Assembly: GCF_032444005.1 (NCBI RefSeq)
Contig: NC_091291.1
Coordinates: 20,398,001 to 20,462,000 of the forward strand
Length of the DNA stretch: 64,000 bases
Direction of reading: 5' to 3'
Source: Ranitomeya imitator
Taxonomy: Eukaryota
The position numbers were made by a program, and so were the translations under genes. Below, one piece after another: positions 1 through 64,000 of the stretch. The first letter of the stretch is position 1. Every line of letters begins with the position of its first letter. The notes beneath the pieces are model-generated. The model searched no databases. It was not told the origin of the DNA and worked only from the letters and a program-made list of their open reading frames with translations.

Positions 1-199
1 TTTCGGTCGTCAGACCTGGTTCTCCAGTCCTCTTCTAGGTACCTCCGGTCCCCTTCCTTCATCACAGTGGTCTTCCATGTCCCGCGTGATGTCATGATGC
101 GAATTAAATTACCTGACAGAATTCAAAGTGAATATGCCAATTTATATAGGACTAGCTGAAGAGACCGACGTTGCCCGGGCGTAGAAACTAACTGACGTC

Positions 200-1000
200 C
201 CGTATTCTCCCTCAGCAGCCCCGCCCTCCGTCCACCATCCCGCTGTCTCCTTCCTCAGCCTCAGTCTCTAATCGCCTTCCTGCATTCTCGCTCCACAGCC
301 CCGCTCTCTCCCTGAGCAGCCCATGTCTCCACTGGCTGTCCCACTCTCCCTCCACAGCCCCGCTCTCCACTCGCCATCCCGCTCTCTCCCTCCGAAACCC
401 AGCTCTCCACCCGCCGTCCCGTATTCTCCCTCAGCAGCCCCGCCCTCCGTCCATTATCCCGCTGTCTCCTTCCTCAGCCCCACTCTGTAATCGCCATCCT
501 GCATTCTCGCTCCACAGCCCATGTCTCCACTGGCCGTCCCACTCTCCCTCCGCAGCTCCGCTCTCCACTTGCCGTCCTGCTCTCCACTCGCCATCCTGCT
601 CTCTCCCTCCACAGCCCCTGTCTCCGCTGGCCATCCCGCTCTCTCCCTCAGGAGCCGAGCTCTCCACCCGCATCCCCATATCTCCCTTAACAGTCCTGCT
701 CTCCACCGGTCATCAGGCTCTCTCCTTCCGCAGCCCCGCTCTCCACCCGCCGTCCCGCTCTCTCCCTCTGCAGCCCTGCTCTCCCTGCACCATCCGTTTC
801 TATCCCTCCACAGCCCCGCTCTCATCCATGTCCCGCTCTCCCTCCACAGCCCCACTCTCTCCCTCCACAGCCGTGCTCTCTTCTCCACAGCTCTCTACAC
901 GCCTTCCCACTCTATCCCTCTACATCCCCGCTCTCTCTCTCGCAGCTCCACTCTCCACTCACGTCCTGCACTTTCCCTCTGCAACCCCGCTCTCTACCCC
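200..1000. repeat. Pyrimidine-rich minisatellite, ~20-bp degenerate unit (CCCCGCTCTCTCCCTCCACAG-like)
   Basis: Motif repeats throughout; 200-260 recurs at 420-480; overlapping ORFs are low-complexity. Confidence 0.85.
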
Positions 1001-2007
1001 CTGTGGGCGGGGCTATGCAAAGTGGCTTGATACATACACACACATACATGCACTCAGCTTTATATATATATATATGTATATATATATTTTCTCATCTTTA
1101 GTTGTAACATCTACAATAAAGTCATGTTGCCAATTATGGCAAACAGTGGCATATCTAGACTCTGATGGGCTCCGATGCAAAATTTAAGCCTGCCCCCTCA
1201 TACTGTAATAATGTCCCCTGCCCTGTGTTAACGTCACCCATCCTGATCCTCTTCTTGGTATAATATCTGAGATTTGACCCTTTCAGAAATTTGTGTCCCT
1301 CATCCTTGGCCCCTTCTAGTAATAATATCCCCCATCCTCATGTGATGTCCACATCTGTACCCATTTCAGTAATATATGTACGCCATCCTTGGCCCCTTCC
1401 TGATATAATGTCCCACCTCTTCAGCCCATCCTGTAATAATACTCTGTGTTTTACTGCTATTTTCAAACACATTAAAAAAAAAAAAAATTCTACTCTCCTT
1501 CATCTGCTCCCATGACACATGGCATTCTCTTCTTCGAGAGCCGGTGCAGAGGCCAGCAATTGACTTTAGCGTGTTTTTTATGGGCCATACACGACATACT
1601 GCTATGTGCCGCCTGTGACTGTCACGCCGATGTCAGCTGCCCCTCCCAGAGGGTCTCTGCACTACAATACATTTCATATGAAAATGCGGGACGCACATCC
1701 AGCTGAGTAAGCGTTGTCATCAGTGGATTCCACTCGTACATGGGAAGTGTTGCGGTCACTCCCTCTGCGACTGATGATAAACATAAAACTAATAAAAAAT
1801 TTTAAAAATTAAAAAGTAGTAGCATCTTAATATATATTTACCCTGTAATGTCTTCACATCCTGTTCCGTCCAGATGTGTCCGGATCCCAGAATTCCAAGC
1901 GGCGGAAGTTCACCGACCTCCATATTGGGACACCCAAGTGATGGGTGTCTCAATATGGAAACTGCTGGTGGTGCCAGCCTCTTGCATGGTACCACCAGCA
2001 GAACACT

Positions 2008-3085
2008 TTTGCACCACACACACACACTCTATACGCCGTACGCACCACACACACACACACACACACACTGTATATGCCGTATGCACCACACACACAAACA
2101 CACACTGTATATGCCATACGCACCACACACACACTGTATACGCTGTATGCATCAAACACACACACACTGTATAAGCTGTACGCACCACACACACACTGTA
2201 TACGCCATATGCACCACACACACACTGTATTCGCTGTACACACCACACACACACTGTATACACCATACGCACCACACACACACTGTATACGCCGTACGCA
2301 CCACACACACACTGTATTCGCTGTACACACCACACACACACACTGTATACACCGTACGCACCACACACACAAACACTGTATACACCGTACGCACCACACA
2401 CACACACTGTATACGCCGTATGCACCACACACACACTGTATTCGCTGTACACACCACACACGCACACTGTATACACCCTAGGAATCCACACACACTGTAA
2501 ATGCTGTACACACCACACACACACACACTGTATATGCCGTACGCACCACACACACACTGTATTTACAGTACGCACCACACACACACACTGTATACGCCGT
2601 ATGCACCACACACACACACTGTATACACCGTATGCACCACACATACACACTGTATTCGCTGTACACACCACACATGCACACTGTATACACCCTACGCACC
2701 ACACACACACACTGTATTCGCAGTACGCACCACACACACACTGTATACACCGTATGCACCACACATACACACTGTATTCGCTGTACACACCACACATGCA
2801 CACTGTATACACCCTACGCACCACACACACACTGTATTCGCAGTACGCACCACACACACACTGTATACACCGTATGCACCACACATACACACTGTATTCG
2901 CTGTACACACCACACACACACTGTATACACTCTACGCACCACACACACACACTGTATTCGCTGTACGCACCACACACACACTGTATACACCGTATGCACC
3001 ACACATACACACTGTATTCGCTGGACACACCACACATGCACACTGTATACACCCTACGCACCACACACACACACTGTATACGCTG
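2008..3085. repeat. CA-rich minisatellite, ~30-bp unit (CACCACACACACACTGTATACGCCGTATG-like)
   Basis: Dozens of tandem units; accounts for the His/Thr- and Cys/Val-rich spurious ORFs in all frames. Confidence 0.95.
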
Positions 3086-3337
3086 TATGCAGCCTATTGC
3101 GCAGTACCACCAGCGGAACACCATCGAGAACACGCTGCCACCGGGATCAGCCAAATGATTCACTGACTGCCGCCATCTTTGTACAGGAGGAGCGCATGCA
3201 AAGTTTTAATGTGACCGCCGCTATCGGTCTGATTTACTGCACCTGCACGAATTCCATGCAGTTGCAGTGAATTATTCGGCTGATCCTGGCGGCAGATGCG
3301 CGACGTGTCTACACGCAGAGGAAACCGGTCACATTAA

Positions 3338-3668
3338 AGGGGTTTTCCCACAAACGAAAGTTCATTTTAAAAATTGTCTGTGTCTGACCGAGTACGGAGC
3401 ATAACACAGCTCCTGGGCAGGGGAGGGAGCAAAAGTCAATACTGACATTACAGCAGGGGAGCACAGAGGATTCATTTTGTGAGGTAAAATATTTCACTGA
3501 CTGTTGTTAAACAATATTTTACCTCATAAAATGTATCCTCTGCGATCTCCTGCTGTAATGTCAGTATTGTCTTTTGCTTCCTCCCCTGCCCAGGAGCTGT
3601 GATATGTTCTGTACACGGTCAGACACAGACAATTTTTAAAATTAACTTTCGTTCTTGGGAAAACCCCT
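3338..3668. mobile_element. Kolobok/T2-type MITE (331 bp, almost fully palindromic)
   Basis: TTAA at 3334-3337 and 3669-3672; ends AGGGGTTTTCCCA...TGGGAAAACCCCT; ~130-bp inverted arms. Confidence 0.9.
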
Positions 3669-4254
3669 TTAAAAAGCAAATATCAGCGCCAACATGGCTC
3701 CTCCTAAAAAGTGCGCCAATGACGATGAAAGGTAAGCAGCAAAGGCACAACGTCGAAGACAACAACGGGCAAATGAGACTCTTGAAGAGCAACAGCATCG
3801 ATGGGACAGAAACAAGGCATATAAGCGCAGGTGTCAAGCACATGAGTCCCCTGATGCAAAAGAACAAAGGACAGGAGGGAGAGAGACAGCAGACAAGGGG
3901 GATAGCACATGGGGCAGACAGGTGAAAGAAGAGAGCACAGACGGGAGAAGTCAGCACATGGGGAAAGACAGAGTGGATAGGTGGGGAGCACATGCGGGGA
4001 GATTCTCAATGCTTCAAAGCCTGCCCCCATCGTGACATTACCGCCCTCCCGATGCGATAGCATCTAGTTTTGATATATTCCACTATTCTGGAAAATGTAT
4101 GTAATGAAAACGTTATCTTACATTTACCCCCAAATAAATTTTTTAAATGTTTCCAGTTCATCTCTTTAAAAACAAGCAAACAGCAGGTACGATTGCTAAC
4201 ATCAAGCAAAAGAAACGTTCCTGCAGGCTGACTCTGTCTCAGCGCTGAAAGGGT

Positions 4255-4436
4255 TAAGGGGAAAAGAGGATTTCCTCCTGACGGTAAGTTTTTCGCTGAC
4301 TGTGGATCTGATGTAATAACTGATGTCACGGGACGAAGGTCTATAAATTTCACACCTAACTGGAGAATATTTTTAGACAGCGAAGAACCTCAAAAGTAAA
4401 AAGGAAGGAGTCGATCCTGGAGATAAGCAAGTAAGT
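4255..4436 (+). promoter_or_regulatory. Putative promoter and non-coding exon 1 of GPCR A
   Basis: TATAAA 4342-4347, ATG-free ~60-nt segment, donor GTAAGT 4431-4436; the block is conserved at 27365-27551 upstream of paralogue B. Confidence 0.65.
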
Positions 4437-4915
4437 AACCAGCGTGGAAGCCATGTATCAGGCTGTAGAGTGGGGAGAAGAAGCTTTATAATGTACGATT
4501 ATTACAGCCTCACCAGCAAAACAGAGGGCGACGTTGTGACCCGAGATCCCGGAGCAGGTTTAGTGCTAATTATGGAATCTGTCACTAAACTGTTTACGAA
4601 TAACACAACGTCGCCGCTAGCAGGTAACACGTAGAGCTGTGATAAGGACAGACCCAGGGATCTCCTACGCAATTTATTATTTGTGACCAATGGTTTGATG
4701 TTATCATGAAGTATAATGGTGGTAAAAGTTCTGAAACTTTATATAAAGCAGTGCTTCGTTCATTGACAGCAAACGTAGATCTTGAAAATGGAGAGGAATT
4801 GAAGAACAAAGTTTCGGAAAGTTGTAGAAACTTTTTCGGAAGTGTCCAGAATAATAATTATAAACTGAAAACACGTTATGGCATTATGGCTTGTAACAAA
4901 AAAATCTATTTAGTA

Positions 4916-4996
4916 TCTATCTATGATTTATGTATTATCTAATATCTATTTTCTATCTATTTTCTATCTATCTATCTATCTATTATCTATGATCTA
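4916..4996. repeat. (TCTA)n microsatellite abutting the assembly gap
   Basis: Degenerate TCTA/TATC units run into the N stretch. Confidence 0.8.
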
Positions 4997-5725
4997 NNNN
5001 NNNNNNNNNNNNNNNNNNNNNNNNNNNNNNNNNNNNNNNNNNNNNNNNNNNNNNNNNNNNNNNNNNNNNNNNNNNNNNNNNNNNNNNNNNNNNNNNNNNN
5101 NNNNNNNNNNNNNNNNNNNNNNNNNNNNNNNNNNNNNNNNNNNNNNNNNNNNNNNNNNNNNNNNNNNNNNNNNNNNNNNNNNNNNNNNNNNNNNNNNNNN
5201 NNNNNNNNNNNNNNNNNNNNNNNNNNNNNNNNNNNNNNNNNNNNNNNNNNNNNNNNNNNNNNNNNNNNNNNNNNNNNNNNNNNNNNNNNNNNNNNNNNNN
5301 NNNNNNNNNNNNNNNNNNNNNNNNNNNNNNNNNNNNNNNNNNNNNNNNNNNNNNNNNNNNNNNNNNNNNNNNNNNNNNNNNNNNNNNNNNNNNNNNNNNN
5401 NNNNNNNNNNNNNNNNNNNNNNNNNNNNNNNNNNNNNNNNNNNNNNNNNNNNNNNNNNNNNNNNNNNNNNNNNNNNNNNNNNNNNNNNNNNNNNNNNNNN
5501 NNNNNNNNNNNNNNNNNNNNNNNNNNNNNNNNNNNNNNNNNNNNNNNNNNNNNNNNNNNNNNNNNNNNNNNNNNNNNNNNNNNNNNNNNNNNNNNNNNNN
5601 NNNNNNNNNNNNNNNNNNNNNNNNNNNNNNNNNNNNNNNNNNNNNNNNNNNNNNNNNNNNNNNNNNNNNNNNNNNNNNNNNNNNNNNNNNNNNNNNNNNN
5701 NNNNNNNNNNNNNNNNNNNNNNNNN
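4997..5725. other. Assembly gap (729 N), inside the inferred intron of GPCR A
   Basis: Run of N. Confidence 1.
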
Positions 5726-8238
5726 GAATTGCGCCAACTCCAATCTTGTGTTTTCTTCAATCTGCATCGATTGAGATCACTGTGACATTGCTAAGGCTGA
5801 TTTTGCTCTAAAAATCCTGAAAAGTGCTGGATGCAGTCCTAGTAGACCTCCGAGTGTTGCACACATCTTTACAATTCAATTGGAAGCTTTGGAGCACTTT
5901 CTATTCGTACTGAGTAGATTTGGACAAAATTAAGTGTTTGGGGTGAAAAAATTGGAGATATTCAAGACATCCAATGATCTGTACTATATATCTTTCCCAG
6001 CATCTTATCTATATAAAAACCTACAATTGTATTTAGTGGAAGTTGTGACTGTTCTTTCTGCACCTCTTTCCATCCGCTTAGATGCTACTGTGACTATTGA
6101 CCGTGGCATCTATGGGGTAAACTGCTGGTTTCTCTGATTCTGACAGTTTCAGTCCAATAACAGCTGTATAACGCAGCCGATACTCATTGTATATAGGGCA
6201 GGTTCATGTCAGGAAGAAGTTACAATTAAATAGATGACTACTTTACTTCTACTTCATTATCTACTGAGCATCGGTCGGACTGTAAAAGTCCAGTTTCTTG
6301 GATTTACATATAAAAAGTCCACTTTTAAGCAGGGACTCAGCCTCATGCACCAGAGCAAAGCCAACATTGTGTAACAATATTACAACACATTGCAGGGCAG
6401 TGACTGATCTCGGAAGAAAATATTCCTACAGAACACAAAAACAAATGAATTGCTGATTTGTTACAACAGGTTCTCAAAAAAGGAAACTGACACATTTCCT
6501 CCGAACCCAGAAAAACAGTTTTTTTTTTTAATGTCAACATTTTATTTCCATTTAAGACTTTGATAAATATTGATCTCGGTTAGGAAAAGCGTATTAAACA
6601 CTGCCACCTAGTGGCTGCTCCATTGTACCGCAAAAAAAATCGTGTAACAGTGTATCATAAGTAGCCTGAAAAGAGAGCACGTAATGTTTCTGTCCGAGTT
6701 CAACGTACTGAGAAAGACATCTAAGCCACTGTTAAAATAAAATATTTAAAGTATCAACAATTAAAAGTAACCTTTAGAACTTCCAAATAGTCTCAATGCT
6801 TTTACAGTAAAGAATCCTTTTCTTTGAAGAGGATAAATACCTTTTTCTGAATCTGACGTTCATCTGTAGTTTTCATAGAGCTGAGATGTAAAGAAAAAAA
6901 AACATTTTGTTATCTGAGGTTTATGAAATAAGCATGTTGCCTTAACCTCTACTAAAACCATTAGCCCAACTTCCGCCTTATCTGATAATGTCACCTTGCT
7001 GTTGTTGGGTAAGATCATGATTAGCAAAATATTTCAATAGGAGACACATGTCGTATCTCCACAAGAACCTGCTCCTGCGACTTCTCCGTCTATTTCCCGG
7101 AGTTGCTATATTCACTACATAGGCGGTGCTGGTGATGGAAGACATACCGGGATAAGAAGCTATGGATGGCACAGGCTCTGTCCAACACTGAGGTTAGACC
7201 TGCAGTGCTGTCCTGTCTGACAGCATTGGTGTGTGCTCTCCAGCTGATGTTATCAGCTCCTTGCTTCAGCTAATTGGAAAGCACCACACCCTACTTAACC
7301 TTCCAGCTTCTGCTGGAAGCTGCCAGGTATAGCTTTGTGCTTCCCGGTTTAGGACTGTGTTTTCTGCTCCTGTTTAGCATTTGTGTTTTCCTGTTTTTAC
7401 CTCGGCTTTTTTTTTGTTGACATTTCTCATAAGAAACACCAATGATAGAAATGCAAGTCAATATACAATAAAACAAGATAATTTTATTAAGTGAGTAACA
7501 GCAGACAAAAAGTAACGCACAGTAGAATGAGACTTGAGAGGTAAGTTAGGAAGAAGCAGTAGAACCTGATATCTATTTAATAAAAAATCTAAGTGGTTTC
7601 TTACTCAATAATTCACAAATAATTAATATGTAACACCGAAAAAAAGAGTGGAATATAAAATATATTCAAATTCAGCAATAACAACAATTACATGATTATC
7701 ATATATAGAAGAGTAAATGACTCAATCAGGAAGTAAGGCATAAACAAATAGAAAACTTGAATAATTAAGCCACCTAAGGGGACACCCAGGCGCCCATATG
7801 TGCAAATGAGCAATGAGACATAAAAAAATATAAGCAATAGAATAATGGATACTCAATATAACAAATGTCAAAGCAGAATTAAGGCAAGTGACTAGATCCA
7901 ACACCAGACACACATTTTCACACTTGGAAAAGTATTTCCGGGGAAACGCGCGTCGCGTGCGGTGGCATCTGGTCACTTGCCTTACTCCAGCTATGATACT
8001 TGTTGAGCCTCTGACTTGCCACTCCATGTGCCCTGTTAAGAATGAAAATTCACATTCCAATGTGAATGTTTCTAATTCCGCCTCTATAAACATTGGAAAG
8101 TTAAAATGGAAAACAAAGCAAATCACTTCCTTGTAATTACATTAAAATGAATGAACAAATTGTAATTTTTACCATTGGTAATATTTTTTTTTACATTTGC
8201 AGGTTCTTTGAACTGTTCCACTCTTCACCAATGAAATA

Positions 8239-9294
8239 ATGGAAAGCAACACAACAGCATTTCCATTCTTCGATATTACAGCACTGGATGAAACTTCTGT
8301 CGATGCCACCGATTCCTCCGACGAAGAGCCTGGATTGCATATTGTGCATTATTTCTCTTTGGTGGTCTACTCTTTGGCTTTTCTACTGGGGACCTTCGGG
8401 AATGGGCTGGTCATCTGGTTCACAGTCTTCAAGATGAAGAAAACGGTCAACGTTATTTGGTTCCTTAATTTGGCGATTGCTGACTTTGTGTTCACACTAT
8501 TTCTCCCTTTGAGCATAATCTACCTGGCAAACAATTTCAACTGGCTCTTCGGAAGCTTCATGTGCAAGTTGAACAGCATGGTGGCTTTCATCAACCTGTA
8601 TGCAAGCGTCTTCCTTCTTACCTCCATCAGTATAGACCGTTGTGCCTCTGTCATCTTCCCGGTTTGGTGTCAAAACCACCGAACTCCAAGGCTGGCTTTA
8701 TTTGTTGTCATGGCTGTTTGGTTACTGGCTTTTATATTAAGCTTGCCATACTTTATAATTCGAGACACCTTCGAGGATGATGGCTTCATATTTTGTTATA
8801 ACAACTTTGAACTTGGAGCATCTAAAGACATTGGCATATCTCGACACAAAGCGACAGTCATATTGCGATTTGTTGTAGGATTTATTATTCCTTTCACCAT
8901 CGTTGTTACATGTTACTCTGTGATTGCCCTCCGGATCCAAAGAAACCACATGACCACCTCTTCCAAGCCCTTCAAAGTAATCATCGCGGTGATCATTACC
9001 TTCTTTCTTTGTTGGCTTCCTTACCATATTTTCTCGTTCCTGGAATTGCACTCAACATATCGGAAAGATGGCTATCTGCAGAACGAAGTTCGTGTTGGGA
9101 CTCCTCTAACCACCAGCCTCGCGTTCCTGAACAGCTGCGTCAATCCTTTCCTCTATGTTTTTATTGGTCGGGACTTTAAAAATAAATTTGGTAAGTCCAT
9201 CCATTCCATATTTGAAAAAGCTTTCAATGAAGACTCAATGCATAAAGACCTGAAGAGCAAAACCAAGTCTACATCTGAATCCCAAATCCTCTGA
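8239..9294 (+). CDS. cmklr1-like: Chemerin-like receptor 1-like class A GPCR (paralogue A, 351 aa, single coding exon)
   Basis: Seven hydrophobic segments; GNGLVIW, NLAIADF, WLFGSFMCK, SIDRC..FPVWCQNHR, CWLPYH and NSCVNPFLY motifs as in the CMKLR1/GPR1/FPR group; acceptor TTGCAG ends at 8202. Confidence 0.9.
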   Translation: MESNTTAFPFFDITALDETSVDATDSSDEEPGLHIVHYFSLVVYSLAFLLGTFGNGLVIWFTVFKMKKTVNVIWFLNLAIADFVFTLFLPLSIIYLANNFNWLFGSFMCKLNSMVAFINLYASVFLLTSISIDRCASVIFPVWCQNHRTPRLALFVVMAVWLLAFILSLPYFIIRDTFEDDGFIFCYNNFELGASKDIGISRHKATVILRFVVGFIIPFTIVVTCYSVIALRIQRNHMTTSSKPFKVIIAVIITFFLCWLPYHIFSFLELHSTYRKDGYLQNEVRVGTPLTTSLAFLNSCVNPFLYVFIGRDFKNKFGKSIHSIFEKAFNEDSMHKDLKSKTKSTSESQIL

Positions 9295-10152
9295 TCCATA
9301 CAGAAACCTTCACATTTGAACTTTTGGGTTTGGCTAAAGGTTCCTGTACATGTTCTTGACTGAACGAACAGTAACGTGGAGTGTTGTAGAACTAATGTTC
9401 AAAGTATTAAAACTTTGTTGTTTGGTCCTAACGCTTTGAGGACAAAAGAGTTGGAGAGACTTTTCAAAGGAAAAATTGAACTCAACCTCAAGGACATCTT
9501 GTTCAGTACACCCATTTAAAAACCATAGTCAATGGATCAAGGCAAGCTGTCCAAATAGTTGGTTATTTTCAAAAAGTGGATCATCCATTCTTCGAAAAGG
9601 GTATCCCACTGCTAAAAACCAGAGTAATGAGCTGTTATTTTTGAAAGAACCTAGCATCAACTGCTCATTTCACCTACAGCGCCCCCGCAGGACAATTGAA
9701 GTATTACACAGTGTCTTGAAAAAAGTCAGTGCATGTGTGGATGTGCTGGGTCCTCCTGGTTGTGCCTTTTAGTGCTGGCTAATTGATAAAGGTCCCAAAT
9801 AAGAACCTAAGAATGAATTCATACCAGTTACACTTCCCTGTTTGTAGAACAATTATTAAACTCTTGCAAGATATCATGATCGAGAAAACAAAGTGAGCAT
9901 TATTTTTGTTTTCCAGTATGTGACTTTTCCCCTCTCGTTTTAAACCCATAAACTTTCTTGGAACTTCTCAAGTGCCAATAGGAGAGGGAAGTTGCAAACT
10001 TTAACATAAATATTGGTCAAGTCAAATGTTGTGACATTCACTTTGTGAATTCCCTGCATAAATATTATCATGCTTGAATTATAATATGTCATCTAAATGA
10101 ATGTTTGTTTGTTTTGTAAATGATTATATAGAATGTTTTCTTCTTTAGACCA

Positions 10153-10589
10153 GGATCCAAGAAGTACCGTTTCTCCTTGCGGAAAGTGACATGTTAAGCA
10201 TGTCGAGATGAGGAGACTTAAAGCCGCAATGCTCCTCTGGGAAATATGCAAATTGTCTCTTCAGAGAGGAAGAGGACTAGAACTCTAGTGCCTCCTATTG
10301 GTGGTAGCAATCCTAACAGTCAATGTCGACCCTTTAACGAGCCTTGTGACATGACTTAGGATAAAAGCCAAACCAGAATCTCAATTTGCAGACACTGTGT
10401 TTTGGGGTACTGCCCCTCGTCAGTGCAAAGTGTGAGATCTGGTTTGGCTGGGTGAGAGGTGTCTGACCGGGATCCAAGACATGCGACAAGGCTCGTTAAA
10501 GAGTCGACATTGACTGTTAGGATTGCTACTTCCAATAGGTGGCACTAGAGTTCTAGTCCTCTTCCTCTCTGAAGAAACAATTTTCTTCG
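10153..10589. mobile_element. Hairpin-type non-autonomous insertion specific to the A copy
   Basis: Internal inverted repeat 10251-10582; 8-bp direct repeat TTAGACCA at 10145-10152 and 10590-10597; the paralogous B flank has a single TTAGATCA near 33179. No terminal TIRs seen. Confidence 0.5.
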
Positions 10590-11161
10590 TTAGACCATAA
10601 TGACAATGATGGCGTCTTCATTTAAATAATTGTTTATTCAAATATTACATATGAAAATTAATTTATTGTGTCCTAAATTTTTACACCTTTCAACATCAAT
10701 TCACTGTTAAGCTTACAATGATTATTTTCATGATATACTGTAGCTTAGCAGTAATTGAGGTTCTATATTTCTGATACATTGCTGTAAATCCCTCTAATAA
10801 ACATATATTCAAATAATACAATTCTGGCTGCCTGCTGCCACCACTAGGGGGAGCCTAAGAGCTTAGTGTAGACTGTGTTATTATTGTTTTCGATTTGTCA
10901 ACATTGTGCGGGAAGCTCCTGAGCTCCCTCTAGTGGTGGCTAAAGGTAGCTAGAACTTTATTCTTATGCCCTAATTGGAAATATTATGAATTTTTTATAA
11001 GCATAGAATAAAAAAAAGAAAAAACGTTCGTGGAAGGATCATAACTTCAAGGAAATATTGTGAAATGTGTTGTTATGATATTGTTATCAGCTTCTAAAAG
11101 TAAATAAACTTATTTTTATTGTACTTTTTCTTTTTAATAATGAATGCAATGATAAAAAGTG

Positions 11162-11260
11162 CCGTATTATTCGGACTATAAGATGCACCCCAAAATTAGA
11201 GGAGGAATATAGGAAAAAAATTTTTAACATGAAAATGGGGTCCTCCATGTAGTCCAAATT
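11162..11260. mobile_element. Left-end fragment of a Tc1/mariner (pogo/Tc2-like) MITE
   Basis: CCGTATTATTCGGACTATAAGATGCACC resembles the TIR of the intact MITE at 27991; no right TIR found. Confidence 0.45.
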
Positions 11261-12169
11261 TAGCTTACCAGGGGGTACGATGATGATGGAGTGGGGTCAC
11301 AGGAAGCATGAGCAAGGTCTCACCTGTCGATTGATGTTCTTAATTCTTGCTTGCGCCAGAGCCATTTTCCTGAAGTGGGCAGCCAAGAGATCAATGACTC
11401 CTCCTTCGCACCGCCAGGACAGCCCCACCTCCCATCCCCTATTCCTCCTGCCGCTGACTTCCTGCAGCCGTGACCCTGCCTTCTATGACTTTGCTCGACC
11501 ACTGTCACTCCCCCCCTCGGTAAGCTACATTCGGAGTATGAAACATATCCCCATTTTCCTCACCAATTTGATATTCTCAGCCTCTAGCATAGATTGTCAA
11601 CAATTAATGGTCTTTCCCCCCAGCTGCCTGTTGTTAGGCCTGTAATACCCGGGCTGGAGTATGGGAGCGACCTTTCCCACCCAAGCTCTTTTGGTCGCTC
11701 CTAAATCCTGGACCCAAAATCCATTTGACAAAAAACCATCTCAGTAACTTAGTGAGAGCACACTGTGTGCTCAAAAAGAGCAAAATTATCTTCCCTGGTC
11801 CATTTGCTGGATTTAAAAAAGCAAATCTGTGAAAATGAAGACGCGATTTTAACCATCTACTGAATTTGTAAGAGTGCTGGATTTCTCCAGTTTTTTCCTA
11901 CTGTCAGTGATGCCGCATCATATCTGTGCACCTGTTTCCTAGAAAGAGCTGGCTATACACGTGTTTTGGTTTATGGTTGAACCCGTGCAGCCACAAAGCG
12001 GCCAAAATTTTAAAGGAGATAATTACACCTCCAAAGCAGTTGGAATTGTGCATTTTGGTGAGCGCCTGGACTGCAAATTGCCACGGTCAAACATACCATT
12101 AGAGAAAGACGAGCAGGCGCACAGGGGTCCAAGGTGTAAGGGGGCCAATTTCCGCCTCTAAATAGATTA

Positions 12170-12507
12170 GGCTAGGTTCACATTACGTTATGTGAACCCG
12201 TTAAATGGACTACGTTACACCACGGCATAACGTGGTGTAACGTAGTCCGTTAACGCCGCCATTGCTTGTAATGGCGAACGCATCGCTAGCGCACGCCCAC
12301 AATGGGCGTGCACTAGCGATGTGCTGTCATTTGAGTGACGGACCTCGAATGCTGCTTGCAGCATTCGCCGGTCCGTTCCTCGCTAGTGCAGATCGGGCAT
12401 TTACGCTAGCAGGATCGGCTAACGCGATCCCTTTTGGGACATTGCGTTAGCGCAGTCCGTAGCGCTATGCGCTAGATGGACTGCCCTAACGCAATGTGAA
12501 TCTAGCC
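12170..12507. mobile_element. PIF/Harbinger-like MITE (338 bp)
   Basis: TIR GGCTAGGTTCACATT...AATGTGAATCTAGCC, TWA flanks (TTA/TAA), internal palindromy. Confidence 0.8.
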
Positions 12508-12999
12508 TAAGCAGATTATGGTACAGACACATTATTGAGCCCATATATTGTTTTTGCAGAGGGTCCCTATCCTGTTTGGATCCACTCCTGATGAGGTGGT
12601 CTTATATACCAATTACCCCCATAATGTGATCTAGATTTAGGCATATTCCTAAGTCATCTTGCTACTTTGACATCATATCACAATGCATCAAATGAAAGGA
12701 TCACCACCAACAGAAGATACCACCAGGGTTGGACTAGGGTGTCTGAGGTACGCAGGAGGAATTGACTTTAGGGGCCCACACTACAACTACATGCAATCAG
12801 CTGTTAGCCGTAATCAACATTATAGTGGAGCGTCGACTGCAAAATAAAGGTGGCTCCTGTGTATCTACTGTGTGAACAATATAACTGGGATATATAAATA
12901 GGTTAGTTTGCATTAAAGGGGTTCACCTACATACAAGCCTGCATGACCAGACAACATATTATCACCTCATAGTAACTGATTACAACTATTTCCTTTATT

Positions 13000-13187
13000 C
13001 CGCCATTCTGGGCCACTATGCTCCGCCATCTAGGGCCACTATGTTCCTCCATTCTGGGCCCCTATGTTCCTTTATCTAGGGCCCCTATGATCCTCCATTC
13101 TGGTTCGCTATGCTCCTCCATCCATGGCCCCTATGTACCTTATACTGTTTCCCTATGATCCCCCATCTTTGACACCTATGTTTCTTT
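13000..13187. repeat. ~21-bp minisatellite (GGCCCCTATGTTCCTCCATTCTG-like), left part; continues at 19574-19775 and 21125-21145
   Basis: The same unit flanks both sides of the Penelope palindrome and of the CR1 at 19785. Confidence 0.8.
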
Positions 13188-13263
13188 AGTCCAAAGGAAG
13201 ATGAACAGCGCTCCAGCCGGGTGTCGTGGTATCAAAAAAGGAAACTTTATTGGTCCATGTAAA

Positions 13264-13303
13264 AGCAACGTTTCGACCAGTATCCTGGTCTTTTTCAAGC
13301 ATG
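13264..13303 (-). ncRNA. Minimal type I hammerhead-like ribozyme (U3-A8 variant), left arm
   Basis: Reverse complement of the motif at 19378-19417. Confidence 0.6.
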
Positions 13304-14379
13304 TAGCACAGTACAAAGTGTCGGCTTAAATGGTGTGGATACCACACAGGGCACCAATCACCAACCAGCCACTAATTACATATACAAATACAAAAAGTAA
13401 CATCAATCAAACTATATATAATAAATTAAAATAGATACATACAATATCTGCAGCGTTAGAAACAAAGAAAATCAAATCTCAAAAGCATATAACATAATAT
13501 TGCTGCAATGTTTATATTCCGTCCAGCCAATTAGGTTCCGGTATATCCGTAGTCACGGCTACAAATTTCCAATGAAACAGTCCTTGCAGCGATCCTCCTG
13601 TCCAATCCGGATCAATTCTGCGGTGGGCGCCAAAATTCAACCAGCCTATCAAACCCCATCATGCTTCCAAGCCAGTCCCAGGTAACCAATCAGGCAAACA
13701 CTTATATCATATACCATGACTACATCACAACCCTGCGACTCACTACGGCAAGCCACCTGGCCGCAGAGGACTCAGAAGCACCCTGATAGGTGTAGCTGTG
13801 CGTCATGACAACAGCCCGCCCACCTCACGTGATCACACAACCGGGTCCGCCCCACAGTGACGCAACCAACCATCCCCCATGCACAGGGGAAGCCGCGGAT
13901 GCGCGCAGACTCAGTACCGCTGGAAACCGCCGCATCGTAAACCACGATACAGGCAGATCCAGCGGCACAGTGAGATGCCACGCCCCCCGCCAACCCACAT
14001 GCAAAGAGGACGCCGGCGCGTCACAAACAGGACGTCCCAGATGCGACGTCACAGAGTCAGCTAGCCAGATGCCAATACACAGGCGCCTATAACCATTGGA
14101 TCTGTGCAGCCACGGCCACAACGGGTTGCCAAGGGAACCTAAATAAATATAAATAGATATAATTAGCCATCTATAAGGTGTAACTCAAGATAAAACATGG
14201 AAAAAGCCATTTTGATCAAATAGATCAATAGAGTGACACTACCTAGGGACGGAAAAGGACATTGTATAATCAATCGCTAAAAACAATAAAAAACGACAAA
14301 AACACTATAAAAACAATATACCGATGAATAATGCCATAACCAAGAGGAGAGAGAACAATGAACCAGGGGAGAGAAAATA

Positions 14380-16395
14380 TTACCTAGGAATGCAGACCTG
14401 TAAATTAAAGTCTAAATTAAGGCCTCCAGGTTGTAAGGTCCCTAATGAGTAAATCCATCTAATTTCTTTCTTCCTAAGCAACGATAATCTATCCCCACCT
14501 CTCCTCAAAACCGGAACACTATCTATTACCCTAAAGCGTAATTGGTTGACAGAATGTTTATTGTCCAGAAAATGTTTGGGGATTGGCAAATCTGTAAGTC
14601 CTGTACGTATCGTGCTTTTATGCTTACTGATTCGCGCCCGCACCTCCATCGTGGTCTCCCCCACATAAGCTAACCCGCACGGGCACGTAATCATGTAAAC
14701 AACAAAGCTCGAAGAACAAGTGTAACGTTCCTTCAGATAAATCTTCTTCCCCGTATGAGGGTGATAGAAAAATTCCCCTTTAAGCATGTTGTTACAGCTG
14801 GCACACCCCAGACATGGAAAATTTCCAAGTCTGGGTGTGCTTAGAGTCGATTGGACTAGGGAGCTCTTAAATGATCCAATATCCGATCTCACCAAACTAT
14901 CACCCAGATTGCGACCCCTTCTGTATGACATCATTGGATAGTTTTTAAACGCTGGTATAGATGGTAAACCGCGCTGCAAACCCATCCAATGTTTTTTCAA
15001 AATCCTGTCAATTTGACCACTAGCTGAAGTGTATGTAGATACAAAAGGGATACGTTCCCCGGGCTGCTTCAAGGACCCTGATTTACGAGTGGACTCCCGT
15101 GATACATTCCGAGCCTTATGACTAAATCTGCAAAGCTCCTTCTTGGGATAACCCCTGTTGGAGAACTTCAGACACATTTCATCCAGCCTCCGATCAACCA
15201 CAGTGTCATCCGACACTATTCTCCGCACCCTCAAGAGTTGGCTCCATGGTAAGGAGTTAACCATTCTCCGAGGATGGTTGCTATCAAATAGCAACAGGCC
15301 ATTTCTATCGGTCTCCTTCACAAAAATGTCTGTCTTCAATTTATCTCCTTCTTTATAAACAAGGGTATCCAAAAACTGGAGCTGAGAAGTAGAAGAGGTC
15401 AAAGTAAACTGTAATTCCACGTATACTCCATTAAGATAATGGTGAAACTCATTAAGTTCTGTCACATTACCATCCCAAATCAAAAAAATATCATCAATGT
15501 AACGCCACCAGGCTCTGACGTGGCGCCAGAGGCTGGAACAGTACACAAACCTGTCCTCGAATACCGCCATATAGATGTTTGCATAAGTGGGGGCCACATT
15601 GGACCCCATGGCGGTACCCCTCAACTGTAAAAAGAACTCATCCCCAAAGAGAAAATAATTCCTCCTGAGGATGAGCTCTAACAGTGTGAGGACAAGTCGT
15701 GCACTCTCCGGGGCCACGTCAGAGCCTGATAGCGCACAAGAAACTGCGTCGAGCCCCTTGTCATGCTCGATCGACGTGTATAAAGATACAACGTCAAACG
15801 ATGCAAGCAAGGTGGTCTCAGACACAGTGATGCCTTCAAGTTTGTCAAGGAAATCATTCGTGTCACGAATGTAAGATCTAGCTGATATAGCATAGGTACG
15901 CAATACTTTATCTAAGAAAATCGCTGTCTTATTAAATAGAGAGCCCCTCCCCGACACGATAGGCCTTCCGGGGGGTTTTTCCAAATCCTTATGAATTTTC
16001 GGTAGTATATATATCACCGGTATCACTGGTGCATCAACGATCAAAAATTCTGACAACTTGTGGTCAATGAGTCCCATGGCTAGGGAGTCACTGACCACAA
16101 GTTGTAATTCCTTCTGAAAACGAGTAGTAGGATTACTTGGTAGTTTCTCATAGACACATCGATCTCCCAGTTGCCGTAAGATTTCTGCTTTGTATTTTAC
16201 GCTGTCCATAACGACAACCGCCCCGCCTTTATCGGCCTGTTTAATGGTCAACAAAGAATTATCTGCCAAGGCCCTCAAAACTTTCTTATCAGCCACTGTC
16301 ATATTACAATTGCTCGGAGGTTTAAATGTCTTTTTTAATCTATCGATATCCCTCTGAACCAATACAATATAGGATTCTACAAAATGATCCCTATT
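14380..16395 (-). CDS. 5'-truncated Penelope-like RT / GIY-YIG endonuclease ORF (left arm plus spacer)
   Basis: IKQADKGGAVVVMD, PGRPIVS, FDVVSLYTSI, GTAMGS, RYIDDIF (RT); CLGCASC linker; VVYMITCPCGLAYVGET (GIY-YIG). Frame is open, with no native start codon. Confidence 0.92.
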   Translation of the reverse strand, partial: NRDHFVESYIVLVQRDIDRLKKTFKPPSNCNMTVADKKVLRALADNSLLTIKQADKGGAVVVMDSVKYKAEILRQLGDRCVYEKLPSNPTTRFQKELQLVVSDSLAMGLIDHKLSEFLIVDAPVIPVIYILPKIHKDLEKPPGRPIVSGRGSLFNKTAIFLDKVLRTYAISARSYIRDTNDFLDKLEGITVSETTLLASFDVVSLYTSIEHDKGLDAVSCALSGSDVAPESARLVLTLLELILRRNYFLFGDEFFLQLRGTAMGSNVAPTYANIYMAVFEDRFVYCSSLWRHVRAWWRYIDDIFLIWDGNVTELNEFHHYLNGVYVELQFTLTSSTSQLQFLDTLVYKEGDKLKTDIFVKETDRNGLLLFDSNHPRRMVNSLPWSQLLRVRRIVSDDTVVDRRLDEMCLKFSNRGYPKKELCRFSHKARNVSRESTRKSGSLKQPGERIPFVSTYTSASGQIDRILKKHWMGLQRGLPSIPAFKNYPMMSYRRGRNLGDSLVRSDIGSFKSSLVQSTLSTPRLGNFPCLGCASCNNMLKGEFFYHPHTGKKIYLKERYTCSSSFVVYMITCPCGLAYVGETTMEVRARISKHKSTIRTGLTDLPIPKHFLDNKHSVNQLRFRVIDSVPVLRRGGDRLSLLRKKEIRWIYSLGTLQPGGLNLDFNLQVCIPR

Positions 16396-18301
16396 GAAAG
16401 TTTTGAGGGCCTTGGCAGATAATTCTTTGTTGACCATTAAACAGGCCGATAAAGGCGGGGCGGTTGTCGTTATGGACAGCGTAAAATACAAAGCAGAAAT
16501 CTTACGGCAACTGGGAGATCGATGTGTCTATGAGAAACTACCAAGTAATCCTACTACTCGTTTTCAGAAGGAATTACAACTTGTGGTCAGTGACTCCCTA
16601 GCCATGGGACTCATTGACCACAAGTTGTCAGAATTTTTGATCGTTGATGCACCAGTGATACCGGTGATATATATACTACCGAAAATTCATAAGGATTTGG
16701 AAAACCCCCCCGGAAGGCCTATCGTGTCGGGGAGGGGCTCTCTATTTAATAAGACAGCGATTTTCTTAGATAAAGTATTGCGTACCTATGCTATATCAGC
16801 TAGATCTTACATTCGTGACACGAATGATTTCCTTGACAAACTTGAAGGCATCACTGTGTCTGAGACCACCTTGCTTGCATCGTTTGACGTTGTATCTTTA
16901 TACACGTCGATCGAGCATGACAAGGGGCTCGACGCAGTTTCTTGTGCGCTATCAGGCTCTGACGTGGCCCCGGAGAGTGCACGACTTGTCCTCACACTGT
17001 TAGAGCTCATCCTCAGGAGGAATTATTTTCTCTTTGGGGATGAGTTCTTTTTACAGTTGAGGGGTACCGCCATGGGGTCCAATGTGGCCCCCACTTATGC
17101 AAACATCTATATGGCGGTATTCGAGGACAGGTTTGTGTACTGTTCCAGCCTCTGGCGCCACGTCAGAGCCTGGTGGCGTTACATTGATGATATTTTTTTG
17201 ATTTGGGATGGTAATGTGACAGAACTTAATGAGTTTCACCATTATCTTAATGGAGTATACGTGGAATTACAGTTTACTTTGACCTCTTCTACTTCTCAGC
17301 TCCAGTTTTTGGATACCCTTGTTTATAAAGAAGGAGATAAATTGAAGACAGACATTTTTGTGAAGGAGACCGATAGAAATGGCCTGTTGCTATTTGATAG
17401 CAACCATCCTCGGAGAATGGTTAACTCCTTACCATGGAGCCAACTCTTGAGGGTGCGGAGAATAGTGTCGGATGACACTGTGGTTGATCGGAGGCTGGAT
17501 GAAATGTGTCTGAAGTTCTCCAACAGGGGTTATCCCAAGAAGGAGCTTTGCAGATTTAGTCATAAGGCTCGGAATGTATCACGGGAGTCCACTCGTAAAT
17601 CAGGGTCCTTGAAGCAGCCCGGGGAACGTATCCCTTTTGTATCTACATACACTTCAGCTAGTGGTCAAATTGACAGGATTTTGAAAAAACATTGGATGGG
17701 TTTGCAGCGCGGTTTACCATCTATACCAGCGTTTAAAAACTATCCAATGATGTCATACAGAAGGGGTCGCAATCTGGGTGATAGTTTGGTGAGATCGGAT
17801 ATTGGATCATTTAAGAGCTCCCTAGTCCAATCGACTCTAAGCACACCCAGACTTGGAAATTTTCCATGTCTGGGGTGTGCCAGCTGTAACAACATGCTTA
17901 AAGGGGAATTTTTCTATCACCCTCATACGGGGAAGAAGATTTATCTGAAGGAACGTTACACTTGTTCTTCGAGCTTTGTTGTTTACATGATTACGTGCCC
18001 GTGCGGGTTAGCTTATGTGGGGGAGACCACGATGGAGGTGCGGGCGCGAATCAGTAAGCATAAAAGCACGATACGTACAGGACTTACAGATTTGCCAATC
18101 CTCAAACATTTTCTGGACAATAAACATTCTGTCAACCAATTACGCTTTAGGGTAATAGATAGTGTTCCGGTTTTGAGGAGAGGTGGGGATAGATTATCGT
18201 TGCTTAGGAAGAAAGAAATGAGATGGATTTACTCATTAGGGACCTTACAACCTGGAGGCCTTAATTTAGACTTTAATTTACAGGTCTGCATTCCTAGGTA
18301 A
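16396..18301 (+). CDS. 5'-truncated Penelope-like RT / GIY-YIG endonuclease ORF (right arm)
   Basis: Same motifs; differs from the left copy by three residues (K/N, P/L, I/M); starts 110 nt further into the element. Confidence 0.92.
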
Positions 18302-19377
18302 TATTTTCTCTCCCCTGGTTCATTGTTCTCTCTCCTCTTGGTTATGGCATTATTCATCGGTATATTGTTTTTATAGTGTTTTTGTCGTTTTTTATTGTTT
18401 TTAGCGATTGATTATACAATGTCCTTTTCCGTCCCTAGGTAGTGTCACTCTATTGATCTATTTGATCAAAATGGCTTTTTCCATGTTTTATCTTGAGTTA
18501 CACCTTATAGATGGCTAATTATATCTATTTATATTTATTTAGGTTCCCTTGGCAACCCGTTGTGGCCGTGGCTGCACAGATCCAATGGTTATAGGCGCCT
18601 GTGTATTGGCATCTGGCTAGCTGACTCTGTGACGTCGCATCTGGGACGTCCTGTTTGTGACGCGCCGGCGTCCTCTTTGCATGTGGGTTGGCGGGGGGCG
18701 TGGCATCTCACTGTGCCGCTGGATCTGCCTGTATCGTGGTTTACGATGCGGCGGTTTCCAGCGGTACTGAGTCTGCGCGCATCCGCGGCTTCCCCTGTGC
18801 ATGGGGGATGGTTGGTTGCGTCACTGTGGGGCGGACCCGGTTGTGTGATCACGTGAGGTGGGCGGGCTGTTGTCATGACGCACAGCTACACCTATCAGGG
18901 TGCTTCTGAGTCCTCTGCGGCCAGGTGGCTTGCCGTAGTGAGTCGCAGGGTTGTGATGTAGTCATGGTATATGATATAAGTGTTTGCCTGATTGGTTACC
19001 TGGGACTGGCTTGGAAGCATGATGGGGTTTGATAGGCTGGTTGAATTTTGGCGCCCACCGCAGAATTGATCCGGATTGGACAGGAGGATCGCTGCAAGGA
19101 CTGTTTCATTGGAAATTTGTAGCCGTGACTACGGATATGCCGGAACCTAATTGGCTGGACGGAATATAAACATTGCAGCAATATTATGTTATATGCTTTT
19201 GAGATTTGATTTTCTTTGTTTCTAACGCTGCAGATATTGTATGTATCTATTTTAATGTATTATATATAGTTTGATTGATGTTACTTTTTGTATTTGTATA
19301 TGTAATTAGTGGCTGGTTGGTGATTGGTGCCCTGTGTGGTATCCACACCATTTAAGCCGACACTTTGTACTGTGCTA

Positions 19378-19417
19378 CATGCTTGAAAAAGACCAGGATA
19401 CTGGTCGAAACGTTGCT
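19378..19417 (+). ncRNA. Minimal type I hammerhead-like ribozyme (U3-A8 variant), right arm
   Basis: GC-TTGAAAA-A-GACCAG(GATA)CTGGTC-GAAA-C-GTT-GC, followed by AATAAA at 19430-19435; perfect 6-bp stem II and palindromic AACGTT. Confidence 0.6.
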
Positions 19418-19784
19418 TTTACATGGACCAATAAAGTTTCCTTTTTTGATACCACGACACCCGGCTGGAGCGCTGTTCATCTTCCTTTGGACTATTGTAC
19501 ATATCCAGGTTGGTTCCCTGGACAAGGAACGAGCGCCCGTTTGTGTGAGTGCTGTCAGCCCGATCTTTTTTCTACCTATGTTTCTTTGTCCTTGGCTCCT
19601 ATGTTCCCTCATCCTGGGCAACCATGTTCCCCCTTCTTGGGCTCCTATGTTCCCCCATCTTGGGCCCCTATGTTCCCCCATCCTGAGCCACTATGTTCTG
19701 CTGTCCCGAGCCCCTATGTTCCTTGTCCTGGGCCCTTATATTCCTTCATTATGGGCCCCAATTTTCCTTTGCTCTGGTCTTCTT

Positions 19785-21107
19785 TCAATGAGAATAACTG
19801 TTTAACTCCATATCAGCATGGGTTTATGAGAAATCGCTCCTGTCAAACCAATCTAATCAGTTTTTATGAAGAGGTAAGCTATAGGCTGGACCACGGTGAG
19901 TCATTGGACGTGGTATATCTCGATTTTTCCAAAGCGTTTGATACCGTGCCGCACAAGAGGTTGGTGCACAAAATGAGAATGCTTGGTCTGGGGGAAATTG
20001 TGTGTAAATGGGTTAGTAACTGGCTAAGTGATAGAAAGCAGAGGGTGGTTATAAATGGTATAGTCTCTAACTGGGTCGCTGTGACCAGTGGGGTACCGCA
20101 GGGGTCAGTATTGGGACCTGTTCTCTTCAACATATTCATTAATGATCTGGTAGAAGGTTTACACAGTAAAATATCGATATTTGCAGATGATACAAAACTA
20201 TGTAAAGCAGTTAATACAAGAGAAGATAGTATTCTGCTACAGATGGATCTGGATAAGTTGGAAACTTGGGCTGAAAGGTGACAGATGAGGTTTAACAATG
20301 ATAAATGTAAGGTTATACACATGGGAAGAAGGAATCAATGTCACCATTACACACTGAATGGGAAACCACTGGGTAAATCTGACAGGGAGAAGGACTTGGG
20401 GATCCTAGTTAATGATAAACTTACCTGGAGCAGCCAGTGCCAGGCAGCAGCTGCCAAGGCAAACAGGATCATGGGGTGCATTAAAAGAGGTCTGGATACA
20501 CATGATGAGAGCATTATACTGCCTCTGTACAAATCCCTAGTTAGACCGCACATAGAGTACTGTGTCCAGTTTTGGGCACCGGTGCTCAGGAAGGATATAA
20601 TGGAACTAGAGAGAGTACAAAGGAGGGCAACAAAATTAATAAAGGGGATGGGAGAACTACAATACCCAGATAGATTAGCGAAATTAGGATTATTTAGTCT
20701 AGAAAAAAGACGACTGAGGGGCGATCTAATAACCATGTATAAGTATATAAGGGGACAATACAAATATCTCGCTGAGGATCTGTTTATACCAAGGAAGGTG
20801 ACGGGCACAAGGGGGCATTCTTTGCGTCTGGAGGAGAGAAGGTTTTTCCACCAACATAGAAGAGGATTCTTTACTGTTAGGGCAGTGAGAATCTGGAATT
20901 GCTTGCCTGAGGAGGTGGTGATGGCGAACTCAGTCGAGGGGTTCAAGAGAGGCCTGGATGTCTTCCTGGAGCAGAACAATATTGTATCATACAATTAGGT
21001 TCTGTAGAAGGACGTAGATCTGGGGATTTATTATGATGGAATATAGGCTGAACTGGATGGACAAATGTCTTTTTTCGGCCTTACTAACTATGTTACTATG
21101 TTATGTT
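19785..21107 (+). mobile_element. 5'-truncated CR1 LINE (subfamily 1) with premature stop
   Basis: RT motifs [30 protein letters not shown]; TGG>TGA at 20279-20281; (ACTATGTT)n tail; about 99% identical to 54764-56085. Confidence 0.95.
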
Positions 21108-22659
21108 CTTTGTTCTTCGTCTACGGCCCTTATGTTCCCCCATCCTGTTGCTGCTTCACATCCCACTTAGTTGATAAAATTGCTCCTTCCATATTAAAAG
21201 CCAGTGACTGCACATCATGGGGGGGGCGAATTACGTCATTGCACACTGACGTCAGCTGCTGGCCTCTGATACCATCCAACTGAATGTGCGTCAGTAAAAT
21301 GGCCACTGTACTATCAGAGGCTAGGGGCTGATGTCAGCATGTATAGTTAGCGTCATTGACATGCGCAAAACGCGACGGGCATGCTGACGCCAGTTGCAGG
21401 CTTTCTGACACGTAATATGTTTGAATTGAATGTGTCCAAGAACACAAGTTGAGTTACTCGGGGACCCACTGAGACCTGAGGCCCATCGGAAAATCCTCCG
21501 ATGTCCCGACGACTAAGTCCAATGCTGAATTCCACAGAAGGTACAGTACCATCCATCAAGCTGCTGACCCTGTGTTGCAAAACACATGTGGTACCCCCTC
21601 TTGCATTTTCTTCGCATGATTTTCCCTAAAAAATATTGCATTGCTTTGCCAAAATAATACCACCCTATAGTGGCTACCAATGTTATGGTCAGTTTTATGA
21701 AAATACATGACAAGTCACCAATTTTCAGAGCTCATGAGCACCCATGTCTCTAACAATTCCTGAGAGGGATGCAAGTCCCACCAAGTTCTTTGCAATATTA
21801 CAATGTGCCAAAACTGGGGATATAATCAGCATTCCCTCAGCAAACGGTATAATTATTGGGCAGAAGAGTCTCAGTTAAGGTTTTTGACAAATCTTATATC
21901 ACTGTCACATCAGGAAATGTACCAATGTCTCACTGTGCGCGCTATTTCTCAACAAGTGAAGAAATCAGATTGGGACACAACAATTGTTGAACTGTCAACA
22001 AGCTGTTAGAACATTTCCTGAGTGTAGGAAACTAAGTTTTCTTGGGCAACAGTCTCAGCACTCAACAGATGAAGTCCAATCTTGGTCCACTCCAGTCCCA
22101 TGGCTTAATAAATGTAGATAGAAGACTGGACTGTGAAGTTGTCATCGATAATCCATTGTTAAGTAAAACCAATACAGAATTGATAGAATATAGTCATCCT
22201 CCAGCAGTAACGATCCTGATAAAGGGCTCTTTTTGGCCCATGATTAGTGCAGGTTGCGGCTTGACAATGGTAGCAAACACCCTTCGTAATGTCACCATCA
22301 GAGGTCTACAAGAGGTTTACAGAACTGTTCCGAATAAACCCAATATTAAGGCACATCTTAGGTAGGGGCTGACCATTATTTTATCTTAGTCATGTGTTTG
22401 AGGCTAAAAATCATTTTGCAATTGGGTTCCATTAAAAATGTTCCACTGTTTGGCTTTTACGGATTCTTTGTTTCACCCCATATTCAGCATTAATGAGTCC
22501 TGTTGTCATAAATCAGATGAGAGGAGCTAAAAAAACGAGTTAAAAAGTCACCATCAGAGTGTCAGAAGGCAAAATATGGATAAACGGTGAAACTTTTTTT
22601 CAGGAAACTCGTGATTTTTAGCCCCAAGTATATGCATTTAGGTAAAAAAATGAAAATGA

Positions 22660-24466
22660 TACCCAAATAACAATATGGCAGACAATATGATCAGTGATAA
22701 CTAAAACTACCCATTAAATGTCACCTGCTTAACCCAGCAGGAAGTGCGGCGGCGTCTAAAAATTGCCAAAATTGCCAAATCTCCGGGCCCGTATGGGATT
22801 CACCCCCAAGTACTGCAGGAATTAAGTACAGTCATTGATAGACCATTATTTTTAATCTTTAAAGACTCCATAATAACAGGGTCTGTACCACAGGACTGGC
22901 GTATAGCAAATGTGGTGCCAAAATTCAAAAAGGGGACAAAAACTGAACTCGGAAATTATAGGCCAGTAAGCTTAACCTCTACTGTGGGTAAAATCCTGGA
23001 GGGCATTCTAAGGGACGCTATACTGGAGTATCTGAAGAGGAATAACCTCATGACCCAGTATCAGCACGGGTTTACTAGGGACCGTTCATGTCAGACTAAT
23101 CTGATCAGCTGCTATGAAGAGGTAAGTTCCGGACTGGACCAAGGGAACCCAGTGGACGTAGTGTATATGGACTTTTCAAAAGCTTTTGATACGGTGCCAC
23201 ACAAAAGGTTGATACATAAAATGAGAATAATGGGGATAGGGGAAAATATATGTAAGTGGGTTAAGAGCTGGCTCAGGGATAGGAAACAAAGGGTGGTTAT
23301 TAATGGAGAACACTCGACTGGGTCGCGGTTAGAAGTGGGGTACCACAGGGGTCAGTATTGGGCTCTCTTCTTTTTAACATATTTATTAATGACCTTGTAG
23401 GGGGCATTCAGAGTAGAATTTCAATATTTGCAGATGACACTAAACTCTGCAGGGTAATCAATACAGAGGAGGACAATTTTATATTACAGGATGATTTATG
23501 TAAACTAGAAGCTTGGGCTGATAAATGGCAAATGAGCTTTAATGGGGATAAATGTACGGTCATGCACTTGGGTAGAAGTAATAAGATGTATAATTATGTG
23601 CTTAATTCTAAATCTCTGGGCAAAACCGTCAATGAAAAAGACCTGGGTGTATGGGTGGATGACAAACTCATATTCAGTGGCCAGTGTCAGGCAGCTGCTA
23701 CAAAGGCAAATAAAATAATGGGATGCATTAAAAGAGGCATAGATGCTCATGAGGAGAACATAATTTTACCTCTATACAAGTCACTAGTTCGACCACACTT
23801 AGAATACTGTGCACAGTTCTGGTCTCCGGTGTATAAGAAAGACATAGCTGAACTGGAGCGGGTGCAGAGAAGAGCGACCAAGGTTATTAGAGGACTGGGG
23901 GGTCTGCAATACCAAGATAGGTTATTACACTTGGGGCTATTTAGTTTGGAAAAACGAAGACTAAGGGGTGATCTTATTTTAATGTATAAATATATGAGGG
24001 GACAGTACAAAGACCTTTCTGATGATCTTTTTAATCATAGACCTGAGACAGGGACAAGGGGGCATCCTCTGCGTTTGGAGGAAAAAAGGTTTAAGCATAA
24101 TAACAGACGCAGATTCTTTACTGTAAGAGCAGTGAGACTATGGAACTCTCTGCCGTATGATGTAATGAGTGATTCATTACTTATATTTAAGAGGGGACTG
24201 GATACATTTCTGGAAAAGTATAATGTTACAGGGTATATACACTAGATTCCTTGATAGGGCGTTGATCCAGGGAACTAGTCTGATTGCCGTATGTGGAGTC
24301 AGGAAGGAATATTTTTCCCCAATGTGGAGCTTACTCTTTGCCACGTTTTTTTTTTTTTGCCTTCCTCTGGATCAACATGTTAGGGCATGTTAGGTTAGGC
24401 TATGGGGTGAACTAGATGGACTTAAAGTCTTCCTTCAACTTTAATAACTATGTTACTATGTTACTA
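22660..24466 (+). mobile_element. 5'-truncated, frameshifted CR1 LINE (subfamily 2)
   Basis: RT split across ORFs 22744-23400 and 23358-24245; [19 protein letters not shown]; (ACTATGTT)n tail; clearly diverged from subfamily 1. The 5' boundary is approximate. Confidence 0.92.
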
Positions 24467-24589
24467 TATAATTAAGAGATACTGCATCTTTTTCATTCAC
24501 AAGTTGACGTGTAATGTCATTAGACCTCTGACCATACATCATTAAAAAAAAAACTTGGCTGCTAATGGAACTAGAAAAAAATAAGTTAA

Positions 24590-25328
24590 AGGGAACCTGT
24601 CACCCCAGTTTTTCAGTACGAGATAAAAATACTGTTAAATAGGGCCTGAGCTGTGCGTTACTATAGTGTATTTTGTGTACCCTGATTCCACCCCTAAGCT
24701 GCCGAAATAAGTTACCAAAGTCGCCGTTTTCGCCTGTCAATCAGGCTGGTCAGGTCAGATGGCCATGGCGACATCGCTGGTTCTTCCCCCAGATCTTGCA
24801 TATATTTCCGTTGGTGGCGTAGTGGTTTGTGCATGCCCATCTTCTGAATCCACTGGGCAGGAGAAGAAAAAACGCACGATCGGCGCTATTTCCCTGGTGA
24901 TCTGTGGGGGCGGCCATCTTCCTGAGGCCGCGCGTGCGCATATGGACTCCTCTGCTGCCCGGGGCTTCAGGAAAATGGTAGTAGATAGTACTGCAGTGCG
25001 CCAGAAAGGTCAGAGGCCCGGCGCCTGCGCACTGCAGTACTTTGTCTGCCCTCAACAGGGCAGAGCAAAGTACGCCTGCGCCGGAGCCGTGGCTGAAGAT
25101 CAGAAGAGGACGTCATGGAAAGAAGATAGGAGGCGCCGCAGCGGACCGGAGACGCCCATCCGACCTGACCAACAGCGGGACCGCCCCTGGGTGAGTATAA
25201 TATAACGTCTTTTTCTCCTTTTTTCGGTAACATCGGGGGCTTATCTACAGCATTACAGAATGCTGCAGATAAGCCCCTGATGCCGGTGGGATTACCTCAC
25301 CCGCGATTTTCGGGGTGACAGGTTCCCT
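24590..25328. mobile_element. Kolobok/T2-type MITE (739 bp)
   Basis: TTAA flanks 24586-24589 and 25329-25332; TIR AGGGAACCTGTCACCCC...GGGGTGACAGGTTCCCT. Confidence 0.92.
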
Positions 25329-25627
25329 TTAAATATAAAAATTACTTCAAATATAAAATAGTAAAGAAAAAAGTATAATAAATGTGAGTCCAAAATAAAT
25401 ATAGTTTGATTAAAAATTTTTTTATAGTAAAAAAAATATACACATTAAATGTATCCTCAAATTGGTCATGACAAGAAATGTGCAAATCAAATCTAGGTGA
25501 ATTGAATTTGGTTAGAATTTTACAAAAAAAAGTCCGGAATCACCCAGATGTGATCTTGTGATCAATAAAGGGCTGAGAAGGGACTAATAAAAATATTAAA
25601 AATATAACGATAACCTCTCCCTGGCCT

Positions 25628-26925
25628 TTACATGTCTTTCCACACCTAATCCTCTGGTCCTCTTTTGCTGTAGGTGCCTCTGGTCCTCTTTTGTTTTCTC
25701 ATTGGTTTTTAAAGCTATATTCCCACATTGAACTTTAGGTGATTTTTTGATATTGCAGATTTTCTGCACCATTTCTGCACCCGTTAAGTAAAATAGGTTG
25801 CTTGCCTTTTTTAAAAAAAATACACAGCGTAAAAAGTCACCAAAAACTGTAGGAACATAACCTTAGATGTCTTTCCACACCTAGTTCTCTGGTTCTCTTC
25901 TAGGTTCCTCATGTCCTCTTTTGTCTTCACATTGTTTTTTTAGGCTATATTCCCATGATTAGCTTTTAGTGAGTTTTTGATGTTGCGGATTTTCTGCACC
26001 TGTTAAGGAAAATAGGTTACTTGCAGTTTTTTGAAAATATGCAGTGTAAGAAACTCACCAAAAACTTACAGTGGGAACATAACCTTAGATGTCTTTCCAC
26101 ACCTAGTCCTCTGGTTCTCTTCTAGGTTCCTCTGGTCCTCTTTTGTCTTCACATTGGTTTTTTAACACTACTTTCCCACAATGAGCTTTTGGTGAGTTTT
26201 CGATGTTGCAGATTTTTTACAACATTTCAGCATCCATTAAGTAAAATAGGTTACTTGATTTTTTCTGAAAATACACAGATTAAAAAGCCCACTGAAACTC
26301 ATAGTGGGAACATAGCTAAGGCTGTGTGCACACGTTGCGTTTTTTTTCGTGGTTTTCCCGATAAAAACGCTATAAAACCACAAAAAAAAGCATACGATAA
26401 GCATCCCATCATTTAGAATGAATTCTGCATGTTTTGTGCACATGATGCGTTTTTTTTCCGTGAAAAAAATGCATCGCGGTAAAAACCGCAGCATGTTCAT
26501 TAATTTTGCGGGTTTTTTTTTGCGGATTTCCCACTACAAAATGCATTGGGAAGTGTCCGGAAAAAAGCACGGCAAAAACGCATCAAAACCGCGGCAAAAA
26601 CGTGGCAAAACCGCATACAGATTTCTTGCGGATTTCTTGCAGAAGATGTCCGTTTTTCCTCAGGAATTTTCTGCGAGAAATCCTGAATGTGTGCACATAG
26701 CCTTAGATATATTTCCTCCTCCCCTGGTCCTCTTCTAGGACCCTCTGGTTCTCTTTTGTCTTCACATTGTTTTTTTAGGCTACTTTGAGCTTTTGGTGAA
26801 TTTTCAGTGTCGCAGATTTTCTGAACAATTTTTGCACCCAATAAGCAAAAGAGATTACTTGCAGTTTTACGAAAAATATGTAACGTAAAAACCTCACCAA
26901 AAACTCATCGTTGGAATGTAGCTGA
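25628..26925. repeat. Tandem array of four ~220-240-bp units, each a ~75-bp spacer plus a ~140-bp Harbinger-like MITE
   Basis: Spacer ATGTCTTTCCACACCTAG...TCTTCACATTG repeats; the MITE part has GGCTATATTCCCA...TGGGAACATAACC ends. Confidence 0.75.
26320..26702. mobile_element. PIF/Harbinger-like MITE (383 bp) inserted in the tandem array
   Basis: TIR GGCTGTGTGCACAC...GTGTGCACATAGCC; TAA/TTA flanks. Confidence 0.8.
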
Positions 26926-27364
26926 TTTGACATGTCACGATGCAAATCAATATTCCGCCCTGAATTTAGGCGAATTTGACAAATTCCAATCATGTAGGGA
27001 TTTTAACCTTTTTAGTTGTGACACACACGGTAAAGTTATATTGTCAATTACGGCAAACATAAAACTGGTTAAAAAAAAAAAAAAAACAAGAACAAAAAAT
27101 ACAACAGCTATAATTGTTAAAATAGAAAATCAAGCGTAGGAGAAAACGAAACAAAAAATATGATGGAGTTGAATTTTTACATATTCCGCAATTAGAAAAG
27201 ATTCACCGAATTAAAACGCTACCTTACATGTACCCCCAAATAGTTTCGAAAACATTTTCAGGTCATCGGTTTAAAAAAAAACAAACAAATAAAACAACAG
27301 CTATAATTGCTAAAATCAAGCCGAAACCCAAAAAATAATTCCTGCAGGCTAACACTGTCTTAGT

Positions 27365-27551
27365 GCTTAAAGGGTTAAGGGGAAAAGAGGATTTCCTCTT
27401 GACAGTAAGTTTTTCGCTGACTCTGAATCTGATGTAATAACTGATGTCACCGTAGAACTCCTATAAATTTCACACCTAACTGGAGAATACGTTTTGATAG
27501 TTAAGAAGCTCAAAAGTAAAAGGAAGAAGTCGATCCTGGAGATAAGTAAGT
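27365..27551 (+). promoter_or_regulatory. Putative promoter and non-coding exon 1 of GPCR B
   Basis: TATAAA 27462-27467, donor GTAAGT 27546-27551; paralogous to 4255-4436. Confidence 0.65.
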
Positions 27552-27990
27552 AACCAGCGTGTCAACCATGTATTGATTGTTGGGACTTTAAAAATTCTTC
27601 AGTCCACAAATAGTTTATGGCTAAGAACCTGCAGATGACTTTTGATTTTTCTTGTAGCATACTGTCCTTCAATAAATTGTTAATGATAAGTTTTATTGTT
27701 AACAGATCATCATGGGTCCGTATGATGATGACTAATGTATCGATTCGGTACAGAGTGTGTTACGTGCGATCACAATCACTCAGTCCCATACCAGTCCGGC
27801 AGTTACGTTCCCAAATTTAGTTTTTCGTGAGTTCTTGATGTTGCAAATTTTCTGCACCATTTCTTCATGGATCAAGTCAATTAGGTGACTCGTGTTTCTT
27901 CATCGCTTTTGTGAGTGTTTTTTAATACCTGTGTTTTTATTGTCAAAAACTCATTATGGGCCACACAGCCATCACACATAATGAGATTTA

Positions 27991-28614
27991 CCGTATTTTC
28001 TGGCGTATAAGACGACCCCCAACTTTTCCATATAAAATATGGAATTTGGGATATACCCGCCGTATAAGACGGGGGTCATCTTATACGCCCAGTCATCTTA
28101 TACGGCGTGTGGTTCCCAGGGTCTGGAGGAGAGGAGACTCTCTTTCAGGCCCTGGGATCCATATTCATGTAAAAAATAAAGAATAAAAATAAAAAACATG
28201 GATATACTCACCCTCGGACGGGCCCTGGCTCACAGCGCTGCTAGCGTCTCCTTCCGTTCCTTAGAATGCGGTGAGTGAAGGACCTTCAGTGACCGGTCAT
28301 GTGACCGCGATGTCATCGAAGGTCCTTCACTCTCTGCATTGTCAGGAACGAAGGGAGACGCTAGCAGCGCTGAGAGCCAGGGTCCGTCGGAGGGGTGAGT
28401 ATATCCATATTTTTTATTTTTATTCTTTATTTTTTACATGAATATGGATCCCAGGGCCTGAAGGAGAGTCTCCTCTCCTCCAGACCCTGGGAACCACACG
28501 CCGACATCCAGGATCGCTTCCTGCACACACCGTACCCGGCATATAAGACGACCTTCCGAGTTTTGGTACAATTTTTAGGGGTCAAAAAGTCGTCTTATAT
28601 GCCGTAAAATACGG
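27991..28614. mobile_element. Tc1/mariner (pogo/Tc2-like) MITE, 624 bp, in the inferred intron of GPCR B
   Basis: TA flanks 27989-27990 and 28615-28616; TIR CCGTATTTTCTGGCGTATAAGACGAC...GTCGTCTTATATGCCGTAAAATACGG. Confidence 0.88.
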
Positions 28615-30002
28615 TATTTAATGGGGGCCAAAGTCTGCAGTCACATACGGTGACTGCAGACTAGTAGCTTATAGAAACATTTAAAAAAATAATATAAAAA
28701 TCTGTAAAAATTAAAAGTAATCTGCACAACATCTACGTATATGAAGATGGTAAATGCTTTCTTCCTTTAGATCTACCTGTGATTGCAGTCATGGGCATAT
28801 GAAGAATCTGAAACATTTCTTTGCTGTCTCTTGCACTCTAGCCTGGAACTTCTTTGATTTATTATTTCAAAACTGATTTTCTTTTTCTGTTTTTTTCTGC
28901 TTTACTTTTTCTTTAGACTGGAGCCTAAAATTATACATAATGTTCCTCCATGATCGGTCTGACTAGTGATTTTTATATTTTGCTGCATGACATGATCATA
29001 GTTGACCTGACATTAAATACTGCAGCTCAATTTGCTGGCCATAATTTTTTTTTGTAAAATTTGTGATGCCAGAATTTGTCTTTTTTTTAAGTGCATATTC
29101 TATATTCTATATTCATATTCTATATTCTGTTATTTTTATAGATCTAAGATGTAACGAAAAAAAAACCATTTTATGATATTTTATTATCTGAGGTTTATCA
29201 TTTAAGCATGTTGCCTTAACCTCTACTAAAACCATCACCTCAATTTCCGCCTTGTCTGATAATGTCGCCATGGAGGTGTTGGGTAACATGGTGAAGAAAA
29301 TATTTCAGTAGAAGACACCTTGCTCCATTACATTTCCTGAGCGATCATTCTTCAGTTTGCGGGAATTGTTCTTTGGTTGGTAGAATGAGATTCTGGATGC
29401 AACTTTCACAAAAAAACGATGGCTGGCACAATAAGGTTTTGTTGAAGGGTTGTCCTCTGAAAGCAAGCTATCGGTTATCCAAACGACAGATGATAACTTA
29501 ATACAGTAGTCGGTGGGGTCTGATAGCTGTGACCCGCAAAGATCATCAGGGTGGTGCACTTTCACCAACCTTAGGTTGGAAGGTCAGTGCTGATACTCAA
29601 CCGACACTGCATTGATTACCTATGGGGCTGTGGTTTTTTCCAGGGTGTCCTATAGGGAAGGAATAGAGCACCAGTCGGACATCAATCCTTCGTATCCATG
29701 TTCTCATGGTGAAAAATGTGCCCTGTAAAGAATGAAAATTCCCATTACAATGATTGGTGCATGTCCCAGAGGTCAGAGCCTGTAGATCACTAGATCCTCT
29801 CTTGGAGATACATGATAATTTGTTTTCATTGGACAGCCCCTTTAATGTCTGTGTGTCCTTCTTTATAAATACTGGAAAGATAAAAGGGAAAATTTACGTT
29901 AAAATGAATTTTAAAAATGGGATTTTTAATTACCGTTTGCAATAATTTTTAATTTTTACATGTGCATCTTTAAGAACTGTTCTACTGTCCTCCAGCAAAG
30001 CT

Positions 30003-31064
30003 ATGGAGAACATCACAACAGCATTTCCATTCTTCGATATTACACTACTGGATGATACTACCGTCAATACCACCGATTCCTACGACGAAGAGATCGTATT
30101 GCACATTGTGGATTATTTCTCTTTGGTGATCTACTCTTTGGCTTTTCTAATGGGGACCATCGGGAATGGACTGGTCATCTGGTTCACAATCTTCAGGATG
30201 AAGAAAACGGTCAACGTTATTTGGTTCCTTAATTTGGCAATTGCTGATTTTGTGTTCACATTATTTCTCCCCTTGAGCATAATCTACCTGGCAAACAATT
30301 TCTACTGGATCTTTGGAAACTTCATGTGCAAGTTGAACAGCATGGTGGCTTTCCTCAACCTGTATGCAAGCGTCTTCCTGCTTACCGCCATCAGTGTTGA
30401 CCGTTGTGCCTCTGTCATCTTCCCGGTTTGGTGCCAAAACCACCGAACTCCGAGGATGGCTTTACGTGTTGTCATGGCTGTTTGGATCCTGGCTTTTATA
30501 TTAAGCTTACCATACTTTATTTTTCGAGACACCTTAAAGCCCAAGCATTATGAAATCCTTCTTTGCTATAACAACTTTAAACGTGGAGAGTCTGAAGACA
30601 TTGGTATATCCCGGCACAAGGCAACAGTCATATTTCGATTTTTTGCAGCATTTATTATTCCTTTTTCGATCATTGTCACGTCTTACTCTGTGATTGCCTT
30701 CCGCATCCAAAGAAATCACATGACCACCTCTTCCAAGCCCTTCAAAGTAATCATTGCGGTGATAATTACCTTCTTTCTTTGTTGGCTTCCTTACCATATT
30801 TTCTCAATACTGGAATTCCATTCAGCTTATCGGGATGATGATTATCTATCTGAAGAAGTTCATATTGGGTTTCCTCTAACCACTAGCCTTGCGTTCATGA
30901 ACAGCTGCGTCAATCCTTTCCTCTATGTTTTTATTGGTCGGGACTTCAAAGATAAATTTGGGAAGTCCATCCAATCCATATTTGAAAAAGCTTTCAATGA
31001 AGACTCAGTGCATAAAGACCTGAAAAGCAAGACCAAGTCTACATCTGCATCCCAAATCCTCTGA
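30003..31064 (+). CDS. cmklr1-like: Chemerin-like receptor 1-like class A GPCR (paralogue B, 353 aa)
   Basis: Same 7TM motifs as A (SVDRC, CWLPYH, NSCVNPFLY); about 61 substitutions and a 2-aa indel versus A by hand count (~82% identity). Confidence 0.9.
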   Translation: MENITTAFPFFDITLLDDTTVNTTDSYDEEIVLHIVDYFSLVIYSLAFLMGTIGNGLVIWFTIFRMKKTVNVIWFLNLAIADFVFTLFLPLSIIYLANNFYWIFGNFMCKLNSMVAFLNLYASVFLLTAISVDRCASVIFPVWCQNHRTPRMALRVVMAVWILAFILSLPYFIFRDTLKPKHYEILLCYNNFKRGESEDIGISRHKATVIFRFFAAFIIPFSIIVTSYSVIAFRIQRNHMTTSSKPFKVIIAVIITFFLCWLPYHIFSILEFHSAYRDDDYLSEEVHIGFPLTTSLAFMNSCVNPFLYVFIGRDFKDKFGKSIQSIFEKAFNEDSVHKDLKSKTKSTSASQIL

Positions 31065-31311
31065 TTCATAGAGACACCTTCACATTTGAACTTTTTGTTT
31101 GGCTATAAATGTTCCCGTACATGTAATAGACCGAATGATCGGTAACAAGGATCATTAGAGGTCTTTTATTTAAAGTACTGAAACTTTGATGTTTTATCCT
31201 ACTAAATTGAAGAGTTTGACTTTCAAGCTCAACTCCAATGATAACGTATGCCTCTTTCATGTCCTAACTCAATAGATCAAACAAGCTGTCCCAATAATTG
31301 GCTAGTTTTAA

Positions 31312-32541
31312 CCCACTCGCGACCAGAGGTATTTCCGTTTTTACATTTTATTTTTTGCTCCCCTTTTTCCCAAAGCCATAGCATTTTTATTTTTTAGTCA
31401 ATATGGCCATGTGATGGATATTTTTTTGTGGAACAAGTTGTACTTTTGAACGACGCCATTGGTTTTAACATATCACGTACTGGAAAACGGGAAAAAATTC
31501 CAAGTGTGGTTAAATTGCAAAAAACAGTGTAATTCCACAGTTGTTGTTTTTTTTTCACCATGTTCACTAAATGCTAAAACTGACCTTCTATTATGATTTT
31601 CATAGACACCAAAAATGTCTAGGTTCTTTTTTATTTAAGTGGTGAAAAACAAATTCCCCAATTTGGTAAAAAAAAATGGCTTCATTTTCCGAGACCTGTA
31701 GTATCTCCATTTTTCATGATCTGGGGTTGGATGAGGTCTTATTTCTTGCGCACCGAGCTGATGTTTTTACTTATACAATTTTGGTGCAGATACATTCTTT
31801 TGATTCCCCTTTATTGCATTTTATTGCAATATAGCAGCGACCAAAAAAACACATTTGGGATGTTTTTAATTTTTTTCTCGTTATGCCGTTTAGCCATCAG
31901 GTTAATTCATTTTTTATATTGATAGATCGGGCGATTATGAATGCGGAAATACCAAATATGTGTATGTTTGATTATTTTTAATTATTCTTTTATTTTGAAT
32001 GGGGCGAAAGGGGGTGATTTGAACTTTTGGATATTTTTTTACTTTTTGCATGCTTCAACAGTCTACATGGGAGGCTAGAAGCTGCAGTACTTTGATCACT
32101 TCTGCTATACACAAGTGATGATCAGATCTACTATGTGTAGCAGAAATGCTCACTTGCTTTGAGCGCCGACCTTGGGGTGGCGCTCATAGCAATTTGGCGG
32201 TGACAACCATAGAGGTCTGCTGGAGTCCCCTGGTAGTCATGCCGACCCATCAGTGACCAGCGATCATGTGACGGGGTCACCGATGGGTGGGATTAGTGAC
32301 GTGCTTCCGGTCAGCGCGAGTTAATTGTCGCTGTCAGAGATTGACAGCGGCATTTAACTAATTAACAGCCGCGGGTGGATTGCGATTCCCCCCAGGGCTG
32401 TTGTTGGGCATGTGTCAGCTGTATAGATCAGCTGTCATGCACCCGGAATGGTGTGAGTTCAGTGCCGGAGCCCGCACCAAACAGGGGGAGTCCAGCATCT
32501 ATTATTAATACTACTACTATTGCTCCTAATGTCGGAAAGGG
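31312..32541. mobile_element. Non-autonomous piggyBac-like insertion in the 3' flank of GPCR B
   Basis: Starts TTAA|CCC (31308-31314) and ends GTCGGAAAGGG (degenerate TIR); absent at the paralogous A site near 9570; related fragments at ~52700-53190. Confidence 0.6.
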
Positions 32542-33958
32542 ATGAAAAAGTCTGCATTTTCGACCATATATTCGTCTGATGGTAAGCTCATAAAAGGGAA
32601 ACCTGCTGCAAAAATTTCAATTAAACAGCTGTAATTGGTAAAAGAACCTTGCATCAAATGTTCAATTCCCCTATAGCGCCACCGCAGGACAAATTAAGTA
32701 TTACACAATGTCCATTAAAAATCAATGCATGGATGGATGTCCTGGCTCCTCCCGAGTTAGTGATCTTCTTTGCTCTGACTATTCGATAAAGGTTCCAAAT
32801 AAGAACTTAAGGATGAATTAATATCAGTCACACTCCCCCTGTTTGTACAACTATTATGAAGTGCTTACTTGATGTCATGATCGAGAAAACAAAGGGAGGT
32901 TTATTTTTGGTTTTACGGTATGTGACTCTTCTGCTCTCGTTTATGCCCATAAACTTTTTTGCAACTTCTCAAAAGTGCCAATAAGGAAGAAAAATTGTAC
33001 ATTTTTATGTAAAATATGGGTCTAGCCAAATATTGCGATATTTTACAGCACCAAGAGTTATGCAAATTACCTTGTGAATTCCCTGCATTAATATTATCAA
33101 GAATTATAAGTAGTCATTTAAAGGATCCTGGGAGTGATTTTTTATTTATTTTTTTTATTACACAGAATGTTTTCTTTTTTAGATCACTTTCTTCTTTGGA
33201 AGAAATGTTTATTCAAATATTACATGTGAAAATTCACTTATTGTGTCCTAAATTTTGACACCTTTTAAATCAACTCACTTTTCAGTCTAAACTTTCAAGC
33301 CAGTTAAATTCATTATATATTTTAATAGTAACTAAAGATCTATATTTTGGAAATATGCCTGTAAATCAATATTTAAGACATAGATTCAAGTGGAAAAAAA
33401 AAAATTCTGGGTGCCAGCTGCCACCACTAGGAGGAGCCCAAGAGCCTAGTGTATACTTTGTTATTATTGTTTTTAACTTGTAAATAGGAAGTGAACGGGA
33501 AGCTCCTTAGCTCCCTCTAGTGGTGGCTTCAGGCAGGTAGAAATTTATCGAAAATACGTTTTTTTTTACCAGCATAGAAGTTTGGTGATATTTTAGAAAA
33601 AAAAACAAAAAGCGTTCATGGAAGGGTCATTACTTCAAACTAATATAGTAAAATTTGTTATGAGATATTGTTACTAACTTAGGTAATAAACTTTTTAATT
33701 TGATTTTTGTTTTTTTATCCTGAACGCAATGATAAAAAGGAAACAGAGATCAGAATAAAACAAAACAGTTTTACACCATCACACCTCCGGTCAAGGCTGA
33801 TCTGATTGGGATACTAAGACAGAAAATGAACGGTCTGTATCCGGAAACTAGAGATGTGCAAATCTGCTGAAATTAGACTTTAGCAGATTTGCTCAAATTG
33901 TGGCTAACGTTATTTGATTTGCGTCTAATTTACTTCATGCAAATTGAATTTGCCTTAA

Positions 33959-34529
33959 AGGGAACCTGTCACCCCCCCCAGGGCGTTTTTAAGTAAAAGA
34001 GCCACCTTCAGCAGCACTAAGGCTGCATTTTGTGAAGGCGGCTCTTATGCTTAGAATCCCTAGGAACGCAGAAATAATCATTGTTATAAATTGCCCTCCA
34101 TATCTCTATTGTGTCCCAGAGGTATGTCTTCTCCCCCGGTGTCAACCGCCTTCGAGACGTCAATCATCCTCCTCTTGCTTCTGTGCGCCGCCTCCTGATC
34201 CTGTTACATGCCCAGCGCCTGCGTAGAGCGTAGGCCACAGATCCCGCCCCGCAGTGTGTTATGATGTATTCACACTGCGGGGCTGGGAATCTGGCGCCTG
34301 CGCAGTGGAGCGGGTCATTGTGCTCCATTGAAGAGAGTGCCGAACTCTCGCGAGACCTCACAAATCTCACGAGACATGAGCACTTACTTCAATGGAGCAC
34401 GGTGACACGCTCCACTGCGTAGGTGCCAGATTTTCAGCCCCGCAGTGTGAATGCAGCCTTAGTGCTGCTGAAGGTGGCTCTTTTACTTAAAAACGCCCAG
34501 GGGGGGGGGGGGGAGGGGGGCGGTTCCCT
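33959..34529. mobile_element. Kolobok/T2-type MITE (571 bp)
   Basis: TTAA flanks 33955-33958 and 34530-34533; left TIR AGGGAACCTGTCACCCC, right end GGTTCCCT; subterminal inverted repeats. Confidence 0.85.
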
Positions 34530-36049
34530 TTAATTGAAAATAATAAACGATTTTTATTATGCTCTGATGTCTTCTGAATCCAACTCATAATAAAATATTG
34601 GTCCAAAAGTGGTTGAAAAACACCTTGTCTCTGTCATCTGTCCTCAGAGTCTCATTCCATTAACTCCTGCTGTTGTCTTCATTCTTTAACAAAGCTTTGG
34701 GTGCTGACTGTTGGTGATCCAATACATTACCACCATAGTTTGTTACTCTCACCCTGTGTCTTCTGAGTAGCATTCTGCCCATGGAGAAGGAGTGCGGGAT
34801 GAGCCCTTGTCCATGCGGTGTTTCTAAAGACAGTCAGGCAAGCTTACGTGAGCACCCACTCACCCTCGTGTCTTCACATTTATTTTGGCTAAAATGCTCC
34901 GTTAACTCACATTTGAATGTTTGCCATGCCAAGATCCTGCTTTGGATCTGGATTTGGTGACTAGTCAAATGTCTTTACCAACATCAATACTATAACTCTT
35001 CTTGATGGTTCAGCTATGACAAACCTATCCATAGCCCAGAAAGTTCTCATATTTGCTGATGTTTCGCAAATTGAAGATCAACTGAAAAAATACCCTCATC
35101 TCTTACAATTGGTAATACAACCTGTCCTTGCACAATGGTCATCATCTGCTCCGGAGTTTATTCACTATATTAGCCTTATGACTTTCTTTATGCTACTCTA
35201 GGTGAAGGTACGCATGGGTTATCCGCAAATCTTAAAAAGATAGTAGACTGAAGTCTCGTGTTGACAAGGGACCTCTCCACTTCCCCCATTCATTCTAGGT
35301 TTAGGATGTTGACCTCATATTTGTACTCTAAATCATTTCCTGTTTACTTGTTGCCGATTAATCCTCGCTACACTTTGTCTTTGCTATATCCCTACCTTGC
35401 CCTGTGCCTATTTATAATGAATACCGCCCTTCAAAATCTTATTTTCTGCCTGGGGGAAATTCTCTCTGCAACAAGGCTGAGGATGAAGCCCTGAAACCCT
35501 GCGCCCTTGTCTAGGCTACGTCTACGTCAACGGTGCCCCATTAGGTCAATCCCCTTTTTTATTATACTTCATCTAAGGCAAAAAAACATTGACTATCGAC
35601 AAAAGTGGAAATTCCTTTGATTTTGAAATATGCACATGTTAATTTCTGCAAGGAAAATGTCTGATGCATAGAAAAGATTTGTGATCTCCTTCATCGGCCC
35701 CATATTGGAATCTACTGCTGCCTGGCAAAATATACTGCGATTTTGTCCAGTGTGGATGTAACCTAAAAATCTACAGGAATTTGAAAATATTGTCACACCC
35801 CTAATTATGATGACGCAGATCTTTTGGGATTCTACAAGAGATGAGCGGAACTTTTGAAATTCAAATGAAATTTAAATTTCCTGGCTTTGCTGAATTTTCC
35901 CCCAAAATTTTATTCACGGCAAATACATATACGTGAATCTCCATACTGGAAAGCTTGTAATTTCTCTGAAAATACATGTGGGAGACAGGAGACAGAATGC
36001 CACTGACCATAGGAGCTAACACTCTGCAGAAGATGCAGAGAGTGATAGG

Positions 36050-37067
36050 ATTATGCTGACCATAAGAGTTTGCACTCTACAGGAGTGACGTAGAGAGAGA
36101 GAGGACGCCATTGACCACCAGAGCTTACACGCTACAGGTCCCCAATAACCATAAGAGTTTACACTCTACAGGAGTAAGAGAGAGGTCCCCACCGACCATA
36201 AGAGTTTACACTCTACAGGAGAGAGAGGACTCCACTGACCATAAGAGCTTACACTCTACAGTAGGGAGAGGACCCCACTGACCATAAGAGCTTACACTCT
36301 ACAGTAGGGAGAGGACCCCACTGACCATAAGAGCTTACACTCTACAGGAGAGAGAGGACCCCGCTGACCATAAGAGCTTACACTCTACAGGAGAGAGAGA
36401 GGACCCCACAGACCATAAGAGCTTACACTCTACAGGAGAGAGAGAGGACCCCACTGACCATAAGAGCTTACACTCTACAGGAGAGAGAGGACTCCACTGA
36501 CCATAAGAGCTTACACTATACTGGAGAGAGAGGACCCCACTGACCATAAGAGCTTACACTCTACAGGAGAGAGAGGACCCCACCGACCATAAGAGCTTAC
36601 ACTCTACAGGAGAGAGAGGACCCCACTGACCATAAGAGCTTACACTCTACAGGAGAGAGGATCCCACTGACCATAAGAGCTTACACTCTACAGGAGAGAG
36701 GACCCCACTGACCATAAGATCTTACACTCTACAGGAGAGAGAGGACCCAACTGACCATAAGAGCTTACACTCTACAGGTCCCCAATAACCATAAGAGTTT
36801 ACACTCTACAGGAGTAAGAGAGAGGTCCCCACCGACCATAAGAGTTTACACTCTACAGGAGAGAGAGGACTCCACTGACCATAAGAGCTTACACTCTACA
36901 GTAGGGAGAGGACCCCACTGACCATAAGAGCTTACACTCTACAGTAGGGAGAGGACCCCACTGACCATAAGAGCTTACACTCTACAGGAGAGGGAGAGGA
37001 CCCCACTGACCATAAGAGCTTACACTCTACAGGAGAGGGAGAGGACCCCACTGACCATAAGAGCTTA
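36050..37067. repeat. ~37-41-bp minisatellite (CTGACCATAAGAGCTTACACTCTACAGGAGAGAGAGGACCCCA)
   Basis: About 25 tandem units; the last unit is split by the solo LTR at 37068 and resumes at 39027. Confidence 0.95.
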
Positions 37068-39026
37068 TGCAGCGCCCAAGAAACTGCAGTGATGTCCTCC
37101 TTCCACCAGGGAGAGCGATGTTACGTCTGATGGCACCAAAGCAATTCACCCTGCCAGGTATCACAGCCACACACACACTTCACACGCTGGCCACTTGGGG
37201 GAGCAAAAGGTTCTATCTATTAGGCCACTCCTCACACTTGGGTAAAACTGGGTGTTTGGATAGGAAGAGGAGAAAAGCTGACTGGTGGGAGAAGGAGATA
37301 GTCAGGAGGAGAGGTGAGGAGCAGACTGGGCTCGGCCCAGGGAAGGAAAGAAGGACATGGAGCTGCGCCTGCAACCCATGCGGCAGTCTCCTAAGAAAGG
37401 ACAAGAAAGGAAGTGTGCCGTAGTGAGTGAGCACCGAAGTCGTAGCAACTGGAGTAAAACACCAGTGGGAGACCAGCTAGAAGCAGACTGCCTCCCACTG
37501 AGCGCAGATCCGGTAGCCGGAACACCGAGGGAGTAATAGACTCTACGCTTTACTTCAGAGATTGGCAGGACAGTCGATTCCAAGTTGGCTGCCCGACCTA
37601 AGAACCTAAGCAGACAAGGTGGCAACGTGGAGGAGGGGCGACGCTAGGGTCCCTGTAAAATAGCCTCAGGCCACCACCATCATACGGGTTTGTCCTATCC
37701 ATCTGGGGAACAGAGAGAAGAGTAACAAGAGTGAGGACCCTATGGGAGCTAATGCATGTAGGGACCTACTACGTTACTGTGCGCAGGGGAAGGCTACTAA
37801 TTTCCACCTGGATAAGGGGACTCTGGAATTGCCATCAGACCGGCCGGACTCTGCCTACCCTGTCATCCGGCACCCTGGACTGTGGATGCTGAAGCCTTCA
37901 GTAAAGGTAAAGAGACTGCACCCATTGTGTCCTCGTTATTCACCGCACCTTGCACCATCCACCATCACCATCTACACTTCTGAGAAGCCCTGGGGATATA
38001 CTTCACCTGTGGGAAGGTATACCATCTAGCTTCCATTCCATCACCCCAGCGGACCCCTAAGCAGCGTAGGTCATCCTGACCGAATACCACAGGTGGCATC
38101 ACGAACACTACCGTTTTCTACAAACTCTACCCCCTTTTATTGGGCGCCCCTCATAGGGCCACGGTCCGGGTCGGGCCACCGTGACATCCCAGCTGAGGGA
38201 ACTGAAGGACCCGGTACCGAGTGCCCCATTGCCCTTCCCTGGGGGAACTGTTGTGAATTCTGTGATCAAGCTCCCTCCTGTGGTCACGAGTGGTACTGCG
38301 GCTTCTGAGTTTCCTTCCTCAGGTGATGAGGTTAAGTCGTTAGGTGCTGCTCTATTTAACTCCACCTAGTGCTTTGATCCTGGCCTCCAGTCAATGTTCT
38401 AGTATTGGTCTTGTTTCCTCCTGGATCGTTCCTGTGGCCTGTCTGCTCAGCATAAGCTAAGTTCTGCTTGTGTTACTTTTTGCTATATTTTCGGTCCAGC
38501 TTGCTTTTTTGGTTTTTCTTGCTTGCTGGAAGCTCTGAGACGCAGAGGGAGCACCTCCGTACCGTTAGTCGGTGCGGAGGGTCTTTTTGCCCCTCTGCGT
38601 GGTTGTTTGTAGGTTTTTGTGTTGACCGCAAAGCTATCTTTCCTATCCTCGGTCTATTCAGTAAGTCGGGCCTCACTTTGCTAAATCTATTTCATCTCTG
38701 TGTTTGTATTTTCATCTTACTCACAGTCATTATATGTGGGGGGCTGCCTTTTCCTTTGGGGAATTTCTCTGAGGCAAGGTAGGCTTATTTTTCTATCTTC
38801 AGGTCTAGCTAGTTTCTCAGGCTGTGCCAAGTTGCATAGGGAGCGTTAGGCGCAATCCACGGCTACCTCTAGTGTGGTTTGATAGGTTTAGGGATTGCGG
38901 TCAGCAGAGTTTCCACGTCTCAGAGCTCGTCCTATGTTTTGTGGTTTTTGTCAGGTTACTTGTGTACTCTGAACTTCAAGGTCCATTGTGGTTCTGAATT
39001 ACCTATTCATAACAGGGAACGCTGCA
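37068..39026. mobile_element. Solo LTR (about 1187 bp net), interrupted near its end by a second solo LTR
   Basis: TGCAGCG...CGCTGCA termini; 4-bp TSD CTTA at 37064-37067 and 39027-39030. Confidence 0.8.
38249..39014. mobile_element. Nested solo LTR (766 bp)
   Basis: TGTTGTGAA...TTCATAACA termini; direct repeat GGGAAC at 38243-38248 and 39015-39020. Confidence 0.82.
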
Positions 39027-40177
39027 CTTACACTCAACAGGAAAGAGAGACTTACTCAGTGACTCTGGAAATGGAAAATGACTCACACGTACAAACTGTG
39101 CTCCAATGGGAACTGCTGATCTGTGATTTTCCCGGTACTTACCACCACTGTACAAGTTATGATGAATTCACTAGATTTCTTAGCTGTAGGGCTAGGGAAG
39201 GCCCTTCTTGGCCATGCAAAAAGACATTCATCTGATATCTGATGTTTCAGAAATGTGGAAAATGGTGTTGGGCAAGTTTTTGTTTTGTAAACCACAAATT
39301 GAATCTCAAAATGTTTGAATACACATGAAACTGCAAATTTCAGGAAATTCGACTCTAGCTCAATCCTCTGTGGATCTATCTACTCATCTCTACTTGCTTT
39401 GGTTTTGACTTTGGGTTAAACTCAAGACCGATGTATAAGTGATTTCTAGTTTTTCACTTGTTAACCTTTAAATATGAATCTGAATTTTGTTGCTTGAAAT
39501 ACCCCAAGGCAAGTTCTGAAGAAGTGAAAGACAAGTGGAAGGTCAGGGTGGGCTGCAGACAGGTAGACTTGATTCGTAGACAAGGCATGTCAAATGCTAA
39601 AGTACAGACCAGAACAAAACTCTAGTAGTGAAAAGAACCTAATGGACCTTTGGACAATGCTTTGGTGGACGCTAGACCTTTAGAAACCTGTGGGTCAACT
39701 AACATGCACTTCAGAGACTTCATCAGGCAGGCCTGGATACTCCGGATGGGAGCATGGTGGAGGACAGCAGGACTTTGGTCCCAGAAGCTTCAATGCTGTT
39801 GGCAGCAGAATAGAGCAGAACACAAGGTATGGACATTCTCAGGTGACTGGAGCATGATATTTATTAGCATAGTTTAATTGGACATGTAATGGTCACATTA
39901 TGTTTATATAAACGTGTATTTTTTTTATAGCAGCTTACATTTTAGAAAAAAGATGTCGTGTGAAGAGAAACTTTGCAGACCAAGATGTCATCAGAACTTG
40001 TCCAAGAAATCAGTGGTTTTTAGTAAGGACTGATAGAAGCCTCAGATAACTAGATAAGCAGGTGAGGAAGAGAAAGAGTTAAAAGTAATCATATATTCAG
40101 CGAGAAACATCTAGAGCGAGAAGACAATCAGGTAAGAGAGGCTTCACAGAGCCATGATATACAGGTTTATTGGGCTA

Positions 40178-42413
40178 CTAGATGGTGTCCCGATTCTAAC
40201 GCATCGGGTATTCTAGAATATGCATGTCCTCGTAGTATATTGCCCAGCCATGTAGTATATTGCCCAGTCACGTAGTATATTGCCCAGCCACGTAGTATAT
40301 TGCCCAGTCACGTAGTATATTGCCCAGCCACGTAGTATATTGCCCGGCGACGTAGTATACAGCACAGAGCATATTGCCCAGCCACGTAGTATATTGCCCA
40401 GTCACGTAGTATATTGCCCAGCTACGTAGTATATTGCACAGCCACGTACTATATTGCCCAGCTACGTAGTATATTGCCCAGTCACGTAGTATATTGCCCA
40501 GTCACGTAGTATATTGCCCAGTCACGTAGTATATTGCCCAGCCATGTAGTATATTGCCCGGCGACGTAGTATACAGCACAGAGCATATTGCCCAGCCACG
40601 TAGTATATTGCCCAGTCACGTAGTATATTGCCCAGCTACGTAGTATATTGCACAGCCACGTACTATATTGCCCAGCTACGTAGTATATTGCCCAGTCACG
40701 TAGTATATTGCCCAGTCACGTAGTATATTGCCCAGTCACGTAGTATATTGCCCAGCCACGTAGTATATTGCCCGGCGACGTAGTATACAGCACAGAGCAT
40801 ATTGCCCAGCCACGTAGTATATTGCCCAGTCACGTAGTATATTGCCCAGCTACGTAGTATATTGCACAGCCACGTACTATATTGCCCAGCTACGTAGTAT
40901 ATTGCCCAGTCACGTAGTATATTGCCCAGTCACGTAGTATATTGCCCAGTCACGTAGTATATTGCCCAGTCACGTAGTATATTGCCCAGCCACGTAATAT
41001 ATTGCCCAGCGACGTAGTATACAGCACAGAGCATATTGCCCAGCTACGTAGTATATTTCCCAGCTACGTAGTATATTGCCCAGTCACGTAGTACATTGCC
41101 CAGTCACGTAGTATATTGCCCAGTCACGTAGTATATTGCCCAGCGACGTAGTATATTGCCCAGCCACGTAGTATATTGCCCAGCCACGTAGTATATTGCC
41201 CAGCGACGTAGTATACAGCACAGAGCATATTGCCCAGTCACGTAGTACATTGCCCAGTCACGTAGTATATTGCCCAGTCACGTAGTATATTGCCCAGCGA
41301 CGTAGTATATTGCCCAGCCACGTAGTATATTGCCCAGCCACGTAGTATATTGCCCAGCGACGTAGTATATTGCCCAGTCACGTAGTATATTGCCCAGTCA
41401 CGTAGTATATTGCCCAGCGACGTAGTATATTGCCCAGCCACGTAGTATATTGCCCAGCCACGTAGTATATTGCCCAGCCACGTAGTATATTGCCCAGCTA
41501 CGTAGTATATTGCCCAGTCACGTAGTACATTGCCCAGTCACGTAGTATATTGCCCAGTCACGTAGTATATTGCCCAGCGACGTAGTATATTGCCCAGCCA
41601 CGTAGTATATTGCCCAGCCACGTAGTATATTGCCCAGCGACGTAGTATACAGCACAGAGCATATTGCCCAGTCACGTAGTACATTGCCCAGTCACGTAGT
41701 ATATTGCCCAGTCACGTAGTATATTGCCCAGCGACGTAGTATATTGCCCAGCCACGTAGTATATTGCCCAGCCACGTAGTATATTGACCAGCGACGTAGT
41801 ATATTGCCCAGTCACGTAGTATATTGCCCAGCGACGTAGTATATTGCCCAGTCATGTAGTATATTGCCCAGTCACGTAGTATATTGCCCAGCGACGTAGT
41901 ATATTGCCCAGTCATGTAGTATATTGCTCAGCGACGTAGTATACAGCACAGAGCATATTGCCCAGCCACATAGTATATTGCCCAGCCACGTAGTATATTG
42001 CCCAGCCACGTAGTATATTGCCCAGTTACGTAGTATATTGCCCAGTGGCGTAGTATATTGCCCAGTTACGTAGTATATTGCCCAGCGATGTAGTATATTG
42101 CCCAGCCACATAGTATACAGCAAAAGATAACGGAGTGAGTTACCCGCGGCATAACGCGGTCCGTTACCACTTGCATTAACCCTGTATGAGTGGTGACTGC
42201 GGGGAGTATGGAGCGGGCACTGACTGCAGGGGAGTAGGGAGGGACTAATCGGACTGTGGCCATCACTGATTGGTCGCGGCAGCCATGACAGGCAGCTGGC
42301 AAGACCAATCAGCGACTTGGATTCCATGACAGACAGAGGCCGCGACCAATGAATATCTGTGTCTATAGAAAGACAGAAAGACAGAAGTGACCCTTAGACA
42401 ATTATATAGTAGA
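40178..42413 (-). mobile_element. Non-autonomous Helitron carrying a 20-bp tandem array
   Basis: Minus strand starts TC, ends with hairpin CCCGAT..ATCGGG then CTAG, and sits between A and T with no TSD. Confidence 0.88.
40231..42120. repeat. 20-bp minisatellite (CGTAGTATATTGCCCAGYCA) with recurring 34-bp variant unit
   Basis: About 90 units; the variant containing ACAGCACAGAGC recurs at spacings of 214, 214, 234, 194, 434 and 294 bp. Confidence 0.97.
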
Positions 42414-42838
42414 TGACTATACATATGGCACTCTGTAACGTGATGTAATCCCTCTAATTCCAGTAACTGGTGGAATCTGGACTCCTAGACACCCACTAAA
42501 GTCCCCCATCTCTATACATAGAAGAAGCTGGCCAGAGGATTGAAGAAGACACAGGAGACATCAAGACATTCACAAGAGAAAGTTCCTGGTATGTGGAGCA
42601 GATAAATTGATTTGATGCCGTCACAGAATAGTAGATATTTTGGTGTTTTTTTCTTAACAGATTATACAACAAAGATCGATAGTTTGGTTACAAGAAGATT
42701 TAATGTTTTGTCATAGACTGATGAGAGAAAAGCTCAGCCAACTATGGAGGCAGTCACCTCCTAAAACTGTGTACTAACGAGAAACAAAAACTGACCTGCA
42801 AGTGTGAACAGGTGCCAGCTGCTGTGACTGAAATATAT

Positions 42839-43079
42839 ATAATAATCTTTATTTTTATATAGCGCTAACATATTCCACAGCGCTTTACAGTTTTGCACAC
42901 ATTATCATCACTGTCCCCGATTGGGCTCACAATCTAAATTCTCTATCAGTATGTCTTTGGAATGTGGGAGGAAACCGGAGTACCTGGAGGAAACCCACAC
43001 AAACACGGGGAGAACATACAAACTCCTTGCAGATGTTGTCCTTGGTGGAATTTAAACCCAGGACTCCAGTGTTGCAAGG
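42839..43079 (-). mobile_element. tRNA-derived V-SINE-like element (5' end incomplete)
   Basis: Minus strand has a B-box-like GGTTTAAATTCC, the V-domain-like core GTGGGTTTCCTCCAGGTACTCCGGTTTCCTCCCACA and an (ATT)n tail. Confidence 0.75.
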
Positions 43080-43198
43080 TTGGTTTGATTTCTAAATATT
43101 ACAGTCACAGCAGCTGGTGCTGGTTCACACTTGCAGGTCAGTTTTTGTTTCTTTTTGTTGATAGATAAATAGATGATAAATAATAGAAAGATTTATAA

Positions 43199-43613
43199 GG
43201 CTGGTTTCCCACTAGCGTCCAGCAGGGCTGCGTAGGGCTGCGGACGTCTTCCGTGAAGCCATGCCCACTGCTGCGCCTCTTCATTCAGCTCCACCTATGG
43301 CTGCATGCGTCCTGCGTACCTATCTTTAACATTGGGTGCACAGGCTATGCGGATGTATGCAGATGCCTCCACATGCATCGTTTTCACGCTGCGCCAACCT
43401 GCGCCGAAAGCAACATGTTACATTTTGTTGCGGTTGGTGCAGTGTGAAAACAACGAATGCGGAGGCATCCGCATACATCCACATGGCCTGCGTACCCAAT
43501 GTTAAAGATAGGGTACGCAGGACGCATGCAGCCATAGGCGGCAGTGGATGGGGCTTCACGGAGGAAGTCTGCAGCATTCCGAAGCCCTGCCAAACGCTAG
43601 TATGAAGCTAGCC
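43199..43613. mobile_element. PIF/Harbinger-like MITE (415 bp) inside a GATA microsatellite
   Basis: TSD TAA at 43196-43198 and 43614-43616; TIR GGCTGGTTTCCCACTAGCGT...ACGCTAGTATGAAGCTAGCC; internal palindrome. Confidence 0.85.
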
Positions 43614-43672
43614 TAAGAGATGGATGATAGATAATAGATTGATAGATAGATAATAGATAGATAAATTGATAT

Positions 43673-44160
43673 AGTCCGGATGTCAATCCAATTGATAATC
43701 TTTGGTGGAAGTTGAAGAAAATGGTCGATGACAAGGCTCCAACCTGCAAAGCTGATCTGGGGACAGCAATCAGAGTAAGTTGGAGCCAGATTGATGAAGA
43801 GTCCTGTGTGACTCTCATTAAGTCCAGGCCTCAGAGACTGCAAGCTGTAAGAAAAGCCAGATGTGGTCCAACAAAATACTAGTGATGTATTGGAGGGTTT
43901 TTTGTTTGTTTTTCATGATTCCATAATTTTTTCCCACATAATTGAGTGACTCCATAATTTTTCCCTATGCTTGGTTAAAAAAAAGTAACCATTACTGACT
44001 ACCACATTTTTTTGTTCTTGATTTCTTAAAGCCAGAAAGTTGTCATTTGAAATGACTTTAGTTTTGTGCCATGTCTGTGATCTGATTTTTTTCTACAAAA
44101 TGAAACAACTGAATGAACATCCTCCAAGGCCGGCGATTCCATCATTTTTGCCTGGGGTTA
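43673..44160 (+). mobile_element. 3' fragment of a Tc1 transposon (transposase C-terminus plus right TIR)
   Basis: 43673-43882 translates SPDVNPIDNLW...RLQAVRKARCGPTKY* (Tc1 SPDLNPIENLW...TKY signature); TIR-like end followed by TA at 44161-44162. Confidence 0.85.
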
Positions 44161-45385
44161 TACATGTTAGGATGTGTGAAGTCAAGGAAAAGGAAAGGTG
44201 GAAAAGGACACATCATAATATAGTACATCATGAGTTTAAATTATTGTTGTAGCTAAAACATAAACTCCTGAATGTTAGCTTCAAATGATGCCAGGATAAA
44301 AGGTCTCGGTGCAATATTCGGGAAGCAGTCCACCTTAAATCTCAAAACTCCACAAAACATATAGAGAATATTATGTGAAACACAGACATCTGAATGAGTA
44401 CTAACAGTATAACAGTGATGGTCCCTGGTTGAAGTTGGGTGGAAATGTGCATTGAGGACTGAGGTGAAGGTTGGTGTGCTTACGTTTCAAGTCATCAACA
44501 TGAATGGTCAATATTGGTTTTCCTATTTTACACATTCAGAAAACCTTGTGGCTATCTTTTGTAATATGTTTTTATATCATGAAGCTTTTCCTTACATCAG
44601 CCTCCATCCTCTGAATTTGCTTAACTTTATGATCCCTTCCTGATCGTGCACTTCAGACCTTGATCATTACAGTGCCACTTGCGTAACCAGATAACACCCT
44701 CTTCGATCAGTAGACTTCTCCACCTGACTTTTTCCCACTTTCTACTTCAGATACAACTGCAATATTTGTTCTTGACTTTGGTTTCTACAGATATTTCTGG
44801 CAACATATGTTTGCCTGCCTTCTGACGGTACTATCTGCTCTCATGAGGACACTGTCTACCAGGGTGGTCTCTTCCTCTTCTCCTTTACGGGCAGATGGTT
44901 GCTTACGCCTTGGAATAGTCACAGAGGCAATTTCACCTCTCTCACCTAGTGCAGTACACAGTTCAAGATGTCTCCTTTTATGTAAATTAGCCACTATCCA
45001 GTAACATTGGTCTTGATCACTGCAAATGACACAGAAAAGAGGGAAACAAGCTCCTGAAAAACCTCTGTCTGTCACTCACACTATCTGCCCAGTCACTACC
45101 ATTCGCCTGGACAGCAAACTTTTTACTCCTAAACTTCTGCAACATCAACATGACTCAACATAACTCACACACAAACACACTGAATGCATTACTGGAAATA
45201 AAAAGACAAGTAGAACATAGACAAGTGCACTGAGCATAAGTCCATGTGAGTGCTGGAAACAGGCAAGTCTCACAGGTCTCTGGTAGAGTAAAGTGCAAAG
45301 GCAAGGCAGGTAAAAAAAAATGCTAACTCATAGGGGTACCATGCCCAACACAAGATTGTTTAAACATTTTTTAACATAAGATTAG

Positions 45386-45425
45386 AGCCTGATGAAGACC
45401 TTCAGCCGAGAAGGAAATGTGTTGC
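45386..45425 (+). ncRNA. Decayed hammerhead ribozyme (Penelope pLTR remnant)
   Basis: GC-CTGATGA-A-GACCTTC..GAAG-GAAA-TGTGTTGC; TGTG looks like CpG-decayed CGCG; stem II is incomplete. Confidence 0.4.
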
Positions 45426-45988
45426 TTTTGGGTCAACATGGTCCATACGCTAATTTACGTTTTGGGTCTGGTCAATTGTAGTTCCTGTGTTAGGGCTAGC
45501 GGAACGCACCAAATAATAAGACTGATAGTGTACGGTGCGTTCGTAGCCTGGGGTCCACCGTGCAGAGATGGAACCTGCTGCTGAGTAATGACGGACTATA
45601 TGGCGGTACTCATAAGTATACTCGCGTGGGTTAAACTTCACCCAACGTGAAGGAAGCGATCCTGTTGCGTCACAGGATCGCGGTACCGCACATAGAAGGC
45701 GAGCAAGCAGTCAGCGAACTTAACCCCAACTAGGATTGAAGTCCGATTAGACCACTTGCTGACACAACACCGCAACAGGGTGTGTTAGGCAACTCTTATA
45801 ATTAGAGCACCGAAGTGTGAACTGTGCCGTGCTGGCAGGCGCCACTAAGCACCCAGACGTGGGTCAGGAAGCGCACTACTGGCGCGTGGCGCCGCACTGG
45901 CGGTCACAGCAATAGACGCTGATACGTGTGTGACACGTTGAGTGATTTGTCGGGCGCTAGATAGCAGCCATACTCCATACGCGAACAG

Positions 45989-48900
45989 TCATACAATAGG
46001 GTAGGGGTATTTAATGAACGACTTGCACTCACAACAAACACACGTATTCAATTGTACACTAGCGCATGGCCGTGCGGTCATGCGCAGTTTATATAATTGC
46101 AGGACAGGAAGTGGCCACAGAAACTTTGCCCTTCCAGGGCCTGCCAAGAGGACCAATGGAATGCGCTGCAGAGCCAGAGCACATGACCCTCGATCTCCAA
46201 TGGGAGATCTTGCTCTGGGCATGCTCAGTGTGCGCAAACAAGGACTTAGTCCCAGGGAAGTCCGCTCGCCGCTGACCAGCACTGATTTTAATGGCAGGAG
46301 CTGAAGAAGCAGCAGTAACTCTCTGCACAGAGCGAGAGCGAGCAAGACACTGGGAGCGACGTCCCTGCTGAGCAGACTCCACTGCGGCTGGAGGAGAATG
46401 GGAGACCGCAGTGGAGACGGATCGAGATTCCCCCTGTGCAGCAGAGGAAACTCGACTCCTAACATTACCCCCCCTCCTTGGGCCTCGCTACGCTCGAAGG
46501 CAGCAATGAGCTGTGGGGCCCGAATGTTTTCAGCAGGCTCCCAAGACCTGTCCTCTGGGCCATAACCCTTCCAATCCACCAAATAAAACTTTTTGCCGCG
46601 TACCACCTTGCACCCCAAAATAGCGTTCACCTCGTAATCGTCCGTAGACGAACCCGATGTCCCGGCAGATGACTCGGAAAACCGGGACATGTATACGGGT
46701 TTCAAGAGGGACACATGAAAGGTGTCGGTGATACCCAAGCGTGGAGGAAGAGCCAGGCGGTAGACCACAGGATTAACCTGTTCGAGAACCTTGAAGGGAC
46801 CCAAGTAGCGAGGAGCAAACTTAGTGGACTCAACTCGCAGCCTGATGTTACGGGCGGAGACCAACACCAAGTCACCAGGGGCAAAAGTCGGAGCGGGGCG
46901 CCGATGAACATCGGCGGAGGACCTCATTCTCTCCTTGGAGGCCCGAATGGCATCCTGCGTGCGATCCCAAATGTCCCGTGCCTCCACAGCCCAGTCTGCC
47001 ACCCTGGGATCAGCGGAAGACACAGGCATGGGCACAGGAACACGCGGATGCTGGCCGTAATTTAAGAGGAATGGAGTCTGACCGGTGGAGTCGGCTACGG
47101 CATTGTTAAGTGCAAACTCTGCCCACGGTAGCAAGGATGCCCAGTCATCCTGTCTGGCAGAAACAAAATGTCGCAGATATGTGACCAAGGTCTGGTTGGC
47201 CCTTTCTACCAACCCATTCGTCTCGGGATGATATGCCGATGAGAGATTTAACTCAATACTGAGTAGACGACATAGCTCCCTCCAGAATCGAGACGCAAAC
47301 TGGGGACCCCGGTCACTAATAATTTTGTCTGGCATACCGTGTAAGCGAAAGATATGCTTGATAAACAAGACAGCCAACGCCCGTGCAGATGGTAGCCGTG
47401 GAAGAGGCACCAAATGCACCATTTTGGAAAAATGATCGGTGATCACCCTGATAATGGTGCAATTACGAGACTTGGGTAAGCCAACCACAAAGTCCATCCC
47501 GACCATCTCCCAGGGCCTGTCAGCCACGGGCAGAGGATATAGCAAACCAGCTGGCCGTTGCCGAGGAGTCTTGTTCCTGGCGCAAGAGACACGCGCCCGA
47601 ACGTACTCCGCGACATCACGAGCCATATGCGGCCACCAGTATGTCCTCGCCAGTAACTCTGATGTCCTTTTAGTACCAAAATGTCCACCCACCCTGGACG
47701 AGTGCGCCCAAGAGAGAACCTCCAGTCGCAAACTAGATGGAACAAAAGTCTTGCCCGGGGGCACAGACTCCAGCGAAACCGGGGCCACGGTTCTCAAACT
47801 CTCGGTGGGGACAATAAGCCGAGGCTCCTCCTCCTCCTCCGCAGATGACACAACGGAGCGAGAGAGAGCGTCGGCCCGAATGTTCTTCTCCCCAGAAAGG
47901 AAATGGAGGGTGAAATGAAACCAGGAGAAGAACAAGGACCATCTGGCCTGGCGAGAATTCAACCGCTGAGCTGTCTGCAGATACACCAAATTTTTGTGAT
48001 CTGTGAAGACTTGGAAGGGAAAACGTGCTCCCTCCAAGAGATGTCTCCACTCCGAGAAAGCCAACTTCATGGCTAGCAACTCCCTGTCCCCGATGGAATA
48101 ATTCCTCTCTGCTGGTGCGAAGGTCTTGGAGAAAAAGAAGCAAGGATGCTTCCGACCTTGAGCATCCTTTTGGAAGAGGACTGCTCCAGCACCAACAGAA
48201 GAGGCATCCACCTCCATGATAAATGGCTTATCAACATCGGGGCGATGAAGAATGGGAGCGCTAGCGAAGTGTGACTTTATAGAGATAAAAGCCTTGGAGA
48301 CCTCCTCAGACCACAATTTGGGATTCGCCCCCTTCTTGGTGAGGGCAACCAAGGGAGCTACCAAAGTTGAGAAATGCGGGATGAACTGGCGATAATAATT
48401 GATGAACCCCATAAAGCGCTGCACCGCTTTAAGAGAATGGGGTTCCTGCCAGTCCATCACAGCCTGTAGTTTGGCAGGATCCATAGCCAATCCCTGGGCT
48501 GAGATGATGTAGCCTAGGAAAGGTAAGGACTCCTGCTCAAACATACACTTCTCCAACTTGGCATAGAGGGAGTTTGCCCGTAGGAGGTCGAAGACTTTGC
48601 AAACATCTCTCCGGTGGGAGTCAATATCTGGAGAGTAGATGAGAATATCATCCAGATAGACTACGACCGAGGTGGAAAGCATATCCCGGAAGATATCGTT
48701 CACAAAGTCTTGGAAAACGGCTGGGGCATTACAGAGCCCAAAGGGCATCACCAGATATTCATAGTGCCCATCCCTGGTATTAAAAGCCGTCTTCCATTCG
48801 TCCCACTCACGGATGCGAATCAGGTTGTAAGCACCCCGCAGATCTAATTTAGTAAATACCCTTGCTCCCCGAAGCCTATCAAACAGTTCAGATATCAAAG

Positions 48901-50593
48901 GCAAAGGGTATTTATTCTTAACGGTGATGGCGTTAAGACCCCTGTAGTCTATGCATGGACGCAATTCCCCACTCTTCTTCTGCACGAAGAAGAACCCTGC
49001 CCCAGCAGGTGACACTGACTTCCTGATGAACCATCTTGCCACATTTTCCTGGATGTACTGTGACATTGCCTCCGTCTCCGGGAGAGATAGCGGATAGACT
49101 CGACCCCGGGGAGGCTCAGCACCAGGCAAGAGGTCAATAGGACATTCATAGGGGCGATGGGGCGGAAGGGTCTCCGCCGCCTTTTTGGAGAATACGTCTG
49201 CATACGACCAATACTGCTTGGGGAGAGAGGAAAGATCTGCGGGTACCTCAGTTGTAGCTACCTGAACGCACTCCCTCTGACACCTACCCCCACAAGATTC
49301 ACCCCATCCCAGAATTCTGCCTGAGGACCACTCGATATGAGGAGAGTGGTACCGTAGCCAAGGTATCCCCAACAGGACCTTGTCAATTCCTTCTGGAATG
49401 ACGAGCAGAGATATAATCTCCTGATGAGATGGCGACATGGACAGAGTAAAAGGGATGGTCTGGTGAGTTATCTGTGAGGGCAGAGTCGACCCATTCACCA
49501 CTCGTACCGTTACAGGTTGAGCTAGCATAACCAGAGGTATTGCGTGGCGTTGGGCGAAGGCAGAAGACATAAAATTGCCCTCCGCCCCAGAATCCACGCA
49601 GAGCTCTACCGAGTGGGAGAATGAGCCTAAAGTAATTGTCCCCTTAAAGGACAATTTAGAGGCAAACGTCGCCGTGTCTAGTGTACCTCCACCTACGACC
49701 ACTAGACGCTGACGTTTCCTCGACCGCTGAGGACATCTGGTGGCTAAATGTCCAGACTGCTGGCAAACATGACAGACCCTGAGTGCACAAGCGGTCTGGG
49801 ACTTAGGTCCCGCTTGTGACACTTCCCTGGCCTCATGTGACTCAGGAACCAGGACCGGAGATTCCAGAGGTTTGGCGAAAGTAGGAGCCAGCCGAAACCT
49901 CTGCCTACACTGGGCTCGCTCTAACCTCCGCTCGTTAAAACGGAGGTCAATTCGAGTGGAGACTGTTATTAACTCCTCCAGTGTGGCAGGAATCTCCCTA
50001 GTGGCCAGAGCGTCCTTTACATGGTCAGCCAAGCCCCTCCAAAATATGGGGATAAGAGCTTTACCCGACCATTCCAGCTCAGATGCTAAAGTGCGGAATT
50101 GGACGGCAAAATGACTGACCAAGGACTCACCCTGAGTTAATGCCAGCAGTTGGAGCGCAGTGTCATGGGTGACTTGAGGTCCTAAAAAGACCTGTTTTAA
50201 AGTGCTCAAAAACAGAGGAGCACTCTGCACCACATGATCGCCACGCTCCCACAGCGGCGTAGCCCATTCCAACGCCCTGTCCGACAATAGAGACACAATA
50301 AATCCCACCTTAGCCCACTCTGTGGGGAAACGTGCAGCCAGAAGCTCGAGATGAATAGGGCACTGACTCACGAATCCCCTACAAAATTTGCTATTACCAG
50401 AAAATTTTTCTGGCAGCGGGAGGCGAGAAAATGTCGGAACAGGGGTGGCAATGGACAAAGTTGCTGCAGCCACGCTGGCAGCCTGTACAGCAACTGCGGT
50501 AACATCCACAGCTGGGGTTGCGCTCTCGAGAGCCGCCAACCTACCCTCCAGCTGCTGTATATACCGCAGGGATTGCTGTTTGTCCGTCATCAC
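45989..50593 (-). CDS. Gag-Pol polyprotein (capsid, CCHC knuckle, protease, RT, RNase H, integrase, chromodomain)
   Basis: [41 protein letters not shown], integrase [27 protein letters not shown]; the frame continues into the 3' LTR. Confidence 0.93.
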
Positions 50594-50606
50594 TAGCCAG
50601 ACCCTG

Positions 50607-50617
50607 GCGCTAGTGTA
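50607..50617 (-). promoter_or_regulatory. Self-priming primer-binding site (11 nt)
   Basis: Minus-strand TACACTAGCGC lies 1 nt after the 5' LTR and is complementary to GCGCTAGTGTA at 51196-51186, 30 nt downstream of TATATAAA (51226-51219). Confidence 0.85.
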
Positions 50618-51643
50618 ATGTTAGGGCTAGCGGAACGCACCAAATAATAAGACTGATAGTGTACGGTGCGTTCGTAGCCCGGGGTCCACCGTGCAGAGAT
50701 GGAACCTGCTGCTGAGTAATGACGGACTATATGGCGGTACTCATAAGTATACTCGCGTGGGTTAAACTTCACCCAACGTGAAGGAAGCGATCCTGTTGCG
50801 TCACAGGATCGAGGTACCGCACATAGAAGGCAAGCAAGTAGTCAGCGAACTTAACCCCTACTAGGATTGAAGTCCGATTAGACCACTTGCTGACACAACA
50901 CCGCAACAGGGTGTGTTAGGCAACTCTTATAATTAGAGCACCGAAGTGCGAACTGTGCCATGCTGGCAGGCACCACTAAGCACCCAGACGTGGGTCAGGA
51001 AGCGCACTACTGGCGCGTGGCGCCGCACTGGCGGTCACAGCAATAGACGCTGATACGTGTGTGACACGTTGAGTGATTTGTCGGGCGCTAGATAGCAGCC
51101 GTACTCCATACGCGAACAGTCATACAATAGGGTAGGGGTATTTAATGAACGACTTGCACTCACAACAAACACACGTATTCAATTGTACACTAGCGCATGG
51201 CCGTGCGGTCATGCGCAGTTTATATAATTGCAGGACAGGAAGTGGCCACAGAAACTTTGCCCTTCCAGGGCCTGCCAAGAGGACCAATGGAATGCGCTGC
51301 AGAGCCAGAGCACATGACCCTCGATCTCCAATGGGAGATCTTGCTCTGGGCATGCTCAGTGTGCGCAAACAAGGACTTAGTCCCAGGGAAGTCCGCTCGC
51401 CGCTGACCAGCACTGACTTTAATGGCAGGAGCTGAAGAAACAGCAGTAACTCTCTGTACAGAGTGAGAGCGAGCAAGACACTGGGAGCGACGTCCCTGCT
51501 GAGCAGACTCCACTGCGGCTGGAGGAGAATGGGAGACCGCAGCGGAGACGGATCGAGATTCCCCCTGTGCAGCAGAGGAAACTCGACTCCTAACATCCTG
51601 TTTGACACCAATCGACACTATTATTTGCTACTACGTTGATAAC

Positions 51644-52605
51644 AAATATTTTATTTTTATATTGAGATTCCGGGAGGTGTCCCTATTGTACTTCGTTAAG
51701 AAATCAGGAAGAAAAATTGCTAAGTAATGAGCTTTCATAAAAAATTAAGCGCATAAGTGCTTATCCTACGTCACTATTTGTATATATGTAATTGCAGCAC
51801 TTATTATCCAGACAGAAGAAGTCGGAGAAGATATCACACCTTGCAGGAGAAGAAAACATCCACGGTATGTAGATCTCAATAACTCCGCCCGGTGTTTCCG
51901 CTACAGATTTGTCCCGGCTAGACCTTTAAAGATAACGCACACAGACTGAAACATATCGTTACCCACGAAAGCTGCACTCTAGATCCTCCGTCCTATTGGG
52001 TTCAAATGCTGAAAATACTTTAAAGGGTAGCGTGGCATATTAACTAATTTCAAATTCTCCTACTCGCCCAATAATGCCACATTTCTCTCTGTTCCCGCTA
52101 GGATTTTAGATAATTGTCTCCCCCTTTTACTCTTAACATTGGACAGGGCTGTGTATTACCTCCCTCTCTTTTTTGTGCTGACTTGGAAGACTGTGATTAG
52201 AAGGAACCCCATATGCCCAAAGTCAGTATCGGCAATATCCCCCTCCAGTTTCCACGCTCCGATATTTACAATTTCCCAGGATTTTGTTTCAAGTCTTCCA
52301 CTAATCTTAATTCAACTAACGCACACATCATCACTAGTGAAAATTAAGAAATGTTGATTAAAATATATATATTTTTTATATTGAGATTCCAGGAGGTGTC
52401 ACTATTGCACACCCTAAAGAATCCAGGAGGAAAATAAAAGCTGCTAAGTAATGAGCTTTCGTTAAAAAATAAACATATATTTGCTTTATGTGCATAATTA
52501 TTTGTACATATGTAATTCCAGCACTTATTATCCAGACTCAAGAAGGTGGAGGAGACATCACATATGGTAACAGAAGAAAACAGCCCCGGTATGTAGATCA
52601 ATGAC
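51644..52605 (+). promoter_or_regulatory. Two direct-repeat blocks (~51644-51880, ~52371-52605), candidate duplicated promoter/first exon of GPCR C
   Basis: Shared ATATTGAGATTCC..GCTAAGTAATGAGCTTTC..CAGCACTTATTATCCAGAC..CG|GTATGT; donors at 51865 and 52589; TATATAT at 51781 in the first copy. Confidence 0.4.
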
Positions 52606-53371
52606 ACAAAATAGAATATTGAAAATTTACGTTAGCATTAAATATTATTTGAGTAACAGTATACATTATTAGAAGTTTATTGTAAAAAAAATTGGTATAG
52701 ATAGGTATGAGCATAAGGTTAATTAACTTTCAACACCTTGCGATTTTCAATTTTAATGCATTCATCTTTTTCTCCGCTTCTTCCTAGAGCTCTAACTTTT
52801 TTAGTTTTCCGACAATACGGCCATATGGGGGATTCTTTTCTTGCAGGATGAGTTGTGCTTTTGCATGACACCATTGCTTTTACCATACAGTGTACTGGAA
52901 AATGAAAATTCCAAGTGCTATGAAATTGCAAAAAAAAGTGCAATTCCATAATATATGTTTTTGAGGTTGTTTAATTACTATGTTCACTAAATGCTAAAAC
53001 TGACCTACCAATATGATTCTCCAGGTCAGTGCAAGTTCGCAGATACCAAACATGTATAGGTTATTGTGGTGAAAAAAAAATTCCAAAAATTGGAAGAAAA
53101 CAATTGGCGCCATTTTCCGAGACCCCCTAGCGTCTCCATTTTTTGGGATCTAGGGTTGGGTGAAGGCATATTTTTTGCAGCCCCGGATTAATTGAATATA
53201 AATTCCATGATTTACTAGTTTAGTGGATTAAAAAATACCACAGGTGGCCCCCTTCCTTAAATGTTTGCTTTGTTCACAAATTGTCGTTACTAAAAAGATG
53301 CACCCTTGTAAAAAGAAAGAACAATTTTAGACCAATGTGATACAAAATTGTGAAGAAGTTCGGCCGTATGG

Positions 53372-56085
53372 CAAGGAGGAGGGGTTTGTCTCTATGTAAA
53401 GTCTTGTCTAAAGTCCACTTTAAGGGAGGATATTAGCGAAGGAAATGAGGATGTCGAGTCCATATGGGTCGAAATTCATGGAGGGAAAAATGGTAACAAA
53501 ATTCTCATTGGGGTCTGTTACAAACCCCCAAATATAACAGAAACCATGGAAAGTCTACTTCTAAAGCAGATAGATGAAGCTGCAACCCATAATGAGGTCC
53601 TGGTTATGGGGGACTTTAACTACCCGGATATTAACTGGGAAACAGAAACCTGTGAAACCCATAAAGGCAACAGGTTTCTGCTAATAACCAAGAAAAATTA
53701 TCTTTCACAATTGGTGCAGAATCCAACCAGAGGAGCAGCACTTTTAGACCTAATACTATCTAATAGACCTGACAGAATAACAAATCTGCAGGTGGTCGGG
53801 CATCTAGGAAATAGCGACCACAATATTGTGCAGTTTCACCTGTCTTTCACTAGGGGGACTTGTCAGGGAGTCACAAAAACACTGAACTTTAGGAAGGCAA
53901 AGTTTGACCAGCTTAGAGATGCCCTTAATCTGGTAGACTGGGACAATATCCTCAGAAATGAGAATACAGATAATAAATGGGAAATGTTTAAGAACATCCT
54001 AAATAGGCAGTGTAAGCGGTTTATACCTTGTGGGAATAAAAGGACTAGAAATAGGAAAAACCCAATGTGGCTAAACAAAGAAGTAAGACAGGCAATTAAC
54101 AGTAAAAAGAAAGCATTTGCACTACTAAAGCAGGATGGCACCATTGAAGCTCTAAAAAACTATAGGGAGAAAAATACTTTATCTAAAAAACTAATTAAAG
54201 CTGCCAAAAAGGAAACAGAGAAGCACATTGCTAAGGAGAGTAAAACTAATCCCAAACTGTTCTTCAACTATATCAATAGTAAAAGAATAAAAACTGAAAA
54301 TGTAGGCCCCTTAAAAAATAGTGAGGAAAGAATGGTCGTAGATGACGAGGAAAAAGCTAACATATTAAACACCTTCTTCTCCACGGTATTCACGGTGGAA
54401 AATGAAATGCTAGGTGAAATCCCAAGAAACAATGAAAACCCTATATTAAGGGTCACCAATCTAACCCAAGAAGAGGTGCGAAACCGGCTAAATAAGATTA
54501 AAATAGATAAATCTCCGGGTCCGGATGGCATACACCCACGAGTACTAAGAGAACTAAGGAATGTAATAGATAAACCATTATTTCTTATTTTTAGGGACTC
54601 TATAGCGACAGGGTCTGTTCCGCAGGACTGGCGCATAGCAAATGTGGTGCCAATATTCAAAAAGGGCTCTAAAAGTGAACCTGGAAATTATAGGCCAGTA
54701 AGTCTAACCTCTATTGTTGGTAAAATATTTGAAGGGTTTCTGAGGGATGTTATTCTGGATTATCTCAATGAGAATAACTGTTTAACTCCATATCAGCATG
54801 GGTTTATGAGAAATCGCTCCTGTCAAACCAATCTAATCAGTTTTTATGAAGAGGTAAGCTATAGGCTGGACCACGGTGAGTCATTGGACGTGGTATATCT
54901 CGATTTTTCCAAAGCGTTTGATACCGTGCCGCACAAGAGGTTGGTACACAAAATGAGAATGCTTGGTCTGGGGGAAAATGTGTGTAAATGGGTTAGTAAC
55001 TGGCTTAGTGATAGAAAGCAGAGGGTGGTTATAAATGGTATAGTCTCTAACTGGGTCGCTGTGACCAGTGGGGTACCGCAGGGGTCAGTATTGGGACCTG
55101 TTCTCTTCAACATATTCATTAATGATCTGGTAGAAGGTTTACACAGTAAAATATCGATATTTGCAGATGATACAAAACTATGTAAAGCAGTTAATACAAG
55201 AGAAGATAGTATTCTGCTACAGATGGATCTGGATAAGTTGGAAACTTGGGCTGAAAGGTGGCAGATGAGGTTTAACAATGATAAATGTAAGGTTATACAC
55301 ATGGGAAGAGGGAATCAATATCACCATTACACACTGAACGGGAAACCACTGGGTAAATCTGACAGGGAGAAGGACTTGGGGATCCTAGTTAATGATAAAC
55401 TTACCTGGAGCAGCCAGTGCCAGGCAGCAGCTGCCAAGGCAAACAGGATCATGGGGTGCATTAAAAGAGGTCTGGATACACATGATGAGAGCATTATACT
55501 GCCTCTGTACAAATCCCTAGTTAGACCGCACATGGAGTACTGTGTCCAGTTTTGGGCACCGGTGCTCATGAAGGATATATTGGAACTAGAGAGAGTACAA
55601 AGGAGGGCAACAAAATTAATAAAGGGGATGGGAGAACTACAATACCCAGATAGATTAGCGAAATTAGGATTATTTAGTCTAGAAAAAAGATGACTGAGGG
55701 GCGATCTAATAACCATGTATAAGTATATAAGGGGACAATACAAATATCTCGCTGAGGATCTGTTTATACCAAGGAAGGTGACGGGCACAAGGGGGCATTC
55801 TTTGCGTCTGGAGGAGAGAAGGTTTTTCCACCAACATAGAAGAGGATTCTTTACTGTTAGGGCAGTGAGAATCTGGAATTGCTTGCCTGAGGAGGTGGTG
55901 ATGGCGAACTCAGTCGAGGGGTTCAAGAGAGGCCTGGATGTCTTCCTGGAGCAGAACAATATTGTATCATACAATTATTAGGTTCTGTAGAAGGACGTAG
56001 ATCTGGGTATTTATTATGATGGAATATAGGCTGAACTGGATGGACAAATGTCTTTTTTCGGCCTTACTAACTATGTTACTACTAT
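53372..56085 (+). mobile_element. 5'-truncated CR1 LINE (subfamily 1): partial APE plus RT, one premature stop
   Basis: GGGVCLYVK, MGDFNYPDINW (APE); RT motifs; CGA>TGA at 55691-55693; (ACTATGTT) tail. Confidence 0.96.
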
Positions 56086-56386
56086 TTTGAACCTAGGTCT
56101 CCGTCACTATTTTTTTAGCCCTTAAAAAAGCAGCAAAAAACCTAATGACAAATTTTATTTAAAACATATACCATAATTATAAAGAAATCTGATGCTTAAG
56201 TAAAAATATGAGTAATAATAAACATATATATATATTGGATTTTTTTATTTACAAAATATCATTAAAGACATACTTGGTTGAGATTCGGTGCAAAATACAA
56301 TAATTTTAACGCTGTCTTTTTTTTTTCTTATACGGATAGTGAGATTTGTATAAAATCTGACTCTTTAGAATGCGAAGACTCTTCTC

Positions 56387-57391
56387 ATGAATAACTCCTC
56401 GATAAATGGCACTTACGACAACCGAGATAACTCAAGCATGTACATTAACCTACAAATCTTCAGGCTTGTGGTCCATGTGATGGTTTACATATTAGGGACC
56501 ACCGGAAATGGCATGGTCATTTGGTTCTGCATCTTCAGGATGAAGAAGACGGTCAACATCGTTTGGATTCTTAATCTGGCCATCACTGACTTTACTTTCA
56601 CATTTTTTCTGCCTCTAAAAATTTCTTATTTGGCTCTGAGAAATCAGTGGTTATTCGGCAACTTCATGTGCAAGTCTTACTGGTTTTTGTATTATCTCAA
56701 CCTGTCCGTCAGCGTCCTCCAGCTCGTGGTCATCAGCGCAGATCGTTACATTTGCGTCTATTTCCCGGTATGGTGTAAGAATCACCGAAGATCGAAATTG
56801 GCTGTGAATATAGCCATATTGCTTTGGTTCATTGCTATTCCTTTTAACGTTCAATACTTTTTAATTCGAAACATTGATAGAGATCAAAATAAAATAACTT
56901 GTCTTAACAGTCTTCAAAAGGATTATACATGGAAGGCTATTGTGAATCCCATTTTTTTGTTCTTTTTACCTTTCACCATCATCGTCTTGTGTTACGTGGC
57001 TATTGCCGTGCGAATAAAAAGAAGAGGAATCGTCAAATCTTCAAGGCCTTTCAAAATTTTTCTGGCCGTCATCATCCTTTTCTTTTTATGCTTTTTTCCT
57101 TATAATTTGTTCCTCGTTTTGCAACACTATGGACCTCAGAAGTTTTCTAAAGTGAATGAAAGCAGGAAACAAATAGCAAAAAGCCTGATGATAGCCAATA
57201 GCTGCATAAATCCCATCGTTTATGTCCTTTTTGGTAAAAATTTTAAGGAAAAAATCCTTGTCTCTCTGTATTCTGTGTTTAAGAAGGCCCTTATGGAAGA
57301 TCTGGAGAAGGAAGCTTGCAGGGAGCAAGAAAGAGTAAAAGAAGGTGATGTGAATTCATGTGTAGTTTTTGAAGCAGAAAGCATCGGATGA
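56387..57391 (+). CDS. Divergent chemoattractant-family class A GPCR (paralogue C, 334 aa; CMKLR1/GPR33/FPR-like group)
   Basis: GTTGNGMVIW, MKKTVN, NLAITDF, WLFGNFMCK, SADRY..FPVWCKNHR, NSCINPIVY; the reading frame is intact. Confidence 0.85.
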   Translation: MNNSSINGTYDNRDNSSMYINLQIFRLVVHVMVYILGTTGNGMVIWFCIFRMKKTVNIVWILNLAITDFTFTFFLPLKISYLALRNQWLFGNFMCKSYWFLYYLNLSVSVLQLVVISADRYICVYFPVWCKNHRRSKLAVNIAILLWFIAIPFNVQYFLIRNIDRDQNKITCLNSLQKDYTWKAIVNPIFLFFLPFTIIVLCYVAIAVRIKRRGIVKSSRPFKIFLAVIILFFLCFFPYNLFLVLQHYGPQKFSKVNESRKQIAKSLMIANSCINPIVYVLFGKNFKEKILVSLYSVFKKALMEDLEKEACREQERVKEGDVNSCVVFEAESIG

Positions 57392-57444
57392 ACTTTTATA
57401 AGGTCTGTTTGTCCAAAGAGATAAAGATAGTTTATCAATTAGAC

Positions 57445-57445
57445 A

Positions 57446-57512
<67 letters not shown>
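57445..57512. repeat. (TA)n microsatellite in the 3' flank of GPCR C
   Basis: More than 30 TA units. Confidence 0.95.
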
Positions 57513-57515
<3 letters not shown>

Positions 57516-58081
57516 GGTTTTTTAATCATTTTTTTTAAAGAAAATGTTTTAGCTTGGTTTTCTAGTTTTTGTAACTAAATGGCATGTAACATAACTTTTT
57601 CATAAGTTTGGGATAAAATTGTTAGCAATACTTAAGGCTGGCAGAAACCACAGCTCTTGGCCAGGGGACAAAGCCTAAGAGATATACAGATGACTAAAAG
57701 GGATTGCAGCTGCTCCTTTCTGTTCTAACATATTTCCCCACCTGTTTTATCACAGGAGCGAGTGTTTCTGCCATGTCACCACCCAGTCCTGCGAGCTCAT
57801 CATAAATCAAGTCAGTTACATAAGAGAGCAAAAGCCTGCGGAAGCTCCTACCCGACTCATCTGATTTATGAAGAACTCAAAGAGCTGCAGGAGCAACAGA
57901 AACTCTTGCTCCTGTGATAAAACAAACAGGCAAATAAGTTTATTTAGAAAACTACAGTTGCAAGTACCTGCTACAGGTTTTTTTTTCAGCATGGGACCAA
58001 TTGTGGAACTTATTATTATTACAAATATACTTTGTTCATTCAACAACCCTTTTAAATATATTGCTTTATACATAAAAAGTA

Positions 58082-58270
58082 CAAGGTGGGCCATTTATAT
58101 GGATACACCTGGGTGGGCCATTTATAAAGTTGCATCCAAAATGGCTGCCATGGTCCCCACCCATCTTGAAAAGTTTTCCCCCTCCCATATACTAATGTGC
58201 CACAAACGGGAAGTTGATATCACCAACCATTCCCATTTTATTTAGGTGTATCCATATACATGGCCCACCC
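58082..58270. mobile_element. Short Tc1/mariner-like MITE
   Basis: TA|CAAGGTGGGCCATTTATATGGATACACC...GGTGTATCCATATACATGGCCCACC inverted ends; right terminus is imperfect. Confidence 0.55.
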
Positions 58271-59689
58271 ATTCTGCACACGTGAATTTTTCTGCTATAA
58301 TTCTACACTGTATGCAAATATTGTACTGCTATAACATTCACATAAACAACACTGCTATATCGTATGCATAAATAATAATGTTACACCATACACATAATTA
58401 TTAATATGCTTTACACAAAATAGTATCCAAATGTCATACATAACAATTTTAGCACAACACAATACACACACTAAACAATTAGCTTTGTGGTTGAAACAGT
58501 GAGTGCATTATGATTACTGTCGACGTCATTTTGGATAATATTCTTCAATAATTCCGTAGTAATTATGAATTATGAAGCTAAGATCTACAGAGAAGTGATA
58601 ATTACTCTATATAATAAAGAAAAAGTGAAAAGTTGGAATATGTGTTTTCATTGCCAGTAATATATAAGTAGAACCGCTTGATTTAAGCTATTAATGTTAA
58701 GATACTTTTTGACAGATGTGAAGCCATTACTAACAGACAAAGCTCTAAGGACCTTAAAGCAGTTTGGTTGTATAAAAATTTTGGTACACAAAGGACGATG
58801 AGCAAGTTACCCAGTCTCTGTGTAAAGTAATGAGACGTCATCCAGGGAAATGGGTTTCACCAAGCCTTAACGATACAGTACGACCACAGATACTGTCACA
58901 TTGTTTGTCTTGAACCTGGCAAAGGTTACATAAAATTGGGGAATTGGGGCCAAGTCTGGTTAAATGGATAAAGGAACATCAAGATCTCTAGAGATGGACC
59001 CGCAATTTTAAGATTGTTGATATTTTTCAGCAATTTTGGTTCTCAAGTCCTAACACATTTTTCTTCACCTTTTTCCGTTCTCCATACTTACTGTGGAACA
59101 CACAGATGCACAATGCAAAGATTGAGTCAACTTTTCCTCTTTTTATCTGGTTTCAAGTGTCATTTTCATATTGCCGACAACTGTTACTTGCCACATATGA
59201 GTTTGAACGAGCATCACATGCTTGAAACAAAGCTGTTTACCCACAATATTGGAAAGGTGCCATCAATTTTGTCCAGCCCATTTTGGGGATATTGTGTGAA
59301 ATGATGTCCATTTCGTCTTTTTTTCTGTTTTTTTTTTTTGTGCTGTTCCGATATACACAAAGCACATACATAGATTTTTTCTGGCTAACACAGTACTACA
59401 ACATAATTTTTTTTAATATACACCATACAGTAACATCCAAACACTGTATGTTGCCCTTTAAGAGAATGGGAGCAGTAAATAGAGGAAGGTCAGAAGGTCT
59501 CTTCTACAGGAAAAGCCAGGCCAGTGTTGTGTTTCTTAATGACTTTTCGTAACTAGGTCTAGTCAGAATTCCTGTACTAAACTTCAAGTCACTGTATTAT
59601 ATTTAAGAAGGAGTTCTGACAACAGCTTCAAAGAGAACCCTATCTAGTATCCAGTTCTAGCTGTCCTCTGTAATAGCGCTCATCCTATA

Positions 59690-60450
59690 ATAATATCTCC
59701 CATACTGTAATAATGTCTTTTATCCTTTATCAATGTGCCATATCCTGTAATAATATCATGTTCTGCCCATTCAGGCCCCAATTCTGTAATAACGTCCATC
59801 ATTGTGGCTCCATCCTGTTATAATGTCCTTTGTCTTGGCCTCATCCTGTAATAATGTCCTTTGTCTTGGCTCCATCCTGTAGTAATGCACTTTGTCTTGG
59901 CCCCATCCTGTAATAATGTCCTTTGTCTGGGCCACATCCTGTAATAATGTCCTTTGTCTTGGCGCCATCTTGTAATAATGTTGTTTTATCTTGGCCCCAT
60001 CCCGTAGTAATGCCCGTTGTCTTGGCCCCATCCTGTAGTAATGCCCTTTGTCTGGGCCACATCATGTAATAATGTCCTTTGTCTTGACTCCATCCTGTAA
60101 TATTGTCCTTTGTCTTGGCCCCATCCTATAATAATGTCCTTTGTCTGGGCCACATCATGTAATAATGTCCTTTGCCTTGACTCCATCCTGTAATATTGTC
60201 CTTTGTCTTGGCCCCATCCTACAATAATGTCCTTTGTCTGGGCCACATCATGTAATAATGTCCTTTGTCTTGACTCCATCCTGTAATATTGTCCTTTGTC
60301 TTGGCCCCATCCTATAATAATGGCCTTTGTCTTGGCCGCATCCTGTAACAGTTTCCTCCTTCGTTGCTGTAATCCTGCAATACTATTACTAGTCTTGGCC
60401 CCCATACTGTAATATCCCCATGTTAGCCCAAACCTGTAATAATTGATTTA
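59690..60450. repeat. ~31-bp minisatellite (CATCCTGTAATAATGTCCTTTGTCTTGGCCC) with a 93-bp higher-order repeat
   Basis: CTGGGCCACATCATG variant recurs at 60052, 60145 and 60238. Confidence 0.93.
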
Positions 60451-61739
60451 GCAAGTGTACACTATTCCTTATTAATAAAATAATGTAACTTAGTAAAAAA
60501 GGAAAATCTGTAGATCGCCAGTGGTTGTCACTATTGCACTAGTTATACATAGATAAATAAAAATGGAAGCAGTTACAATATAAGTCTGATAAGAAAGATT
60601 TGGATCGGTTGTTAGTCATGTGAAAATATTTCTAAAGATAGAATATTCTCAGTAAAGATTAAGAAGCTGAAATACAAATATGATATATGTGATGGGAGAA
60701 TGTATCTGGACTTACAGAGAAGGAGAAGACATTGATACAAACAGAAGAGGGGAAGACTACGGTAGGTATATAGACGATTACTGCAATAGTGTAATATAGA
60801 GTTGTAATAATTCTCTGTTATACATGACTATAAGAAATGGTGGCTTTAATAAGAATTTAACTGAGTAAATAAATTGAAACTGTTTAGACGCAAAGTAAAG
60901 AAAAAAGAATCAAGTGCTCTATTGGGTCAAAGAAAACTTAATCTGGAATAGGAAACTAACAACTGCGGTAACTATGTGATACAAGGACAGAGTCTTTCCA
61001 AATGTAACGCCACATTAATTTGTGATTCTTTTGTCTCTTAAAAGGCTTCTTCCCTAGCTGTTAGAAGAGTCCCTTTGACAAAAAGCAAATAGAGGGTAGA
61101 CTTCCCTCCAAAAATTTGTTATCAGGATATATCAAAGCTGGATTTTGTAATTTGGACAACTTCCACCCATTTAGGTTTGTGACATTAGTAAACACACCCT
61201 GTTTTACCTTTTTAGTACATGTATAAAATCAAACACAACATGTACACTTTAGAAAATGTTTAATCCTTACCTCCACCGCCCCACTAAAAAATAGAAATAA
61301 CCCAAAATCCTAAATTATTTTCCTTAGAATCAAAGTATTAAAAATGTATAATTTCAGGATGCATATTTTTTTTTCTAAAACTTGGGTGTTATCTTCACTT
61401 TAGGCGACAGTGATGAGCTTTATGCTTTTGTTCATGAAAAACAAACATTATACATGAAAATGTTTCATTATAAATTAAGTCAATGCAAAATTTATCTGAA
61501 AGAAAAGCAGCACATTTGCACGTTTGGACATTACACATTTCGATCCATTTGGAGAAAACAAAAGCCAAAAATTTCCCTTTGCTTTGTTAAAAAATAGGAA
61601 CACTTTTGGTTCATAGATGCTTAGAATTGTAAAACTGATCAATATAACAGTTGTATATCCAAATAAAGTATAAAAACTATAAATATGACATATAACGTCA
61701 TATATATGTGACATATAATGTCCACGTAGTTATGATTGG

Positions 61740-62142
61740 CTTATGCAGTGCTATCGTATTCCATGGCGCTTTAAAGATATTATCATTACTGTCTAAATTC
61801 CCTATCAGTATGTCTTTGGAGCGTGGGAAAAAAAACAAAGAACCCTAGAGGAAACCCACGCAAACATGGGGCATGTTTCGCCTATTGCTTTCACCTGGTT
61901 CAAAGCAATAGGCAAAACGTGCATTGTGTGGAATACATTGACTCTTACTTCATGTTTATCTATTTATTTTCCTTAATTCCCTATCAGTATGACTTTGGAG
62001 TGTGGAAGGTAACCAGAGTTCCTAGAGGAAACGTATGCAAAGACGTGAAGAATACAGTTTCCTTGCAAATTTTGTCTTTAGTGAGATTTGAGCCCAGGAC
62101 CACAGTGAAACAAAGCAACAGTGTTAACCACTGAGCCACTAC
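61740..62142 (-). mobile_element. Two degenerate V-SINE-like fragments (~61740-61872 and ~61972-62142)
   Basis: Similar to 42839-43079; the second keeps A-box TGGCTCAGTGG and B-box-like GGCTCAAATC on the minus strand. Confidence 0.65.
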
Positions 62143-62473
62143 CCCACACCAACTATGTTGTGCTAAACACACATTTCGCTTATTGCTTTAACTTTGTTCC
62201 CTATTCAAAGCAATAGGTGAAATGCACGTTGGGCGCAACATCTTTGGTGTGGGGTCTGTACCCAACGTGAGTCATTGGCTCTTTCTCTATATCTATCTAT
62301 TAATTGGTGTCCACCTTTCGATCAACAGGTTTACTATGTGCCTCTCCTTTATGAATCATTAATTTCCTTTTAGCACATATCACTTTTTTCCATACCATTA
62401 GGTTTTATTGCATATATCATGGCTACATGATTAATATTATTTACATTAATTAGATAACTTGTCTATACACATG

Positions 62474-62745
62474 AAAGGTGCTGGATTGGTATAGGTTCAC
62501 CTGAGCTGCCGTCAATAGATGATAAGAAGACAGGAATCCAAAGATCAATTGCTGTGGTTTATTGGTCAACGCGTTTCGAAGTTTCAAACTTCTTCATCAG
62601 GACAAAACCATGGTTGTCCTGACGAAGAAGTTTGAAACTTCGAAACGCGTTGACCAATAAATCACAGCAATTGATCTTTGGATTCCTGTCTTCTTATCAT
62701 CTATCAACAGCTGTCCACATGAACCCATACCATTCCAGCACCTTT
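62474..62745. mobile_element. 272-bp palindrome of two head-to-head hammerhead-bearing Penelope-type pLTR ends
   Basis: Inverted arms 62474-62604 and 62615-62745; each has core-stem II-GAAA-AACGCGTT-AATAAA pointing outward. Confidence 0.8.
62616..62654 (+). ncRNA. Minimal type I hammerhead ribozyme (mirror copy with CTGATGA core at ~62565-62603 on the minus strand)
   Basis: GTC-CTGACGA-A-GAAGTT(TGA)AACTTC-GAAA-CGC-GTT-GAC: canonical core, stem II, GUU cleavage triplet and GTC/GAC stem I. Confidence 0.8.
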
Positions 62746-63200
62746 GATTCTTTCCTCGTTGGTCTGCAGGAGCCTAAGCCTCTTTCAGTGGTTGTGTGCA
62801 CTCAACCCTATCAGGTGACCACGATAATGCGTATTCTTCCCCAGATAAGACTATTGCTTGTCCAGGTTTATTCCTTTTCTGTCTATACACTAATTTCCTT
62901 TTTGCCCCTTTTATTGATCAATAGGTTCACTATGTTGACATTATTTATGGCTGCTATTTTATCTTCTTGTAGCACATGTCATTTTATACCTACACTAATT
63001 TTAAATGAACTAAGTAGCATCATGGCTACTTGATTAATACCATTTTTTTTGTCATACTTCAATTATAGTTCTGTTTATAACTATTGTTTCTAGCATAGTC
63101 ACTTTAGTAACCTGTCTATATATATGGACATATTCATTCAATAACATATTATTTCTTTAGTACTTTATTAAATTGCTTCACGACTCTTTGGTATGTTACT

Positions 63201-64000
63201 TGTGTGGTGCAGTAACCCACGTTACAGCCAGGGGGCGCTGTGTGTGCGCTTCAAGATGTGCTTGGAGGCATAAATGTGATGAGACAAAGACCGGCAGAAG
63301 TGTAAATGGCCGGTGTGTGTGTTGCAGAGGAAGACACGCTGCGCTGTCAGTCTGAAGTTAAGTTGGTGTGCTGGGACCTGTAGTCCCACAAGTAATTGTG
63401 TAATTCTAATGGGAGACTGGCAGGGCTAGTTATGAGAGATGGGAGAGTCAAACTAGCCACACACACCCACACTCCCACCCAGGGGAGTGGTTACACCTAG
63501 ATAATGTGACCAGAGTGTGGGTCACATTGAGGGGGTTGGGTTCAGAGTGTATGGATCCGTTTGGTGCATGTGCAAGGTCCTGGATGGTCGGTGTTGGAGT
63601 CTCCTGGCATTGGAGAAGTCCTGGAAGCACTGAAGAGTGAGTCCTGCAATAGCCGAGGTGTTGGATTGTCCTGAAGTGGGCTGGAGTCCTGGAAGCACTA
63701 CTAAAGCTATGGACTGAGTGCTCGAGGTGTTGGATTGTCCTGGTATGGACTGGAGTCCTGCAAGCACCTGGTAAGAGTGAGTCCTGCAATAGCCGAGGTG
63801 TTGGATTGTTCTGAAGTGGGCTGGAGTTCTGGAAGCACTGCTGAGGCTATGGACTGAATGCTCGAGGTGTTGAATTGTCCTGGTATGGACTGGAGTCCTG
63901 CAAGCACCTGGTAAGAGTGTGAGCCCTGGAATGGTCAGGGTGTTGGATTGTCCTGGGATGGATTGGAGTCCTGCAAGCACCTGGTAAGATCATGGACTGA
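63201..64000. repeat. LTR-like repeat containing a ~70/140-bp tandem array, cut by the window end
   Basis: Starts with TG; GAGTCCTGCAATAGCCGAGGTGTTGGATTGT recurs at 63639 and 63779 with half-units between. The other end is not visible. Confidence 0.4.

What the first reader, a model, noticed from the sequence alone, without database searches (positions are those of the whole stretch)
13174..19587. 6.4-kb near-perfect palindrome: two Penelope-like RT-GIY-YIG copies fused head-to-head inside one target-site duplication
Seen: arms 13187-16285 and 16396-19494 are exactly 3099 bp each, and I found only five single-base differences (three missense, two non-coding). 3' ends point outward, both frames are open, a 14-bp direct repeat ACCTATGTTTCTTT brackets the whole structure, and the host minisatellite continues on both sides. 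Known: Penelope-like elements often carry short inverted or partial-tandem pLTRs, and a CxxCxxC linker marks the Neptune clade. Inferred: a very recent single integration event that duplicated nearly the whole coding element in inverted form, much larger than the usual inverted pLTR. With the miniature at 62474 this hints at a systematic palindromic integration mode.
Basis: partly seen in the sequence, partly recalled or inferred. Interest (0 to 1): 0.9.

Follow-up and report, generated by a model that had tools for sequence, protein, structure and literature searches.

The report
Head-to-head Penelope-like retrotransposon insertion, frog
This 6.4-kb near-perfect palindrome is real, but it is one young insertion of a Penelope-like jumping gene laid down as two mirror-image, front-truncated copies, a layout already described as typical for this class of element, so it is a clean example rather than a discovery.

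Summary
The arms 13187-16285 and 16396-19494 are 3099 nt each and differ at five bases (three missense, two non-coding). They are separated by 110 nt and bracketed by an exact 14-mer in a 23-bp minisatellite. The structure is not symmetric, though.

- **Spacer:** the 110-nt "spacer" is coding sequence of the left (minus-strand) copy.
- **Tail:** 79 nt (19495-19573) lie between the right arm and the target-site duplication (TSD). Contigs from other runs show this stretch belongs to the element family.
- **Private sequence:** each copy therefore carries element sequence that the other lacks.
- **Truncation:** both copies start at about residues 231 and 269 of an 898-aa relative. This is not "nearly the whole coding element".

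Inverted 5'-truncated copies with a one-sided tail inside one TSD, often in simple repeats, are published hallmarks of Penelope-like elements (PLEs) (PMC8557442, PMC3846280). In vitro, an Anolis PLE nicks and extends both DNA strands from two internal start sites, which explains the tail (PMC11167929).

The most likely origin is one integration event primed from both target strands. Simple cDNA snap-back fits poorly. An assembly artefact is very unlikely on internal evidence, although no public read data confirmed the central junction.

This scan already noted several such dimers elsewhere in the same genome. Interest is low.

The parts
12998..13173 (.). Host 23-bp minisatellite, left flank
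   Evidence: TRF period 23; units listed
13174..13187 (.). Left copy of the target-site duplication ACCTATGTTTCTTT. Its last T is ambiguous with the first base of the element.
13187..16395 (-). Left PLE copy on the minus strand, 3209 nt. Its 3' end is outward at 13187/13188 and lacks the tail. It is 5'-truncated at about aa 231 of an 898-aa relative.
13187..14379 (-). 3' untranslated / pseudo-LTR-type region of the left copy, 1.19 kb. It holds two of the five arm differences.
14380..16395 (-). RT-linker-GIY-YIG reading frame of the left copy, 671 codons plus the stop. It has no native start codon.
16286..16395 (-). The 'spacer'. It is a private 110-nt 5' extension of the left copy, in frame, and aligns to residues 233-270 of homologue P0004.
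   Evidence: A run X1 contig at family-level depth covers 16258-16396 and then diverges.
16395..16396 (.). Head-to-head junction of the two 5' ends. It is blunt, with no microhomology and no local palindrome.
16396..19573 (+). Right PLE copy on the plus strand, 3178 nt. It is 5'-truncated at about aa 269 of the relative. Its 3' end carries the tail.
16396..18301 (+). RT-linker-GIY-YIG reading frame of the right copy, ending at the same stop as the left copy.
18302..19494 (+). 3' untranslated / pseudo-LTR-type region of the right copy. It has a GC- and CpG-rich core at about 18600-18900 and no canonical hammerhead ribozyme.
19495..19573 (+). One-sided 79-nt 'tail'. It is element sequence present only at the right end.
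   Evidence: Contigs of other copies end at 19493 (run X13, then an ACAG microsatellite) and at about 19576 (run X3, another organism label).
19574..19587 (.). Right copy of the target-site duplication
19588..19767 (.). Host 23-bp minisatellite, right flank, followed by an old LINE reverse-transcriptase fragment

Best explanation
This is one young retrotransposition event of a Neptune-type Penelope-like element (PLE) in a dendrobatid-like frog genome. It took the head-to-head layout that is characteristic of PLEs: TSD, inverted 5'-truncated copy without tail, direct 5'-truncated copy with a one-sided tail, TSD.

Most likely mechanism:
1. The element's GIY-YIG endonuclease nicked both strands of a minisatellite unit about 14 bp apart.
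2. Each exposed 3'-OH primed reverse transcription of element RNA. Either two RNAs were used, or one RNA was copied twice with strand displacement.
3. The right-hand primer started at the distal internal start site, which gives the 79-nt tail. The left-hand primer started at the proximal site 79 nt upstream, which gives no tail.
4. Both cDNAs stopped early, 110 nt apart, inside the N-terminal third of the RT frame.
5. Their 3' ends were joined without microhomology, by a template jump onto the other cDNA or by end joining. Each cDNA then served as template for the other's second strand.

Shown here: the anatomy, the TSD, the private sequence in each arm, and use of the same two 3' termini by other copies. 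Inferred: priming from both strands, and the way the two cDNAs were joined.

Both copies lack the N-terminal part of the protein and any start codon, so they are dead on arrival.
For: - **Geometry:** the arm coordinates, the five mismatches and the non-palindromic flanks are confirmed.
- **True TSD:** the exact 14-mer carries a unit-specific variant, and the 23-bp phase is restored when the insert and one 14-mer are removed.
- **Spacer is element sequence:** it is in frame and collinear with residues 233-270 of P0004. The overall identity to P0004 is 60% over 667 aa. A contig at family-level depth (136) covers 16258-16396 and then diverges.
- **Tail is element sequence:** a run X13 contig from another copy ends at 19493 and continues into (ACAG)n, which is the tail-less terminus of the left arm. 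A run X3 contig ends at about 19576, the tailed terminus.
- **PLE identity:**
  - It has a YIDD RT motif and a weak RVT_1 hit.
  - It has E=0 relatives in frogs.
  - Its C-terminus is collinear with homologues whose domain passes the Pfam GIY-YIG threshold.
  - The linker cysteines C-x2-C-x2-C are invariant in that alignment.
- **Literature:**
  - An inverted 5'-truncated copy with a one-sided tail, and a bias for simple repeats, are published PLE features (PMC8557442).
  - Head-to-head is the most frequent arrangement, with an optional tail on one inverted repeat and a single TSD (PMC3846280).
  - Anolis PAc cleaves and extends both strands, is predicted to be a dimer, and starts RT at two adjacent internal sites that delimit the tail (PMC11167929).
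- **Recurrence:** earlier notes of this scan list several head-to-head PLE dimers in the same genome. These are leads only and were not checked here.
Against: - No read or contig was shown to bridge the central junction or both flanks.
  - Only short Logan contigs were available.
  - A run search with a 60-nt probe centred on the junction listed none (only 3 sampled words, so this is weak).
- The tail is 79 nt, against the 30-40 nt quoted in the literature.
- No canonical hammerhead ribozyme was found.
- Five differences in 3099 nt are more than typical RT error would give if both arms were made at once. They probably arose after insertion or reflect two slightly different template RNAs. None is a CpG transition.
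- Two-strand priming has been shown only in vitro, for a Poseidon-clade element and not for this family.
Confidence: 0.8

Rival explanations
1. cDNA snap-back (hairpin self-priming). A single first-strand cDNA folded back on itself and was copied, so that one arm is a copy of the other.
For: The arms are 99.84% identical. Self-priming has been proposed for PLE inverted repeats (PMC3846280).
Against: Each arm has element sequence the other lacks. The left has the 110-nt 5' extension and the right has the 79-nt tail, so neither arm can be the sole template of the other. There is no complementarity or microhomology at the junction, whereas the published self-priming argument rests on palindromes at the junction. 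Copying the left arm to its end would run into the reverse complement of the left flank, which is not seen.
Confidence: 0.08
2. Two independent insertions. A second copy of the same family landed in inverted orientation exactly at the 5' end of an earlier one.
For: The five differences could come from two different source RNAs. PLEs are abundant in this genome.
Against: One 14-bp TSD brackets the whole structure and neither copy has a TSD of its own. Exact abutment of two 5' ends that lie only 110 nt apart in element coordinates would be a coincidence. The same layout recurs in the genome and in the literature as a single-event product.
Confidence: 0.04
3. Assembly artefact, either a fold-back chimeric read or a mis-join of two loci.
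For: Palindromes are a known failure mode of long-read assembly. No public run was listed for the junction words, and no contig bridging the junction was shown.
Against: The flanks are not reverse complements of each other. They form one minisatellite in phase, with an exact TSD. The arms differ at five sites, and each ends at a terminus that the family uses elsewhere. A fold-back chimera would be symmetric out to its ends.
Confidence: 0.03
4. DNA-level inverted duplication after an ordinary single-copy insertion, by replication template switching or hairpin-capped break repair.
For: Such processes make near-perfect palindromes with short spacers.
Against: It would not place the tail-less family terminus exactly against the TSD on the left while keeping the tailed terminus on the right. 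It also does not explain why the layout recurs for this element class.
Confidence: 0.03

Closest known systems
Canonical EN+ Penelope-like element insertions (Penelope of Drosophila virilis; Pen2a_Av of Adineta vaga; Neptune/Poseidon of fish and amphibians)
   Same: They share an RT with a C-terminal GIY-YIG endonuclease and strong 5' truncation. An inverted 5'-truncated copy sits head-to-head with the direct copy. An optional tail is present at one end only, and a single TSD brackets the whole unit. Insertion into simple repeats is also shared (PMC8557442, PMC3846280).
   Different: - There is no upstream direct pseudo-LTR or partial tandem here. The structure is only two truncated copies.
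- The arms are long (3.1 kb) because truncation occurred late.
- The tail is 79 nt rather than 30-40 nt.
- No canonical hammerhead motif was found in the retained 1.27-kb 3' region.
PAc (Poseidon of Anolis carolinensis) in vitro system, PMC11167929
   Same: It gives the mechanistic model used here. PAc nicks and extends both target strands, is predicted to be a dimer, and starts RT at two adjacent internal sites whose interval equals the genomic tail. The two 3' termini seen here (19493/4 and about 19573) behave like such a pair.
   Different: It belongs to a different clade, Penelope/Poseidon, which lacks the Zn-finger-like linker. The interval between its start sites is shorter. No biochemistry exists for the frog family. 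The idea that the terminus lies 116 nt into a downstream ORF, as in PAc, was not supported by homology.
LINE-1 twin priming (5' inversions), cited from general knowledge
   Same: The second target strand primes reverse transcription, which produces an inverted segment inside one TSD.
   Different: Twin priming uses two different parts of one RNA, so the inverted and direct segments do not overlap. Here the arms duplicate the same 3099 nt.
Non-LTR retrozymes, the non-autonomous hammerhead-bearing partners of PLEs (bioRxiv 10.64898/2026.07.22.740005)
   Same: This is relevant only to the miniature at 62471-62879. That insertion is small and non-coding, has a PLE-style inverted arm, a one-sided extension and a TSD, and carries a CTGATGA-stem-GAAAC motif.
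   Different: No Rfam hammerhead model matches it even at E<=10. It is not tandem. It has no significant similarity to the large element.

Membership tests
Penelope-like elements (EN+) | Reverse transcriptase domain | tested here: met
   The YIDD motif is present. The RVT_1 hit is weak (21.5 bits, below the 29.6 cut-off). Close frog relatives (E=0 to 1e-170) carry RVT_1 above the threshold.
Penelope-like elements (EN+) | C-terminal GIY-YIG endonuclease fused to the RT in one frame | tested here: met
   Pfam gives no direct hit on the window protein itself. The C-terminus aligns without gaps to P0007, P0014, P0024 and P0114, whose equivalent segment passes the PF01541 gathering score. The Y, G, R and H positions and the C-P-C are invariant in that alignment.
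Penelope-like elements (EN+) | Insertion layout: tandem and/or inverted 5'-truncated copies, one-sided tail, single TSD | tested here: met
   compared with PMC8557442 and PMC3846280
Penelope-like elements (EN+) | Hammerhead ribozyme in the pseudo-LTR (typical, not universal) | tested here: not met
   No Rfam hit at gathering score or at E<=10. There is no CTGANGA...GAAA motif on either strand. Only a hairpin followed by GAAAC is seen at about 19391-19411, and its 5' core is degenerate. Naiad and Chlamys PLEs also lack hammerheads, so this does not exclude membership.
Neptune clade of PLEs | CX2-5CxxC Zn-finger-like linker between RT and EN (shared with Nematis) | tested here: met
   The sequence is PCLGCASC, and C43, C46 and C49 are invariant in alignment A1. 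The definition is taken from PMC8557442.
Neptune clade of PLEs | Phylogenetic placement of the RT with reference Neptune elements | not tested
   No curated reference PLE sequences were available in the tools. The clade is also reported as paraphyletic.
LINE-type twin-priming inversion | Inverted and direct segments derive from different, non-overlapping parts of one RNA | tested here: not met
   The arms duplicate the same 3099 nt.
Fold-back assembly artefact | Symmetry continues into the flanks, with no TSD | tested here: not met
   There is no complementarity outward of the arms. The flanks are one in-phase minisatellite with an exact 14-bp TSD.

The most novel reading that the evidence does not exclude
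Each arm carries private element sequence at opposite ends: a 5' extension on the tail-less copy and a tail on the shorter copy. The junction is blunt and non-palindromic. This insertion could therefore be natural in vivo evidence that PLE head-to-head structures arise from two independent target-primed reverse transcriptions by a dimeric RNP, one on each DNA strand and each choosing one of two internal start sites. That would argue against the self-priming model proposed earlier. A genome-wide table in this PLE-rich frog could settle the question.
Probability: 0.3. Interest if true: 0.4.

Novelty: new member of a known kind. Interest (0 to 1): 0.2.

Why it matters
The finding mostly matters as a correction. 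A striking 6.4-kb palindrome that looks exceptional is the standard footprint of Penelope-like retrotransposition, and this frog genome holds many such structures.

Its modest value is as a very young, cleanly resolved example. The two arms have different ends, and that argues for two separate priming events, which fits recent in vitro work on an Anolis element. Together with the other young dimers in this genome, it could be used to test how PLEs build inverted structures. That mechanism is still unresolved.

Tried and rejected
1. **Hammerhead ribozyme.** Rfam was run on the whole window at gathering score and on 16286-19700 and 62300-63000 at E<=10. No hammerhead was found, only chance miRNA-like hairpins. 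A regex for the core motif in the element found none.
2. **Other copies in the window.** blastn of both copies and tblastn of five PLE proteins against the window found nothing outside the palindrome.
3. **ORF start in the 3' end, as in PAc.**
   - An ATG at 19379 lies 116 nt before the tail-less terminus, and its frame stays open through the tail.
   - An exhaustive HMMER search with the 65-aa peptide hit only giant repetitive proteins.
   - The N-termini of full-length relatives do not match the region.
   - The idea is unsupported.
4. **DNA of the closest relative.** The Ranitomeya imitator locus for P0001 was sought, but no DNA was served.
5. **Read support.**
   - Only short Logan contigs were available, and none of the pieces shown bridges the central junction.
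   - A 60-nt junction probe listed no run.
   - This shows neither presence nor absence.
6. **Miniature versus the large element.** The best local alignment scores 25, against a shuffle mean of 18.6 and a shuffle maximum of 28, so it is not significant. It does fall on the arm-end/tail-start motif of the large element.
7. **Pfam GIY-YIG on the window protein.** There was no direct hit. The domain was established through homologues instead.
8. **CpG decay.** None of the five arm differences is a CpG transition.

Full report
**Observation**

The repeat finder reports one inverted pair, 13187-16285 and 16396-19494. Each arm is 3099 nt and the arms are 110 nt apart. A base-by-base comparison gives exactly five mismatches, at 13424/19257, 13542/19139, 14461/18220, 14579/18102 and 15976/16705. 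It shows no complementarity past the arms, either outward into the flanks or inward into the spacer.

The 14-mer ACCTATGTTTCTTT is found at 13174-13187 and 19574-19587. Both arms hold the same open frame ending at the same stop (14380 on the minus strand, 18301 on the plus strand). The 3' ends face outward. The two translations differ at three residues, and the other two differences lie downstream of the stop.

**Is the 14-mer a real target-site duplication?**

The flanks are a 23-bp minisatellite, so a repeat of a 14-mer could be trivial. It is not.

- The units are only 60-80% alike.
- The variant TGTTTCTTT occurs only in these two places.
- Removing the insert plus one 14-mer gives a complete 23-bp unit, CCTATGTTTCTTTGTCCTTGGCT, with the array phase kept exactly.

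The last T of the left 14-mer could also be the first base of the element, so the TSD is 13-14 bp.

**The structure is not a true palindrome**

Two features break the symmetry.

First, the 110-nt spacer read on the minus strand continues the left copy's frame. It aligns collinearly with residues 233-270 of a full-length frog relative, P0004 (898 aa). The whole 671-aa translation is 60% identical to P0004 with one gap. In a public run of the same organism label, a contig at family-level depth (136) covers 16258-16396. That span is the end of the left arm plus the whole spacer. The contig then diverges, as expected if other copies simply continue 5'-ward.

Second, 79 nt (19495-19573) lie between the right arm and the right TSD. 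This stretch is element sequence, and contigs of other copies show two alternative ends:

- A run X13 contig matches up to 19493 and then runs into an (ACAG)n microsatellite. This is exactly where the left arm ends.
- A run X3 contig, from another organism label, matches to about 19576.

The left copy is therefore 16395→13187 on the minus strand, with no tail and reaching 110 nt further 5'. The right copy is 16396→19573 on the plus strand, with a tail and shorter at its 5' end. Each has element sequence the other lacks.

**What the element is**

- **RT:** the frame has a YIDD reverse-transcriptase core and a weak RVT_1 hit.
- **Relatives:** the best relatives are unnamed proteins of poison frogs, Ranitomeya imitator at 76%, followed by many other anurans.
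- **Endonuclease:**
  - Pfam does not detect GIY-YIG on the window protein itself.
  - The C-terminal 186 aa align without gaps to four relatives whose equivalent segment passes the PF01541 threshold.
  - The conserved Y, G, R and H positions and the C-P-C are invariant in that alignment.
- **Linker:** upstream of the endonuclease lies PCLGCASC. This is the CX2-5CxxC linker that marks the Neptune and Nematis clades (PMC8557442).

It is therefore an EN+ Penelope-like element of Neptune type. Clade placement by phylogeny was not tested.

Both copies start at about residues 231 and 269 of the 898-aa relative and have no native start codon. They are 5'-truncated, dead-on-arrival copies and not nearly complete elements.

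The 1.27-kb region after the stop has no canonical hammerhead ribozyme.

**Comparison with what is known**

- **Craig et al. 2021.**
  - PLE insertions are highly 5'-truncated.
[quoted passage not shown] - PLEs favour microsatellites (PMC8557442).
- **Arkhipova et al. 2013.** They describe inverted pseudo-LTRs with an optional tail on one of them inside a single TSD, and call head-to-head 'the most frequently observed' arrangement (PMC3846280).
- **Frangieh et al. 2024.** Purified Anolis PAc cleaves and extends both strands of the target. It is predicted to be a dimer. It starts reverse transcription at two adjacent internal sites, and the interval between them is the genomic tail (PMC11167929).

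Every feature here fits that picture. The only quantitative departures are the long arms, which reflect late truncation, and a 79-nt tail.

Earlier notes of this same scan list head-to-head PLE dimers of 6.9-16.3 kb elsewhere in this genome. Follow-ups on two of them (9.5 and 11.5 kb) filed them as the known architecture. I did not re-check those windows.

**Mechanism**

The strand logic is simple. In the right copy the minus strand is antisense, as expected for a cDNA primed from the bottom-strand nick at the right. In the left copy the plus strand is antisense, as expected for a cDNA primed from the top-strand nick at the left.

The right-hand synthesis began at the distal start site (tail). 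The left-hand synthesis began at the proximal one (no tail). They stopped 110 nt apart and were joined bluntly.

A single cDNA that snapped back on itself cannot give this product, for three reasons.

- If the left arm were the template, the copy could not acquire the tail and would run into the reverse complement of the left flank.
- If the right arm were the template, the copy could not acquire the 110-nt extension.
- The junction has no palindrome or microhomology.

I therefore favour priming on both strands (about 0.55-0.6) within the overall reading of a single PLE integration event (about 0.9).

The five differences (0.16%) are too many for ordinary RT error in a single event. They probably arose after insertion or come from two slightly different template RNAs. 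None is a CpG transition.

**Artefact?**

Independent read support could not be obtained. Only short contigs were served, and no piece shown bridges 16395/16396. A junction-centred 60-nt probe listed no run, but only 3 words were sampled, so this is weak.

Internal evidence is strong all the same. The flanks are non-palindromic and in phase, the TSD is exact, the arms differ at five sites, and both termini match family termini seen elsewhere. A fold-back chimera or a mis-join would not produce this combination.

**The miniature**

At 62471-62879 there is a 409-bp non-coding insertion.

- **Layout:** it has 135-nt inverted arms (about 90% alike), an 8-nt spacer and a 131-nt one-sided extension on the right.
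- **TSD:** an 11-bp TSD (TGTCTATACAC) lies at 62460 and 62880. The TSD is not explained by the 68% similarity of its two flanks.
- **Ribozyme-like motif:** near its centre, the minus strand of the left arm carries CTGATGA followed by a 6-bp stem and GAAAC. The plus strand of the right arm carries the variant CTGACGA. No Rfam hammerhead model matches.
- **Relation to the large element:** it has no significant similarity to the large element.

It has the same layout and is plausibly a PLE-mobilised, retrozyme-like passenger. It adds nothing new to the main reading.

**Verdict**

The finding is real, young and very clean, but it is an ordinary example of a documented insertion style. Its novelty is that of a new member of a known kind, and its interest is low.

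Noticed in passing
window 62460-62890: A 409-bp non-coding insertion with an 11-bp TSD, 135-nt inverted arms (about 90% alike), an 8-nt spacer and a 131-nt one-sided extension. A CTGA(T/C)GA-stem-GAAAC motif lies near the centre on each arm. No Rfam hammerhead model matches. It has the PLE-style layout and may be a retrozyme-like passenger.
   Followed up: partly
window 16576-16628 (+), mirrored at 16053-16105: A 53-nt near-perfect hairpin (23-bp stem, 7-nt loop) lies inside the RT coding frame. Its free energy is -36.5 kcal/mol and its z-score is -7.35 against shuffles. This is far beyond chance for coding sequence. Its function is unknown.
   Followed up: partly
window 15503-15531 / 15706-15734 (mirrored at 16947-16975 / 17150-17178): A 29-nt inverted repeat pair (86% complementary, with a 16-nt perfect core) lies 174 nt apart within the RT core coding region. 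Contig word depth in run X1 spikes to about 7,000-10,000 in exactly these bins. This segment seems to be shared by very many elements in the genome.
   Followed up: no
window 19379-19573: An ATG at 19379 opens a frame that runs through the 79-nt tail. The tail-less terminus lies 116 nt after it, which resembles the 111-118 nt reported for Anolis PAc. Next to the ATG, a hairpin GACCAG-GATA-CTGGTC followed by GAAAC looks like a decayed hammerhead. Homology searches gave no support.
   Followed up: yes
window 18372-19483: A cDNA-type contig in run X13 begins at 18372 directly after a SMART template-switch oligo sequence and runs to 19483 with nine differences. The family's 3' region appears to be transcribed from a start about 70 nt after the stop codon. 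That is compatible with a pseudo-LTR promoter near the GC/CpG-rich segment at 18600-18900.
   Followed up: no
window 19790-20281: An old LINE reverse-transcriptase fragment (RVT_1, 83.7 bits) lies directly after the minisatellite. One mechanical frame stays open from the PLE tail through the minisatellite into this RT, probably by chance.
   Followed up: partly
Ranitomeya imitator contig of P0001 (no DNA served): The closest relative (76% identity) has a second PLE-type gene (HTH_animal domain) on the opposite strand 2.5 kb upstream. This divergent pair suggests the same head-to-head layout in another poison frog.
   Followed up: no
window 63590-64000: A satellite with a 140-bp period (69-bp sub-period) runs off the end of the window.
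   Followed up: no
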